A stretch of DNA of 64,000 nucleotides from an uncultured Gammaproteobacteria bacterium. Lineage in GTDB: Bacteria > Pseudomonadota > Gammaproteobacteria > UBA9214. The translations under genes were made by a program, and so were the position numbers. Location: assembly GCA_963827755.1 (NCBI GenBank), contig CAWHCQ010000037.1:1-64000 (forward strand). The letters are read 5' to 3'. Below, one piece after another: positions 1 through 64,000 of this stretch. Position 1 is the stretch's first letter; the number at the start of each line of letters is the position of its first letter. The notes beneath the pieces were generated by a model. It had not been told where the DNA came from. It saw nothing but the letters and a program-made list of their open reading frames with translations, and searched no databases.

Positions 1-714
1 GGCAAATAAACGCAGTTTCAAACAGGCTGGTGCAGTACCAGGAGGGGCGCAAGGTCAGAAACGCACAGGCCCGTGCCATGGGCAAGCGTAGCCGCTCCGG
101 GCAAAAAGATCTGAACAGGCCTGGCTCAGTGCAGAGGTGGATGCGCTCTATCGCCTGGCCCGCAGCAGGGGTGCGCGTCCCGAAGCCCCATGGGGTTGCG
201 ATGGCGTGCTGCTGATGGAGTTGATAAGCACCGCCGATGGCAGCGCCGCCCCACGACTTAATGATATGACGATCAGCGCTGGATTGGCACGCAAGCTATC
301 ACAGCCAACTGATTGCGGAAATCGTACGTATGCTCTCGCCGGACTCGTCCATGGGGACCTGTCGCAGTACAACGTCCTGGTCGACGAGGAGGGGCCAGTC
401 ATCATTGATCTGCCACAGCGGTCGATGCCGCTGGTGATAAATAGTCCCGGCCAGTGATGCTGACGTGGTGATTGTAGACAATATGGCAATGTATTTCGGC
501 CGGTTTGATACGCATTTCTAAGAGAACGGATTATGGCCAAGGAAATCTGGGCGCTCTATGAAAGCGGTAACCTCCATCCCCGACACGCAGCTGAGCGGAC
601 GCTTTGAGCGCAGTACAGTGGACGCCGATGTCGCAGCGATTACTGGAGGTCATTGAAGATGCACGTGAACAGGAAGCCGAGCGTCGTCAACGGGCGCTGG
701 CGGCAGAAGAGTAA
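1..714 (+). pseudogene. RIO1-family protein kinase, fragmented and 5'-truncated by the window
   Basis: Pieces in different frames: YQEGRKVRN..ARAMGKRSR and AGLVHGDLSQYNVLVDEEGPVIIDLPQ (RIO-type HGDLS-YN and IIDLPQ motifs); likely stop at 712-714. Confidence 0.75.
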
Positions 715-732
715 ACGGGGTATGTCCCTGCT

Positions 733-1486
733 TTATGCCGTTTTATGGGGTCTTGCTTGAAAAACAGACTGAGCGATTCGTACACTTTGTGGATAGGTGT
801 CTCTGGAGTAAACCCGGTTTTTGGAAAATACTTCACTGAGGACGGCAAGAAACTCGGCAGGGGCGGTTGCAGCATATCGGTCCAGCCCTGGTTTTGGATT
901 ATGCTGAAAATCCTCAAAGGCGTAGGTAAAGACTTTTGACCAGTTTTTTGAATTGATGTCAGTGTGCATGGGCGGGAAGCCGTCTGCTGCGCCATTTTGC
1001 ATATCCAGCTTGTGGACAAATTCGTGGATGACGACGTTGTGTCCATCTCTTATCCCGGCGTGTTCAGACATGATTCCAGGACAGGACGACCGGGCCACGT
1101 TGCCATGCCTCGCCGCTGAGTTCACTCCTGGTGTTATGCGCCACGCCGAATTCATCCATTACTGTTCTTTCCGGTGCAAAGCTCGCCGGGTATACGATGA
1201 TGGACGACCATCCCGAATACCAGTCGATCCCGAGATGCAAAATGGGCAGGCAGGCCTGTAGTGCGATGAGCAAGGTCATTTCCTCGCTAACTTCAAGGCC
1301 TTGGGCGCCAAAGAATTCCTTTTCATGGAGAAATAGTATCGCAAGATCCTGCAGGGTTTTTATTTCTTCACCAGACAGGTAGTCAAGTAGCGATAACTGT
1401 GCAACCGCTTTGTCCCAGTACACGGGGGATATTGTGTTGCGTGCAATGATGCGTTGCTGTCGCCATTTTTTCAGAATTTTAAACAT
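733..1486 (-). CDS. Zinc-dependent peptidase, M90/MtfA family, frameshifted near 1070
   Basis: N-half has IALQACLPILHLGIDWY..GEAWQRGPVVLSW; C-half has DGHNVVIHEFVHKLDM (HExxH) and YAATAPAEFLAVLSEVF. Confidence 0.8.
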
Positions 1487-1813
1487 AGACTGCGCTTCGC
1501 AATGGTTATCCCCTCTGGTATGCGATTGAGCATACGGGCAAGTTAGCCAACGGCAACAGTGTTGCTGTTTCGAACCAGTGATGCAAGATCGAGAAGAGGG
1601 TTTTCAGAAATATCTGCTTGAGCGCCATGGCGAATCTGCCCATGGGAAAAAAAAGGGGCCGGATACATTTTCGAATCAAGTTCGAAAATGTCACTCCAAA
1701 TGCTGCATGAAATATGCTGGTGCATGGTAAAAAGATAGTCAAGCCGCAGCGGCAAGAACCATATAGTACTATTTCTTTTTATGTAGATTATCACATCAGG
1801 TAGTTTTTATATA

Positions 1814-1829
1814 GTAACTCATATGTTAC
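1814..1829. promoter_or_regulatory. Palindromic operator of the toxin-antitoxin operon
   Basis: GTAAC-N6-GTTAC ending 7 bp before the toxin ATG; autoregulation is inferred. Confidence 0.55.
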
Positions 1830-1836
1830 CATAAGA

Positions 1837-2166
1837 ATGGTGGAAATTAGAGAATACCTGGATAGAGATGGACATAGCCCATATGCCAGGTGGTTTGATC
1901 GACTGAACGCAGCCGCTGCTGTGAAGGTCGTCACAGCGATACACCGAATGGAGCAGGGTAATTTTTCTAATGTTAAAGGTGTTGGCGCCGGGGTATATGA
2001 GTATCGGATTAGTTTTGGTCCCGGCTATCGGATTTACTTTGGTAAGGATGGAGACAAGTTGGTCATATTACTCGCTGGTGGTACCAAGAAGCGCCAGGAT
2101 GCCGACATCAAGGCAGCGCAAGCGTATTGGCAAGACTACAAGCGGCGAAAACGGCAAGAGGTGTAA
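1837..2166 (+). CDS. Type II toxin, RelE/ParE family (addiction module killer type)
   Basis: GNFSNVKGVGAGVYEYRISFGPGYRIYFGKDGDKLVILLAGGTKKRQ signature. Confidence 0.9.
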   Translation: MVEIREYLDRDGHSPYARWFDRLNAAAAVKVVTAIHRMEQGNFSNVKGVGAGVYEYRISFGPGYRIYFGKDGDKLVILLAGGTKKRQDADIKAAQAYWQDYKRRKRQEV

Positions 2167-2168
2167 TC

Positions 2169-2492
2169 ATGGCATTAACTAAAGATTTTAAAGAAACAAT
2201 TCAGGCACGCGCACAACGCGATTCTGTGTTTCGCAAAGCCTTGCTTCAAGAAGGTACTGAATGTTTGCTCGCGGGTGATATTGACACCGGTAAAGCGGTC
2301 CTGCGCGATTATATTAATGCGACGATTGGATTTGAGGAATTATCGGAGGTTTTTGGTAAATCTAGCAAAAGCCTTATGCGTATGTTCAGCCCGAAGGGGA
2401 ATCCACAAGCCAGTAATTTGCTCGGAGTCATCAGTTACCTACAGGAGAAGGAGGGCGTTCATCTGGAAGTAAAGGCGCGGAAGGTTGCGTAA
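2169..2492 (+). CDS. Antitoxin / HTH regulator (addiction module antidote type)
   Basis: MALTKDFKETIQARAQRD..LRDYINATIGFEELS..KSLMRMFSPKGNP; starts 2 bp after the toxin stop. Confidence 0.85.
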   Translation: MALTKDFKETIQARAQRDSVFRKALLQEGTECLLAGDIDTGKAVLRDYINATIGFEELSEVFGKSSKSLMRMFSPKGNPQASNLLGVISYLQEKEGVHLEVKARKVA

Positions 2493-2671
2493 CGAGATGT
2501 GCCAATTTTTTTGTTGATGTAGATCGGTACATGGTTTCGGTGTCGATCATCCGTAATGAGTCCGTATCACAGCATCTGTCAACTGCCGGTTTTCATCCTG
2601 GCGAAGAGTAGTTAGGGTTGGCTCAGAAGGGGTCGGTTTAGCCAGTCGTCAGCTCCGGAATCCGGACACAA

Positions 2672-2696
2672 AAATGTTGCCCAAATGTTGCCCAAA
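2672..2696. repeat. Tandem 11-bp direct repeat, possible integrase arm-type site
   Basis: AAATGTTGCCC twice in tandem, about 130 bp from the tmRNA 3' fragment. Confidence 0.5.
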
Positions 2697-2827
2697 AAGT
2701 AATGATTTCAGGGCAAGTTGAATATAGAAGTTTGCAGAAATTCGTGCTTTTTCAGACTTTTAGCGTGCCGCCCTGGTGGGCGGCCGCGGGTTAAAATGTT
2801 TAAGAAAAACCAATAAAAACAACAAAT

Positions 2828-2850
2828 TGGTGGAGGCGGCGGGAATCGAA
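2828..2850 (-). repeat. ssrA: Intronless tmRNA-type 3' end fragment (att-like duplication)
   Basis: Minus strand TTCGATTCCCGCCGCCTCCACCA = T-loop, T-stem 3' strand, acceptor 3' strand with U70, and ACCA; no T-stem 5' strand upstream. Confidence 0.85.
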
Positions 2851-2915
2851 TAGAGGATTATCCGAGCTACATTAACTCCGTCTTGAGTTCCTTATAGTTT
2901 GAGCATTTATTAGAT

Positions 2916-3350
2916 TCAGGGTTTTATTTCCAGGACGCTGTTTTCAAACTGTGTGCGTAATGCCTGCTTTTCGGGAGTGTATTTCCCGTTACGTGGTGTC
3001 AGTTTAATGTAATCACGCAGGATCAGTGCGGCTCGCCTGGATTTATAGCCCCTTAGATTGGCGAATACCTGTTCCAGCAGGTCCATGGCCTGTCGGTTGT
3101 AGATAGCATAGACATAGCTTGGGGAGTGGTGGGCTTTTGCTATACGTTTGTTGGTGATCTTGCCGACACCGGTTGTGCTCAGGACGAATTCCAGCAGATT
3201 TTTCTCGGTACTGCTGATGCTGATGGCGAGCTGGCGGTTCTCGTTGCGGTGTTTACGGGTAAGGGTGATAGTGCCCTCACCATCTATCAGGCCGGCGATA
3301 TACGCGGCATCTACCGGTGTGAGAACATTTACAGGTCGAGCAGTGGCCAT
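2916..3350 (-). CDS. LAGLIDADG homing endonuclease, single motif, free-standing
   Basis: 144 aa with AAYIAGLIDGEGTI motif, followed by LAISISSTEKNLLEFV..GVGKI as in the LAGLIDADG fold. Confidence 0.9.
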   Translation of the reverse strand: MATARPVNVLTPVDAAYIAGLIDGEGTITLTRKHRNENRQLAISISSTEKNLLEFVLSTTGVGKITNKRIAKAHHSPSYVYAIYNRQAMDLLEQVFANLRGYKSRRAALILRDYIKLTPRNGKYTPEKQALRTQFENSVLEIKP

Positions 3351-3365
3351 TCACAATTGTACTAG

Positions 3366-3393
3366 AAAACGGCCCTGGCTGATGCCAGGGCCG
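3366..3393 (-). terminator. Intrinsic terminator after the tmRNA-type 3' exon
   Basis: Minus strand CGGCCCTGGC-ATCA-GCCAGGGCCG followed by TTTT, 5 nt after CCA. Confidence 0.8.
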
Positions 3394-3398
3394 GTAGT

Positions 3399-3415
3399 TG
3401 GTGGAGGCGGCGGGA
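3399..3415 (-). ncRNA. ssrA: tmRNA-type 3' exon
   Basis: TCCCGCCGCCTCCACCA directly after the intron terminal G; identical to 2828-2844. Confidence 0.8.
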
Positions 3416-3687
3416 CAGCTGGTTCCATACCTTTCGATATGGGCTGGACTATTCCTTCACCTGCCGTAGTCAGCAGGGGAGAGCGTGTTGTAGGTTATTG
3501 CCCTCTGGCATCAACCTACCCTAGTACTCCATGGGGAACTTCCCGTTAGGAGCCTATGAGTCTCTAGCCGGCTTACTGGTTTCCCATTCACCGGACGGCG
3601 TTGGCATAGGACCCCTGTCCCTTAGCGTTCACCGTATGAGCTCTCTTTTTCCAACAGGGATCACTCCCTGTGGCGACCATTGTGTTA
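3416..3687 (-). ncRNA. Group I intron, 272 nt, IA-like
   Basis: Minus strand: IGS GGUCG pairs with upstream CGAU; P2 ACAGGGA/UCCCUGU; P3 GAGAGC/GCUCUC; P AUACGGUGAAC; Q AACGCCGUCC; R UAGAGACUCA; extra helices between P7 and P3'; P8 CCUGC/GCAGG; S AAGGAAUAGUCC; P9 with GAAA loop; terminal G at 3416. Confidence 0.88.
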
Positions 3688-3722
3688 ATCGACTCATGCA
3701 GGGCTTGAAAAGGTAATTGATT

Positions 3723-4607
3723 ATGATGCGAATAGCACTGTTTCTGGCGACCAATGCGGCCATCCTGGTCCTGATCAGCGTGGTCTTTCAGGCCCTTGGG
3801 ATCGAGGGTGTTCTGGCCGAAAACGGGGTGGACCTGAACCTGCAGGCCCTGCTGGTGATGTCCGCCGTCATCGGTTTCAGCGGTTCCTTTATCTCGCTGG
3901 CCATGTCCAAGTTCCTGGCCAAGCGGTCCATGGGTGTCAGGCTGATCGAACAGCCGGCCAGTGAAGCCGAGCGCTGGCTGGTGGACACGGTGAAGCGCCA
4001 GGCGCAGATGGCGCGTATCGGCATGCCGGAGGTCGGTATCTTCGACTCGCCGCAGCCGAATGCCTTTGCGACCGGCATGCGGCGCAACAATGCACTGGTT
4101 GCCGTGAGCACCGGCCTGCTGCAGCGCATGAACAGTGATGAGGTCGAGGCGGTGCTGGCCCACGAGATCACCCATGTCAGCAACGGCGACATGGTGACGA
4201 TGGGTTTGATACAGGGCGTGGTGAATACCTTTGTGATCTTCCTTTCGCGCATCATCGGTCATGTCGTTGACCGGGTCGTGTTCAAGACCCAGCGCGGTTA
4301 CGGTCCGGCCTATTACATCACCTCGATTGTCGCCCAGGTGTTTCTGTCCTTCCTCGCGTCAATGATCGTGATGTGGTTTTCACGCCGGCGTGAATTCCGC
4401 GCCGATGCCGGGGGCGCCTCGCTGGCCGGGCGTGAAAAGATGATCAGTGCCCTGCAGGCCCTGCAGCGGGAAAGTAAGCCGCATGATCTGCCGGGTGAAT
4501 TTGCGGCCTTTGGGATTTCCGGTGGACTGGGCAGCGGCATCAAGAAGCTGTTTATGACCCATCCGCCGCTGGAAGTGCGCATTGCAGCCCTGCGGGCGGC
4601 TGCCTGA
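3723..4607 (+). CDS. htpX: Protease HtpX
   Basis: [15 protein letters not shown]; PNAFATG; LAHEITH (HExxH); [12 protein letters not shown]; THPPL. Confidence 0.95.
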
Positions 4608-4617
4608 GTACAGCCTG

Positions 4618-4824
4618 TCAGGGCAGGGGGCCGGTCTTTAACGCGGGTTCGTCGGGGAACAGTTCACGCAGGTCGTCATGGGAGAGCGCTTCGCCTTTTT
4701 CCTCATAGCGCTGCCAGAGCTTCTCCCGGCGGTCATCGTCAAAGTAGAATCCGGCCGGCAGGATGCAGACCGGTTCCCGCCGGTGGTCGGTGATGACCCT
4801 GGGTTCTTTCAGTTTTCCGGACAT
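4618..4824 (-). CDS. Small hypothetical protein
   Basis: 68-aa ORF filling the gap between htpX and the CRP-family gene. Confidence 0.55.
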   Translation of the reverse strand: MSGKLKEPRVITDHRREPVCILPAGFYFDDDRREKLWQRYEEKGEALSHDDLRELFPDEPALKTGPLP

Positions 4825-4954
4825 GCGGGCGGTGATGTATATTTTGGGCTACCTTGGTAAGATACAAGACAATCCGGACAGTGCAATACCCTGACCTGCG
4901 CTTTTTGTGCTACCGGTTCACCTCAGAAATGGAATTTACAGAAAAGGCATAATA

Positions 4955-5596
4955 ATGCTGGAAAATATTCCCCTGTTTTCCGGGCTCTCGCAACAGGCAC
5001 TGGCCAAAATCGAGCAGCACAGTTCTGTCAAGTCCTGCAAGAAGCATACGATCGTTATTAACCAGGACGATGAAACCTACACCCTGTATGTCATCCTCTC
5101 GGGCAGCGTTAAGGTCTATATCAGCGGTGAAGACGGGCGTGAAGTGGTGTTGAATCACCAGACGGCCGGCGACTACTTTGGCGATCTCGCAATGATTGAC
5201 AAGCAGCCGCGCGTGGCCTCGGTGATGACGACCGAGCCGTCGAAATTCATGCTTATCTCGCGTGAGGATTTTATGAGCTGTCTTTCGGAAAATCCGGACA
5301 TTGCAATCAACCTTATCAGGCCGATGACCAGTCGTATGAGGATGCTGGCAAAAAATGTCAGCAGCCTGGCGTTGCTCGATGTCTATGGACGTGTTGCGCG
5401 GACACTGCTTGATCAGTCGGAGAAGCAGGGCGATGTTCTGGTTACCGAGAAGCTGACGCAGCAGGAGATTGCCGACATGGTTGGTGCATCGCGTGCCATG
5501 GTCAGTCGTATCCTTAAAGACCTGAAAGAGGGTGGCTATATCTCGATTGAGAAGAAGCACATTACCATCCATCAAAAACTGCCTGCCCACTGGTAA
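4955..5596 (+). CDS. CRP/FNR-family transcriptional regulator
   Basis: cNMP domain (LYVILSGSVKV, GDYFGDLAMID..PRVASV) and HTH LTQQEIADMVGASRAMVSRILK. Confidence 0.92.
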   Translation: MLENIPLFSGLSQQALAKIEQHSSVKSCKKHTIVINQDDETYTLYVILSGSVKVYISGEDGREVVLNHQTAGDYFGDLAMIDKQPRVASVMTTEPSKFMLISREDFMSCLSENPDIAINLIRPMTSRMRMLAKNVSSLALLDVYGRVARTLLDQSEKQGDVLVTEKLTQQEIADMVGASRAMVSRILKDLKEGGYISIEKKHITIHQKLPAHW

Positions 5597-5664
5597 TACC
5601 CGACGCTACAGGTTCCGGCTGTGCTGTCAGTCCTCGACAGAAAATACCACCGTTTTACTCATCG

Positions 5665-6252
5665 TCAAGGGAACGGAAAGGCCCGCATGGGTTTTGCCAT
5701 GTCGTTCACGTTCCCGGACATGCGGCCGACTATCCTGTTCATGTCCGTGAACTGGTTATTCAGTACCTGCATGCTGCCGGTCATGTTTGCAACGCTGTTG
5801 GTCATATTCCCCAGACTGATATTCATCTGGTTCAGCTGGTCAACCATGGTGTGCATGTCCGAACTCAGGTTGCCCAGGTTCGAGTCCATGCTGCCTACCG
5901 ACTGGCTCAGGGCAGGCATTACCGTGATGTTTTCATTGAGTCTGTCGAGGGTGGTCTGCATGCGGGGCATGGTCTGTGCAACCACGACGAAGTTTTTATC
6001 CATGGTGTCCATGTATCCCGACATGTCATCCATGTGCTCGGTGATCGCGGAAAAGTCCTTGGCGAGAATGAATACCAGGTAGAACAATGCCAGGCCCAGC
6101 GCCAGCATGCCGACCATTCCGAAACGGATGATTTGAGTGGTGCGCTTGCCGATGCGAATGCTGAGTTGTTCCCTGTGGTACATACTCTCGTTGAATTCGC
6201 GCATGGCGCTTTCAATGATTTCTGCCACTTCTCTCGTATTATTATTTTCCAT
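5665..6252 (-). CDS. Membrane-anchored Met/Asn-rich coiled-coil protein
   Basis: One TM segment (FGMVGMLALGLALFYLVFIL) then a long heptad-like repeat; AGGA upstream of the start. Confidence 0.75.
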   Translation of the reverse strand: MENNNTREVAEIIESAMREFNESMYHREQLSIRIGKRTTQIIRFGMVGMLALGLALFYLVFILAKDFSAITEHMDDMSGYMDTMDKNFVVVAQTMPRMQTTLDRLNENITVMPALSQSVGSMDSNLGNLSSDMHTMVDQLNQMNISLGNMTNSVANMTGSMQVLNNQFTDMNRIVGRMSGNVNDMAKPMRAFPFP

Positions 6253-6281
6253 GTTTCCTGCTCGATGCTGCTGTTTGATTA

Positions 6282-9026
6282 TTATGTCAGTCTGTGTGTT
6301 GTCGCGGATAGCCTGCCTGCCAGTATGCCGTTCAGGTTCCTGAATACCTTGGTGGCGATGAACGGGTAACGACGGCTGAGGCGATCAAGATTGGCCTGTG
6401 TCAGGACCAGCAGCCTGCAGTCCTGCGCGGCATCCACATTGGCGGTTCGCTTTGCAAAGAACAGCCCGGCCTCGCCGACGACATCGCCGCGCTCGTGTGT
6501 GGCAACCTCGACACGTCGTCCTTCTTTCTCGATGGAGGTGCCCAGTTTTCCTTCTATAACCACGTACATTTCAGAGGCACTGTCGCCGTCGTTGATGATG
6601 CGTTTGCCCATTGGTACGTTGATGATCTTGCCCATGATGGCGACGATCTTGGCCTGCGAAGGCCGCAGTCCTTTCAGCAGGGGAATCGATTCCTGCGGGC
6701 TCTTGCCCAGGTCGACTGTCAGCACATCCCAGAGGGTGGTGATGCGGAAGGATGCGCTCAGTGCCGGGGTCAGCAGGAAGTCACTGAGCCAGGCGACTGC
6801 AAGTGCATAGGACGCCATGATGCCGACCTGTGCCTGCATGCGCAGTTCGCTTGTCATCAGTACCAGGAATCCGAGGCAAAGCCCGATCGATGTGTAGGTC
6901 ACGGGTCTGCCGACCGCCTTGAGCGTGACCAGTGTCGTCTTTTTCTCATCGGCATAGTGCTGTATCTCGCGGCTGAATCGCGAGAAGTAATGGATGGTGT
7001 CGTCAATCGCGATGCCGAGCACCATCGGTGCAATCAGGCTGGTGCTGGGGTTCAGGCTGATGCCGAAGAAACCCAGCGAGCCAAAATATATTGCAACCGG
7101 CAGCACGTTCGGTATGAGCGCAATAAAGCCGACCCGTTGTGACATGAACATGATCGACAGGATGCCGTAGACGATAACCAGTGCCAGGCCGATACTTCTT
7201 GCCTGTCCGATAATAATATCCGCAAGCGTCTCGCTGATGAGTACCGGGTTACCGGTGACGGTAGCTGTGGATTGCCCGGGCAATTCCTCGAGATGGTCAC
7301 GGATGCGGCCGATGAGCAAGGACATGTCATCGGAATCAATGACCTTTGAACTGACGACAATGGTGGTCGTCTTGTAGCGTGAATCGACGATTCTTTCCAG
7401 GTCATCGGTGGAGCTGAGAAACAGCAGCTGGGTGGTCAGGCGTTTGCTCGCGGGGATGCTGTAGAACGCCGGGTCATTCTCGTGGAAGGCCTGGTTTACC
7501 AGCTTCAGGTAATCCACGATGGAAATCGTGCCGCCAATCTCGGGCTGCTGCTCAAGCCATACCTGGAGTTCCTGCAGAATCTCGAGATTCTGCGGCTCCT
7601 TGAAGGCATTGCTGTGGTTGCCTTCCACGACGATATAAAACGGGTTGGCGCCGCCGAGGTTCTCGTTGACGAATTCAAAGCCCTTGCGAACATCCGATTC
7701 GCTGGAGAAGTTTGTAATCGACTCCGTACTGACATGAATCCGGGTCATGCCGGCCAGGGCAAGCAGGAAGATGATCGCAGACCCGGTAAAAATCAGGCGG
7801 CTGTGTTTGAGGTCAAATACGGCTACCTTTTCAACGAAGCGATCGAATCCATTTTTTACCCCGGCAGAGGTGCCGGATTTCCATTTGCCCTGTGTGAAAT
7901 CCAGCGCCTTCAGCAGTGCCGGGGTGAAGGTCACTGAAAGTATCGATATGTAAACCACGCCGATGGCGGAAAAGATACCGAACTCCTTGACCGCCTCGAT
8001 CGGGTTGGCAATCAGGGCGACGAAGCCGGCTATGGTTGTCAGGCCGGTCAACAGCACCGGCAATGTCATGTGCCCCAGAGTGTCGATGACGACATTATTG
8101 CTCGATGAATCCTGCCGGCGCAGCTGGTGGTATTCAGAAACCACGTGGACTGAATACGACAGCCCGAGAATCATCAGCAGGGGAGGCACCAGGATCGAGA
8201 TCATGCTCAGTGAGTAGCCAAGTGCCGCGATGGTCCCCAGGGTGAAAACCACGCCGAGGCCGACCGTGACCAGCGGCACGATGACGCCGAGCACGGTGCG
8301 AAAGGAGAGCGCAAGAATAATGGCCAGCACCAGCGTGATCATCGGGGGAATCCACGTCAGGTCCTTGACCAGCATGTCGAGCATGGCCACTTTCAGGTAG
8401 GGTGTGCCGGTCATGAATATTTCATGACCACCCCGCTCATCCTCGATGGCTTTCAGGATCTGTTCGTGTGTGCCGCCATTTATATATTCACGGTCGGAAA
8501 TATCATTGAAATAGACAACCAGCGCGCTAGCCTTGCTGTCGGTTGAAACAAGCTTGCCTGCATATACAGGGTTGGCAAGCACCCGTGACCTGATTTCATC
8601 GAGGCTGCTGCTGCCGTCTTCCAGTCTGCTGATGAACGGCGAGATATCGAGATCGTCCTCGACACTGCGTATGTCGACGACATTGGCAAGCGATACGACG
8701 TGGTGAACGTCAGGGATGGATTCGATGCGTTTTGTTAACTGTTCGATGACATCGAGCGTTTCCGCGGTGAAGATATCGTCAGAGGTCAGTGTGATAATCA
8801 GTGTTTCGTCATTGCCGAAGATGCGCCGGGTGTGATCGTAGAACTGTTTTGCCGGCTGATCCCTGGAGAGGAGGCGATTGGCAGAGGGGTCGATGTTGAG
8901 GCGTATTTCGCCGCTGCGTGGATCAATAATGGCACTCAGTGCCAGTGCCGCGAAAACCAGTATGACCAGAAGGGTTAAGCCGGTGTGCCGGGAGACCAGT
9001 CCGGAGAGTTTCCTGGTGATGCCCAT
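6282..9026 (-). CDS. MMPL/RND-family transporter with C-terminal cNMP-binding domain
   Basis: Two TM repeats with GIAIDDTIH motif; C-terminal MYVVIEG..GDVVGEAGLF..RTANV. Confidence 0.88.
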   Translation of the reverse strand: MGITRKLSGLVSRHTGLTLLVILVFAALALSAIIDPRSGEIRLNIDPSANRLLSRDQPAKQFYDHTRRIFGNDETLIITLTSDDIFTAETLDVIEQLTKRIESIPDVHHVVSLANVVDIRSVEDDLDISPFISRLEDGSSSLDEIRSRVLANPVYAGKLVSTDSKASALVVYFNDISDREYINGGTHEQILKAIEDERGGHEIFMTGTPYLKVAMLDMLVKDLTWIPPMITLVLAIILALSFRTVLGVIVPLVTVGLGVVFTLGTIAALGYSLSMISILVPPLLMILGLSYSVHVVSEYHQLRRQDSSSNNVVIDTLGHMTLPVLLTGLTTIAGFVALIANPIEAVKEFGIFSAIGVVYISILSVTFTPALLKALDFTQGKWKSGTSAGVKNGFDRFVEKVAVFDLKHSRLIFTGSAIIFLLALAGMTRIHVSTESITNFSSESDVRKGFEFVNENLGGANPFYIVVEGNHSNAFKEPQNLEILQELQVWLEQQPEIGGTISIVDYLKLVNQAFHENDPAFYSIPASKRLTTQLLFLSSTDDLERIVDSRYKTTTIVVSSKVIDSDDMSLLIGRIRDHLEELPGQSTATVTGNPVLISETLADIIIGQARSIGLALVIVYGILSIMFMSQRVGFIALIPNVLPVAIYFGSLGFFGISLNPSTSLIAPMVLGIAIDDTIHYFSRFSREIQHYADEKKTTLVTLKAVGRPVTYTSIGLCLGFLVLMTSELRMQAQVGIMASYALAVAWLSDFLLTPALSASFRITTLWDVLTVDLGKSPQESIPLLKGLRPSQAKIVAIMGKIINVPMGKRIINDGDSASEMYVVIEGKLGTSIEKEGRRVEVATHERGDVVGEAGLFFAKRTANVDAAQDCRLLVLTQANLDRLSRRYPFIATKVFRNLNGILAGRLSATTHRLT

Positions 9027-9817
9027 TATTCGGATACGATCGGCGGGGCTTTCTTCTCTTTCAGTTGATCCGGGTCAAACAGGTCATTTTCAAGTGCGGC
9101 ACCGACATTGATTTCATCGATCACCATGGTGGTTCTGGTTTTGTCCCGCAAGTCGACGATGACGACTTCCATTGGAACGTGGATGCCGTCTGTTTGCCTG
9201 ATGTTTTCCGGGCTGACGGTCAGCCGCTTGCGCAGCTGGCCGGCCTGTTCAAACAGTTCGGTTTTCAGGGTGACGCAGGTTTCTATGTCAATGTAGCTGA
9301 CTATTTTTTCATAACCGGAGTTGTCTCCGGGGTAACTGTTAATGACATAAACAGGGCGGCCGTCGAGCACCTCGTCGGGTTGCTGCTCCGCTTTCATCTC
9401 AGTCATGACGCCTTGCAGTCGTTCGAAGTCCTCATAGGAAAAGTCTGTTCCCAGCATGGAGTTGGAAATATTCCTGGATGTGATCTTGCGTACCTTGAAC
9501 AGACCCGGCATGTAGATATACATATCGTTCTGCGGTTTGTTCTGGATAATCAGGAACCGTGCACCACGCAAATCGGATGGCTCATGCATGTACATGAGCA
9601 CTTTTGCGCCGGCTTCCTCGAAGCGTTTCCAGTAGACATCGGCCTGCATGATCGATTCGTAGCCGCCGCGGTCCCGGGCACGCAGTTCAATGGATTGTGC
9701 GGAGCTCGTTTCAGGCAGGTTTTTCGCCAGGCAGGTCCTGACGGCCTCGGGAAGGTCGATTGCGCCGGAAGGCGGGGCCAGGAGAAGCAGTAGCGTTATA
9801 GACAGGATTTTGTACAT
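9026..9817 (-). CDS. Outer membrane lipoprotein-sorting (LolA-like) protein
   Basis: Signal peptide; EPSDLRGARFL; YIYMPGLFKVRKI; LGTDFSYEDF; translationally coupled to the MMPL gene. Confidence 0.82.
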   Translation of the reverse strand: MYKILSITLLLLLAPPSGAIDLPEAVRTCLAKNLPETSSAQSIELRARDRGGYESIMQADVYWKRFEEAGAKVLMYMHEPSDLRGARFLIIQNKPQNDMYIYMPGLFKVRKITSRNISNSMLGTDFSYEDFERLQGVMTEMKAEQQPDEVLDGRPVYVINSYPGDNSGYEKIVSYIDIETCVTLKTELFEQAGQLRKRLTVSPENIRQTDGIHVPMEVVIVDLRDKTRTTMVIDEINVGAALENDLFDPDQLKEKKAPPIVSE

Positions 9818-10053
9818 GGCGTTTGAACACTCTTGTTTTATGGTCAAGATGCTATACGAATAGTAGGGTTTTAGCAATGCGGCAGGCGCTGAAATGCGAT
9901 TTGCCTGCCCTTGTCCCCGGGCCTCGCGGGCACACCGCACAGCGCTTGCCGGCGCACCAGGCAGGTGCGGCGGCGTTGTCGAACTCCGGCGAATGCGGTT
10001 ATGGTTACATGGAGGCCGGCGTATTCACACGCCGGGTAAACCGGCCAGGGCTT

Positions 10054-10713
10054 ATGAGTAAAATTACAGGAATCCCGGTTGCCAGACCGGTCGCGCACTG
10101 GCTGCTGCTACTAGCGGCAGTGGTCATGCTGCCAGCGCCGCGTGCCGGGGAAGAGACCGGTCCAGTCGACATGTTGCAGGGGATGGCAGACGAGTTGATC
10201 GCGATTGCCGACAGCCGCCCGGAGATTCTTGATGACCCGGCGGAGTTGCGCAAGGTTGCCTTTGATGTCGTGTTGCCGCATGTGGACTTCCTGCTGTTGT
10301 CCCGCCGGGTACTGGGCAAGGACTGGCGCACTGCCACAGCTGCCCAGCAGGAGTTCTTCGTCAACGAGTTCCGGGAGTTGCTGCTGGGTACCTACCTGCG
10401 CTCGGTCAGTGCCTACCGGGACAACAGGATACGTTTCCAGCCGCTGCGTACAGACGGTGAGAAACAGCGGGTTATGGTGAACGCGCTGGTCGAACAGAAG
10501 AACGGCCCGCCGGTACACACCGCGTTTCGTCTGCACAGGGTGGGTAATGAATGGTTGATCTACGATGTCATCGTCGAGGGTATCAGCCTGGTAGCCACGC
10601 ACCGCTCGACGTTTGCACAGGTCATTCACAATCACGGGATCGAGGGCCTGATTGAACGACTGCGGGAGAAAAACGCCCTGAACAGTGCGGACGAGGCTGC
10701 CGGGGCCAGGTAG
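10054..10713 (+). CDS. MlaC/Ttg2D-family phospholipid-binding protein
   Basis: VLPHVDF..RVLGKDWR; WLIYDVIVEGISLVATHRSTF. Confidence 0.85.
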   Translation: MSKITGIPVARPVAHWLLLLAAVVMLPAPRAGEETGPVDMLQGMADELIAIADSRPEILDDPAELRKVAFDVVLPHVDFLLLSRRVLGKDWRTATAAQQEFFVNEFRELLLGTYLRSVSAYRDNRIRFQPLRTDGEKQRVMVNALVEQKNGPPVHTAFRLHRVGNEWLIYDVIVEGISLVATHRSTFAQVIHNHGIEGLIERLREKNALNSADEAAGAR

Positions 10714-10722
10714 CCTGGTCGG

Positions 10723-11628
10723 TTATTTACGGCGCAGATCCTCGTAGAGCATGTCGACAAACTTCCCGCTGGTGATCGTCCCGCCACCATAGTTCTCGTC
10801 ATAATCTGCCGTTGGCCAGGCGGCGTGGACCTCTTCAAGCGTAGCGTTCTCGCCCAGCAGTTTCCTGATCTTGCCGGTGACGGCGGCGAGCATATCACGA
10901 TAGGCAAGCAGTTCCTGCCGGTTGCTGATCGGTCCGTGGCCGGGAATGATGACTGTCTTGTCGTTGGCAATATCAAGTACCTGGTTGATGGCGCGGAGAC
11001 AGCCATCGGCCGATCCACCGCTGCCGGTATCGATGAACGGGTACATGCCCGCAAAATAAGTGTCGCCCATATGGATGACGTTGGCCTGTCTGAAGTACAC
11101 CATGGAATCGCCATCGGTATGCGCATGTTCGACATGCCAGGCCCTGATCTCGTTATCGTTCATATGGAAGGTAATGGCATCGTTAAACGTGATCACCGGC
11201 AGTCCTGTTTTCGACAGTGCAGGGGCGTTCATCTGGAACATTTCTATGAAGCTGTTAACAGACAGGCGCTTGCGCACATTGTCATGGGCCAGCAGGGTTG
11301 CGCCGGCCTTGCCCAGGTTTTCATTGCCGCCGCTGTGGTCCGGATGCCAGTGGGTATTGAGGACAAACCTGACCGGTTTGTCGGACAGTGTTGCAATGGC
11401 GGCAAGTATCTTGCCCGTGAGCGGCGCAAACTGGTCATCGATCAGGAATACCCCGTCATCGCCGACTGATACACCGAGGTTACCGCCCTGGCCGGTAAGC
11501 ATGTAAACGCCATCACCGGCCTTGATGGGGGTGATTTCAACATCGCTGAACCCGTCTTTGGCAACCGCTATGTTCCAGCCAGCCAGTGTCAGGGATGTGG
11601 CCAGTAAAAGTGTGGCTGTGCGTTTCAT
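10723..11628 (-). CDS. Secreted MBL-fold metallo-hydrolase
   Basis: Signal peptide; NTHWHPDHSGGN; HTDGD; HMGD; IPGHG. Confidence 0.88.
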   Translation of the reverse strand: MKRTATLLLATSLTLAGWNIAVAKDGFSDVEITPIKAGDGVYMLTGQGGNLGVSVGDDGVFLIDDQFAPLTGKILAAIATLSDKPVRFVLNTHWHPDHSGGNENLGKAGATLLAHDNVRKRLSVNSFIEMFQMNAPALSKTGLPVITFNDAITFHMNDNEIRAWHVEHAHTDGDSMVYFRQANVIHMGDTYFAGMYPFIDTGSGGSADGCLRAINQVLDIANDKTVIIPGHGPISNRQELLAYRDMLAAVTGKIRKLLGENATLEEVHAAWPTADYDENYGGGTITSGKFVDMLYEDLRRK

Positions 11629-11708
11629 GGTGTTCTCCTGTTGATGCTTGTTATTACAGCTGACCTGATTGTCTCTATTGAAGTTCAGCAGGGCAACGGT
11701 TATCCGGG

Positions 11709-11774
11709 TGTAGGAGCGAGCGCCAGCTCGCGAATATTCCGCAAACACTTCGCCAGCTGGCGCTGGCTCCTGCA
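11709..11774. repeat. Inverted REP pair (REPIN), GTAG family
   Basis: TGTAGGAGCGAGCGCCAGCTCGCGAA ... TTCGCCAGCTGGCGCTGGCTCCTGCA. Confidence 0.75.
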
Positions 11775-11804
11775 GGGGGTGATTCAATCGCTGTAGATCC
11801 CCGC

Positions 11805-12284
11805 TCAGCGCCCGCGCAGGGTCCTTTGCTTTTCCCGGGCCCAGTCATGCTCTTTCAGCGAGGCCCTTTTGTCATGGGTCTGCTTGCCACGTGCAAGCGC
11901 AATTTCGAGTTTGGCCCGCCCGTGCTTCCAGTACAGGGCCAGCGGCACGATCGTATAGCCCTTGCGCTCCACGGCGCCAATCAGTTTGTCCAGTTCACGC
12001 CGGTGCAGCAACAGGCGGCGGGTGCGTGTCGGCTCGGGCTGTATGTGGGTAGAGGCACTCTTGAGCGGTGCAATGTGCACCCCGTGCAGCCAGGCCTGGT
12101 GATCCTTGATCAGCACATAGCCTTCAGTCAGTTGCACGTGGCTCTCGCGCAGGCTTTTCACTTCCCAGCCCTGCAGGGACAGGCCGGCCTCGAAGCGGTC
12201 CTCGATGAAAAAGTCATGGCGTGCTTTTTTGTTCAGCGCGATGGTGCTGGAGTTGCGCCCGCTGGCGGATTTCTTTTTTCCCAT
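11805..12284 (-). CDS. smpB: SsrA-binding protein SmpB
   Basis: [32 protein letters not shown]; [11 protein letters not shown]; [10 protein letters not shown]. Confidence 0.97.
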
Positions 12285-12405
12285 CGGTGCAGTATATCAA
12301 CCTCTTGGTGTGCGGGCGTACAAGTCGCTGCAACAACTTGTGATAACCCATGATTTCACGGACAATGCGCGTGCTGTCTGGCTGCAAGTGAACAGGAGAC
12401 CCTTT

Positions 12406-13839
12406 ATGCCGAGCGCAAGAGTTTCGATTCATGGACAGTGGTCCAGTCGTCTCGCTTTTATCCTCGCCGCAACCGGTTCGGCCGTCGGACTGGGTAATGT
12501 CTGGAAGTTTCCCTATATCGCCGGCGAGAACGGCGGTGGCGCCTTCGTGCTGGTTTACCTGTTTTGCATTGCCGTGATCGGCATCCCGATCATGATGGCC
12601 GAGGTGATGATCGGGCGTCGTGGCCGCCAGAGTCCCATCAACACCATGCGTACCCTGGCATATGAAGAAAAGGCCAGCCGGCGGTGGCAGTTGCTGGGCT
12701 GGGCCGGGGTCCTTGCCGGTTTCCTGATCCTTTCCTATTACAGCGTGATCGCCGGCTGGGCGATTGCCTACGTGTTCCGTGCCGGTAGCGGCGTGTTTAC
12801 CGGCCTGACCGCCGACGGTGTACAGAGTATTTTCCACAACCTGGTGGGCGAGGCGGAACGCCTGCTGGCCTGGCATACCATTTTCATGATCATGACCATG
12901 ATGGTGGTGGCGCGCGGCGTCAGCGGCGGCCTGGAGAAGGCCGTGCGCCTGTTGATGCCGGCGCTGTTCGCCCTGTTGCTGGTGCTGGTTGGTTATGCCT
13001 GGAACAGCGGTTCCTTTGAACAGGGTGCCCGTTTTTTGTTTGAGCCGGATTTCAGCAAGATCACGGCGAACGGCGTACTGATCGCCATGGGGCATGCATT
13101 CTTTACCCTCAGCCTGGGGATGGGGGCGATCATGGTCTACGGTTCCTACCTGCCGGACAACGCCTCGATTGCGAAAACCTCGATTGCCGTTTCGCTGATG
13201 GATACCGTGGTCGCGCTGCTGGCCGGCATGGCGATCTTTCCGATTGTGTTTGCCAATGGCCTCGAACCGGCCGCCGGCCCCGGCCTGATCTTCCAGACCC
13301 TGCCGATCGCCTTCGGGCACATGGACGGCGGTGCCTTTTTCGGGATGCTGTTTTTTGTCCTGCTGGTGTTTGCTGCCTGGACCTCTGCCATTTCCCTGAT
13401 CGAGCCTGCGGTTGCGTGGCTGGTGGAGAACAAGGGTATGACCCGGGTATTTGCATCGGTAGTGGCCGGCGGCCTTACCTGGCTGTTCGGCCTGCTGACG
13501 GTGCTGTCTTTCAATATCTGGTCCGATGTCAAACCGCTGTCCGCTATCTATATTTTCAGGGACAGTACCATTTTTGATTTGCTCGACTACCTGACTGCCA
13601 ATATCATGCTGCCGCTGGGCGGTATGCTGATCGCGATTTTCGTGGGCTGGTCAATGACGCGTGACTCAAGTGTCGACGAGCTGGCCATGAAAGACGGTTT
13701 TTTCTACAGGCTATGGCGATTCCTGGTGCGTTATATCACGCCGCTCGCCGTGTTTATCGTTTTCCTGAATGCGATTGGCGTCATTGATCTCATCACCCGC
13801 TATTTGACCCCGCTGGGAAAATATCTTGGGTTCCATTGA
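12406..13839 (+). CDS. Sodium-dependent transporter, SNF/NSS family
   Basis: WSSRLAFILAATGSAVGLGNVWKFPYIAGENGGGAF; AFFTLSLGMG. Confidence 0.92.
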   Translation: MPSARVSIHGQWSSRLAFILAATGSAVGLGNVWKFPYIAGENGGGAFVLVYLFCIAVIGIPIMMAEVMIGRRGRQSPINTMRTLAYEEKASRRWQLLGWAGVLAGFLILSYYSVIAGWAIAYVFRAGSGVFTGLTADGVQSIFHNLVGEAERLLAWHTIFMIMTMMVVARGVSGGLEKAVRLLMPALFALLLVLVGYAWNSGSFEQGARFLFEPDFSKITANGVLIAMGHAFFTLSLGMGAIMVYGSYLPDNASIAKTSIAVSLMDTVVALLAGMAIFPIVFANGLEPAAGPGLIFQTLPIAFGHMDGGAFFGMLFFVLLVFAAWTSAISLIEPAVAWLVENKGMTRVFASVVAGGLTWLFGLLTVLSFNIWSDVKPLSAIYIFRDSTIFDLLDYLTANIMLPLGGMLIAIFVGWSMTRDSSVDELAMKDGFFYRLWRFLVRYITPLAVFIVFLNAIGVIDLITRYLTPLGKYLGFH

Positions 13840-14263
13840 CCGTTCAGCATTATTACCTTACACGCCGGAAGAGATGTTCAGGCTGGTGGCGGATATCAGG
13901 GCCTACCCGGAATTTCTTCCATGGTGCAGCGGTTCCGGAATTCTCGCGCAAGAGAAGGATGGCGTGGTTGCCCGAATCGATTTTTCCGTGGGTAATGTCA
14001 GCAAGTCATTTACCACGCGCAATGTGCACCACGCCAACGAGGAGATTGCCATGCAGCTGGTGGAGGGGCCTTTCAGCGAGTTGCGGGGTTATTGGCGGTT
14101 CCGCCCGCTGGGCGAGCATGGCTGCAAGATAAACCTGTCCCTGCACTATGACTTCTCCAGCCGCATGGTGAGCGCGGTGGTGGGCCCGGTGTTCAACAAG
14201 ATCGCCAATTCCCTGGTGGATTCGTTCAACAAGCGCGCCGTCGAGATTTATGGCGAGCGCTGA
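13826..14263 (+). CDS. ratA: RatA/PasT (START-fold) protein
   Basis: RSALLPYTPEEMFRLVADIRAYPEFLPWC; synteny near smpB. Confidence 0.9.
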   Translation: MGSIDRSALLPYTPEEMFRLVADIRAYPEFLPWCSGSGILAQEKDGVVARIDFSVGNVSKSFTTRNVHHANEEIAMQLVEGPFSELRGYWRFRPLGEHGCKINLSLHYDFSSRMVSAVVGPVFNKIANSLVDSFNKRAVEIYGER

Positions 14264-14564
14264 AACAATTCATGTCGAGGTGGCGTATGCCCTGCCGCAG
14301 AAGCAGGTCATCCTGGCGCTCGAGGTTGCAGCGGACGCTACGCTGGAGCAGGTGATTCAGGCCTCGGGCATACTGGCGCAGTTTCCCGGGATAGACCTGC
14401 GCCGTAACCGGGTCGGTGTGTTTGGCAAGCTCGGCAAGTTGACCGACACCCTGCACCCCGGTGACCGCGTCGAGATTTACCGGCCGCTGATTGCGGACCC
14501 GAAAGTCGTCAGGAAACAGCGTGCCGCACAGGGCAAGCTGATGAAGAAGGATGCTGGAAAGTAG
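14250..14564 (+). CDS. rnfH: RnfH/RatB-family protein
   Basis: VEVAYALPQKQ; GDRVEIYRPLIADPK. Confidence 0.9.
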   Translation: MASAETIHVEVAYALPQKQVILALEVAADATLEQVIQASGILAQFPGIDLRRNRVGVFGKLGKLTDTLHPGDRVEIYRPLIADPKVVRKQRAAQGKLMKKDAGK

Positions 14565-14581
14565 CCGCGATCAGGGCTTGA

Positions 14582-15049
14582 CTAGATAGAATCTTCGTCC
14601 TGCTTGCGGAAGGTAAGCCAGTGCCACAGCTTGTTGAGTACGCCGCGTTCGATGCGTTCATGCGGGGGCACCACCAGGGTAACCTGCTTTGGCCGGGCCG
14701 GTGCATTTTTACCTTCCGGGGCCGGGCGCATGGTGCCTTCAATGCGCTCGAGTGAATCGCCGTCAAAGAACACGGTGACACGTTCTTCGCTGATCTCGCC
14801 ATAGCCGGGTTTGAGCCAGTAGATGTAATCCCAGCGGTCCTGCTGAAAAACATCCGTTATCATCGGTGAACCCATGATGAACTGGACCTGGCGGCGGGTC
14901 ATGCCCGGTTCCAGCTGGTTCAGGTCGTCCTGGGTGAGCACGTTGCCTTGCTGGACATCTATTTTATGGACCAGGCGGGGTTTCAGGGAGGAGCAGCCTG
15001 CAAGCACAAGACTTGCAATGCAGGTAATAATAATGAGAAGCTTTTTCAT
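14582..15049 (-). CDS. bamE: Outer membrane assembly lipoprotein BamE
   Basis: Lipobox LAGC; IDVQQGN; GMTRRQVQFIMGSP; RWDYIY. Confidence 0.92.
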   Translation of the reverse strand: MKKLLIIITCIASLVLAGCSSLKPRLVHKIDVQQGNVLTQDDLNQLEPGMTRRQVQFIMGSPMITDVFQQDRWDYIYWLKPGYGEISEERVTVFFDGDSLERIEGTMRPAPEGKNAPARPKQVTLVVPPHERIERGVLNKLWHWLTFRKQDEDSI

Positions 15050-15135
15050 CTGCTGACCGGTCCGGTTTCTGTGAAAACAACGGCCGCATGATACCCCAAG
15101 TCAGTATTCAATGGCATTGCCGAGGAGTAGATGAA

Positions 15136-15549
15136 TTGGAATCCAGTGACTTACGCAAGGCCGGCCTCAAAGTCACCCTGCCCAGGGTGAAGATCCTCGA
15201 TATCCTGGAGGGCAGCGGCGCCCGCCACCAGAGCGCGGAGGATGTCTACAAGGTGCTGCTGGAATCAGGCGAGGACATTGGCCTGGCCACGGTGTACCGG
15301 GTGCTGACCCAGTTCGAGGCGGCCGGGCTGGTCAAGCGCCATCATTTCGAGGGCGGGCACTCTGTTTTTGAAATGGACCAGGGTGACCACCACGACCATA
15401 TCCTGTGTGTGAAATGCGGGCGGGTCGATGAATTCTACGATGAAATAATTGAACAGCATCAGAAGGATATCGCCGTCAGGCTGGGCTATGAACTGACCGA
15501 TCACAGCCTCTATATGTACGGGATCTGTGCAAACTGTAAAGCCGGCTAG
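15136..15549 (+). CDS. fur: Ferric uptake regulator
   Basis: LRKAGLKVTLPRVKIL; GLATVYRVLTQFE; HHDH; TTG start after GAGGAG. Confidence 0.95.
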   Translation: MESSDLRKAGLKVTLPRVKILDILEGSGARHQSAEDVYKVLLESGEDIGLATVYRVLTQFEAAGLVKRHHFEGGHSVFEMDQGDHHDHILCVKCGRVDEFYDEIIEQHQKDIAVRLGYELTDHSLYMYGICANCKAG

Positions 15550-15656
15550 ACCCTCACGCGGCTGCCTGTCTGCCGCTCTCCTGTCCCCTGCAGGGGAAAC
15601 CTGCCATGGTAATCAGCCAGCCGGTGCTGTAATTCCGGCGGCGGTGATTCGGCCGC

Positions 15657-15825
15657 CTAGGAGCCTGTCGGACTTGGGCGATCGTAGCGAGCCGGGTGGG
15701 AGAACGAGGTCATTTTTTCGATCGTTCGAGGAGAATAGCCGTAGCTATTTGACGAGGAGGATCGGAAAAATGGGCCGTTGTCCCGCCGGCGCAGTAGATC
15801 AGTCCCAAGTCCGACAGGCTCCTAG
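15657..15825. mobile_element. MITE, 169 bp, CTAG-flanked
   Basis: Perfect 22-bp inverted ends CTAGGAGCCTGTCGGACTTGGG / CCCAAGTCCGACAGGCTCCTAG; no transposase inside. Confidence 0.8.
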
Positions 15826-16166
15826 TGTCGTTTTATATGCGCATGCAGGGTAATGAGGTCATCGAATCGCTTGATCAGCTGCAGCAGGCTGGAGGTTGGC
15901 GGGTCATTTTTGCGCAAATAGGACTTTGCATAGACATGGATCCCGCTCCTGGCCGGCAGGGGTTTGCTGTCTTCGAGGATCGTCTTCATGCGCGGCAGAA
16001 AGATCCACTGAATCCACTGTTCAAACCTGAGGGTGTCTATGCAAAAGGGCTGGGCGCTGCTCAGGGCGCTCACCGCCGGCTGGTCCCGGTCCCATCGGCC
16101 ATGGCTTCTCAGGGTCCCTTCAACCTCGAGCAGAACGTCGGCGATCCGGTTGGGTATATCGTGCAT
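15822..16166 (-). CDS. YqcC-family protein
   Basis: ALSSAQPFCIDTLRFEQWIQWIFLPRM. Confidence 0.85.
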   Translation of the reverse strand: MHDIPNRIADVLLEVEGTLRSHGRWDRDQPAVSALSSAQPFCIDTLRFEQWIQWIFLPRMKTILEDSKPLPARSGIHVYAKSYLRKNDPPTSSLLQLIKRFDDLITLHAHIKRH

Positions 16167-16458
16167 GGCGGAATTATACATACGACGGCTGGCGGGCATA
16201 GCTGAAGTGGACCTGGCGTACACTGGCTGATTTTGCAGCATGCAGGCGCAATTCCGGGGCTCCTGTGAACCATTCACTGGCCACGGGGCCATCAGAAGCA
16301 TTTATTTTTTGCCGCATTGGGCTATAATCCCGCGGCTGTATTTCACCACAAATGCGTGTCAGCAGATAATTTTAAGTAAACTCGCGTGACAGCTCGCCGT
16401 GCCGGGTGGCCGGCGATCGTTCGTCGTTACAAGACCTAACCTAAAGAGTAGCAGGAAA

Positions 16459-18546
16459 ATGACTGATTTAGCCAAGTACAGAAACATCGGCATCTTCGCC
16501 CACGTGGATGCCGGCAAGACGACGACCACGGAACGAATCCTCAAGCTGACCGGCAAGATTCATAAAACCGGGGAAGTGCATGATGGCGAGGCCACCACGG
16601 ACTTCATGGAGCAGGAACAGGAGCGCGGCATTACCATTCAGTCGGCCGCGACCAGCTGCGAGTGGAACGGCCACCGGCTCAATATTATCGATACGCCCGG
16701 ACACGTTGATTTTACCATCGAGGTCTACCGCTCGCTTAAAGTGCTCGACGGCGGTATCGGTGTTTTTTGCGGCTCCGGCGGCGTGGAACCGCAGTCCGAG
16801 ACCAACTGGCGCTACGCCAACGACTCCGAGGTGGCGCGGGTCATCTTTATCAACAAGCTCGATCGTATCGGCGCGGATTTCTACCGCGTGGCCAAACAGG
16901 TCCACGACGTACTCGATGCAAATGCGCTGGTGATGGTGCTGCCGATCGGTGTTGAAGACGACTTCCGCGGTTGTGTAGACCTGCTGACGCGCAAGGCCTG
17001 GATCTGGGACAACGAGACCGGCGATACCACAGCCTACAGAATCGAAGAGCCGCCTGCCGAGATGGCGGATCTGATTGAAGAATGGCGTGAAAAACTGATT
17101 GAAACGGCTGTCGAGCAGGACGATGCCGTGCTCGAGCAATACCTGGAGGGTGTCGAGCCACCACTGGAAGACCTGAACCGTTGTATTCGCAAGGGTACCA
17201 TCGCGCTGGATTTCTTCCCGACCTATTGCGGATCGGCCTTTAAAGACAAGGGTGTGCAGATGGTACTGGATGCCGCCGTTGCCTACCTGCCGGATCCGAC
17301 CGAGGTCAAGCCGCAGCCCGAGGTGGACCTGGAAGGTAACGAAACCGGCAAGGTTGCAGCGATCGATCCCGACAGGCCGTTGCGTGCACTGGCCTTCAAG
17401 ATCATGGATGACCGCTTTGGCGCGCTGACCTTTATCCGCATCTATTCAGGCCGAATAGCGAAAGGCGATACCGTGCTGAATACCTTTACCGGCAAGACCG
17501 AGCGCATTGGCCGTATTGTGGAAATGCACGCGGACGAACGCATCGAGCTGGATCGTGCACAGGCCGGCGATATCGTGGCCGTGCTGGGCATGAAGAACGT
17601 CCAGACCGGGCACACGCTGTGTGATCCGAAGGATTCCGCCACGCTGGAACCGATGGTGTTCCCGGCCCCGGTTATTTCCATCGCGGTGGCGCCCAACGAC
17701 AAGGCGGCTGCAGAAAAGATGAGTATCGCGCTGAACAAGATGACCAAGGAAGATCCTTCCTTTCACCTTGAAACCGACGAGGAGAGTGGTGAAACAATCC
17801 TCAAGGGTATGGGTGAGCTGCACCTCGATATCAAGGTCGACATCCTGCGCCGTACCCACGGCATCGATGTGACGGTCGGTAAACCGCAGGTTGCCTACCG
17901 CGAAACCATTACCCGGCGTGTTGAAGACAGCTACACCCACAAGAAACAAACCGGTGGTTCAGGCCAGTTTGCCAAGATCGATTATGTTATCGAGCCGGGT
18001 GAAGCTGGCAGCGGTTTTGAATTCGAATCGAAAGTGACCGGCGGTAACGTGCCGCGTGAATTCTGGCCTGCTGTCAAGAAGGGGTTTGAAAAGAGCCTGG
18101 ACAGGGGTGTGCTGGCGGGTTATCCCTGTCTCGATTTCAGGATGACGCTGATGGACGGTGCCTTTCATGCCGTCGACTCGTCTGCCGTTGCCTACGAGCT
18201 GGCCGCAGGTGCGGCCTACCGGCAGACCATGCCAAAGGCAGGCCCGCAAATGATGGAGCCGATCATGAAGGTGGATGTGTTCACGCCGGAAGATTACGTC
18301 GGTGATGTCATCGGCGATCTCAACCGTCGCCGTGGCATGATCAAGTCCCAGGAAGCCGGCACCACCAGTGTGCGTGTCAAGGCAGAGTGCCCGTTGAGCC
18401 AGATGTTCGGCTATATCGGCGACCTGCGCACCATGACCTCCGGCCGTGGCCAGTTCACCATGGAGTTCCTCCACTATATGCCGTGTCCGAAGAATGTTGC
18501 CGATGAAGTCATCAGGGAAGCAAAGGAACGCGAAGCGAACAAATAA
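16459..18546 (+). CDS. fusA: Elongation factor G, stand-alone paralog
   Basis: [22 protein letters not shown]; [18 protein letters not shown]; DTPGHVDF; NKLD; no rpsL/rpsG/tuf neighbours. Confidence 0.95.
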
Positions 18547-18569
18547 CAGCTTCGTCGTCCAGTGAATGT

Positions 18570-18592
18570 AGGGGCCGCAAGGCCCCTTTTTT
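18570..18592 (+). terminator. Intrinsic terminator of fusA
   Basis: AGGGGCC-GCAA-GGCCCCT followed by a T run. Confidence 0.85.
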
Positions 18593-18615
18593 AATGCCGC
18601 CAGTCATGCATGCCT

Positions 18616-18858
18616 GACGGGTACGCTACGCTTTACCCGTCCTATGCGGCCTGAGGTATTCCCGATGGGTACGCTACGCTTTACCCATCCTGCGGCCTGA
18701 GGTATTCCCGATGGGTACGCTACGCTTTACCCATCCTGCGGCCTGAGGTATTCCCGATGGGTACGCTACGCTTTACCCATCCTGCGGCCTGAGGTATTTC
18801 GAAAAAGGTATAAAGGTAGACGGTAGGATGGGTAAAGGAGCGAAGCGACGTACCCATC
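18616..18858. repeat. Tandem REP array: four ~46-bp units plus one inverted REP
   Basis: GATGGGTACGCTACGCTTTACCCATCCTGCGGCCTGAGGTATTCCC starting at 18616, 18664, 18710 and 18756; inverted GTAGGATGGGTAAAG..CGTACCCATC at 18823-18858. Confidence 0.88.
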
Positions 18859-18864
18859 AATACG

Positions 18865-20580
18865 CTAGGAACCAGCGCTGCGTTTACGGGTCTTGCGCGG
18901 TGCCGGTTTCTGCTCGGACTGCTCGATCATCTCGCGGGCATGTTCGCGGGTCTGGGCGGTGATCTTCACGCCACCGAGCATGCGTGCCAGCTCGTCGATG
19001 CGTTCTTCCTTGTTTAAAGGCCGAATGCGGATACGGGTGCTGTCCTTGCCGGACAGCTTGGTGACCTGCAGTTGATGATGGGCGAGGGCGGCGACCTGGG
19101 GCAGGTGGGTGACGCAGAGTACCTGGCGTTGCCTGCCCAGGTCGCGAAGTTTCCCGCCGACGATCTCCGCGACTCCGCCACCGATGCCGCTGTCGACTTC
19201 GTCGAAGATCAGGGTGGGAATGACATCACTGCCGGCGCAAATGACCTGGATGGACAGGCTGATGCGCGACAGTTCACCGCCGGAGGCCACCTTGCCGAGG
19301 GCCTGCAGCGGCTGCCCCTTGTTGGCGCTGACCTGGAACTCGATGTTATCCAGACCGTGCCTGCCAAACGCACTGTCCTTGCGCGGGCTGACAGCTACTT
19401 CGAAGATGCCGCCGGCCATGCCGAGGGTTTGCATGGCCGCGGTGATCTGCTTGCCAAATGCGCGCGCTGTTTTTTTACGCTTTCCGCTGAGTTGTCTGGC
19501 GCAGTCCAGAAACAACTGCTCCAGTTCGCCTGTTTGAGCCTGCAGTGCTTCACGGTGCTGATCGGCATGTTCAATCGAATCCAGCTCTTCGCGCAGTTTC
19601 TCCTCGACCGCGGGGAGTTCCTCCGCCGTGCAGTGATGCTTGCGTGCCAGGTCGTGGAGGACACCGATGCGTTCTTCCAGCCAGTTGAGGCGCTGCGGAT
19701 CGATTTCCAGCCGGTCCGCATAGTGACGCAGGGCATCGGTGCCTTCCTGCACCAGCAGCGCGGACTCGCTTAACAGCCGGGCGGTTTCTTCCAGCCGCGG
19801 GTCGAGGTGCGCCAGTTCATTGAGTTCATCCCGGGTGTGTACGATCAGGCTGTAGGCTGTATCGCCGTCGTCGGCATCGAGCCGGTTGAGCCCCTGCTGG
19901 CAGGCCTCCAGCAGGCGGCCTGCATTGGCCTGGCGGCCATGTTCCGCATCGATTGCGCTGATCTCCGCGCTGTCCAGTCCGAGGGATTCCAGTTCCTGCA
20001 GCTGGTAACGCAGCAGGTCGAGCCGGGCATCCCGGTCGCTGTCATCCTGTACGCAGGCGTCCAGTGCGGCCCGCGCGGCCTTCCATGCAGTGTAGTGGCC
20101 GGCAAGTTCGTCCAGCTGCGCCTGGTGCCCGCCAAAGGTATCCAGTAACTGTCGCTGCACGGCCGTGCGCAGCAGCGACTGGTGCTCATGCTGGCCGTGA
20201 ATATCAACCAGCTGTTCGCCGAGTTCGCGCAGTGATTGCATCGGTACCGTCTGGCCGTTGATATAACCGCGTGAACGGCCCTCGCGGCTGATAATGCGGC
20301 GAATCTGGCATTCGCCGTCCCGGTCCAGTTCCTGCCCGGCCAGCCAGCTGTTGACGGCGGCATTGCCGCGCACGTTAAAAGCGGCTGAAATTTCGGTGCG
20401 ATCGCAGCCATGCCGAATCACGCTGCTGTCGGCACGGTCACCCAGTACCAGTCCGAGTGCATCGACGAGGATTGATTTGCCGGCCCCCGTTTCCCCGGTC
20501 AGCGCGGTCATGCCGTCGCCGGGCTCGACCTCGACCTCGTCGACAATCGCCAGGTTGCGCACATGCAGCTGGGTCAGCAT
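18865..20580 (-). CDS. recN: DNA repair protein RecN
   Basis: LTGETGAGKSIL; VASGGELSR; FDEVDSGIGG; VTHLPQVAA. Confidence 0.96.
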   Translation of the reverse strand: MLTQLHVRNLAIVDEVEVEPGDGMTALTGETGAGKSILVDALGLVLGDRADSSVIRHGCDRTEISAAFNVRGNAAVNSWLAGQELDRDGECQIRRIISREGRSRGYINGQTVPMQSLRELGEQLVDIHGQHEHQSLLRTAVQRQLLDTFGGHQAQLDELAGHYTAWKAARAALDACVQDDSDRDARLDLLRYQLQELESLGLDSAEISAIDAEHGRQANAGRLLEACQQGLNRLDADDGDTAYSLIVHTRDELNELAHLDPRLEETARLLSESALLVQEGTDALRHYADRLEIDPQRLNWLEERIGVLHDLARKHHCTAEELPAVEEKLREELDSIEHADQHREALQAQTGELEQLFLDCARQLSGKRKKTARAFGKQITAAMQTLGMAGGIFEVAVSPRKDSAFGRHGLDNIEFQVSANKGQPLQALGKVASGGELSRISLSIQVICAGSDVIPTLIFDEVDSGIGGGVAEIVGGKLRDLGRQRQVLCVTHLPQVAALAHHQLQVTKLSGKDSTRIRIRPLNKEERIDELARMLGGVKITAQTREHAREMIEQSEQKPAPRKTRKRSAGS

Positions 20581-20618
20581 GCCTGTCCCTCTTTGCTCAC
20601 GCTAAACCCCGCCCACCC

Positions 20619-20644
20619 TGCAGGAGCGAGCGCCAGCTCGCGAA
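20619..20644 (+). repeat. Single REP, same family as 11709
   Basis: TGCAGGAGCGAGCGCCAGCTCGCGAA. Confidence 0.7.
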
Positions 20645-20669
20645 CGCTTCGCGAACACCCCGCTAACAC

Positions 20670-21545
20670 TCAAGGCTGTTCGCTCCAGCGCAGTTTCTCC
20701 CGGAGGACCCTGAAAAAGTCATGCCCGGGCGGGTGCAGCAATTGCAGGGTGTGCGCGTGCTTGCGCACCGTGACGTGGTCGCCGGGTTCAAGCGGCTGGC
20801 TCAGCTGTCCATCGCAGGACACCTGTGCGGCAAGGTTGCCCCGGTGAACAATGATCTCGATCACCGAGTCATCGTGCACCACGATGGGGCGGTTGCTGAG
20901 CGTATGCGGGCAGATGGGTACCAGCGTCAGGGCACCCAGTTTCGGGTGCAGGATCGGGCCGCCACCGGAGAGGGCATAGGCGGTCGAGCCGGTCGGTGTG
21001 GCGACGATCAGGCCGTCCGAGCGGGTCGAATTGAGGAAGGCGCCATCTATGCTGGTATCAAGCTCGATCATGCGTGCAATGTCTTTCTTGTGCACGATGA
21101 CATCGTTCAAGGCAATGCACTCGCTGCGGATTTCTCCATCGCGGACGATGCTGGAGTGCAGCAGGGTGCGTTCCTCCTCGAGGAAGTCACCGGCGAAAAT
21201 ATTGTCCAGCTGTTGCGTCATCTCCTCCGGCGAGACATCCACCAGGAAACCGAGCCGGCCGAGGTTGACCCCCAGCACCGCTACGCCGGGCTCGGCGAGG
21301 CTGCGGGCGGCATTCAGCAGGGTGCCGTCACCGCCGACCACGATCGCGAGATCGCACTTGCCGGCAAGCGTGGCGCGGTCCGCCACCGGGTAACTGTGAT
21401 TCGGGAAATGTTCGGCAATGCCTTCATCCAGCAGTACTTTGGCCTTCAGTTTTTCAAGATAGGCGGCGAGGGTGCGCAGGCTTGCCGAGACGTTTTTGTC
21501 CGCCGATCTGCCAATCAGGCCAACGCGTTTGAAATGAGGCTTCAT
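20670..21545 (-). CDS. nadK: NAD kinase
   Basis: GGDGTLL; GVNLGRLGFL; DGLIVATPTGSTAYALSGGG. Confidence 0.95.
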   Translation of the reverse strand: MKPHFKRVGLIGRSADKNVSASLRTLAAYLEKLKAKVLLDEGIAEHFPNHSYPVADRATLAGKCDLAIVVGGDGTLLNAARSLAEPGVAVLGVNLGRLGFLVDVSPEEMTQQLDNIFAGDFLEEERTLLHSSIVRDGEIRSECIALNDVIVHKKDIARMIELDTSIDGAFLNSTRSDGLIVATPTGSTAYALSGGGPILHPKLGALTLVPICPHTLSNRPIVVHDDSVIEIIVHRGNLAAQVSCDGQLSQPLEPGDHVTVRKHAHTLQLLHPPGHDFFRVLREKLRWSEQP

Positions 21546-21646
21546 AGGTCTGCGGATTATAAGGAATGGTGCTGTGCAAACTACCATGACTCCCGGGATG
21601 CGCCAACCATTGCGGGCAATGGGCCGGCTGGCCTGCCAGGACCTGT

Positions 21647-21673
21647 CTGGCAGTCTATCCGCGAGAGTGCCAA
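21647..21673. promoter_or_regulatory. CIRCE-like operator
   Basis: CTGGCAGTC-N9-GAGTGCCAA versus consensus TTAGCACTC-N9-GAGTGCTAA, upstream of hrcA. Confidence 0.75.
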
Positions 21674-21721
21674 ATGATTTATCATGGCTTTATGTTTGTC
21701 CCAGCCCGATGACACCGCGAA

Positions 21722-22765
21722 ATGAAAGATTCGATGCCGGATATCAATGAACGCGCCCAGGTAATGCTGCGGGCGCTGATCAACCGTTATGTGCTCGACG
21801 GGCAGCCGGTGGGTTCCCGCACCCTGGCGCGCGAGGCCGGGCTGGAACTGAGCCCTGCAACCATCCGCAATGTCATGTCGGATCTTGAAGATCTCGGCTT
21901 CGTCAGTTCGCCGCATACCTCGGCCGGCCGGATTCCCACGGTAAAGGGATACCGTTTCTTCGTCGACACGCTGCTGACCGTCGAGCCGCTCAACAAGCGG
22001 GCGTTTGAAAAAATGCGCTCGGAACTGGAGTCGGAGGAGGGCAAAAAGGACCTGATTGAATCCGCCTCCGGCATGTTGTCGGGTATTACCCATCTCGCCG
22101 GTGTCGTCACCCTGCCCAGGCATGAACACTCCCTGTTCAAGCAGGTGGAGTTCCTGCCGCTCGCCGATAACCGCATCCTGACAATCCTCGTCACCGGTGA
22201 CGACGAAGTGCAAAACCGCATCATTGTCACCGAGAAGAAAATCAGCCCGGCGGAAATGCAGCAGGCCTCCAATTACCTGAACAGCCTGTTTGCCGGCAAG
22301 GATATCGCCGAGGTGCGCAGCACCTTGCTGAGCGAGATGCAGGAAACGCGTTCGACCATGAACAGCATGATGGTCACGGCCATGCGCATGGCCGACGAGG
22401 TGCTGGACAGCACCTCGCGTGGCGGCTTCGTGATGGCCGGGCAGACCAACCTGATGGAGTTCGAGGAACTCTGCAACATCGACAAGCTGCGCAAGCTGTT
22501 TGATGCCTTCAGCAAGAAGCGTGACATGCTGCACCTGCTCGACCAGTGCGTGAATGCCGAGGGCATCCAGATCTTCATCGGCGAGGAATCCGGCTACCAG
22601 ATGCTCGATGAATGCAGCATGGTGACGGCACCGTATTCAGTGAAGGGTGAGGTCCTGGGCGTGCTCGGCGTGATCGGGCCGACACGCATGGCCTATGACC
22701 GGGTTATCCCGATCGTCGATGCCACCGCCCGCCTGCTGAGCGCGGCCTTGAATCAAAAGGATTAG
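21722..22765 (+). CDS. hrcA: Heat-inducible repressor HrcA
   Basis: PVGSRTL; LSPATIRNVMSDLE; PHTSAGRIPT; GVIGPTRM. Confidence 0.96.
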   Translation: MKDSMPDINERAQVMLRALINRYVLDGQPVGSRTLAREAGLELSPATIRNVMSDLEDLGFVSSPHTSAGRIPTVKGYRFFVDTLLTVEPLNKRAFEKMRSELESEEGKKDLIESASGMLSGITHLAGVVTLPRHEHSLFKQVEFLPLADNRILTILVTGDDEVQNRIIVTEKKISPAEMQQASNYLNSLFAGKDIAEVRSTLLSEMQETRSTMNSMMVTAMRMADEVLDSTSRGGFVMAGQTNLMEFEELCNIDKLRKLFDAFSKKRDMLHLLDQCVNAEGIQIFIGEESGYQMLDECSMVTAPYSVKGEVLGVLGVIGPTRMAYDRVIPIVDATARLLSAALNQKD

Positions 22766-22774
22766 CCCCCATAT
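22747..22774 (+). promoter_or_regulatory. Sigma32 promoter of grpE
   Basis: CTTGAA-N14-CCCCATAT. Confidence 0.8.
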
Positions 22775-22833
22775 CGTCAACAAATCACCCATCCCGCGTA
22801 TCAAGCAGGATCACAAGTTAGTGGAGCAACACT

Positions 22834-23409
22834 ATGTCTGAGAAGGAAAAAATCAGCGACGAGGACAGCCTGGAAGAGGCTATCGCCGGAATAGCTGAAG
22901 AATCGCCCGAAGGCGTTCAGGGCGCTGAGACTGATCATGCCGAGATGACCGCCCTGCTGGAAGATGCCCGCGGCAAGGCGGATGAGCACTGGGATCAGTG
23001 CCTGCGCCTGCAGGCGGAAATCGATAACCTGCGCAAGCGCAGCGAACGCGATCTGGCCAATGCGCACAAGTATGCGCTGGAACGCTTTGTCGCGGAGCTG
23101 CTGCCGGTGCAGGACAGCCTGGAAATGGGTCTGGCCGCCTTCGAGCAGGAAAATGCCGACGTCGGCAAGCTGAAGGAGGGCAACGAATTGACCCTGCAGA
23201 TGCTTGCCAATGCGCTGGCCAAATTCAATGTCAGTGAAGTCAACCCGCAGGATGAGCCCTTCAACCCGGAATTCCACCAGGCCATGTCGACGCAGCCGCG
23301 CGATGACGTCGAACCGAATACCGTGGTGACGGTGGTGCAGAAAGGCTACCTGCTGAATGACCGCCTGGTCCGCCCGGCGATGGTGATCGTCTCGCAGGCA
23401 CCGGCTTAA
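22834..23409 (+). CDS. grpE: Nucleotide exchange factor GrpE
   Basis: LRLQAEIDNLRKR; FNPEFHQA; QKGYLLNDRLVRPAMV. Confidence 0.96.
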   Translation: MSEKEKISDEDSLEEAIAGIAEESPEGVQGAETDHAEMTALLEDARGKADEHWDQCLRLQAEIDNLRKRSERDLANAHKYALERFVAELLPVQDSLEMGLAAFEQENADVGKLKEGNELTLQMLANALAKFNVSEVNPQDEPFNPEFHQAMSTQPRDDVEPNTVVTVVQKGYLLNDRLVRPAMVIVSQAPA

Positions 23410-23426
23410 AAAAAACGCCACCGGCC

Positions 23427-23455
23427 CTTGTTTTTAGATACTACCGCCCCCACTT
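23427..23455 (+). promoter_or_regulatory. Putative sigma32 promoter of dnaK
   Basis: CTTGTT ... CCCCACTT with sigma32-like spacing. Confidence 0.55.
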
Positions 23456-23520
23456 CAAGGGTAATGACGAGTTAAATTCAATTTCATAAATATCATGTAT
23501 TTACGCGGAGATTAGAGAAA

Positions 23521-25447
23521 ATGGGCAAGATAATCGGAATTGACCTGGGTACCACCAACTCCTGTGTCGCGGTCATGGAGGGCGGCAAGGCCCGGGTGAT
23601 CGAAAACAGCGAAGGCGACCGGACCACCCCGTCCATCGTCGCCTTCGTCGATAACGACGAGGTGCTGGTCGGCCAGGCCGCCAAGCGCCAGGCCGTCACC
23701 AACCCGACCAATACCCTGTTTGCCATCAAGCGCCTGATCGGCCGCCGTTTCGAGGAAGACGTGGTGCAGCGCGATATCGAGCTGGTGTCCTACAAGCTGG
23801 TGAAGGCCGACAACGGCGATGCCTGGGTTGAAGTCAAGGGCAAAAAAATGTCGCCGCCGGAAATTTCCGCCCGCGTACTGCAGAAGATGAAGAGCACGGC
23901 AGAGGACTACCTCGGTGAAGAAGTCACCGAGGCCGTGGTCACGGTGCCGGCCTATTTCAACGACTCTCAGCGCCAGGCCACCAAGGATGCCGGTCGTATT
24001 GCCGGTCTGGATGTGAAGCGCATTATCAACGAGCCGACCGCGGCCGCCCTGGCCTATGGCATGGACAAGAAGCGCGGGGATACGAAGATCGCCGTCTACG
24101 ACCTCGGTGGCGGTACGTTTGATATCTCCATTATCGAAATCGCCGATGTCGATGGTGAGCACCAGTTCGAGGTGCTCTCCACCAATGGTGATACCTTCCT
24201 CGGTGGTGAAGACTTCGACAAGCGTCTGATTGATTATCTCGCGGACCAGTTCAAGAAAGACCAGGGTATGGACCTGCGCGGTGATCCGCTCGCCATGCAG
24301 CGCCTCAGGGAAGGCGCCGAGAAGGCGAAGATCGAGCTCTCGTCCAGTCAGCAGACAGATGTGAACCTGCCGTACATCACGGCTGATGCCAGCGGTCCGA
24401 AGCATCTCAACATGAAGCTGACGCGTGCCAAGCTGGAATCGCTGGTCGAGGAACTGATCGACCGCACCATTGGCCCGTGCAAGATGGCGCTGAAGGACGC
24501 CGGCCTGTCGGCCAGCGAGATCGATGACGTCATCCTTGTCGGTGGCCAGACGCGTATGCCGAAGGTGCAGGAAGCCGTACAGAACATATTCGGCAAGGAG
24601 CCGAAGAAAGACCTTAACCCGGACGAGGCGGTCGCCATCGGTGCGGCCATCCAGGGTGGTGTGCTCGGTGGTGAAGTGAAAGACGTGCTTTTGCTGGACG
24701 TCACGCCGCTGTCGCTGGGTATCGAGACAATGGGCGGCGTCATGACCAAGCTGATCGAGAAGAACACCACCATCCCGACCAAGGCGAGCCAGGTGTTTTC
24801 CACGGCCGATGACAACCAGGGTGCCGTGACCGTGCATGTGCTGCAGGGTGAACGTGACGTGGCGAACGGCGAACAAATCACTGGGCCGCTTTGACCTCAG
24901 CGATATTCCGCCGGCCCCGCGTGGTGTGCCGCAGATCGAGGTGACCTTTGATCTCGATGCCAACGGCATCATGCACGTCTCGGCAAAAGACAAGGCCACC
25001 GGCAAGGAACAGTCGATCCAGATCAAGGCCTCCAGCGGCCTGTCGGATGAAGAGATCAACAAGATGGTCAAGGACGCCGAGGAGCATGCCGAGGAAGATC
25101 GCAAGTTCCACGAGCTGATCGATGTGCGCAACCAGGCCGACGGCCTGATCCACGCGACCAAAAAGTCGCTGGCCGATCTGGCCGACAAGGTGGACGAGGC
25201 CGAGAAGACCGGCATCGAGGCCGCGATGGCCGAACTCGAAGAAGCCATGAAGGGCGACGACAAGGAGGCCATCGAGGCAAAGACCAAAGCGCTGGGTGAA
25301 GTCTCCGGCAAGCTGGCCGAACGCGTCTACAAGGAACAGGCCGAGCAGGGCGGCGCCCCCGAGGGCGAGGCCGCGACTGCCGAGGCCGGCGGTGAAGACG
25401 ATGTCGTCGACGCCGAGTTCGAGGAAGTAAAAGACAGCGATAAATAA
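23521..25447 (+). CDS. dnaK: Chaperone DnaK, +1 frameshift near 24865
   Basis: GIDLGTTNS; DLGGGTFD; continues in a second frame as [20 protein letters not shown]. Confidence 0.95.
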
Positions 25448-25454
25448 GTAACGG

Positions 25455-25590
25455 CACCCCCCGTAAACTCCCTCCCCTTCGGGGCGACTGCAGGGATGCA
25501 GGAGGTAGAGCACCAAAAGCAGGCGCTTTAGGCGACGCAGGAGCAGTTGCCGAGAGGGTTGGGGAGAGCGAAGCGAGGGGCCGGGGATCG
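25455..25590. repeat. Composite palindromic intergenic repeat
   Basis: Outer CTCCCTCCCCTTC / GAGAGGGTTGGGGAG arms enclosing GGCGACTGC..GCAGTTGCC arms. Confidence 0.5.
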
Positions 25591-25712
25591 ATAAATGGCA
25601 TGAGCCTTGTATTTATCCCCCCATCGTTAAAAGGTCCGGACCCGCTGTCAGCGGTCCCGGACTTTCCTGTGTCTGGACGATGCAGTAAATAATGAAGCGA
25701 AACTGAAAACCT

Positions 25713-26852
25713 ATGTCAAAACGCGATTACTACGAAGTCCTCGGCGTCTCCAAGAACGCCAGCGAAGCGGAGCTGAAAAAGGCCTACCGCCGTGCCGCAC
25801 AAAAACATCACCCGGACCGTAACCCGGACAATGCCGACTCGGAAGCAAAATTCAAGGAATGCAAGGAGGCCTGGGAAATCCTCGGCGACTCGCAGAAACG
25901 CGCCGCCTACGACCAGTTCGGCCATGCCGGCGTCGACCCCTCCATGGGCGGTGGTCGCGGTGGCTTTGGTGCCGGCGCGGGCGTCAACGATATTTTCGGT
26001 GATGTCTTCGGTGACATCTTCGGTGGCGGCCGCGCACGCGGTGGCGGCCAGCGCGTCTATCGCGGCTCGGACCTGCGCTATAACCTGGAAATGTCCCTCG
26101 AAGATGCCGTCGCCGGTACCGAGGTGAAGATCCGCGTACCGACCCTGGTGAGTTGTGAAGCGTGCAGCGGCAGTGGCGCGAAGAAGGGCAGTTCACCGGT
26201 CAAGTGCACCACCTGCGACGGGCATGGCCAGGTACGCATGCAGCAGGGCTTCTTTTCCCTGCAGCAGGCCTGCCCGCATTGCCAGGGCAAGGGCACGATC
26301 ATTTCCGACCCCTGCACCAGCTGCCACGGCAAAGGCCGCGTCCAGGAGCGCAAGACCCTGTCGGTGAAGGTGCCGGCCGGCGTCGATACCGGTGACCGTA
26401 TCCGCCTTGCCGGTGAGGGCGAGGCCGGCGAGAGCGGCGGTCCGGCCGGCGACCTGTACGTACAGGTGCAGGTCAGGCAACATCCGATTTTCCATCGCGA
26501 GGAAAACAATCTCTATTGCGAAATGCCGATCAGCTTTGTCGACGCCAGCCTCGGTGGCGAGCTGGAGGTGCCTACCCTGAATGGCCGGGTGAACCTGAAG
26601 ATACCGGCGGAGACCCAGACCGGCAGAATGTTTCGCATCCGCGGCAAGGGCGTCAAGCCGGTGCGCGGCGGAGCCGTTGGCGACCTGATGTGCAAGGTAA
26701 CGGTGGAAACCCCGGTGAAACTGAGCCGCAAGCAGAAAGACCTGTTGCAGCAATTTGCCGACGAGATGAAATCCGGCGGCAGTCGCCACAGTCCGCAGGA
26801 GCACTCGTGGATGGATAGTGTAAAAAGTTTTTTTGATGATCTGGCGGGGTAA
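25713..26852 (+). CDS. dnaJ: Chaperone DnaJ
   Basis: J domain with HPD, G/F region, four CxxCxGxG repeats. Confidence 0.97.
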
Positions 26853-26866
26853 GGTGCTTCCTCTGG

Positions 26867-26947
26867 AAAAAGGGACAGATCTATTTCTGTTTCTGCAGGA
26901 TGAATAGGACGTCAGGTTTAACCGAAAAATAGATCTGTCCTCTTTTT
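26867..26947. repeat. Inverted repeat pair, REP/MITE-like
   Basis: AAAAAGGGACAGATCTATTT ... AAATAGATCTGTCCTCTTTTT. Confidence 0.7.
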
Positions 26948-26972
26948 GCTTTCATTAAAGCCCTCCACAACA

Positions 26973-27896
26973 ATGCAGCCCATCGTTTCCATTGCAAACC
27001 TGTCCAAGACCTATGCCGATGGTTACCGGGCACTGAGGGATGTAAGCCTGGATATCGAGCCCGGGGAAATCCTGGCGCTGCTCGGTCCCAACGGTGCCGG
27101 CAAGACGACGCTGATCTCGATTGTCTGCGGGATTGTCAACGCCAGCAGCGGTTCGGTGAGGGTCGGCGGCCGTGACATCGTTGCGGATTTTCGCATCACT
27201 CGCAGCATGATCGGCCTGGTGCCGCAGGAACTTACTCTCGGCGCTTTCGATAAGGTATGGAACACGCTGTGTTTCAGTCGCGGCCTGTTCGGCAAAAAAC
27301 CGGACCCGGCTTACCTGGAGCAGCTGCTCAGGGATCTGTCGCTCTGGGAGAAGAGGGATAGCGCGCTCATGACCCTGTCGGGTGGCATGAAACGCCGCGT
27401 GTTAATAGGCAAGGCGCTGGCGCACGAACCTTCAGTCCTGTTCCTCGACGAGCCCACGGCGGGCGTGGACGTGAAGTTACGCAAGGATATGTGGGCACTG
27501 GTGCGGCGCCTGCGCGAGACCGGCGTCACCATTATCCTCACCACCCACTATATCGAAGAGGCCGAGGAGATCGCTGACCGCGTCGGCGTCATCAACAACG
27601 GCGAGCTTGTGCTGGTGGATGACAAGCAGGCGTTAATGCACAAGCTCGGCAAGCGGCAGCTGATCGTCGAACTTGAAGAGGCCGTGAGCGCCGTACCGGC
27701 TGTACTGGCCCCGTGGGCGCTGGATCTTTCGAGCGGCGGCAGCGAACTCACCTATACCTATGACCCGCATAGTACACACACCGGCATCAGCGGATTGCTG
27801 GGCGCTATCGGCGAATCCGGGTTATTGATAAAAGACCTGAAAACCACGCAAAGCTCGCTGGAAGAAATATTCGTCAACCTGGTGAGCCGAAAAATC
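26973..27896 (+). CDS. ABC transporter ATP-binding protein (YadG-like), read in frame into the permease
   Basis: GPNGAGKTT; LSGGMKRR; [10 protein letters not shown]; [11 protein letters not shown]. Confidence 0.88.
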
Positions 27897-28658
27897 ATGA
27901 ACACCCACGCCGTCAAGGTCATCTACAAATACGAAATGCTGCGTGCCTGGGAAACCCTGCTGCAAAGCCTCGCCTCGCCGGTAATTTCCACCGCACTTTA
28001 CTTCGTGGTGTTCGGCTCGGCCATTGGCTCGCGCATCGAACAAATAGACGGCGTGTCCTACGGAACCTTCATCGTGCCCGGCCTGATGATGCTGGCGCTG
28101 CTGACGCAGAGCATTGCCAACGCGTCGTTCGGTATATTCTTTCCCAAGTTCACCGGCACCATCTACGAGCTCATGTCCGCGCCGATCTCCATGACTGAAA
28201 TCCTGATTGGTTACGTGGGTGCCGCCGCCACCAAGTCACTGGTGATCGGCCTGATCATTCTCGGGACGGCAGGATTCTTTGTGCCGCTGGAGATCGCTCA
28301 CCCCGTGTGGATGACAGCATTCCTGCTGCTGACCTGCATCACCTTCAGCCTGTTTGGTTTCATCATCGGGCTATGGGCAGACAACTTCGAAAAGTTGCAA
28401 CTCATCCCGCTGCTGGTGATTACGCCGCTGGTGTTTCTCGGTGGCAGCTTTTACTCGGTCAGCATGCTGCCGCCTGCATGGCAGACCATCACCCTGTTCA
28501 ACCCGGTGGTGTACCTGATCAGCGGCTTTCGCTGGAGCTTTTTCGAGGTCTCCGATGTCAGCGTGGGACTGAGCCTGGCCATGGTGCTGGTATTCATGGG
28601 CGTCTGCCTGGCCATCGTCAGCTGGATGTTCAAAACAGGCTATCGATTGAGGCAATAG
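27897..28658 (+). CDS. ABC-2 permease (YadH-like)
   Basis: [22 protein letters not shown]; FIVPGLMM; FLGGSFYS; [11 protein letters not shown]. Confidence 0.88.
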
Positions 28659-28696
28659 TTGCACACCGGGTACCTTGATGAGGTAAAGTATTTCCC

Positions 28697-29081
28697 ATGA
28701 ATCGGGAGAAGAAAACCGGCAACGGCCGGCTCGACGCGGTTGTCGCGGCGGCACAGCGCGACCGCGCGCAACGTGAGTCGGGCTACCGGGAGCAGGCGCT
28801 CAAACTGTATCCCTGGATATGTGGTCGCTGTTCACGCGAGTTTACCCGCGCCAACCTGCAGGAGCTCACCGTTCACCACCGCGACCATAACCACGACAAT
28901 AATCCTCCCAATGGCAGCAACTGGGAGTTGCTGTGCCTGTATTGTCATGACAATGAGCATGCGCGCTACCTGGAGGGTGAGGCTGTCGCCGGCCCCGGCG
29001 GCTGCGGCTGGCGACAGCCCGCAGGTCTCCCACAAGGCATTGGCAGGCCTCGCTGACCTGTTGAAGAAAAAGGACGACTGA
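28697..29081 (+). CDS. YajD-family HNH nuclease, frameshift near the C-terminus
   Basis: YREQALKLYPWICGRC; VHHRDHNHDNN..NWELLCLYCHDNEH; tail LAGLADLLKKK in another frame. Confidence 0.85.
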
Positions 29082-29093
29082 TTTCCTGCGTTG

Positions 29094-29508
29094 TTATCGT
29101 TTGGTTTCTGACCAGGTGCCGGTGCGGCCGTAGAAATTCAGTATGCGGTCAGTGGTGACCAGGGTGGCCGAAAAATCCGCCACCTCCAGGGCTTCCAGTT
29201 TCTCGCCGGCCTGCACCCGGCGACTGTTCCAGCTGCCCGGAAACACCCCGTAGGCGGCAAAGCGCTGATTGGTGACGACCACGGCAACCGCGTTGGCGGT
29301 CTTGTACTCGAGGATGCGTTCCTTGGCGCTCATCTCCAGCCGGTCGAACCGTCCCAGCCTGGTGTTTGAGGCGATCACCTCGTCTTTATCGACCACCAGG
29401 AACAGCAGTTTCTCGATGTCACCGGCGCCCGCTTGCGTGTACACACAGGCAAGCGGAAATCACCAGGGTGACAACAAACCATGTGCGCAGTGCTTCCAGA
29501 GCTTGCAT
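29094..29508 (-). CDS. Hypothetical secreted protein, probable frameshift in the signal region
   Basis: ORF 29094-29444 plus an upstream ATG at 29508 with a GGAGG ribosome-binding site. Confidence 0.55.
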
Positions 29509-29554
29509 GTTTCCTCCCGTAATCAGCCTTTAATAAGGGCTGGAATCGATTTGG

Positions 29555-30926
29555 TTAGTGTGGAGATTCAAAAGGAAGTTCAAAACCATGCGTATCGTGG
29601 CCGCTAACCGGCGTGACCGCCCTGTTGCTCGGTGCGATGATGGTAAAGCTGGCACCTTCACCGGCAGCCGGCGCCGCGACTACCTGGACAGGATCGCGAC
29701 CCTGTGCAAATACCGCAGAGCCCTGTATGGAGCCACTGTCCCCGGCTGGCGGTGCAACACTTGCCCATAGTGTCTCTGCCGGCTCTGCAATCGGATTGCT
29801 AATCGTCAAGGTATGTGAAACATTTACACTCAAACTGGAATAGGGCGCCGTGATTTTCAGGTTTGGGACGGGACCCTGCACAACTACCGCAGAGCCCTGT
29901 ATGGAGCCACTGTCCCCGGCTGGCGGCACCGCACCCGTCAGCAGTTCTTCTGCAGCTTTGGCGATTTGCTTGTGTACCGTCTTGGTGGGGTGTATGCCGT
30001 CCCAGAAAAAGTACCCCTTGGGCTTCTTGCAGATAGCACCTTTTTTGACTTCGGGTGTGATGCAGGCATCGACAACATTATCGAAGCCGAATGCTTCCGG
30101 CATGTTGATTGCCGCGGTCATGTAGCCAAATACATTCAAGCGGGTAATGTTAACCGGCGATGCCATTTCCAGCCCGGAGAGCGCAGCTTCGAGTCCCTGG
30201 TTGAAAAGAATTGACAACTGCATCCCCAGGTTTGCAGTGTCCGGTCCCAGCGCGGTGACGGCCGGCGCCAGGCCGACATTCGGTGCATTCGGTACCAGGA
30301 TATGCTGTGCGCCCAGCGAGGCCAGGATGGCGATTTGATCAGCAATAGCCGTCACAGATTCGGTCAGTATGATGCCAGCGGCTGTTTGCCCGGCTAAAAA
30401 CGCAGTAGCCGGGTTTCCGGTAGTGGCAAGAGCCTGCTGGAACGCGGCACCAAAGGCGACCAGGGCATCGCGTATATCATTACCACCGAAAAAAATCGCG
30501 TAGAGCGCGTCGCTGTCGGCCGTGTTTCCGGAGTTGGCAAGGTACGGCGCTGACCTGTGCGTCCAGGTCGAACGGGCCACCCGATGCGCGTGCGCGAGCA
30601 CCGCCGAAGGCATAGTTGGTATTTTTTGGTGATTTCAGCGCCGGTTTCATGCCGCCTTTCAGCTTCAGTGATTTTGAAAGGAGTTCCGACCAGGTTTTGC
30701 CGTTGGTGAAGTGATGTCCGCCTTTGGCGTACGGTGCGCTCGGGATATTACCGGCAGCAAACGGCGGCTTGCTGGATTGCCCGGTCAGTTCATATACATT
30801 CCCGGGGTCGGAGAGGCTGTCGCCGAAGACAATCATGTCGCTGTATTTGCTTGCGGCGTACGTTGTGGAAGCGGCCAGGATACACAGGCCTGCGAGTAAA
30901 ACGTGTATGGTTCGTGGAATTCTCAT
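29555..30926 (-). CDS. SGNH/GDSL hydrolase, frameshifted near 30550, with repetitive C-terminal extension
   Basis: Signal peptide; FGDSLSD; NYAFGGA; GGND; FWDGIHPT. Confidence 0.85.
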
Positions 30927-31235
30927 GGTCGGCGACCCCTCTTTATTAATTATATTTGTCGATCATTTTTCGAACAGGACATTTGATTGAAGTTAAAGAG
31001 TACTTGAATCCTCGAAGCCGTGTAAAGAAAACCGGATTCTGGTTGCGGTTTTTCGCTACTATAGCGTTGTTCTGCCTGCGCTGATCATGGGGAGACGACG
31101 CGCCAGTTTCTGCATTTCTGTTTGTGTTTTTATATAAAGAGAAACGGTTCGCTGTCGACTTATGAGCCGAGAGGATAAATATCAATACCAATCATTAATA
31201 CCGTACGACTCAATAGCGAACCCGCCGGGAGGCAT

Positions 31236-31937
31236 ATGTTACAAACATTCAGGCAAATACTGATCCTCGTGTTGCTCTTCGGACTGTGGGGCTGCGCCAC
31301 TGTTCAGCCACCGCCGATCGAGGTGCACGCCGGGCCGGGCAGCCTGCCGGAGGGGCAGGGCTGGTGGGCGGCGCGTTTTCGCATAGACCGGCCGAATGGC
31401 GATCCGGCGCGCTGGCATATCGGTGCGCTGCTGGGCGGTGAGGTGATTGCGCCGGTATTCGACAGCCATTACCGGGACATCCTGATCTGGCGTGTGCACC
31501 GGCGCGCGGGCGCAGACGATCACGGGCACGTGTTCAGCTTTATTTTCTACAGCACGCCGGCCGGGGCACAGCGCATCTACAATGAAATCGCGGTGAACCC
31601 TGTGCTGGCGCGGCTGCGGCAGGAGAAGACGATAACCTGGGTCGGGTTTGATGATGTGCACCGGATCAGCAAGCCCGATATCGAGGACACCAGCGACAGC
31701 CACTGGTCACCGCTGGTACAGAAAACCTGGCCGGCACTGATGATGGGGGCAAGTCGCATGTGGCTGGACATGGTCGGCGAACTTGCCGTGGCCCATGCCG
31801 ACGAGCCTGACCTGGAGCGACGCTATGAAATCGTGCAGCAGGATCTGGATAACATCTGGGCCGTCCAGGGGCAGCACGCAATGCTGCATCACCTGAGCGC
31901 ACTGTTTGCCTACGAACCCCTGCAGATACGCTACTGA
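31236..31937 (+). CDS. Hypothetical lipoprotein
   Basis: Lipobox LWGC; GGAGG ribosome-binding site; 233 aa. Confidence 0.7.
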   Translation: MLQTFRQILILVLLFGLWGCATVQPPPIEVHAGPGSLPEGQGWWAARFRIDRPNGDPARWHIGALLGGEVIAPVFDSHYRDILIWRVHRRAGADDHGHVFSFIFYSTPAGAQRIYNEIAVNPVLARLRQEKTITWVGFDDVHRISKPDIEDTSDSHWSPLVQKTWPALMMGASRMWLDMVGELAVAHADEPDLERRYEIVQQDLDNIWAVQGQHAMLHHLSALFAYEPLQIRY

Positions 31938-32011
31938 TTGTTAGCGGTTCACCCGGACAATGCAATACATGTACTGTTCACAGGCTTGCACTCAAATGCA
32001 TATTGACTTAA

Positions 32012-32869
<858 letters not shown>

Positions 32870-33302
32870 ACTCCTGCCGGTGACGTGCCGCAACGGGAGT
32901 GCTTGTGAACATCAGGCTGCAACTCCCGGGCAGGGTTATTCAGCTTAACCCGGCCTGTCCCGAGCGGCTGCGAATTCTCCACGGGGTGCCCGTTCGGGCA
33001 CATCAGGGTGCCGGGCATTTGACAGGTCGTGGCTTGCGCGCCGGCGGATCAGTTCGCGCTTGCCGGGCATTCAAACCGGGTGCCCGCCGGCAGGAAATCA
33101 GCGTCGCCGGCGCTGCCTGGAGGTTTTCGCCATGTTTAATAAGCGATTGAAATATATGCCAATATATGCTAAAAGTGAAGGTCATGCATAAATCTTCGGA
33201 CGAGGTCTCCGGTCGTGCCAAAGAAATTCACAAACTGGTCGATAACTTTAAGTTAATCTCATGTCAGGTGCCCATGAAAACGTGCTCTCAATACCGCAAA
33301 AC

Positions 33303-33868
33303 ATGAAGATTCAGAAAGGTTTCACCCTGGTTGAATTATTGATTGACGTTGACGGTCATTATTATTACTGGCGACGGTCAGCGCTCCGGCCTTGCGTTCC
33401 TTTATCCAGAACAACAAGGCGGTGACCGAGACCAACCAGCTGGTCACTGCCATGAATTTCGGCCGCTCCGAGGCCGTGAAGCGGCGTACTGCCGGTGGTG
33501 ATCTGTGCCCTCAATGCGGCCCAGGATGACTGCACCACGGGTACCGATCCCTGGGACACGAACGGCTGGATGGTGTTTGCCGACAGGAACAACGATGGTG
33601 CTTACACCAACAATGGTGATGCCACCCTGGCGGCTGGCGAGGATCTCCTGCTCAAGCAATGGAAGGAGATCAGGAACAAGCAGGATATTAATATCACCAC
33701 TGCACGAAAAAGCTTACCTATCTACAGACAGGCGCGCTCTCTGCGACTGCAGACGTTGGCATTAAAGTGAGTGTTGATGACAGTACCGATGCCGATCGCT
33801 GTGTCAGGGTTCTGACGACAGGGCGGGTCGAGTACGAAAAAATGCAAGGCGGGGTTACCTGTCCATGA
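33303..33868 (+). CDS. FimT/FimU-family minor pilin, several frameshifts
   Basis: MKIQKGFTLVELL prepilin motif; ARSEAVKR; GWMVFAD pieces in different frames. Confidence 0.75.
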
Positions 33869-33893
33869 ACGGCGTGAAAAGCAGTCCTGCAGG

Positions 33894-34503
33894 ATGCTGC
33901 CGCTGGCCGAAAAGCGGCAGCGTGGTCTGACGCTGATCGAGGTGCTGGTTACGCTGATTATTCTGTCCGTCGGGCTGCTCGGTCTTGCGGGGCTGCAGGG
34001 CGCTGCCAAGCGATCCAGTCACCAGGCCTACCAGCGGACGCTGGCAACGCAGCTGGTCGACGGGATTATCGAACGCATCCGCGCCAATCCGGCGGCTGCG
34101 GCGGGTTATCACACGGGAACGTCCAGCCCGCTTGGCGCAGCGAGCAAGGGAGACAGCGCGCCAAGCCCCAACTGCAGCAGCGGCAGCACCTGCACGTCTG
34201 CCCAGCTGGCCACCTACGACCTCTGGTCCTGGGAGCAGGCCATCGATGGCGCGGCGATTACCAACATTGACAGTTCCAAGGCAGGCGGGCTGATCAGCCC
34301 CAGGGGCTGCATCGTGCTGGCGGCAGATGCCGGGAAAATCAATACCGGCCAGTTGTCGGTCATCCTCAGCTGGCAAGGGCTTACTGAATTGTCCGATGCG
34401 GTCGAGGCGGGCGGTACCGTCTGCGGGAGCGGGGCGGCGAACAGCAATACCCGGCGGCGTCAGATCCGTGGTCAACACCTACATTATCGATGAGGCGGAG
34501 TGA
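33894..34503 (+). CDS. pilV: Type IV pilus modification protein PilV
   Basis: QRGLTLIEVLVTLIILSVGLLGLAGLQ; IIERIRAN; LATYDLWSW; likely frameshift near the end. Confidence 0.85.
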
Positions 34504-34506
34504 CCC

Positions 34507-35475
34507 ATGAAGACCGTTTCATCCAGACGCTGTTCCGGTTTCACGCTTGTCGAGCTGATGATTGCGCTGCTTATCAGCACGCTGCTGACCGGCGCCGTCA
34601 TCTACCTGTTCATCGGCTCAAACAAGTCCTACAAGCAGCTGAATCGTTCCGCGCGGATGCAGGAAGATACCAGCTTTGCGCTGCATACCCTGAAGCATGA
34701 CCTGCACCTGGCCGGGTTTTTCGGCACGGTGCGGCAGTACGATATCGCGCTGGATGGCTCGCTGGGAACCGTCAGCGGTGACTGCAGCGGTGATGCAGCG
34801 GCCTACGATTTCAACATCACGGTGGCGGCGACGCAAAGCGATGGTTCGGGCGCCGCCTATGGCTGTATTTCCGATGCCCTGCCCGCAACATCTGTGCTGG
34901 TCATCAAGCATACCCGCGCCGCACCGATTGCACCGGGCTCCGTGGATAGCAAAAAGACTTACCTGCTGGCCAACCATGAAGTCGGGGTACTTTACGACGG
35001 CGCCGATACCGCACCCACCAGCGTGGTGCCGGATGGCAGGGCCTGGGAATACCTGGCACATGCCTATTACATTCAGAAAGGCGCGGCTGCCGGCGACCCG
35101 CCGTCATTGAGCCGCAAAACCCTGCGCTGGAACGGCAGCGCGATGGCCATGCAAACAGAAGCGATGATATCCGGGGTCGAGGAGATGCGCCTGCTGTTTG
35201 GTGTCGACAGCGACGCCGATGGAAATCTTGATTCCTTTCTCGATGCGGCTACCATCAACGCATCGACAAGCTACGACTGGAATGATGTCAGCGCAGTGCA
35301 GATCTACCTGCTGGTCAGGACCGATGAAGAGGACCAGGCCTACACGGATTCACAAACCTATAACCTCGGGACAGGGGCGCCGGTGGTCAAGCCCGGTGAC
35401 AAGTTTCACCGCACCGTGATCAATACCACGATCTCGCTGCGCAATCCCCAGTTCCTCATTCGGGATGAATTATGA
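34507..35475 (+). CDS. pilW: PilW-family minor pilin
   Basis: GFTLVELMIAL; DLHLAGF; GVEEMRLLFGVD; TISLRN. Confidence 0.88.
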   Translation: MKTVSSRRCSGFTLVELMIALLISTLLTGAVIYLFIGSNKSYKQLNRSARMQEDTSFALHTLKHDLHLAGFFGTVRQYDIALDGSLGTVSGDCSGDAAAYDFNITVAATQSDGSGAAYGCISDALPATSVLVIKHTRAAPIAPGSVDSKKTYLLANHEVGVLYDGADTAPTSVVPDGRAWEYLAHAYYIQKGAAAGDPPSLSRKTLRWNGSAMAMQTEAMISGVEEMRLLFGVDSDADGNLDSFLDAATINASTSYDWNDVSAVQIYLLVRTDEEDQAYTDSQTYNLGTGAPVVKPGDKFHRTVINTTISLRNPQFLIRDEL

Positions 35476-35927
35476 TGCCTTGCAGAGCCTGCAAACGTGA
35501 GACAGGGGCGGTGCTGCTGGTATCGCTGTTGCTGTTGCTGATCCTGTCGATCATCGGTGTGGCGGGCATGTCCACCAGCATTTTTGGTCTGCGCATGGCG
35601 GGCAATTTGCAGAGTATGTACGACTCCTTTCAACTGGCAGACGCGGGCCGTGCGGCGGCCATGTCGGATGCCGGCAGTTTTAATGGCGGCGACCAGGCCG
35701 ATATCTTCGCCGGCAGTGATGCCATCGACACGTATATCGTGGCAGAGGTGAACGTGGTACGGCTGCTGCCTGACGTGGAGCTTGAGTGCCCGAGAAGTCC
35801 CGCTGCATCGAGTGTCGGTTTTATCGCCTGCGAGTTCTACACCATCGACAGCGAACACGATGATGCAGTCAGCGGTGCGCGTTCAAAAGTATTTGAAGGG
35901 GCCGCGAAAGAAATACTGGCCAAATAG
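35472..35927 (+). CDS. pilX: PilX-family minor pilin
   Basis: GAVLLVSLLLLLILSIIGVAGM..RMAGN..FQLADAG. Confidence 0.82.
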   Translation: MMPCRACKRETGAVLLVSLLLLLILSIIGVAGMSTSIFGLRMAGNLQSMYDSFQLADAGRAAAMSDAGSFNGGDQADIFAGSDAIDTYIVAEVNVVRLLPDVELECPRSPAASSVGFIACEFYTIDSEHDDAVSGARSKVFEGAAKEILAK

Positions 35928-36026
35928 ATGCCTGTTGAGCTTGCCTGGCGTGTGGATCGCAAGGTTCTGCCAGCAGGGATCAGCGAGTAACCTGTTATGA
36001 GTAAATGGATTAGCGAGGAACGAGCC

Positions 36027-39000
36027 ATGCATGCCATGAGTAAAATGATCGGATTTGTTGCAACTGTCCTGCTGTTGCTTGCGGGAAGCCAGGCCGTGCA
36101 GGCGGATGACACGGAGATCTTCCTCAGCCAGTACCTGCTGGGTGCAAACGCAAGCTCGAAACCGAAGGTGCTGATTATCTTCGATAACTCGGGGAGCATG
36201 GACACCATAGTTTTGGGCGAGCCGGCCCCCTATGACCCAACGGTCACCTACCCGGATTTCGGCGATATCCAGGCCGGCCGCATCTACTGGTCTGACAATT
36301 CCGGTCCGCCCGAGGACGATTCAGACCAATGGTTTACAGCGACAAGGAACCGCTGTGCGGAATCCTTCACGCCCCTGGAAAACATCGGGTATTACCAGGA
36401 CAACGTGATGAGGTGGAAAACCGACAAAAATCCCAGTAAGAGTAAATGGGACAAGCTCAATAACAAGTGAGAACGATCCGCCCCACGTGGACTGCAAGGC
36501 GGACGTGAGCAACGGCAATGCGGACAATGGTACGGGCCAGGCTGACGGTTATCCCAGCAATGGCGCCTCCGGCCCCTATGCAGCAATCTTTGACACCAAC
36601 ATCGATTTTGATGATTCCTACATCCTCTACAGTTCCAATTGGCTGAACTGGCACTGGCGGGACCAGGTACCGATTGACCCCGGTCGCGCATCGAAATCGC
36701 CAGGGATGTCGTGACCGACCTGATCGATAGCAACCCGGGGGTCGATTTCGGCCTGATGGTATTCAATGATAACGAAGCTCTGCAGCCGCTATAACGGCGG
36801 CCGGGTTATTCGGCGCCTGATTCCCAATATGACGCTACCGAGCGGACCAGCCTGACGACGCTGGTGGATGGCCTGGATGACGGATACAGCTGGACACCGC
36901 TGTGCGAGACGTACTATGAGGCCTACCACTACCTGGCAGGCGATGAGGTGTTCTATGGCGACGATGAGACCGCTGCAGACGCCTGCCAGGGACCTGCTGG
37001 CCGAGGACGCCGGCGTCTACAAATCACCCCTGCAATTCTGCCAGTACACCTACGTCATCCTCATGACAGACGGGGCAGCCGACCCGTGACACCGCGGCCA
37101 ATACCGCCATCGAGATGCTGACGGGAAAGACCTGCAACACCTACCCTGACGGTAATGGGGACAACTCGAAAAACTGCCTGCCGGAACTTGCCGAATACCT
37201 CAACAAAACAGACCTCGATGGCGATGACAGCAACGGCAAGCAGCGGGTGCTGACCTACACGATCGGCTTCGCAACCGACCAGGACTTGCTCGAGGATACG
37301 GCAAAGAAGGGGGGTGGCAAGTACTACACGGCCAACACGACCCAGGAGCTTACGCGAATCTTTCCAGGGGGCCATCCTTGAGATCCTCGAAATCACCACC
37401 TCCTTCGCTGCACCCGCGGTTGCGGTGGACAGCTTCAACCGTACCCGCAGCCGGGATGATCTCCTGCTGGCGATGTTCGAACCCAGGGCGAACGTGCGCT
37501 GGCCGGGCAATATCAAGAAGCTGAAGGTGCATGTGGATGTGACCAGCGGAGATTCCGAGCTGCGGGATGCGAACGGTGTGGCCGCGATTGACAGTAAAAC
37601 CGGCCAGATACTTGAAACGGCGCAGACCTTCTGGAGCACGGTTGCGGATGGCCCGTTTGCGGAGAAGGGCGGCGCCGGCGCACTGCTGGCTGCCAGGGAC
37701 CCGGCCACCCGGACCATCAAGACCAATACGGGGCCCTCGGGCGCCCTGGAGGATTTCAACAGCGCCAAGTGAACCTGCAAGCTACGGGCTCGCCAACCGA
37801 TGCCGCACTGTTCAGCCTCTTCGGCGTGGCGAACCAGGCGGAACTGAACGCTTGATCAGCTGGGCCTCGGGTGTCGATGTCGAGGATGAGGACGGCGATG
37901 GCAGCAGCACCGATACCCGTCCGTGGATCCTGGGCGATATGCTGCACTCCGCCCCGCTGACCATCAACTACGGTGCGCTGGGATCCTTCACCCAGGCCAA
38001 TCCGGATCTGCGCCTCGTGGTCGGTACGAATGCGGGTTTCCTGCACATGTTCGGGACGAGTGACGGTGTCGAGGACTGGGCCTTCTTCCCGAAGGAACTG
38101 GCCCCGGTGCTGGCCAAGCGGCTGGATAACCAGGTCAGCAACAAGCATGTCTACGGCATCGATGCCACGCCGGTGGCCTATATCAAGGACGTCAATAATG
38201 ACGGCACGATTTCGGCGGCAGCCGGGGACAAGGTCTTTGTCTATGTCGGCCTGCGCCGGGGCGGGCGTGCCTACTATGCCCTGGACCTTTCGGTGCCCGA
38301 CTCACCCAAATTCAAATGGATGATCGACAACAATACTACCGGCTTCTCCGAGCTGGGCCAGAGCTGGTCTGAACCGGTGATCACTACCGTCGCGGGCTAT
38401 GTCGATGGTGCCGGCAAGTCATCCCAAACCGGTGGTCATCTTCGGCGGCGGCTTTGATGCCGCAAACAAGGATACAGCCGGCCCTGCCACACCCGACAGC
38501 ATGGGGCGCGCCATCTATGTCGTGGATGCGGACACCGGTGCGCTGGTGTGGAGTGTTTCGCCGGCGGCAAGTCCCGGCAGCCTGCAGGAGACCGGGCTGG
38601 AGCATGGTATCGCGGCGCGACTCGTCACCCTGGACAGCGATGCTGACGGACACAGCGATCGCATCTATGCTGCCGACACCGGCGGCAATGTATGGCGGGT
38701 CGACCTGGCAGGTGCCGACAGGAGCAAATGGAGTATTGTCAAGCTGGCCGCATTCAATGGTGGCAATGCCGCGAATGACCGCCGCTTCTTCAACACGCCG
38801 GACATCGTCAGGGCGCGGCGCGGCAGCATCATCTTCGACGCGGTGCTGATTGGCAGCGGTGAGCGCAATAACCCGACGGCAACGGATGTAACCAACCGCT
38901 TCTATATGATCCAGGACCTGCAGACCACGCCGTATTACACGGCACGGCCGACGACAGCCGCGTGCTCCGGGGGATCCAAAGACTTCAGGTGCAAGCTGCC

Positions 39001-39520
39001 GCTCGACGAGACCGATTTGTACGATGCAACGGAGAACCTGGTACAGGAAGGGGATGCGGACGAGGTGTCAACGGCACAGGGTGATCTCTACTCGAAGTCA
39101 GGCTGGTATATCACCCTGGAGAAGACCGGTGAGAAGAGTCTTGCCTCGTCGATTACCGTTGGCGGCAATGTGCTGTTCACGACCTTCTCCCCGGAGACGG
39201 CCAACAAGGATCTCTGCGTACCGCAACCGGGGCAGGGCTACCTGTATGCGGTCAGTCTGCTGAATGCCTCCGCCGTCTTTGACTTCAGCGGGAAGGGGGC
39301 CACAGACCTGGAGAAGGCCGACCGGGTGGCACAAATGGGAACGATGATCCTGAACACCCCGACGCCACATGTAGGCCCGGATGGAAAAATACGCCTGATC
39401 TTCCCCGCCGGTGGTACATCTGCTGGCGATAAAACGAAGGCGCTGGAGGGCTCGATCTTCGATACCCAGACCAGTCTCTCCGGTGCGAAGGGCGTCTACT
39501 GGTACCAGGAGGAATACTGA
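36027..39520 (+). CDS. pilY1: PilY1/PilC tip adhesin with vWA domain, many frameshifts
   Basis: DDTEIF; IIFDNSGSM; TYTIGF; LGDMLHSAP; GTNAGFLHMF; GLRRGGRAYYALD; LGQSWSEP; IYAADTGGNVWRVDL across at least five frame segments. Confidence 0.85.
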
Positions 39521-39536
39521 TGCCGGCCGCCATACG

Positions 39537-39998
39537 ATGCCCGGGCGGGCAGGGCGTGCGAGCGGCGATGCTGCTGCCTTGCGCCCGCATTCGGGTTTCA
39601 CCCTGATAGAACTGGTCATCGTCATCACGATTATCGGTCTCATTGCAGCGATAGCCTATCCATCCTATCTCTCGCAGGTGATGAAGTCGCGCCGCTCGGA
39701 TGCCACCAGCTCGCTGATGAACGCGGTGAGTAACCAGGAGCAGTACCTGCTCGACCACAAGCAGTATACCAATGACATGACCCTGCTTGGATATGATGCA
39801 AACCCGTACATTACACCCGAGGGCATGTACTCGATTGCGGTGGCAATCACGGGTTGCGGGGTCTCGCCCTGCTACAAGTTCACGGCCACGCCCGTCAGCG
39901 GCAAGCCCCAGGCCGGTGATGCGAAGTGCGCCTCGTTCATTATCGATTCTACGGGAGCCAAAACGGCGACCGGTTCGACGCCGAACAAGTGCTGGTAA
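39537..39998 (+). CDS. pilE: PilE-family minor pilin
   Basis: GFTLIELVIVITIIGLIAAIAYPSY..KSRRSDA; terminal CW. Confidence 0.88.
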   Translation: MPGRAGRASGDAAALRPHSGFTLIELVIVITIIGLIAAIAYPSYLSQVMKSRRSDATSSLMNAVSNQEQYLLDHKQYTNDMTLLGYDANPYITPEGMYSIAVAITGCGVSPCYKFTATPVSGKPQAGDAKCASFIIDSTGAKTATGSTPNKCW

Positions 39999-40137
39999 CG
40001 AACAGGCAGGCGATGATGTGTTGTGACCGGGGCAAACAAGCCAGGCTTTTTATCCGCCGAACGCGATTTCGCGCCGGGGGTCGGGCTGCCTGTCCGCAAT
40101 GGCAGGTAATTAATTGTTGCAAACGAAGGAGTGACAT

Positions 40138-40452
40138 ATGAACAAGCAAAATCGCAGCGCGGGTCGCCTGGCGCTGATTGTGACGGGGTGTGTGCTTTCC
40201 CTGGCGGCGCAGAATGCCGCTGCCGAAGCGACCTTTGCCTGTCACGTGCTGACGAAGGATGACCGCCCGGGTGTGGTCTTTGTACAAACCGATGCAAAAG
40301 CGAAGGCGCAACAGGTCGCGCTGGGCGCCAGGGTTGACGCCGGCAGGCGTGCAAAAGAACCGGTGGTAAAGGTCGTGGAGTGCATCAATTACCCGCAAGG
40401 GCGCTTTTCCGATTACGTCATGCAGACGCATCTTAAAAAAATCCCGCGCTGA
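40138..40452 (+). CDS. Small secreted protein, TapY2-like
   Basis: Signal peptide; ACHV..VVEC..F..PR pattern; follows the minor pilin cluster. Confidence 0.6.
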   Translation: MNKQNRSAGRLALIVTGCVLSLAAQNAAAEATFACHVLTKDDRPGVVFVQTDAKAKAQQVALGARVDAGRRAKEPVVKVVECINYPQGRFSDYVMQTHLKKIPR

Positions 40453-40570
40453 CTATCCAGCTCGCTGCGGGGCGTGCCGGGCCGGGAGACGGCGGCCCGC
40501 CAGGTAGACAGCTCCAGACCCCGTCCAGTATAATCCGCGCAAGTTCAGGCAGTACAATCCAGTAATCCAT

Positions 40571-40603
40571 AAACGGGACGGTTCCTCGGAACCCTCCCGT
40601 TTT
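40571..40603 (+). promoter_or_regulatory. carA leader terminator/attenuator hairpin
   Basis: AAACGGGACGGTTCC-TC-GGAACCCTCCCGTTTT between a TATAAT near 40529 and carA. Confidence 0.6.
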
Positions 40604-40626
40604 CTACGTCCGACGCGGAGGTCCTG

Positions 40627-41764
40627 TTGAAGAAAGCGGCCCTGTTGGCCCTGGCAGACGGAAGTTTATTCCGTGGCACCGCTATTGGTATTGAAGGACA
40701 GGTAAGCGGCGAGGTGGTCTTCAATACCGCCATGACCGGTTACCAGGAGATCCTCACCGATCCCTCCTACGCAAAACAGATCGTCACCCTGACCTATCCC
40801 CACATCGGCAATGTCGGCACCAACACCGAAGACGAAGAGGCCGCCGCGGTTCATTGCGCCGGGCTGGTGATCCGCGACCTGCCGGTGCTGCTGAGTAACT
40901 GGCGCAGCGAGGCGTCCCTGCAGGATTACCTGACAGAGAACAGGGTTGTCGGCATTGCCGATATCGATACCCGGCGCCTGACGCGCATCCTGCGCGAGAA
41001 GGGCGCACAGGGCGGCTGCCTGGTGGCCGCTGACAGCATTGATGAGGCCGCCGCCCTGGCCGTGGCGCAGGGATTTCCCGGGCTCGAGGGCATGGACCTG
41101 GCAAGGGAAGTGACCACGCGCGAGGCCTATGACTGGCAGCAGGGCAGCTGGTCGCTGGCAGGCGGGCTTGCCCGCGGATGCGCCTGCCGGAGCACTTCCC
41201 CGTCACGTGGTCGCCTACGATTTTGGCGTGAAACGCAATATCCTGCGCCTGCTCGCCGACCGCGGCTGTCGCATTACCGTGGTGCCCGCACAAACCCCGG
41301 CCAGCGAGGTGCTCGCACTGCAGCCGGACGGTATTTTTCTGTCCAACGGCCCGGGTGATCCCGAGCCCTGTGACTATGCGATCAGTGCGATTCGGGAATT
41401 GCTTGGCAGCGGTATCCCGCTGTTCGGTATTTGCCTGGGACACCAGTTACTGGCACTGGCCAGCGGTGCAGGCACGCTGAAGATGAAGTTCGGCCATCAC
41501 GGCGCGAATCACCCGGTGCAGGACCTCGACACCGGTCGCGTGATGATTACCAGCCAGAATCACGGTTTTGCCGTCGATGAAAAGAGCCTGCCCGCGACTC
41601 TCAAGGCCACCCATCGGTCGCTGTTTGATGGTTCCCTGCAGGGCATCGAGCGCACCGATTGCGCCGCCTTCAGTTTCCAGGGACACCCGGAAGCCAGCCC
41701 GGGGCCGCATGACGTGGCGCCCCTGTTTGACCGGTTTATCGGCATGATGGAAAAGGCCGGGTAA
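40627..41764 (+). CDS. carA: Carbamoyl-phosphate synthase small chain, frameshift near 41170
   Basis: [21 protein letters not shown]; then [15 protein letters not shown] and [11 protein letters not shown] in a second frame. Confidence 0.95.
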
Positions 41765-41767
41765 GCA

Positions 41768-44700
41768 ATGCCAAAAAGAACTGACATAAAAAGCGTGCTG
41801 ATCATTGGCGCCGGCCCGATCGTTATCGGCCAGGCCTGCGAGTTTGATTACTCCGGCGCGCAGGCCTGCAAGGCCCTGCGTGAAGAGGGTTTCCGCGTGG
41901 TGCTGGTGAATTCAAACCCGGCCACCATCATGACCGACCCGGACATGGCCGATGCGGTGTATATCGAGCCGGTCGTCTGGCAGACGGTACAGCATATTAT
42001 CGAGAAGGAGCGTCCGGATGCGCTGTTGCCGACCATGGGCGGGCAGACCGGGCTGAATTGCGCCCTCGACCTGGTGCGTGAAGGTGTGCTGGAGAAATTC
42101 GGTGTCGAACTGATCGGCGCCAGCCGTGAAGCCATCGACATGGCCGAGGACCGCGGGCTGTTTCGCCAGGCGATGAAGGAAATCGGCCTGCATACCTCGC
42201 GCGCGTCCGTGGTGCACAGCATGGAAGAGGCAGACCAGGTGGTGGCCTCCATCGGTTTCCCGATCATCATTCGGCCATCCTTCACCATGGGCGGCAGCGG
42301 TGGCGGTATCGCCTATAACCGCGAGGAATTCGGCGCCATCTGCGAGCACGGGCTGGACCAGTCGCCGACCACCGAGGTGCTGCTGGAGGAATCGATTCTC
42401 GGCTGGAAAGAATTCGAGATGGAAGTGGTGCGCGACAAGGCGGACAACTGCATCATTATCTGTTCCATCGAAAACCTCGATCCCATGGGTGTGCATACCG
42501 GTGACTCGATCACGGTAGCGCCCGCGCAGACCCTGACCGACAAGGAATACCAGATCATGCGCGATGCCTCGCTTGCGGTATTGCGCAAGATCGGCGTCGA
42601 GACCGGCGGCTCCAATGTGCAGTTTGCGATCAACCCGGTCGACGGGCACATGGTGGTCATCGAGATGAACCCGCGCGTCTCGCGGTCATCGGCACTGGCT
42701 TCCAAGGCGACCGGATTTCCGATTGCCAAGGTCGCGGCAAAACTGGCCGTCGGCTTTACCCTCGATGAGTTGAGTAACGAGATTACCGGCGGTGCCACCC
42801 CGGCCTCGTTTGAGCCGACCATCGACTACGTGGTCACCAAGGTGCCGCGGTTTACCTTTGAGAAATTCCCGCAGGCCGATCCGGTACTCGGCATCCAGAT
42901 GAAGGCGGTCGGCGAGGTGATGGCGATTGGCCGCACCTTCCAGGAGTCCCTGCAGAAGGCCCTGCGCGGCCTGGAAACCGGCATGGACGGCCTCAACGAG
43001 ATGTTCGACCTGTCGCTCGAAGAGGGGCGGGAGGAACTGCGGCGCGAGCTGCGCATTGCCCGCCCGGACCGGCTCTGGCATGTGGCCGATGGTTTTCGTG
43101 CCGGTATGTCGATTGCAGAGCTGTTTGAATTGACGGCCATCGATCCCTGGTTCCTGGCACAGATCGAGGATCTTGTGGTGCATGAGAATCTGGTGCGCAA
43201 GCTGGGCACGGAGGGGCTCGATTATGACTGGTTGAGATGCCTGAAACGCAAGGGCTTTGCGGATTCCCGCCTGGCCAGCCTGCTGGACCTGGCCGAAGAT
43301 GAAGTGCGCGCGCGTCGCCATGAACTGAATATCCGGCCGGTCTACAAGCGCGTCGATACCTGTGCCGCTGAGTTTTCCACGGCAACGGCCTACCTCTACT
43401 CCACCTATGAAGAAGAGTGCGAGTCATTACCCTCGAGCAATGAAAAAATCATGGTGCTGGGTGGCGGGCCGAACCGTATCGGCCAGGGTATCGAGTTTGA
43501 CTATTGCTGTGTGCATGCCGCGCTGGCCTGTCGTGAAGACGGTTTCGAGACCATCATGGTGAACTGCAATCCGGAAACGGTTTCCACCGATTACGATACC
43601 TCGGACCGTTTGTATTTCGAATCGCTGACGCTGGAGGACGTGCTTGAAATCATTCACGTCGAGCAGCCCAGGGGCGTGATCGTGCAGTATGGCGGGCAAA
43701 CTCCGCTGAAGCTGGCGCGTGGACTGGAAGCCAACGGTGCGCCGATCATCGGCACGTCAGCCGATGCAATCGACCATGCCGAGGACCGCGAGCGCTTTCA
43801 GCAGATGGTCGAAAAACTCGGCCTGTTGCAACCGCCAAACAGGATTGCCTCTGATCCGGATGAAGCGCTGGCGCTTGCCGAGGAAGTCGGTTACCCGCTG
43901 GTTGTGCGGCCGTCCTATGTGCTTGGCGGGCGCGCCATGGAAATCGTCTACTCCGGTAACGACCTGGCGCGTTACATGCGCGAGGCGGTGCAGGTGTCGA
44001 ATGACTCGCCGGTGCTGCTGGACCGGTTTCTCGATGATGCGGTCGAGGTCGATGTCGATGCCATCTGTGATGGTGAGGATGTTCTGATCGGCGGCATTAT
44101 GGAACATATTGAACAGGCGGGCGTGCACTCCGGTGACTCGGCCTGTTCCCTGCCACCGTACACCTTGAGTGCGGACATCCAGGCGCGCATGTCCGAACAG
44201 GTCGCGCAGATGGCGAAAGAACTGAAGGTCTGCGGCCTGATGAATACCCAGTTCGCCATCAAGGGTGATGACATCTACCTGATTGAAGTCAACCCGCGCG
44301 CGTCGAGAACCGTTCCGTTTGTTTCCAAGGCGACCGCACGGCCGCTGGCGAAGATTGCAGCACGCGTGATGACCGGCAAGAGCCTCAGGCAGCAGGGATT
44401 GACGGCTGCGGCAAGGACGGAGTATTTCTCGGTAAAAGAAGCTGTTTTCCCGTTTATCAAGTTCCAGGGTGTTGATCCCCTGCTGGGTCCGGAGATGAAG
44501 TCTACCGGCGAGGTGATGGGTATCGGCAGGACATTCGGCGAGGCATTCGCAAAGGCCCAGCTGGGTGCGGGCAATGCGGTGCCCGCCAGCGGCATGGCCT
44601 TCCTCAGCGTAAGGAAATCGGAACGCGAGTCGATCGTCGAGCTCGCGCGCGAACTTGTTGAAAAGGGTTACCGGCTGGTTGCAACGCGCGGTACGGCGGC

Positions 44701-44980
44701 GGCCATCAAGGCAGGCGGGATCGAGTGCGCTGTCGTCAACAAGGTGCTGGAAGGGCAGCCGCACATCGTTGACATGATTAAAAACGGCCAGGTTGATCTG
44801 ATACTGAATACGACTGAAGGAAAGCAGGCGATTGCTGATTCCTATACAATCAGGCGCACGGCCTTGCAGCACAAGATCACCTATAGCACGACGCTGGCAG
44901 GTGCGCGCGCAACCTGTATGGCGCTGGATTATCTGAACTCAAGCAGTGTTATCAGCCTGCAAAGCCTGCACCGGGAGTGA
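41768..44980 (+). CDS. carB: Carbamoyl-phosphate synthase large chain
   Basis: [30 protein letters not shown]; two ATP-grasp repeats; 1070 aa. Confidence 0.98.
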
Positions 44981-44987
44981 GTATAGA

Positions 44988-45467
44988 ATGAGTACCAAGG
45001 TTCCAATTACGGCACAGGGTGCCGAGAAGCTGCGCGCAGAACTTGCGCGGCTGAAAACGGAAGATCGTCCGCGGATTATTGCCGCGATTGCCGAGGCGCG
45101 TGCGCACGGCGATCTCAAGGAAAACGCGGAATATCATGCCGCGCGTGAGCAACAGAGTTTTGCGGAAGGCCGCATCAAGGAAATCGACGGCAAGCTGAGC
45201 AATGCCCACATCGTCGATGTCACCGCGATCCCGCACACCGGCAAGGTGATCTTCGGGGTTACCGTTGAATTGATCGACGAAGACACCGGGGAGACCATCA
45301 TCTACCAGATAGTCGGTGAAGACGAGGCCGATATCAAAAAGGGCAAGATCTCGGTGAATTCACCGATCGCCCGCGCCCTGATCTCCCGCATGGAAGGTGA
45401 CGTGGTCTCTGTTATCGTGCCCGGCGGTGAAAGAAACCTGGAAATTGTCGAGGTTCGTCATATCTAG
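44988..45467 (+). CDS. greA: Transcription elongation factor GreA
   Basis: [23 protein letters not shown]; [11 protein letters not shown]. Confidence 0.96.
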
Positions 45468-45486
45468 TCATTTCTTGCGGCGATCA

Positions 45487-45557
45487 CTGTAGGAGCGGAT
45501 CTCATCCGCGATAATCCTGCGTGCAGGATCTATCGCGGATGAGATCCGCTCCTACAG
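45487..45557. repeat. Perfect inverted REP pair (REPIN)
   Basis: CTGTAGGAGCGGATCTCATCCGCGATA ... TATCGCGGATGAGATCCGCTCCTACAG. Confidence 0.85.
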
Positions 45558-45561
45558 GTTG

Positions 45562-46014
45562 ATGTTGTTGATTAAATATTCACTCGCCGCCGAACGCGTT
45601 CTCCTCACCCTCTGGGTGGGCAGCCTGTGGGTGACCGGTTTCCTGGTCGCCCCGGCCCTGTTTGCGCTGCTCGATGAGCGTGCACTCGCCGGTACCATTG
45701 CCGGTAACCTGTTTACGAAGGTCAGTTACATCGGGCTGGCCTGCGGCGGTGCACTGCTGCTGTTGAACGTGCTGATCAAGCGAGGTTTCGGCTGGCGTGT
45801 GCTGCTGATACTCGCGATGCTGGCGCTGGTCGTACTTGGCCAGTTTGTGCTCTCGCCGATGATTGCGGAACTGCGTCAGCAGGGCCTGGCCGAATCAGCC
45901 AGGTTCGGCCAGCTGCATGGACTCTCCGGGGTGATCTATGTGATCTGCAGTGTAGCGGGCCTGGTGCTGGTGGCGGCGGGGCAGCCACCCCGGGATCATT
46001 CTTCAATCTTGTGA
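45562..46014 (+). CDS. DUF4149-like membrane protein
   Basis: LTLWVGSLWVTGFLVAPALF..RALAGTIAG; FGQLHGLS. Confidence 0.75.
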   Translation: MLLIKYSLAAERVLLTLWVGSLWVTGFLVAPALFALLDERALAGTIAGNLFTKVSYIGLACGGALLLLNVLIKRGFGWRVLLILAMLALVVLGQFVLSPMIAELRQQGLAESARFGQLHGLSGVIYVICSVAGLVLVAAGQPPRDHSSIL

Positions 46015-46268
46015 TAAACCAGTGCGATATGACCGATGGCCTGTACCAGCTCGGTATTGAAAGTCGTGCAGATCTGTTCGATTATTTTCCTGCGCTGTTC
46101 ACGGTCGGCACCGGCGATCCTGATCTTCATTAATTCATGATGTTCCAGGGACAGTTCCAGCTCCCTGAGCACAGCCTTGCTGAGTCCCGAATTGCCGATG
46201 CTGACAACCGGCTTCAGCGCATGGCCGCGGCCACGCAGCTCGCGTTTTTGTTTTTCTGTCAGTGACAT
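45996..46268 (-). CDS. yhbY: RNA-binding protein YhbY
   Basis: LTEKQKRELRGRGHALKPVVSIG; HHELMKI; VQAIGH. Confidence 0.9.
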   Translation of the reverse strand: MSLTEKQKRELRGRGHALKPVVSIGNSGLSKAVLRELELSLEHHELMKIRIAGADREQRRKIIEQICTTFNTELVQAIGHIALVYHKIEE

Positions 46269-46331
46269 GATCCATGTTTCTGTGAACAATGGAACAAGTA
46301 TACCCGGCGTGCCTGCCGGCGGGAATTAATC

Positions 46332-46961
46332 ATGGGCAGAAGCAAAAGCAGTCACCAGTGGCTGAAGAAACATTTTGATGACGAGTTTGTAAAACGCGCA
46401 CAGCGTGAAGGCTGGCGTTCGCGAGCCGTCTACAAGCTTGAAGAAATCGACAGGAAATACCGGCTTCTCCGCCCCGGCATGACGGTCGTGGACCTGGGCG
46501 CGGCGCCCGGTGGCTGGTCGCAATACGCTGCAAGGGCGCTGGCCGGCAAGGGCCGGATACTTGCGCTGGACATCCTCGCGATGGACGCCCTGCCCGGGGT
46601 GGAATTCCTGCAGGGTGATTTTACCGAGGACGAAGCACTTGATTTGCTTATGGAAAACCTTGGTGATTCAAAGGTAGACCTTGTTTTATCGGATATGGCC
46701 CCAAATATAAGTGGTATGCGCGCGGTTGACCAGCCGCGCAGCATCTACCAGGTGGAGCTGGCCGTTGATTTTGCAGCGAAAGTGCTGGCAGGCAACGGGA
46801 ATTTACTGTTCAAGGCGTTTCACGGCGAGGGTTTTGAAGACGTTGTCAGGAATTTGCGCGGGGCATACCGAAAGGTGTTGATCCGCAAGCCCAGGGCGTC
46901 CCGGCCAGGCAGCCGCGAAGTGTATGTGCTGGCACAGGGGCGCATTGGCGCGAATATGTGA
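46332..46961 (+). CDS. rlmE: 23S rRNA methyltransferase RlmE
   Basis: RSRAVYKLEEI; DLGAAPGGWSQ; SDMAPN; KPRASR. Confidence 0.96.
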   Translation: MGRSKSSHQWLKKHFDDEFVKRAQREGWRSRAVYKLEEIDRKYRLLRPGMTVVDLGAAPGGWSQYAARALAGKGRILALDILAMDALPGVEFLQGDFTEDEALDLLMENLGDSKVDLVLSDMAPNISGMRAVDQPRSIYQVELAVDFAAKVLAGNGNLLFKAFHGEGFEDVVRNLRGAYRKVLIRKPRASRPGSREVYVLAQGRIGANM

Positions 46962-47046
46962 TAATGTGAACAAAAGCACTGCCTGAGTGTCGGTATAAGC
47001 AGTTGGAAGTCCATCATTTTTCATGTCTTGAATTGAGGTAGCCGGT

Positions 47047-48975
<1,929 letters not shown>

Positions 48976-49050
48976 CTGGCGCATGCCCCGTTTACCGGCA
49001 GGCTTGCAGCAGGGCGGCAGCGGCCCCCTGCCGTGACTGCTTCGCGAGGC

Positions 49051-49908
49051 ATGCGTGCGGGTAGTTCACTCCCTGAAAAAATCATCGATTGTGCCGGCAA
49101 GCCGCTGGACCTGTCACGGCCCTGCGTCATGGGCATACTCAATGTAACCCCTGATTCCTTCTCGGACGGGGGCGATTATTTTCCCCTGGAAAATGCGCTG
49201 CAACATGCCCGCCGCATGGTCAGCGAAGGTGCAGCCGTCATTGATGTCGGGGGTGAATCAACCCGGCCGGGTGCGGCACCTGTTTCGCTGGATGAGGAAC
49301 TGGATCGTGTCATCCCCGTGATCGAGGCCCTTGGCAAGACACTGACCGTGCCCGTCTCCATTGATACCCGCAAGCCCGAGGTCATGCAGGCAGCGGTTGC
49401 AGCCGGTGCCGGCCTGATCAACGATGTGAATGCCTTGCAGGAGACTGACGCCGTCACGATGGCGGCCGGGCTGGGGGTCCCGGTTTGCCTGATGCACATG
49501 CAGGGCATACCGGAATCCATGCAGGCGTCTCCGGATTATGAGGATGTGGTTGCCGAGGTGATCAGTTTTTTGCTGGCACGCGCGCAGGTCTGCATTGACG
49601 CAGGCATAGCGCCGGAGCAGATTATTCTCGACCCCGGTTTCGGTTTCGGGAAAACAGTCGAACATAACCTGCAGCTGCTGCATTACCTCGAACGGCTGGT
49701 CTCGGCCGGTTTTCCGGTGCTGGTGGGACTCTCGCGGAAGTCACTGATTGGTAAGGTACTGGACCTTCCGGTCGATAAACGTCTATATCCCGGTGTGGCA
49801 CTGGCGGTGCTCGCCGTATGGAAGGGGGCAGCCATCGTGCGCTGCCATGATGTTGTTGAAACCCTGGAGGCAATTCGCATGTGCCAGGCAGTCAGGGATG
49901 TTGTTTAG
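49051..49908 (+). CDS. folP: Dihydropteroate synthase
   Basis: MGILNVTPDSFSDGG; DVGGESTRPG; LDPGFGFGK; SRKS; start codon uncertain. Confidence 0.95.
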   Translation: MRAGSSLPEKIIDCAGKPLDLSRPCVMGILNVTPDSFSDGGDYFPLENALQHARRMVSEGAAVIDVGGESTRPGAAPVSLDEELDRVIPVIEALGKTLTVPVSIDTRKPEVMQAAVAAGAGLINDVNALQETDAVTMAAGLGVPVCLMHMQGIPESMQASPDYEDVVAEVISFLLARAQVCIDAGIAPEQIILDPGFGFGKTVEHNLQLLHYLERLVSAGFPVLVGLSRKSLIGKVLDLPVDKRLYPGVALAVLAVWKGAAIVRCHDVVETLEAIRMCQAVRDVV

Positions 49909-49955
49909 TCTGCGTGGCGGGTTAGTATAGTGAACAGGATATCAAGGTAAAGACA

Positions 49956-51290
49956 GTGGCGAAAAAATATTTCGGAACGGATGGTATACGCGGGCGGGTG
50001 GGGGAACCCCCGATCACTGCCGAATTCATGCTCAAGCTGGGCTGGGCCGCCGGTCGGGTGCTCGCATCAAGTGGCGGCGACCTGGTAATCATTGGCAAGG
50101 ATACGCGTATCTCCGGCTACATGTTCGAGGCAGCGCTGGAGGCGGGCCTGATTGCTGCCGGTATTGATATTCGCATGCTCGGTCCCATGCCTACGCCTGC
50201 AATTGCCTATCTCACCCGTACATTGCATGCCAGTGCAGGGATTGTCATCAGTGCATCGCACAATGCCTATGCGGATAACGGTATCAAGTTCTTTTCAAGC
50301 GAAGGCAGCAAATTGTCTGAACAAGTCGAGCAGGCCATTGAGGCGGAACTGGAGAAGCCCATGGTGACAGTGGCATCGGACAGGCTGGGGAAGGCGCAGC
50401 GTGTTGAAGATGCGGCCGGTCGTTATATCGAGTTTTGCAAAAGCACCATCCCGCTCAGCCTGTCATTGAAGGGACTGAAGATCATTGTCGATTGTGCGAA
50501 TGGTGCTACCTACCATGTTGCGCCAAGCGTATTTCATGAACTGGGTGCCGAGGTGACCGCCATCGGTGCCAGTCCCGACGGCCTGAATATAAACCTGGAA
50601 TGCGGCTCCACCCATCCTGAAAAGTTACAGAAAATGGTCCGCGAACAGCATGCCGATGTCGGTATTGCGCTTGATGGTGACGGAGACCGTGTACTCATGG
50701 TGGATGGCGAGGGCATACTCCTCGATGGAGATGAACTCCTCTTTATTATTGTCATGTCACGACACAGGCAGGGCACCCTGAACGGCGGCGTGGTGGGAAC
50801 CCTGATGAGCAACCTTGGGCTGGAACATGCGCTGCTGTCACATGATATTGCCTTTGACCGGGTCAATGTCGGCGATCGTTATGTGCTTGAGCGACTCAAA
50901 GAGACAAGCAGCGTGATCGGCGGTGAATCCTCGGGTCATATCATCTGCCTCGACCGGACGACAACGGGTGACGGCATCGTTTCGGCCTTGCAGGTGCTGG
51001 CGGCGATGGTGCAGTCGGGTAAAACCCTGCGTGAGCTGAAAGAGGGTATGAAGAAATATCCGCAACGGATGATCAACGTGCCGGTCGCAGCCAAAGTCGA
51101 TCTGGCAATGGTGTCGTCTGTACAGGATGCAGTAAAGTCAGCGGAACTGCGCCTGGCCGGCAGGGGACGCGTGCTGTTGCGCCCTTCCGGTACCGAACCG
51201 GTGGTGCGTGTCATGGTCGAAGGTGAAGATGAACAGCAGGTCTTCGAGGAGGCCGATCTGCTTGCCTCGATTGTTGCCAGGGCGGTCTGA
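49956..51290 (+). CDS. glmM: Phosphoglucosamine mutase
   Basis: FGTDGIRG; ISASHN; DGDGDR; GGESSGH; RPSGTEP. Confidence 0.96.
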
Positions 51291-51349
51291 CCTGGCAACG
51301 CCGCTATCCCGGGTGGACAGGCAGACGCGCAGCCGGCCCGCATAACAAT

Positions 51350-52597
51350 ATGCCTTATGCACTGCAAAGCCTCCTCGGGATACTGGTCTTCATCGCCTTC
51401 GCCTGGGTGCTGAGCGAGGACCGCAGCCGCACACCCTGGTGGACCTTGCTGTCGGGCCTGGTTTTGCAGTTCGGGCTTGCTGCCACGCTGCTGTGGTTGC
51501 CACCCTTCAAGCATGTATTTATGGGGCTCAATGATGCGCTGCTGTCGCTGGAGCAGGCGACCCGGGCGGGCACTTCGTTTGTCTTCGGCTATCTCGGCGG
51601 CGACAGCCCGCCTTTTGAAGAAACCGCTGCCGGCAGCAGTTTTATCCTGGCGTTTCGCGCCTTGCCGTTGATATTACTGGTCAGTGCCCTGTCTGCACTG
51701 TTGTTTCACTGGCGTATATTGCCGATGCTGGTGCGCCTGCTTTCACGTTTGCTGCAACGCGTCATGGGTATCGGTGGTGCGCTGGCCCTGGGCGCTGTCA
51801 GCAATATTTTCGTGGGCATGATTGAAGCCCCCCTGTTTATCCGCCCCTACCTGAAAGAGATGACGCGGAGCGAACTGTTTACCCTGATGGTTACCGGAAT
51901 GGCAACCGTTGCCGGTACCGTCATGGTGCTCTATGCCAGCATCTTGCGCGATGTCCTGCCCGATGCCATGGGTCATATCCTGATTGCCTCCATGATCAGT
52001 GCGCCGGCAGCTATTGTGATTGCCCAGTTGCTGGTGCCGCCCGGGCAAACCGCTACCGCGGGGGAATTATTTCCGGCGGACAAGGCAGGCAGCAGTATGG
52101 ATGCTGTTACCAAAGGTACCTTGCAAGGCGTGGAATTGCTGATCAATATCACGGCGATGCTGGTGGTGATGGTCGCGTTGGTGAGTCTTGTCAATATGAT
52201 GATCGGCCTGCTGCCATTTGCTGGCGATGAGCCCCTGACCCTGCAGCGGATGCTTGGCTGGTTGCTGGCGCCGGTCGCCTGGTTGATGGGAATTCCCTGG
52301 GAACAGGCAAGCACCGGCGGCACATTGCTGGGGACAAAGATCGTTCTCAACGAGTTCATTGCCTACCTTGACCTGGCGGCGCTGCCAGCCGGTGAACTCG
52401 GGCCGCGCAGCCAGCTGATCATGACCTATGCCCTGTGTGGTTTTGCGAATCTCGGCAGCCTCGGCATCATGATAGGCGGTCTTGGCACCATGGTGCCCGA
52501 ACGACGCGCGGAGATCGTGGCGCTTGGAATGAAATCCATCATCGCCGGCACCCTGGCCACCTGCATGACCGGTGCGGTGGTAGGGGTGCTCGCCTGA
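51350..52597 (+). CDS. CNT-family nucleoside transporter
   Basis: GTSFVFG; NIFVGMIEAP; GMATVAG; GTKIVLNEF; ALCGFAN. Confidence 0.9.
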   Translation: MPYALQSLLGILVFIAFAWVLSEDRSRTPWWTLLSGLVLQFGLAATLLWLPPFKHVFMGLNDALLSLEQATRAGTSFVFGYLGGDSPPFEETAAGSSFILAFRALPLILLVSALSALLFHWRILPMLVRLLSRLLQRVMGIGGALALGAVSNIFVGMIEAPLFIRPYLKEMTRSELFTLMVTGMATVAGTVMVLYASILRDVLPDAMGHILIASMISAPAAIVIAQLLVPPGQTATAGELFPADKAGSSMDAVTKGTLQGVELLINITAMLVVMVALVSLVNMMIGLLPFAGDEPLTLQRMLGWLLAPVAWLMGIPWEQASTGGTLLGTKIVLNEFIAYLDLAALPAGELGPRSQLIMTYALCGFANLGSLGIMIGGLGTMVPERRAEIVALGMKSIIAGTLATCMTGAVVGVLA

Positions 52598-52691
52598 GGC
52601 AAGCGCAAACCCGGCTGGTTTCAGCCTGAAATTGATTTTCCCGCCCCGGATAGCTAAGCTACGCGGCTACTCTCTGCAAGGACATATCGAT

Positions 52692-53447
52692 ATGCGTCAG
52701 CCACTGGTTGCCGGAAACTGGAAAATGAATGGCTCGCTCGACAGCATCAAGGTGCTGGTCGAGGGTGTCAAGGCGGGCATGGGTTCGGTCACAACGGCTG
52801 AAATGGCGATGTGCCCCCCCTTTGTATACATCCCGCAAGTTGCTGCGATGCTCGAAGGGTCCTCGATTTCACTTGGCGCACAGGATGTAAACGACCAGGA
52901 ATCGGGTGCACATACCGGCGAAATCGCCGCGAACATGTTGACAGACATCGGCTGTCACTATGTCATTGTCGGTCACTCGGAGCGTCGTGCGATCTACGGC
53001 GAGTCCGATGTCTTCACCGCGCACAAGTTCGCCGCGGCCCGCAAGGCCGGCCTGGTACCGATTTTGTGTGTCGGCGAGACACTGGAAGAGCGTGAGCAGG
53101 GGATAACCGAGGAGGTTGTCGCCCGCCAGCTGGATGCTGTGATCGAGCTGGAAGGCAGTGCCGCAATCGCTGATGCCGTGATTGCCTATGAGCCGGTTTG
53201 GGCCATTGGTACCGGCAAGACGGCCAGCCCTGACCAGGCTCAGGACGTTCATGCCTTTATTCGTAACAAGCTGGCCGCGCTCGACAGCACTGTTGCCGCC
53301 AGTGTACGCATTCTCTACGGTGGCAGTATGAATCCGGCCAATGCGGCTGAATTGCTTGCCATGACTGATATCGATGGTGGTTTGATCGGTGGTGCTTCAC
53401 TCAAACCGGCTGACTTCCTGGCGATTGGCCAGGCTGCCAATGCCTGA
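52692..53447 (+). CDS. tpiA: Triosephosphate isomerase
   Basis: AGNWKMN; GHSERR; AYEPVWAIGTG; YGGS. Confidence 0.97.
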   Translation: MRQPLVAGNWKMNGSLDSIKVLVEGVKAGMGSVTTAEMAMCPPFVYIPQVAAMLEGSSISLGAQDVNDQESGAHTGEIAANMLTDIGCHYVIVGHSERRAIYGESDVFTAHKFAAARKAGLVPILCVGETLEEREQGITEEVVARQLDAVIELEGSAAIADAVIAYEPVWAIGTGKTASPDQAQDVHAFIRNKLAALDSTVAASVRILYGGSMNPANAAELLAMTDIDGGLIGGASLKPADFLAIGQAANA

Positions 53448-53483
53448 TATCTCCCAACAACGGATCAGCTACACGGAATTTAC

Positions 53484-53915
53484 ATGTTTGCATTTTTATT
53501 GATCGTACAAGTGGTTGTCTGCATTTGCATTATCGGACTGGTGATGATGCAGCAGGGCAAGGGTGCCGATATGGGCGCAGCTTTCGGCAGCGGTGCTGCC
53601 GGCACCGTGTTCGGAACAGGTGGTGGCGGTTCTTTTCTTACCCGTGCCACAGCAGTTCTCGCAATGGTCTTTTTTATAAACTGTTTGCTGATTGCCTCGC
53701 CACTGATTCGCGACCGGCACAGCTCGTCAGGCTCGATTGCCGAGGTGATTGAACAGCGGGAAGCAGAGAGCGCAAATGCACTCACCGAGACGCCGCAAGG
53801 CAGTGCCCCGGAAGCGGCCGTTGAGAAAGCTGAAATGGCAGTTACCGAGAGTGACATCCCTGATGCCCCGGCTGTACCGCCGGCCGATGCCGGAACAAGT
53901 GATTTGCCTGAATAG
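53484..53915 (+). CDS. secG: Preprotein translocase SecG
   Basis: QQGKGADMGAAFGSGAAGTVFG; FLTRATAVLA. Confidence 0.93.
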   Translation: MFAFLLIVQVVVCICIIGLVMMQQGKGADMGAAFGSGAAGTVFGTGGGGSFLTRATAVLAMVFFINCLLIASPLIRDRHSSSGSIAEVIEQREAESANALTETPQGSAPEAAVEKAEMAVTESDIPDAPAVPPADAGTSDLPE

Positions 53916-53951
53916 CTGTTGATCGAAAGTGTGGTTTTCTGTTGTACCCAG

Positions 53952-54036
53952 GCCGATGTGGTGAAATTGGTAGACACGCTATCTTGAGGGGGTAGTGGCG
54001 AAAGCCGTGCCGGTTCGACTCCGGCCATCGGCACCA
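53952..54036 (+). tRNA. tRNA-Leu(GAG)
   Basis: GCCGATG acceptor stem, CTATC-TTGAGGG-GGTAG anticodon arm, long variable arm, GGTTCGACTCC, encoded CCA; 85 nt after secG. Confidence 0.95.
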
Positions 54037-54315
54037 ACAACGGTTTCGGGCTGGCCGGGCCGGTGGTTCAGGGCCTGTGTACTGCCTGTCAAGGACGTTT
54101 TCGCCGTTGCATTCGAGTGCCCGTATCCTGATTTTTTATGACCCCTAAAAAACCACGCAACACATTGATAGTATTGTTAAAAATGGCATAACCGCAACTT
54201 GACAGAAAACAGGGGCTGGCCTAGACTTCGTCCTCTTTTTTCATTGCATGACTGAAGCATAAATTCGAACAAGGCCGCCGGGTGAGCCTGCCCCGGCCAA
54301 ATGAGACCTTAGCCC

Positions 54316-54672
54316 ATGCTGGAAAATTATCTGCCAATCCTGATCTTTATACTTATTGGCATAGCTGTGGGTGTCGGCCCGGTCCTGCTGGGTTTCCTGC
54401 TGGCGCCGTACAAGCCCGACAGCGACAAGAATTCCCCCTACGAATGCGGCTTTGAGGCCTTCGAAGACTCGCGCATGCGTTTTGACGTGCGCTATTACCT
54501 GGTTGCCATCCTGTTCATCATTTTTGACCTGGAAATCGCCTTCCTGTTTCCCTGGGCGGTTGTGCTGGAGTCGATCGGCCTGTTCGGCTTTGTCGCCATG
54601 ATGGTGTTCCTCGGTATCCTCGTCGTCGGCTTCATCTATGAATGGAAGAAGGGGGCGCTCGAGTGGGAATAG
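54316..54672 (+). CDS. nuoA: NADH-quinone oxidoreductase subunit A
   Basis: PYECGF; [15 protein letters not shown]; [10 protein letters not shown]. Confidence 0.96.
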
Positions 54673-55139
54673 AGGGCTTGCTCAAGGAAGGCTACGTGAC
54701 GACATCGGCCGATGCGCTGATCAACTGGGCGCGTACCGGCTCGATGTGGCCGATGACCTTCGGCCTGGCCTGTTGCGCGGTCGAGATGATGCAGGCAGGT
54801 GCGTCACGTTATGATCTTGACCGCTTTGGCATTGTCTTCCGCGGCAGTCCGCGCCAGTCGGATGTGATGATTGTCGCCGGCACGCTCTGCAACAAAATGG
54901 CACCGGCACTGCGCAAGGTCTATGACCAGATGGCGGAGCCGCGCTGGGTCATTTCAATGGGTTCCTGTGCCAACGGCGGCGGTTATTATCACTATTCATA
55001 CTCCGTGGTGCGGGGCTGTGACCGTATCGTTCCGGTGGATATCTACGTACCCGGCTGTCCGCCCACGGCAGAGGCCCTGCTCTACGGTATTTTGCAGCTG
55101 CAAAATAAAATCAAACGCACCAATACCATCGCCCGTTAA
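54663..55139 (+). CDS. nuoB: NADH-quinone oxidoreductase subunit B
   Basis: [10 protein letters not shown]; GSCANGGG; PGCPP. Confidence 0.96.
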
Positions 55140-55158
55140 GCGGCGGACATACCAGGAA

Positions 55159-55917
55159 ATGACTGTTTCTTCCCGCCAGCTCGCAGAGCAACTCCAGCAA
55201 CGCTTCGACGAAACCCTGTTATCGATAGTCGATGCAGTGGGTGAGGTCACCATAGAGCTTGCCGGTGAGAACCTGGTTGAGGTGGCCACGGCCTTGCGTG
55301 ACGAAGCGGATTTCGCGTTCGAGATTCTGCTTGATGTCTGTGGTGTGGATTATGTCAGTTTTGGCAAGGATGAATGGGTAACCGAGGAATCATCGGGCAG
55401 CGGTTTCTCGCGGGGTGTTGATGCGACAGGCGCCGGCCATCTCGGTGCCGTTACCGAAGACCTGGTTGTTTCCAGGCAGTATGGCGCGAAACGCTTTGCC
55501 GCGGTCTACCACCTGCTGTCGATCAGCAAAAACCGGCGTCTGCGACTGCGCGTTTATGCAGCCGATGATGGATTACCCGTGGTGCCTTCCGTCATCTCTG
55601 TCTGGAACAGCGCCAACTGGTATGAACGCGAGGCCTTCGATCTCTACGGAATTCTTTTCGACGGCCACCCGGATTTGCGTCGCCTGTTGACGGATTATGG
55701 TTTTATCGGTCACCCGTTTCGCAAGGATTTCCCGCTCAGCGGCAACGTCGAGGTCATTTACGATGCCGAGAAGCGCCGCGTCATCTATCAACCCGTCAGT
55801 ATCGAGCCGCGGGTGCTGGTGCCCAAGGTTATACGTGGTGGCCGGGTTGACGCAGTCGACCTGAAGAACATCCAGGCGCCTGTTGAAGAAGAAGTCGCGG
55901 CAGGACAGGCAGAATAG
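55159..55917 (+). CDS. nuoC: NADH-quinone oxidoreductase subunit C
   Basis: [39 protein letters not shown]. Confidence 0.95.
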
Positions 55918-55919
55918 CC

Positions 55920-57173
55920 ATGCCCGAGATACGCAATTTCACTCTTAATTTCGGCCCGCAGCATCCGGCTGCGCACGGCGTATTGCGCCTCGTGCTGGAA
56001 ATGGATGGCGAGGTCATCGAGCGGGCAGATCCGCATATCGGCCTGCTGCACCGCGGCACGGAAAAACTTGCCGAGAGCAAACCCTTTAACCAGAGTATCG
56101 GTTACATGGACCGTCTCGATTACGTCTCCATGATGTGCAACGAGCATGGTTATGTGCTGGCCATGGAAAAACTGCTCGGCATCGAGGCACCCATACGTGC
56201 GCAGTACATCCGTGTCATGTTCGATGAAATCACCCGCATCCTCAATCACCTGTTATGGCTGGGTGCGCACGGTCTCGATATCGGTGCCATGACCATTTTC
56301 CTGTATGCCTTCCGCGAACGTGAAGACCTGATGGATCTCTACGAGGCGGTTTCCGGCACGCGCATGCACGCAACCTATTACCGTCCGGGTGGTGTGTACC
56401 GGGATTTGCCGGAGAGCATGCCGAAGTACGAGGCCTCCAAATGGCACAGCCAGAAAGAGGTCGATCGCAAGAACGAAGACCGCCAGGGGTCGATGCTGGA
56501 TTTTATCGAGGCCTTTACCGAACGCTTCCCGGGCTGTGTGGATGAATACGAAACCCTGCTGACGGATAATCGCATCTGGAAACAGCGCACCGTGGGCATT
56601 GCCGTGGTGTCCCCGGAACGTGCCATGCAGCTCGGCTTCACCGGCCCGATGTTAAGGGGCTCCGGTGTCGAATGGGACCTGCGCAGGAAGCAGCCCTACG
56701 AGGTCTATGACCGGTTGAAATTCGATATCCCGGTAGGGGTCACCGGCGATTGCTATGACCGTTACCTGGTACGCATTGAGGAACTGCGCCAGTCGAACCG
56801 CATCATCAGGCAGTGCGTCGACTGGTTGCGCAGGAATCCGGGGCCGGTGATGCTCGATGACCGCAAGGTCACGCCGCCGCGCCGGGAAGAGATGAAGGCC
56901 GACATGGAATCGCTGATTCAGCATTTCAAACTGTTTACCGAGGGCTTTTGCATTCCCGAGGGCGAGGCCTATGCAGCTGTCGAGCATCCGAAGGGCGAGT
57001 TTGGCGTGTACCTGGTTTCTGACGGGGCCAACAAGCCGTACCGCCTGAAGGTGCGTGCTCCCGGTTTTGCGCACCTCGCGGCGCTTGATGAAATGGTGCG
57101 CGGCCACATGCTTGCGGACGTGGTTGCCGTCATCGGCACACAGGACATTGTGTTCGGGGAGATTGACCGCTAA
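55920..57173 (+). CDS. nuoD: NADH-quinone oxidoreductase subunit D
   Basis: [15 protein letters not shown]; GLLHRGTEK; DIVFGEIDR. Confidence 0.97.
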
Positions 57174-57682
57174 TGGCAGGTCAGGCACAGGCACGCAAGT
57201 ATGAACTGTTGACGGCCGAGTCCCGTGAGCGGATTGATGGCTGGGTTGCGAAGTACCCGCCCGAGCAGAAGAAATCCGCCGTGCTCAGTGCATTGCAGAT
57301 CGCACAGGAACAGAATGGCGGCTGGGTAAGCAGCGAACTGATGGATGCGGTTGCCGACTATCTCGATATGCAGCCGGTCGAGGTGTACGAGGTATCGACT
57401 TTCTATTCCATGATCGAGATTGAGCCGGTCGGGCGCAACATGGTTGCCCTGTGTACCAACCTGTCCTGCATGTTGTGCGGCGCCGAAACAATCGTGGCGC
57501 ATGTCGAAAGGAAACTCGGCATCAGGCTGGGCGAAACCACGCCGGATGGCCGTATTACACTGAAACTGGAAGAGGAATGCCTGGCCGCCTGTGCCGGCGG
57601 CCCGATGATGACCGTTAACGGCCACTACAAGGAAAACCTCACACCTGAAAAGGTGGATGAGATCCTGGATGCGCTGGAGTAG
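57173..57682 (+). CDS. nuoE: NADH-quinone oxidoreductase subunit E
   Basis: CTNLSC..CLAAC 2Fe-2S motif. Confidence 0.95.
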   Translation: MAGQAQARKYELLTAESRERIDGWVAKYPPEQKKSAVLSALQIAQEQNGGWVSSELMDAVADYLDMQPVEVYEVSTFYSMIEIEPVGRNMVALCTNLSCMLCGAETIVAHVERKLGIRLGETTPDGRITLKLEEECLAACAGGPMMTVNGHYKENLTPEKVDEILDALE

Positions 57683-57685
57683 GAC

Positions 57686-58983
<1,298 letters not shown>

Positions 58984-58987
<4 letters not shown>

Positions 58988-61383
58988 GTGCCCGCCCCGA
59001 AATTCCGCTGGAAGATGCCGTCAATATCGAAATCAACGGCCGGCCCTGCCAGGCGCGCAAGGGTGCGATGATCATCGAGGTCACCGACGCGGCCGGCATC
59101 AGCGTGCCGCGCTTCTGTTACCACAAGAAACTCTCCATCGCGGCCAATTGCCGCATGTGCATGGTTGAAGTCGAGAAGGCGCCGAAGCCCATGCCGGCCT
59201 GCGCCACGCCGGTTGCCGAGGGAATGAAGATCTTCACCACCTCGGATCTCGCGAAAGATGCACAGAAGGCGGTGATGGAATTTCTGCTGATCAACCACCC
59301 GCTGGATTGCCCGATTTGCGACCAGGGCGGTGAATGTGAACTGCAGGACCTGGCGCTGGGTTACGGCAGCGGGGTATCCCGCTTTGCCGAGAACAAGCGT
59401 GTCGTCATTGACAAGAATATCGGTCCGCTGATTGCGACTGACATGACACGTTGCATCCATTGCACGCGGTGCATCCGCATGTTGCGCGAGGTGGCGGGCA
59501 AGATGGAGCTGGGCGCGACCGGGCGCGGCGAGAACATGGAGATCGGTACCTACATCGAGCGATCGATCGAGTCGGAGCTCTCGGGCAATGTCATCGATGT
59601 CTGCCCGGTGGGTGCGCTGACTTCCAAGCCGTTCCGTTTCAAGGCGCGCGCCTGGGAGCTGCAGCAGCATGCATCGGTTGCACCGCATGACTGCATCGGT
59701 TCGAACCTGCAGGTGCACACCCGCCGCGGCAAGGTGATGCGCGTGGTGCCGCGCGAGAACGAGGCCATCAACGAGGTCTGGCTGTCGGACCGCGACCGTT
59801 TCAGCTACGAGGGCCTGTACAGCGATGATCGCCTGGCAACACCGATGCTGAAGGTGGATGGTGAATGGCAGGCCGTTGACTGGGAGACCGGTCTGGAGGC
59901 CGCCGTCGAGGGACTGCGTGCGGTCATCGACGCGCACGGTGCCGGAGAGCTGGGCGTGCTGGTTGCACCCACGGCAACGCTTGAGGAAATGGTGCTGCTG
60001 CAGGCACTGGCGCGCGGAATCGGCGTCAATAATATCGATCACCGCCTGCGCCAGTCCGATTTCACCGACCAGCAGCAGGCCCCGCTCTGCCCGACGCTGG
60101 GCCAGTCACTGGAAGCGCTGGAGGCAGTCGATGCCGCCCTGGTGATCGGCTCCAACACCCGCAAGGATCAGCCTATTGCCGGGCACCGCTTGCGCAAGGC
60201 GGCGCTGGCCGGCGCGAAGGTCATGTTTCTAAACCCCGTGGACTACGAATTCCTGTTCGATGTCCATGCGAAAGCCGTGGTGCCGCCCTCGCAGATGGTC
60301 AAGGTACTCGCGGGTATTGCCGCGTGTTTCCCGGATGCCGCGGGCACGTCGACGGATGAAATCAAGGCATTGGTCGCCGGCGCCGCAGTGGATGATACCC
60401 GGCGTGCCATGGCCGCCGCCCTGAAAGAGGCGGAGCGGGCAACGGTCCTGCTTGGCAGCATCGCCATCGCCCATCCGCAGTATTCAACAATCAAGGCGCT
60501 TGCGGCGCTGATTGCAAGGACAAGCGGTGCCACGCTGGGCATTCTTCCCGAAGCCGCCAATAGCGTTGGCGGCTGGCTGGCCGGTGTGTTGCCCCACCGC
60601 GGGCCGGCCGGCAGTGCGGTCTCGAACGAGGGCATGACGGCGCAGGCCATGCTGCAGTCACCGCGCAAGGGGTACCTGCTGTTCGGTGTCGAACCCGAAT
60701 ACGATTGCGAGGACCCCGCCACGGCAACGGCAGCCATCACTGCGGCCGACTTCGTGGTCTCCATCAGCCCGTACGCCGGTGAAGCCACTCGCGAAGCCGC
60801 GAATGTGATGTTGCCGATCGGCCCGTTTACGGAGACGTCCGGCACTTATGTGAACGCGGAAGGGCGCTGGCAGAGTTTCCAGGGTGTGGCGAGTCCGGTC
60901 GGGGAAAGTCGTCCGGGCTGGAAGGTATTGCGCGTTCTCGGTAACCAGTTTGGTCTCGACGGCTTCGAACAGACCGGCAGTGAACAGATTCGTGATGCCC
61001 TGCGCGAGCAGCTTGGCACACTCAAGCCTGATAATGCGCAGGCCAATGGCCCGGTTGCGCAGGCTGCGGTGATCGATGGCCTGGAACGGATCGGCGATAT
61101 CGCCATCTACTCGGTCGATGCGCTGGTGCGCCGCGCAGGCCCCCTGCAGCAAACCCCGGATGCGGTGAGCGCCGGGCTGCTGCGGATCAATGCAAAACAG
61201 GCGGAGGCATCGGGCGTGCGCGACGGTTATACGCTGATCGTCACCCAGGGTGAGGCGATGGTAACCATGGATGCACAGATCGATGACCGCGTGCCGGATA
61301 ACTGTGTCCGGGTGCAGGCAGGGACGCAGGCCGCCACGGCGCTCGGTGCCAGCTTCGGTCCGGTAAAGATACAAAGGATTTGA
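58984..61383 (+). CDS. nuoG: NADH-quinone oxidoreductase subunit G
   Basis: PRFCYH..CRMC; [14 protein letters not shown]; CIHCTRC. Confidence 0.96.
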
Positions 61384-61397
61384 CGGGAATTGCAGCG

Positions 61398-62531
61398 ATG
61401 ACGGATGCCGCCGTGGAAAAGTATAAATACAAAACGCAGTTGCTGCTGACCCTGCTGGTGACGGTCGTCGTGTGTGCGGCGATGGCTGCGCTCGGCGTGT
61501 ATTTCTGGGAAGAAATAAAGGAAATCACGATTTTATATATCCTCATCAAGATCATCGTCATCGTTGCTCCGTTGATGGGCGCGGTTGCCTACCTGACCTT
61601 TGCCGAGCGCAAGTTCATCGGCTACATGCAGGTGCGCATCGGACCCAATCGCGTCGGGCCGCGCGGCTGGCTGCAGCCGATTGCCGATGCGCTGAAGCTG
61701 CTGATGAAGGAAATCATTGTTCCCGCCAACTCCAGCCGTTTCCTGTTTGTGATTGCGCCGATGCTCTCCATCGCACCGGCACTGGCGGCCTGGGCGGTCC
61801 TGCCGTTTACCGATACGCTGGTGCTGGCCAATATCGATGCCAGCCTTTTGTATATCCTTGCGCTGACATCGATGGGTGTCTACGGCGTCATCATCGCGGG
61901 CTGGGCGTCGAACTCGAAGTACGCCTTTCTCGGCGCCATGCGTTCGGCGGCGCAGATCGTCTCCTATGAGATCGCCATGGGTTTCGCGCTGGTCGGCGTG
62001 TTGATTGCCGGTGGCAGCCTCAACCTGGTCGAGATCGTCGAGGCCCAGCAGGGCAGTGTGCTGCACTGGTTCTGGCTGCCGCTGCTGCCGCTGTTCCTGG
62101 TGTATTTTATTTCCGGTGTCGCCGAAACCAACCGCGCGCCCTTCGATGTCTCGGAAGGCGAGTCCGAGATCGTTGCCGGTTTCCACGTCGAGTATTCCGG
62201 CATGACCTTTGCCGTGTTCTTCCTCGCCGAATACGCCAACATGATCCTGATTGCCGCGCTGGCTGCGCTGATGTTCCTCGGCGGCTGGCTGTCGCCGTTC
62301 CAGGGCACCTGGCTGGAGTCCTGGTTCGAGTGGGTGCCGAACATCTTCTGGCTGCTCGGCAAGACCTCGGTCATGGCCTTCATGTTTCTCTGGTTCCGCG
62401 CCACCTTTCCGCGCTACCGCTATGACCAGATCATGCGCCTGGGCTGGAAGGTATTCATCCCGATCACCATCGTCTGGCTGGTGCTGGAAGGCGCGGCCGT
62501 CGTCATGCACCTTGGCCCGTGGTTCGACTGA
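61398..62531 (+). CDS. nuoH: NADH-quinone oxidoreductase subunit H
   Basis: [18 protein letters not shown]; ETNRAPFD; PRYRYDQ. Confidence 0.95.
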
Positions 62532-62544
62532 GGTAATCCGGATT

Positions 62545-63033
62545 ATGGATAAATTCGTCAACTTCCTGAAAAGCCTGTTTCTTCTCGAGCTGTTCAAGGG
62601 GCTGGGCCTGACCGGCAGGCGCATGTTTTCGCGCAAGATCACGGTGCAGTACCCGGAGGAGAAGACGCCGCAGTCGAACCGTTTCCGCGGCCTGCATGCG
62701 CTGCGACGCTACCCGAACGGCGAGGAACGCTGCATCGCCTGCAAGCTGTGCGAGGCCGTCTGCCCGGCGCTGGCGATCACCATCGAGGCGGAAGAGCGCG
62801 AAGACGGCACGCGGCGCACCACCCGCTACGACATCGATCTGTTCAAGTGCATCTATTGCGGTTTTTGCGAAGAGTCCTGCCCGGTGGATTCCATCGTCGA
62901 GACGCGGGTCTTCGAATACGCCTTCGAGAATCGCGGCGAAAACATCATGACCAAGGAAATGCTGCTGGAGATCGGCGACAGGCACGAGGCACAGATTGCA
63001 GCGGACCGCATGGCGGACGCAACGTACAGGTAA
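62545..63033 (+). CDS. nuoI: NADH-quinone oxidoreductase subunit I
   Basis: [12 protein letters not shown] and [12 protein letters not shown]. Confidence 0.96.
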
Positions 63034-63039
63034 TGAGCA

Positions 63040-63648
63040 ATGGATTTTGACCGTTTCATATTCTACGTGTTTGCCGCGATCCTGATCTTCGCGGCGGCAC
63101 GCGTGATCACCATCCGCAACCCGGTGTATGCGGCGCTGCACCTGGTGCTGGCATTTTTCACCAGCGCCTGTCTGTGGATGCTGCTGGAGGCGGAGTTCCT
63201 CGCCATCACGCTGGTGCTGGTCTACGTCGGCGCGGTGATGGTGCTGTTCCTGTTCGTGGTGATGATGCTCGACATCAACCTGTCGCCGCTGCGCGAGGGC
63301 TTTATCAAGTACCTGCCGGTCGGGCTCACCGTGGCGGTATTGATCGTGCTGGAAATGTACCTGGTGGTGCGGGCAAAAAGCATCGGCCTCGAGACCACGG
63401 CAAGCCAGCTGCGCCATCCCGAGGGCTACAGCAATGTCAGGGAACTCGGCGCCGTGCTCTACACCGACTACGTGTATCCGTTCGAGATCGCCGCGGTGAT
63501 CCTGCTGGTTGCCATCATCGCGGCGATCGCGCTGACCATGCGCAAGCGCCCGGAAACAAAGAGCCAGGACCCGGCCGCGCAGATCGCGGTCAAGGCGAAA
63601 GACCGGGTACGCATCGTGGCCATGAAATCGGAAGGGGAGAACTCATGA
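63040..63648 (+). CDS. nuoJ: NADH-quinone oxidoreductase subunit J
   Basis: [21 protein letters not shown]; [10 protein letters not shown]. Confidence 0.95.
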
Positions 63649-63950
63649 TTGGCCTGTCCGATTACCTGGTGCTGGGCGCCATCCTGTTCGGCCTGAGCGT
63701 CGCCGGGATATTCCTCAACCGCAAGAACGTGATTATCCTGCTGATGGCCATCGAGCTGATGCTGCTGGCCGTGAACATGAACTTTATCGCCTTTTCCTAT
63801 TTCCTCAACGACACCGCCGGCCAGGTCTTCGTGTTCTTCATCCTGACGGTCGCCGCGGCCGAGGCCGCCATCGGCCTGGCGATCCTGGTGGTGCTGTTCC
63901 GCAACCGGCAGACCATCAATGTCGATGATCTGGATACCCTGAAGGGCTGA
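63645..63950 (+). CDS. nuoK: NADH-quinone oxidoreductase subunit K
   Basis: IELMLLAVN; [12 protein letters not shown]; terminal LKG. Confidence 0.95.
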
Positions 63951-63955
63951 TGCCG

Positions 63956-64000
63956 ATGTCCATGGAAAACATCTATCTGGCCATACCGCTGGCGCCGCTG
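63956..64000 (+). CDS. nuoL: NADH-quinone oxidoreductase subunit L, partial
   Basis: MSMENIYLAIPLAPL directly after nuoK; truncated by the window end. Confidence 0.75.
   Translation, partial: MSMENIYLAIPLAPL

What the first reader, a model, noticed from the sequence alone, without database searches (positions are those of the whole stretch)
2828..3692. Composite element: group I intron + tmRNA 3' exon + free-standing LAGLIDADG, bracketed by a duplicated tmRNA 3' end
Seen, minus strand, in order: TCGAT | 272-nt intron | TCCCGCCGCCTCCACCA | terminator | LAGLIDADG ORF | TTCGATTCCCGCCGCCTCCACCA. Established: intron homing endonucleases usually lie inside intron loops, and duplicated tmRNA 3' ends are the footprint of integrase-type insertion. 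Inference: an ~840-bp unit bounded by TCGAT direct repeats entered the T-loop carrying its own intron-interrupted replacement 3' end and displaced the original end. The intron would then shield the allele from the adjacent nuclease (collaborative homing). No integrase is encoded in the unit, so it may rely on one in trans.
Basis: partly seen in the sequence, partly recalled or inferred. Interest (0 to 1): 0.93.

Follow-up and report, generated by a model that had tools for sequence, protein, structure and literature searches.

The report
Intron-split tmRNA end with homing nuclease
This is the tail of a tmRNA gene, split by a self-splicing intron and followed by its own homing-endonuclease gene; the arrangement is common in Gammaproteobacteria and may explain how these introns spread, but here the body of the tmRNA gene is missing.

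Summary

The intron sits at the known main tmRNA site (T-loop position 7). What I did not find in print is the nuclease gene lying outside the intron, just after the tmRNA 3' end. In 95 of 98 related gammaproteobacterial loci the nuclease gene follows the tmRNA 3' exon; the other 3 lack upstream sequence. A second 3' end follows it in 21 of 99 loci.

No integrase is present, and the left edge of the second copy varies. I therefore read the unit as a nuclease-driven (collaborative) homing cassette that replaces the tmRNA 3' end and leaves the recipient's own end behind.

About 481 nt present in close relatives are absent, with the break inside the T-loop TCGA. No tmRNA body occurs anywhere in the assembly, yet smpB is intact and an ArfB-like gene is present. 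This is either a recent real deletion (about 0.6) or an assembly fault (about 0.35).

It is a new variant of known kinds, of moderate to high interest.

The parts
3688..3692 (-). Junction pentamer TCGAT. It joins native htpX-ssrA intergenic DNA (...catgagt) to the last bases of the T-loop 5' exon. This is the breakpoint of the ~481-nt loss of the ssrA promoter and body.
   Evidence: L020 reads catgagtcgacagg. Contigs from runs X1 and X4 read catgagt|ttacagg.
3416..3687 (-). Group I intron, 272 nt, without an ORF. It carries P1 with U.G at the 5' splice site and ends in G before the 3' exon.
   Evidence: RF00028 gives 28.7 bits, E 1.3e-5. In a 56-sequence alignment 34 of 67 predicted pairs show compensatory changes. 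It is 86-93% identical to introns sitting in intact ssrA genes (L026, L052).
3399..3415 (-). tmRNA 3' exon: T-loop nucleotide 7, the 3' strand of the T-stem, the 3' strand of the acceptor stem, the discriminator A and CCA.
   Evidence: Identical to the 3' end of same-genus tmRNAs. The same 17-mer, allowing up to 3 mismatches, follows the intron in 95 of 98 related loci.
3370..3393 (-). Intrinsic terminator hairpin carried by the cassette (10 pairs, then TTTTCT).
   Evidence: A comparable hairpin follows the 3' exon in the related loci printed. The intronless relative L020 has no hairpin at that place.
2916..3350 (-). Free-standing single-motif LAGLIDADG homing endonuclease gene, 144 aa and intact.
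   Evidence: Pfam. A profile hit to I-MsoI and I-CreI. AlphaFold model with pLDDT 90.9 and TM 0.77 to I-CreI over all 144 residues. dN/dS is 0.14-0.19 against its 4 closest homologues.
2851..2915 (-). A 65-nt tail between the nuclease stop codon and the second 3' end. It is unique filler with no homologue.
   Evidence: No hit in any fetched locus or elsewhere in the genome. Homology to the closest cassettes ends at the stop codon. The tail plus TTCGATTCC is also seen in Logan contigs X1 record 1 and X2 record 9.
2828..2850 (-). Second (displaced) tmRNA 3' end, running from T-loop nucleotide 1 to CCA. It is continuous with the native ssrA downstream flank.
   Evidence: Window 2639-2850 aligns to L020 205-413, which is the tmRNA 3' end plus its downstream DNA.
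3717..4607 (+). htpX, the conserved divergent neighbour of ssrA in this genus. It fixes the locus as the native ssrA site.
   Evidence: 75-86% nt identity to the htpX next to ssrA in 6 relatives.
11814..12242 (-). smpB, the protein partner of tmRNA, intact.
   Evidence: PF01668 gives 198.8 bits, no internal stops, 163-aa open frame.

Best explanation
The stretch is the 3' part of an intron-form ssrA (tmRNA) locus. [quoted passage not shown] It is followed by the tmRNA 3' exon, a terminator and a free-standing I-CreI/I-MsoI-type LAGLIDADG homing endonuclease gene.

Shown: this order is conserved in many Gammaproteobacteria and is patchy among close relatives.

Inferred mechanism:
- The nuclease cuts intronless ssrA DNA in the T-arm, and the intron protects its own allele by splitting that site (collaborative homing).
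- Repair uses the conserved ssrA body as left homology and copies the intron, 3' exon, terminator and nuclease gene.
- The right side is joined without extended homology, so the recipient's own 3' end is left behind as the second copy.

In this genome the ssrA promoter and body (about 481 nt) are missing, with the break inside the T-loop TCGA. The tmRNA gene is therefore a remnant here. This is either a recent deletion, possibly started by a break at the nuclease site, or an assembly fault.
For: Anatomy.

Intact forms in close relatives:
- G065 (L026) reads htpX, promoter, ssrA body ...gcgggttcgat | intron | tcccgccgcctccacca, terminator, nuclease gene.
- L052 is 92.8% identical over the cassette, with 481 extra nt of promoter and body.

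Linkage of nuclease gene to intron-form ssrA:
- 18 of 18 gammaproteobacterial genome loci.
- 77 of 80 metagenome loci. The other 3 have at most 75 nt upstream.

In the reverse direction, of 20 other class genomes with this intron:
- 8 have a full nuclease gene and 1 is cut by a contig end.
- 6 have partial or split genes.
- 5 have none.

Patchy distribution:
- 2 of 37 genomes of the genus.
- 21 of 400 genomes of the class, in 20 of 320 genera.

Function:
- The intron shows compensatory changes in 34 of 67 pairs.
- The nuclease gene is under purifying selection and has an I-CreI fold.

Second 3' end:
- Present in 21 of 99 loci, as an exact 23-mer in 7. Its left edge always falls within the T-arm.
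- In the window it is continuous with native downstream DNA.
- Cassette homology ends at the stop codon, and the tails differ.

Missing body:
- ARAGORN, RF00023 and blastn with 12 relatives' tmRNAs all find none.
- smpB is intact.
- An ArfB-like gene is present.
Against: - No cleavage data exist, so the target site and cut position are inferred only.
- Rfam scores the intron below its gathering threshold (28.7 against 50).
- 78 of 99 loci have no second copy. It is therefore not a required part of the cassette.
- One intact homologue (Halalkalibacter akibai, L049) has no ssrA within 2.5 kb. In H. flavus (L051) the homologue is convergent to ssrA.
- L095 has the 3' exon and nuclease gene but no intron upstream.
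- The nuclease tree is poorly resolved. Intron type changes at least 13 times on it, although starred branches force only 1 change.
- For the missing body, no listed Logan contig bridges the window's junction. Contigs reaching it from either side run on into the ancestral sequence: X2 record 12 into the ssrA body, X1 and X4 into the promoter region. The intact allele therefore exists for near-identical DNA, and the join could be an assembly error.
- Only 1 of about 120 loci examined shows this loss.
Confidence: 0.68

Rival explanations
1. Mini-island inserted by a tyrosine or serine integrase acting in trans. Recombination between an element-borne copy of the ssrA 3' end and the chromosomal T-loop would produce attL and attR.
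For: A displaced copy of the 3' end, running from the T-loop to CCA, is the classic footprint of islands in t(m)RNA genes (recalled). [quoted passage not shown] The 17/23-nt repeat is real.
Against: - No integrase lies in the unit or in any of the 99 homologous units, and the only ORF is the nuclease gene.
- The left edge of the second copy varies between loci.
- 78 of 99 loci have no second copy.
- The first copy is interrupted by an intron whose position matches a homing site.
- Close cassettes share sequence only up to the nuclease stop codon.
Confidence: 0.05
2. The second 3' end is a working part of the element rather than a passive leftover. It would serve as a short right-hand homology arm, letting the nuclease gene be co-converted with the intron into any ssrA whatever lies downstream.
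For: - Without homology beyond the nuclease gene, repair would be expected to resolve in the first 3' exon and copy the intron alone (inference).
- The copy recurs in 21 of 99 loci, as an exact 23-mer in 7, at 23-203 nt past the nuclease gene.
- Many copies share the form ctGCGGGTTCGATTCCCGCC....
Against: - It is absent from 78 of 99 loci, including L052 (only 133 nt held downstream) and L055 among the window's closest cassettes. L053 has only a diverged copy, and L054 has just 28 nt downstream.
- Tails between the stop codon and the copy are unrelated between lineages.
- Several copies are decayed (L033, L039, L053, L059, L070), as expected of unselected DNA.
Confidence: 0.2
3. The loss of the ssrA body is an assembly or binning fault. 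The real genome would carry a complete intron-form ssrA like L052 and G065.
For: - The right breakpoint falls exactly where intron-plus, intronless and variant-intron strains diverge, a natural branch point in a metagenome graph (inference).
- Logan contigs with 99-100% identity run from the intron into the ssrA body (X2 record 12) and from htpX into the promoter region (X1, X4).
- No listed contig bridges the join.
- smpB is intact.
- The genome is 91.8% complete in 52 contigs.
- Curators of the tmRNA database report large internal deletions of tmRNA genes in some older MAGs (PMC11915505, passage).
Against: - The two sides share only 1-5 nt (T, or TCGA/TCGAT), too little for a k-mer or overlap join.
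- No leftover contig with the body exists in the bin.
- The laid runs hold at most 38% of the words and may not be the source sample.
- An ArfB-like rescue factor would make a real loss tolerable (its role is recalled).
Confidence: 0.35
4. The nuclease gene is a passenger or a domesticated gene that does not mobilise the intron. It might cut another site or act as a maturase, and the linkage would reflect shared descent only.
For: - Cleavage is untested.
- A terminator lies between ssrA and the gene, and no promoter-like site was found on that strand.
- Purifying selection would also fit a host function.
Against: - Distribution is patchy within one genus and across 20 genera.
- Partial, frameshifted and lost copies sit beside retained introns, as in the invasion-decay cycle of homing genes (recalled).
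- A displaced host 3' end lies exactly at the presumed site.
Confidence: 0.1

Closest known systems
[quoted passage not shown]
   Same: The same insertion point (GGGTTCGAT | intron | TCCCGCC...), -1 U paired with G in P1, omega G, and an ORF-less intron of about 250-350 nt.
   Different: That paper counts homing endonuclease genes only inside introns (36 of 883, after P9 or in P7.1) and notes the fraction is low. In the passages I read it does not mention a nuclease gene downstream of the gene, and the word 'downstream' occurs 0 times. Here the nuclease gene lies outside both the intron and the mature RNA. In this window the tmRNA body is also missing. Its supplementary tables could not be opened and may list these sequences.
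[quoted passage not shown] Review PMC3984707, passages; T4 mobE/I-TevIII paper PMC2790892, search listing only; the cyanophage psbA/F-CphI case as cited in that review.
   Same: An intron without an ORF and an adjacent free-standing nuclease gene are associated with one conserved site. Here the shared site is inferred.
   Different: - This is a bacterial chromosome, not a phage.
- The host gene is a stable RNA gene.
- The enzyme is a LAGLIDADG type.
- The cassette carries its own copy of the 3' exon and a terminator.
- The recipient's 3' end is often left behind.
I-CreI, I-MsoI and I-CvuI: homodimeric single-motif LAGLIDADG enzymes encoded in rRNA group I introns.
   Same: The size (144 aa), one LAGLIDADG motif (AGLIDGEG) and the same fold (TM 0.73-0.78).
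   Different: Only 17-25% identity. The gene is free-standing rather than intron-encoded. The presumed target is the tmRNA T-arm. The homodimer state and the 4-nt 3' overhang are assumed from the family, not tested.
[quoted passage not shown]
   Same: The incoming DNA supplies a replacement 3' end, and the original 3' end fragment is displaced downstream.
   Different: There is no integrase, the payload is only about 0.57 kb, the repeat boundary is variable, and the replacement end is intron-interrupted.

Membership tests
Group I intron | Conserved catalytic core (P3-P8 with the R and S elements), scored by a covariance model. | tested here: inconclusive
   RF00028 gives 28.7 bits, E 1.3e-5, over the full model, but this is below the gathering score of 50.
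Group I intron | Helices supported by covariation among homologues. | tested here: met
   In 56 sequences, 34 of 67 predicted pairs show compensatory changes (P2, P3, P4, P6, P8, P9). The window's row keeps the intron pairs.
Group I intron | -1 U in a U.G pair in P1, and G at the intron's 3' end. | tested here: met
   The U.G pair is invariant (columns 11/23, 56 of 56). G precedes TCCCGCC in 56 of 56 sequences.
Group I intron | Self-splicing activity. | not testable with these tools
   This needs in vitro transcription and splicing, or RNA reads across the ligated exons.
Intron-form tmRNA gene | A complete tmRNA: 5' acceptor strand, tag reading frame and pseudoknots upstream of the T-loop. | tested here: not met
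   Absent from the window and from the whole assembly. Present in relatives G065/L026 and L052.
Intron-form tmRNA gene | Intron in the T-psi-C loop, with a 3' exon that restores the loop, T-stem, acceptor strand and CCA. | tested here: met
   TCGAT | intron | TCCCGCCGCCTCCACCA. The spliced product would equal the same-genus 3' end. Position 7 is read from the paper's numbering.
LAGLIDADG homing endonuclease (I-CreI type) | Family profile match with the acidic motif residue. | tested here: met
   PF14528 and PF00961 both score above their cut-offs. D23, G24, E25 and G26 are invariant in 15 sequences.
LAGLIDADG homing endonuclease (I-CreI type) | Single-domain alpha-beta-beta-alpha-beta-beta-alpha fold. 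| tested here: met
   Model pLDDT is 90.9. I-CreI, I-MsoI and I-CvuI are the top hits, at TM 0.73-0.78 over 143-144 columns.
LAGLIDADG homing endonuclease (I-CreI type) | Site-specific double-strand cleavage as a homodimer. | not tested
   No complex prediction was run, and cleavage needs an enzyme assay.
Collaborative homing system | An ORF-less intron with an adjacent free-standing nuclease gene. | tested here: met
   95 of 98 related loci, plus the window.
Collaborative homing system | The nuclease target equals the intron insertion site, and intron-plus alleles are immune. | not testable with these tools
   This is inferred only, from linkage and from displaced 3' ends that begin within the T-arm.
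Integrase-type island at ssrA | An integrase gene in the element. | tested here: not met
   The only ORF with a family match between the repeats is the LAGLIDADG gene.
Integrase-type island at ssrA | A fixed att core boundary shared by members. | tested here: not met
   The left edge of the second copy differs among the 21 loci that have one.

The most novel reading that the evidence does not exclude
A widespread chromosomal homing cassette in Gammaproteobacteria, with more than 500 homologues in the metagenome scan. An I-CreI-like nuclease encoded just outside the tmRNA gene would cut the T-arm of intronless ssrA. The intron, a replacement 3' exon, a terminator and the nuclease gene would then be copied in as one block, using only the ssrA body as homology. 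The host's own 3' end would be left behind as a scar.

This would be the first cellular, RNA-gene example of collaborative homing, and it would account for the scarcity of nuclease genes inside tmRNA introns. The window would further show the cost of such an element. A break at the same TCGA would have removed the ssrA promoter and body, giving a natural tmRNA-null lineage that lives on ArfB.
Probability: 0.3. Interest if true: 0.78.

Novelty: new variant of a known kind. Interest (0 to 1): 0.6.

Why it matters
The curators of the tmRNA database noted that only 4.1% of intron-form tmRNA genes carry a homing endonuclease gene, far fewer than archaeal rRNA introns. Their counts looked only inside introns. 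The gene lies just outside the tmRNA gene in 18 of 18 gammaproteobacterial genome loci, 77 of 80 metagenome loci and 15 of 20 sampled class genomes with this intron. That offers a direct explanation for how these ORF-less introns move.

It also gives a testable cellular case of collaborative homing, described so far for phages. Named isolate genomes that carry the cassette are Thioalkalivibrio sulfidiphilus ALJ17, T. denitrificans ALJD and Parahaliea mediterranea.

The enzyme would be a compact meganuclease whose presumed target is a conserved T-arm sequence.

For annotation there are three practical lessons:
- Second copies of the tmRNA 3' end need not mark an integrase island.
- ARAGORN found none of these genes in the 20 loci tested.
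- Rfam's tmRNA model covered only the body up to the T-loop in the two intron-form loci where it matched (L052, L051).

If the loss of the ssrA body is real, it is a rare natural loss of tmRNA with smpB still intact.

Tried and rejected
- A two-piece (permuted) tmRNA was considered. No coding piece or 5' acceptor strand occurs anywhere in the genome, so I rejected it.
- A tmRNA body encoded elsewhere and joined by trans-splicing has nothing in the assembly to support it.
- Reverse splicing of the intron into the upstream site followed by intron-intron recombination was considered. The upstream site pairs poorly with the guide sequence, and two rare steps are needed. I did not pursue it.
- Deletion between two TCGA (TaqI-like) sites needs an L020-like ancestor. 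The closest wild-type contigs (X1, X4) read TTAC there. This is left open.
- A 9-nt match (TGGTCGCCA) between the intron's 5' region and htpX (repeat D1) is at chance level and not at the junction.
- The first Rfam scan of 10 kb at E<=1 missed the intron. It appeared only in the per-genome and 341-nt scans.
- Laying Logan contigs of 4 runs showed no listed contig across 3687/3688. The runs hold at most 38% of the words, only part of the pieces are listed, and contigs cannot show absence, so this does not settle the deletion.
- The nuclease tree against intron type used only the quick tree because the careful search did not finish. It is poorly resolved (45 of 90 inner branches open), so no claim of co-descent rests on it.
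- ArfA was not found in a genome that is 91.8% complete.
- Literature searches for a nuclease gene beside tmRNA found none. PMC4131195 has 0 occurrences of intron, homing, endonuclease or LAGLIDADG.
They may list these gammaproteobacterial intron forms.
- Complex prediction, the search for homologous proteins, the listing of cluster members, the protein-atlas search and search_dna_similar were not used.
Full report
**What is in the sequence**

On the minus strand the window reads as follows:

| Coordinates | Element |
|---|---|
| 3692-3688 | TCGAT |
| 3687-3416 | 272-nt segment (the intron) |
| 3415-3399 | TCCCGCCGCCTCCACCA |
| 3393-3370 | GC-rich hairpin followed by TTTTCT |
| 3350-2916 | 144-aa ORF |
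| 2915-2851 | 65 nt of unique DNA |
| 2850-2828 | TTCGATTCCCGCCGCCTCCACCA |

- The 17-mer occurs exactly twice in 64 kb. Chance predicts 0.02 matches, and 0 of 100 shuffles reached 2.
- The 23-mer is the exact 3' end of 7 of 8 same-genus tmRNAs recovered with ARAGORN from relatives.
- The 272-nt segment matches Rfam Intron_gpI over the whole model: 28.7 bits, E 1.3e-5, gathering score 50. A wider scan at E<=1 had not listed it.
- The ORF matches LAGLIDADG_3 and LAGLIDADG_1 above Pfam's cut-offs.

ARAGORN finds no tmRNA in the window or in the 52-contig genome. Rfam tmRNA hits in the genome are only tRNAs. blastn with 12 relatives' tmRNAs finds only the 23-mer and the 17-mer.

In relatives, htpX is the divergent neighbour of ssrA:
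- Window 3689-5059 aligns to L020 905-2276.
- Window 2639-2850 aligns to L020 205-413.
- ssrA lies between them, at L020 391-776.

The metagenome contig L052 is a close relative. It is 92.8% identical over the cassette and 88% over the htpX start. It has 481 nt of promoter plus ssrA body (L052 680-1160; tmRNA model hit at 804-1167) exactly where the window has none.

The window therefore sits at the native ssrA locus, with the promoter and the first ~363 nt of the gene missing. The break joins ...catgagt to cgat|intron:
- L020 reads catgagtcgacagg at the upstream site.
- Two near-identical environmental contigs read catgagt|ttacagg.

The shared bases at the join are thus between 1 nt (T) and 5 nt (TCGAT).

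**The intact form and its spread**

A same-genus genome (G065, L026) carries the complete arrangement: htpX, promoter, gggggcgacc...gcgggttcgat | intron (86% identical) | tcccgccgcctccacca, hairpin, and the start of the nuclease gene, where the contig ends.

Genome scan with the nuclease protein:
- One scan of one genome per species gave 20 loci.
- All 18 gammaproteobacterial loci have ...CTG|TCCCGCCG(C/T)CTCCACCA 49-128 nt upstream of the nuclease gene.
- 17 of these 18 show the ssrA T-stem and loop (GCGGGTTCGAT) in front of a 251-345-nt intron. The eighteenth has too little upstream sequence.
- They include the isolate genomes Thioalkalivibrio sulfidiphilus ALJ17, T. denitrificans ALJD and Parahaliea mediterranea.

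Metagenome scan with a 15-sequence profile (A1):
- It found at least 511 relatives, of which 80 loci were kept.
- 77 of 80 have the 3' exon 45-245 nt upstream of the nuclease gene. The other 3 have at most 75 nt of upstream sequence.
- 65 of the 77 also show the 5' exon junction.
- Of the 12 that do not, 11 begin inside the intron. One (L095) has AT-rich non-intron DNA in front of the 3' exon.

In the reverse direction, the intron plus 3' exon was found in 21 of 400 sampled genomes of the class, in 20 of 320 genera. The 20 genomes other than this one break down as follows:

| Nuclease gene downstream | Genomes |
|---|---|
| Full-length | 8 |
| Cut by a contig end | 1 |
| Partial or split | 6 |
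| None | 5 |

Within the genus only 2 of 37 genomes carry the cassette. Three nuclease genes in the first genome set are broken by stops or frameshifts (L048, L050, L051). This mix of patchy presence with intact, decaying and lost nuclease genes beside retained introns is what a homing element is expected to leave. That expectation is established knowledge, recalled here.

**Are the parts functional?**

An alignment of 56 junction sequences, none more than 92% identical to another among those picked, gives a consensus fold in which 34 of 67 pairs show compensatory changes. The U.G pair at the 5' splice site is invariant, and G precedes the 3' exon in all 56. The window's copy keeps the intron helices. 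Only the T-stem pairing of the exons is broken, because GCGG is replaced by CATG.

For the nuclease gene:
- dN/dS is 0.14-0.19 in all 10 pairs among the window and its 4 closest homologues.
- A profile search hits I-MsoI and I-CreI.
- The AlphaFold model (pLDDT 90.9) superposes on I-CreI, I-MsoI and I-CvuI over its full length, at TM 0.73-0.78.

These enzymes are homodimers that cut pseudo-palindromic sites of about 22 bp and leave 4-nt 3' overhangs. That is family knowledge, recalled and not tested here. The T-arm DNA (GCGGG TTCGATT CCCGC) is an imperfect inverted repeat around TCGA, which suits such an enzyme. This is inference.

**The second 3' end**

I searched the 800 nt after the nuclease gene in 99 loci, of which 93 have at least 150 nt there. 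The criterion was TTCGATTCCCGCCGCC with up to 3 mismatches, or CCCGCCGCCTCCACCA with up to 2.
- 21 loci have a second copy.
- 7 of these are exact 23-mers: the window, L043, L062, L069, L086, L094 and L096.
- Others are decayed.
- A few weak ones (L053, L078, L080, L100) may be other tRNA-like remnants.

The left edge of the copy varies:
- It is at TTCGAT in the window and L043.
- It is at GCGGG or CGCGGG of the T-stem in 9 loci.
- It is at tCGGG or GCaGG in 3 loci.
- L044 retains only GCCGCCGCCTCCACCA.

In the window the copy is continuous with DNA homologous to the relatives' ssrA downstream flank. It therefore sits where the host's own 3' end belongs.

Among the window and its four closest cassettes, homology stops at the nuclease stop codon. 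What follows is different in each. The window's 65-nt tail matches nothing else that I hold, although Logan contigs of two runs carry the same tail joined to TTCGATTCC.

No ORF other than the nuclease gene lies in these units.

**Mechanism**

Shown:
- The order of parts.
- The linkage between nuclease gene and intron-form ssrA.
- The patchiness of the cassette.
- Conservation of the ribozyme and the enzyme.
- The presence, position and variable edge of the displaced ends.

Inferred:
- The enzyme cuts intronless ssrA in the T-arm.
- The intron splits that site and so protects its carrier.
- The left break end uses the highly conserved ssrA body as homology.
- Synthesis runs through the intron, 3' exon, terminator and nuclease gene.
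- The right end is then joined with little or no homology, leaving the recipient's 3' end, which later decays.

An integrase is neither present nor needed, and the variable repeat edge argues against one. A variant reading cannot be excluded: the second copy might serve as a short right-hand homology arm. Its absence from 78 of 99 loci, and the unrelated tails, speak against it being a required part.

**The missing body**

Two readings remain.

A real, recent deletion is supported by these points:
- The join shares only 1-5 nt, too little for an assembler to create.
- No spare contig with the body exists in the bin.
- The break lies inside the T-loop TCGA, where a nuclease-made break would lie.
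- An ArfB-like gene (NF006718, 160.5 bits) could cover ribosome rescue. That role is recalled.
- smpB is still intact, as expected if the loss is young.

An assembly fault is supported by these points:
- Contigs with 99-100% identity run from the intron into the ssrA body (X2 record 12) and from htpX into the promoter region (X1, X4).
- No listed contig crosses the join.
- Curators have seen large internal deletions of tmRNA genes in some older MAGs (PMC11915505, passage).
- This is the only case among about 120 loci.

I put the real deletion at about 0.6 and an artefact at about 0.35. Neither changes the reading of the cassette.

**Comparison with what is known**

Group I introns in the tmRNA T-loop are known. 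PMC11915505 reports 883 unique sequences, most at loop position 7, in 21 phyla (passages read). A preprint by the same senior author says the same of 343 genes (10.1101/2020.01.27.920355, first part of the text read).

The 2025 paper counts nuclease genes only within introns (36 of 883) and remarks that this is low. In the passages I read it does not mention genes downstream of ssrA.

Collaborative homing of an ORF-less intron with a free-standing nuclease is described for two phages (review PMC3984707, passages).

Four searches of the paper library found no description of a free-standing nuclease gene beside tmRNA. Subscription papers and the supplements are outside what I could see.

In Halalkalibacter flavus (Bacillota) a frameshifted homologue lies convergent to an intron-form ssrA. 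In H. akibai an intact homologue has no ssrA within 2.5 kb. The association thus reaches a second phylum but is not absolute.

**Verdict**

The unit and the displaced end are real and collaborative homing is plausible. The integrase mechanism and the T-loop target duplication are not supported, and the loss of the tmRNA body was overlooked.
- It is a new variant of known kinds.
- Interest is 0.6.

Noticed in passing
G000 contigs outside the window: C32:111-327 (+) and C28:61506-61744 (+): The same genome has two more group I introns. One lies in tRNA-Leu(UAA) (46.1 bits) and one in tRNA-Gln(CUG) (81.8 bits, also called by ARAGORN as an intron-containing tRNA).
   Followed up: partly
window 733-1486 (-): A Peptidase_M90 (MtfA-like) gene is split into two overlapping ORFs (1064-1486 and 733-1155) that cover profile positions 2-136 and 135-242. 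This is either a frameshift or a sequencing error.
   Followed up: partly
window 1837-2492 (+): A Gp49-like (HigB-type) toxin ORF overlaps a 121-aa ORF that has no Pfam hit. They look like a toxin-antitoxin pair just downstream of the displaced tmRNA 3' end, near the contig start.
   Followed up: no
L051 2501-3593 (Halalkalibacter flavus) and L049 (H. akibai): In a Bacillota genome a frameshifted homologue of the nuclease gene lies convergent to an intron-form ssrA (3' exon TCCCACCGTCTCCACCA at 2960-2976 on the minus strand). In H. akibai the homologue is intact, but no ssrA lies within 2.5 kb.
   Followed up: partly
L095 1415-1932: A 3' exon, terminator and nuclease gene are preceded by AT-rich coding DNA instead of an intron and ssrA body. 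This may be the far end of an island inserted into an intron-form ssrA.
   Followed up: no
L143 (G246:C5) and L156 (G246:C44): One genome holds two copies of the intron with a full-length nuclease gene on different contigs. The cause could be duplication, strain mixture or contamination.
   Followed up: no
L048, L050, L139, L154, L136, L147, L152, L155: Nuclease genes in these loci carry internal stops, frameshifts or truncations beside apparently intact introns.
   Followed up: partly
G000 C4, C13, C17, C21: With introns allowed, ARAGORN calls six further 'intron-containing' tRNAs with inserts of 114-1665 nt. Rfam's group I model does not hit them, so they are probably false calls.
   Followed up: no

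Follow-up and report, generated by a model that had tools for sequence, protein, structure and literature searches.

Genes for tmRNA occur in three forms, one of which is interrupted by a group I intron in the T-loop (PMC11915505). This form was first seen in Clostridium botulinum (PMC11915505; PMC2729099), where the intron is 287 nt long, self-splicing, and has a CGAU substrate oligonucleotide (PMC2729099), and the introns of the founding set have a mean length of 293 nt (PMC11915505; PMC2729099). The 2025 paper on tmRNA genes counts 883 unique intron-form tmRNAs from 21 phyla, with insertions at four subsites and mostly at position 7; endonuclease genes are reported within 36 of these 883 introns, either after P9 or in P7.1, and the main text names no gammaproteobacterial carrier (PMC11915505). 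In phages, introns that lack an ORF and neighboring free-standing endonucleases together constitute collaborative homing (PMC3984707). Titles and abstracts, taken together with the consulted text of PMC11915505, yielded no paper on an endonuclease gene downstream of a tmRNA.

The window analyzed here is the whole 64,000-nt stretch of DNA, which belongs to a gammaproteobacterial MAG (G000) of 2.85 Mb in 52 contigs with 91.8% completeness. Positions 3687 to 3416 of the window, read on the minus strand, are a catalytic-type group I intron of the described class, located between T-loop nucleotides 6 and 7 (position 7). The 272-nt element starts with UAACAC and ends with CAGCUG, and the order along the minus strand is ...GAGTCGAT, the 272 nt, and then TCCCGCCGCCTCCACCA (3415-3399); the sequence on the 5′ side reads ...CATGAGTCGAT. 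What remains of the 5′ exon is TCGAT (3692-3688), which adjoins the start of htpX and still provides the CGAU strand of P1. The 3′ exon is identical to the 3′ end of seven same-genus tmRNAs that end in ...GCGGGTTCGATTCCCGCCGCCTCCACCA, and is also identical in 17 of 18 homologous loci, with one mismatch in the other (L040). Hairpins equivalent to the terminator-like hairpin of the window follow the CCA end in homologous loci as well. The locus as a whole is best explained as a T-loop-class group I intron accompanied by an inserted endonuclease cassette and orphaned as assembled, a reading to which we assign a probability of roughly 85%. Coordinates are collected in Table 1.

Table 1. Features of the intron locus and of smpB in the window, with the supporting observations.
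Feature	Position	Strand	Remarks
Original tmRNA downstream flank	2639..2827	(-)	72% identical to L017 205-390
Displaced original tmRNA 3′ end	2828..2850	(-)	TTCGATTCCCGCCGCCTCCACCA, 23 nt, from T-loop nucleotide 1; homology to L017
Cassette tail	2851..2915	(-)	65 nt, endonuclease stop codon to displaced tmRNA end; no homology to L017
LAGLIDADG homing endonuclease gene	2916..3350	(-)	144 aa; single motif AAYIAGLIDGEGT; Pfam
Intrinsic-terminator-like hairpin and T run	3370..3393	(-)	directly 3′ of the CCA end; 10 pairs, 9 of them G-C
tmRNA 3′ exon	3399..3415	(-)	T-loop nucleotide 7, T-stem, acceptor strand, ACCA
Group I intron	3416..3687	(-)	272 nt; U1 = 3687, terminal G = 3416; RF00028, covariation
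P1	3691-3686 with 3679-3674	(-)	
P2	3671-3654	(-)	GUGA loop
P3	3645-3640 with 3484-3479	(-)	
P4-P6	3634-3568	(-)	
P7	3562-3557 with 3451-3447	(-)	
P7.1	3552-3527	(-)	
P7.2	3519-3490	(-)	
P8	3477-3460	(-)	
P9.0	3445-3444 with 3418-3417	(-)	
P9	3442-3425	(-)	GAAA loop
tmRNA 5′ exon remnant TCGAT	3688..3692	(-)	T-loop nucleotides 2-6; public contigs, L017/L023 comparison
htpX leader and htpX	3693..4607	(+)	~30 nt of leader retained; ATG at 3723
smpB	11814..12242	(-)	163 aa open frame, no stops; 198.8 bits

Structural evidence for the intron comes from an alignment of 19 introns, each extended by 6 nt into the 5′ exon and by 3 nt into the 3′ exon. A structure comprising P1, P2, P3, P4, P5, P5a, P6, P6a, P7, P7.1, P7.2, P8, P9.0, and P9 was written for the window's copy, and 96.4% of the 1289 cells of the alignment (68 pairs in 14 helices across 19 sequences) hold standard pairs; the mean after shuffling is 76.7%, and sliding the 3′ partners leaves 31-42%. 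Changes on both sides are present in 37 of the 68 pairs and the observed covariation score was reached by none of 500 shuffles, although many of these double changes are shared rather than independent events because the alignment falls into two deep clades. They are found in P3, P5, P5a, P6, P7.1, P7.2, P8, and P9. Variation in P4 is one-sided, while P7 and J8/7 (GAAGGAAUAGUCC) are invariant over the 19 sequences and hence uninformative. The weakest helices are P6a (78.9% paired) and P8 (81.4%), partly because of the alignment in variable loops.

The 5′ splice site carries a U-G pair in all 19 sequences; the adjoining pair covaries (U-G in 14, C-G in five). The terminal G is likewise invariant (19 of 19), and the two P9.0 pairs form in 100% of cells. 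Subgroup IA introns, such as the td intron of phage T4, have P7.1 and P7.2 between P7 and P3′ as well as GNRA loops on P2 and P9. In the aligned introns, P7.1 and P7.2 make up ~80 nt between P7 and P3′ and double changes affect all four pairs of P7.1 and six of the seven pairs of P7.2, and L2 and L9 are GNRA loops. This extension fits subgroup IA. Inspection by eye revealed no P10 pairing to the 3′ exon. The original prediction, which had been built by eye from the window alone, had drawn the helices P1, P2, P3, P4, P6, P7, P8, P9, and P9.0, had placed a U-G pair at the 5′ splice site and a G at the intron's end, and had pointed to subgroup IA on account of the extra helices; the alignment upholds all of these, with P7 invariant and P4 varying on one side only.

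Covariance-model searches, which the original prediction had proposed as a check, gave a mixed outcome. RF00028 (Intron_gpI) matches the window with 28.7 bits (E 1.3e-5) over model positions 1-253, spanning 3425-3697, and is the sole match listed for the intron region in a narrow Rfam scan of the window. It is also the top-scoring model in three 341-nt scans, with 28.7 bits for the window, 18.6 for the relative G048 described below, and 33.4 for Thioalkalivibrio sulfidiphilus, but all three fall short of its gathering score of 50 bits. The model did not appear in a 12-kb scan of the window (E up to 1), in a scan of the whole window at gathering scores, or in an 802-nt scan of G048. According to a study on tRNA introns that used a threshold of 20 bits, none of the seeds of the Intron_gpI model is bacterial (bioRxiv 10.1101/2020.01.27.920355).

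In relatives of the window's organism, the host gene is intact. When 37 genomes of the genus were searched with positions 2851-3700, one other carrier, G048, emerged. Here the order is htpX, a spacer, a complete tmRNA body ending in GCGGGTTCGAT, a 272-nt intron, TCCCGCCGCCTCCACCA, a hairpin, and finally the beginning of the same ORF, where the contig ends. The G048 intron is ~91% identical to that of the window, and the tmRNA body scores 174.8 bits with RF00023, in an alignment that stops in the T-loop. ARAGORN reports no tmRNA in this locus, as is expected for loci of this type because the intron splits the gene. A search of species-representative genomes with the endonuclease protein gave 20 loci. 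At 18 of these the ORF match is preceded, at a distance of ~50-110 nt, by a tmRNA 3′ exon with CTG in front of it, and 17 of the 18 have the full 5′ exon GCGGGTTCGAT, 251-345 nt of intron, and TCCCGCCGCCTCCACCA; the remaining one (L039) is cut by a contig end. Two Halalkalibacter loci encode the endonuclease protein with no tmRNA end nearby. Removal of the intron restores a 7-nt T-loop and the T-stem in G048 and in the 17 loci (GCGGGTTCGAT followed by TCCCGC...), and the boundaries are those that had been predicted for the window, 3416-3687, to the nucleotide. The assignment to a group I intron at the T-loop position is thus borne out by the fold, the RF00028 match, and the context in G048.

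Most of the 17 loci with an intact tmRNA are labeled Gammaproteobacteria, cultured Thioalkalivibrio and Parahaliea included. The named carriers are Thioalkalivibrio sulfidiphilus ALJ17, T. denitrificans ALJD, and Parahaliea mediterranea, and the MAG labels comprise Thiohalophilus, Sedimenticola, Acidiferrobacterales, Chromatiales, and Thiohalobacterales, along with one Anaerolineae. In 400 genomes drawn evenly from the class and scored, a query of intron plus exons matched 22 genomes, G000 included, from 20 of 320 genera. The intron is therefore not new to Gammaproteobacteria in public data, and is fairly common in the class. The original prediction had known of no gammaproteobacterial example; given these public loci and class genomes, and since the intron class is already in print (PMC11915505), the novelty that it implied was overstated.

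In an intact relative, the precursor would consist of the tmRNA body ...GCGGGUUCGAU, the intron, and UCCCGCCGCCUCCACCA. CGAU would pair with GUCG in P1 to place a U-G pair at the splice site, and P9.0 (AG with CU) would position the terminal G. As the fold and the self-splicing of the C. botulinum intron suggest, two transesterifications would then rebuild the T-loop, and the ligated exons are expected to read ...GGGUUCGAUUCCCGCC.... The parallel to C. botulinum that the original prediction had drawn holds at the level of the site, which in both cases is in the T-loop after ...CGAU.

Public sequencing data add one observation on the RNA. Three sediment DNA runs (X1-X3) and one sediment RNA run (X15) were examined, all as contigs. 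The best run contained 0.45 of the words of 2700-4000 and none contained half or more; in the four runs no contig lies over 2700-2787 and the cover of the intron is patchy in parts. The joints 2850 to 3396/3398 and 3464 to 3546/3548, with sides of <30 nt, were excluded from the evidence, and no habitat was read from the small word shares of runs X8-X20. A contig from the RNA run (298 nt, depth 17.9) joins 3592-3687 directly to 3419-3621, and its first and last 30 letters coincide in a 31-word graph. Because of this 30-nt overlap of the ends, the contig is read as a closed circle (or head-to-tail RNA) of ~268 nt that contains intron nucleotides 1-269. The joint of 3687 to 3419 is absent from the three DNA runs. 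Group I ribozymes are known to yield circles as by-products, and this one is the only indirect evidence of self-splicing. It is a single contig from a single run, derives from a relative (11 mismatches), and has its junction at a G that stands three nucleotides short of the terminal one, a position that the usual route to full-length circles does not predict. No read of a spliced tmRNA was seen in the runs examined.

Downstream of the 3′ exon lies a gene for a LAGLIDADG homing endonuclease, which did not figure in the original prediction. Its product matches LAGLIDADG_3 (PF14528) with 30 bits (cut-off 22.5) and LAGLIDADG_1 (PF00961) with 25.1 bits (cut-off 23.1), weakly matches I-MsoI and I-CreI-type enzymes, and has no match in NCBIfam. 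The motif (..GLIDGEG.. or AAYIAGLIDGEGT), with its terminal acidic residue, is kept across the homologs. Because it follows both the 3′ exon and the terminator-like hairpin, the gene stands outside the intron and outside the tmRNA gene. Besides G000, 21 genomes of the class sample carry the intron. Of these, 15 have traces of the endonuclease gene downstream (eight full-length copies, one cut by a contig end, and six broken or partial), and six have no trace within ~1-1.5 kb. Several of the 20 loci from the protein search are also frameshifted. Such a mix of intact, decaying, and lost endonucleases is the expected pattern of a homing cycle.

Beyond the endonuclease gene and the tail that follows it, the window holds a second tmRNA-like 3′ end at 2828-2850. 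The original prediction had taken this for an intronless copy against which the spliced exons could be compared; both strings of the proposed junction are correct, but what lies at 2828 is the 23-nt end of the original tmRNA gene in a displaced position. Positions 2639-2850 are continuously homologous to positions 205-413 of the relative L017, which comprise the downstream flank of the tmRNA and its last 23 nt. Displaced tmRNA ends also lie 3′ of the endonuclease gene in L036, where the end starts at T-loop nucleotide 1 as it does in the window, and in L053 and L058 (one genus), where it starts 3 nt earlier; it is shortened in L037 and perhaps degenerate in L032. In three separate lineages, then, the starts coincide with T-loop nucleotide 1 or are no more than 3 nt away from it, while the cassette-side sequences at the junction are different and unrelated in G000, L036, and L053/L058. 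We infer that the displaced ends may be recipient ends left at an endonuclease cut and joined without homology to a cassette with a different donor flank; where the flanks of donor and recipient matched, no duplicate would be left.

A complete T-loop and 3′ end following the endonuclease gene, as in G000, L036, L053, and L058, would also be produced by an intron of ~837 nt that holds the gene and has its 3′ splice site before the distal end (2850/2851), with the proximal 17-nt exon as a decoy, and a few tmRNA introns do carry an endonuclease gene after P9 (PMC11915505). This is very unlikely, since the base before the distal TCCCGCC is T rather than G, and the product would contain TTCGAT in duplicate. 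Furthermore, 12 of the 18 endonuclease-linked loci have no distal copy and four have one; of the other two, L035 has a copy ~2.3 kb away beside a second, decayed endonuclease, and L043 is cut off at a contig end. The proximal arrangement, by comparison, is constant: CTG, TCCCGCC..CCA, and the hairpin precede the gene in 18 of 18 loci, and all 19 aligned sequences retain P9.0 with the proximal CUG. Less credible again is that no ribozyme exists, and that the DNA between the two direct repeats of the tmRNA end is island or att-site debris left by an integrase-type element. tmRNA genes are frequent integration sites of islands (PMC11915505), and a Gp49/HigB-like toxin-antitoxin pair is encoded nearby, but no integrase ORF is listed between the repeats, the element has a full group I fold with strong covariation and an RF00028 match, and it resides within an otherwise intact tmRNA in G048 and 17 other loci.

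The window departs from its relatives in what precedes the intron. Positions 3689-4836 are 90.6% identical to the htpX leader and gene of L017. Where L017 has its tmRNA body of 363 nt and a further 128 nt of spacer, the window has the 838 nt of 2851-3688. In the relatives, 25 of 31 genomes searched were above the tmRNA cut-off, and eight of the 12 relatives' tmRNAs listed belong to the same genus, the one among them that does not share the common 3′ end (L021) differing in the T-stem. The tmRNA is next to htpX and divergent from it in all six relative loci with htpX in reach, with a spacer of ~150-160 nt between the genes. The match to the L017 flanks on both sides and the synteny of the relatives identify the locus as the ancestral tmRNA site. 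The assembly lacks the tmRNA body, the promoter, and most of the spacer from htpX (~490 nt in relatives), and complete tmRNA exons with the 5′ acceptor strand, the tag reading frame, and the pseudoknots were not found at the locus. The original prediction of a tmRNA-type RNA at this position does not survive this comparison: only 5 nt of the 5′ exon are left, so that the copy as assembled is a remnant rather than a member of the intron-form tmRNAs. It is an orphan with neither a visible promoter nor a functional 5′ exon; a search of 2600-3900 for a promoter-like site on the minus strand, which is a weak test, found none.

Neither ARAGORN nor Rfam finds a tmRNA in the window, and the rest of the MAG supplies no substitute. 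RF00023 (best matches tRNA-sized, ≤32.7 bits), ARAGORN, and blastn with the tmRNA bodies of relatives all returned no tmRNA in G000, in which the ends at 3399-3415 and 2828-2850 are the only tmRNA-like 3′ ends; since the assembly is only ~92% complete, the absence is weak evidence. An ArfB gene is present in the MAG (159.9 bits, cut-off 100), whereas ArfA was not found in this ~92% complete assembly, and the presence of ArfB means that loss of tmRNA could be tolerated. The deletion as assembled begins ~30 nt ahead of the htpX start codon and reaches T-loop nucleotide 1 or 2; it takes with it the promoter and body of the tmRNA and probably also the promoter of htpX. A chance overlap of TCGAT with the htpX leader, in which L017 has GTCGAC, was considered and rejected. 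The mismatch-free X2 and X3 contigs have GTAA before ACTCATG, and because of this and because an X1 contig passes from TCGA straight into the T-stem, TCGAT is regarded as a true T-loop remnant.

A real, recent deletion and a misassembly of the 5′ exon stand at roughly even odds. In the latter case, to which we give slightly less than an even chance, the organism would have an intact, functional, G048-like tmRNA gene with its intron, and the junction of T-loop and htpX leader in the contig would be false. The public contigs point this way: record 6 of X1 follows 3546-3692 with one mismatch and then continues into ACCCGCGTCCGCAAG..., which is tmRNA T-stem, and an X2 contig makes the same passage from 3681. 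On the other side of the joint, contigs of X2 and X3 agree fully with the window over 3692-3766 and 3692-3772, respectively, and then lead leftwards into a normal spacer like that between htpX and tmRNA; no contig in the four runs crosses 3692 as the MAG does. Moreover, smpB is intact, a real deletion would also strip the htpX promoter region, and conservation of tmRNA among co-occurring relatives would be expected to tangle assembly graphs. A nearby MtfA-like gene is frameshifted and may hint at sequence errors in the contig. Against a misassembly, the joint shows no N, repeat, or shared word, and its sides share ≤1 base, which short-word assemblers do not normally join. The word shares of the runs also mean that the source sample may be absent from them, and with ArfB encoded, the loss of tmRNA is not necessarily lethal. 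An intact smpB without a detectable tmRNA gene might also be explained by a tmRNA in pieces, with the 5′ exon and a 5′ intron half encoded elsewhere and trans-spliced to the window locus. This is scarcely plausible, since the intron of the window is complete from P1 to the terminal G rather than a half, and neither blastn nor a covariance model turns up a tmRNA body in the 2.85 Mb assembled (at ~92% completeness, a weak point). A permuted (two-piece) tmRNA was also discarded, since the CCA end is followed by a terminator and a protein gene and RF04321 has no match in the window.

If the deletion is real, it may have arisen when a break at the endonuclease site was resected and its ends were joined, an attractive origin since the endpoint of the deletion coincides with the start of the displaced tmRNA copies. 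The cassette itself consists of the intron, a new 17-nt 3′ exon, the terminator, the free-standing single-motif LAGLIDADG gene, and a short tail, and its arrival pushed the original last 23 nt of the tmRNA downstream. The endonuclease is predicted to cut intron-less tmRNA genes in the T-arm, as judged from where the displaced ends start. Repair from a cassette-bearing copy would bring in intron and endonuclease together, amounting to collaborative (trans) homing, and the intron would render the carrier allele immune. By analogy with I-MsoI and I-CreI-type enzymes, the endonuclease may work as a homodimer on a near-palindromic site, for which the inverted repeat in the T-arm DNA would be a suitable target. 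We tentatively propose, while thinking it rather doubtful in its full extent, that the T-loop intron moves across Gammaproteobacteria as a composite cassette with an extragenic endonuclease, in a collaborative homing of a chromosomal stable-RNA gene; that the displaced ends mark a cut at the T-stem/T-loop boundary; and that the window records a break repaired by deletion, with loss of the tmRNA and the htpX promoter and survival on ArfB.

A gene that is split, or lost as in the window as assembled, explains why searches of such genomes for tmRNA with ARAGORN and Rfam come up blank. The number of mobile tmRNA introns may be understated by the published tally, as it covers endonuclease genes inside introns and the one described here is outside. 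The displaced 3′ ends provide a testable prediction of the cut site, and a real deletion would make this organism a natural tmRNA-less gammaproteobacterium with an intact smpB. The extragenic endonuclease cassette and the possible loss of tmRNA are the parts worth following up.

The closest described system is the intron-form tmRNA, with which the window shares the host gene, the insertion point, a 5′ exon ending in CGAU, the U(-1)-G pair in P1, the terminal G, and a similar size (272 nt against the founding mean). It differs in its gammaproteobacterial host, in the missing 5′ exon, and in having the endonuclease gene beyond the 3′ exon. As a ribozyme, the intron resembles the T4 td type of subgroup IA in its P7.1 and P7.2 and in the GNRA loops on P2 and P9, but lacks an evident P10. 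Integrase islands in the 3′ end of tmRNA genes likewise leave a displaced partial tmRNA 3′ end downstream of the inserted DNA; here, in contrast, there is no integrase, the insert is 838 nt, and the junction falls inside the T-loop beside an endonuclease gene and a ribozyme. The collaborative homing of phages offers the nearest parallel for mobility, as both systems pair an ORF-less intron with an endonuclease gene just outside the interrupted gene, and in both the target of the endonuclease, here a predicted one, would be the region of intron insertion, so that the two would be inherited jointly. Unlike the phage systems, in which a phage protein gene is interrupted, the arrangement described here involves a stable-RNA gene on a bacterial chromosome and an enzyme of the LAGLIDADG family, and its cassette comes with a 3′ exon copy of its own, the recipient's 3′ end being left behind as a displaced fragment.

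Homologues of the endonuclease encoded behind the intron occur outside the Gammaproteobacteria, at two loci of Halalkalibacter (Bacillota; L042 and L044) with 48-50% identity, the homologue at L044 being broken into two segments. Neither a tmRNA end nor a tmRNA-type T-loop was found near these two genes, and at L042 the 12-nt J8/7-P7 word of the intron has one match, with two mismatches, about 290 nt upstream of the endonuclease gene. A contig in a metagenome-assembled genome labelled as Anaerolineae (L037) carries a gammaproteobacterial-type tmRNA together with the intron and the endonuclease gene, which suggests either misbinning or transfer between phyla. In contigs from two public sediment DNA runs (X2 and X3), window position 3464 is joined directly to 3546 or 3548. 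The 81-83 nt skipped span the P7.1-P7.2 region, and these contigs may represent related introns that lack this extension, although the flanking matches are each shorter than 30 nt and thus weak evidence.

At one related locus (L035, positions 5229-5700), a tmRNA-end fragment, the hairpin, and the endonuclease gene recur in decayed form about 2.3 kb farther downstream, as a second copy with 49% identity and gaps. One sampled genome (G229) has an endonuclease gene of full length on each of two contigs (L054 and L068), in both cases together with the 3′ part of the intron and the 3′ exon. The genome could have two tmRNA loci or a duplication, or its bin could mix two strains. Three relatives give partial tmRNA matches (see table), some of them having no full tmRNA and some having one as well, and in two genomes of the same genus (G004 and G009) no tmRNA was found at all. 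These could represent further split or broken tmRNA genes.

Features of the window and partial tmRNA matches in relatives
Feature	Location	Strand	Remark
MtfA-like frame 1	1486-1064	-	profile positions 5-133
MtfA-like frame 2	1155-733	-	profile positions 141-246
Gp49/HigB-like killer ORF, then small ORF	1837-2492	+	Pfam PF05973 (killer ORF)
Partial tmRNA match	G013:C432:1807-2085		model positions about 46-319 only
Partial tmRNA match	G015:C217:2673-2852		model positions about 46-319 only
Partial tmRNA match	G019:C33:27-188		model positions about 46-319 only

Within the tmRNA downstream flank, AAATGTTGCCC is tandemly repeated at window positions of about 2672-2693; the repeat, possibly a protein-binding site, is shared by the closest relative locus (L017) at about 235-260. 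Immediately past this flank lies the Gp49/HigB-like ORF pair, a cargo typical of mobile DNA around tmRNA genes. The small ORF has no Pfam match and is possibly the antidote of the killer. Farther along, an MtfA-like (DgsA anti-repressor) gene on the minus strand (733-1486) is split into two overlapping frames, as either a frameshifted pseudogene or an error in the contig sequence.

In a sediment RNA run (X15), a circular RNA of the intron has a 3419/3687 junction; the G used there precedes the terminal G by three nucleotides, and intron nucleotide 1 is retained. The usual routes to full-length or 5′-shortened circles do not account for this junction.
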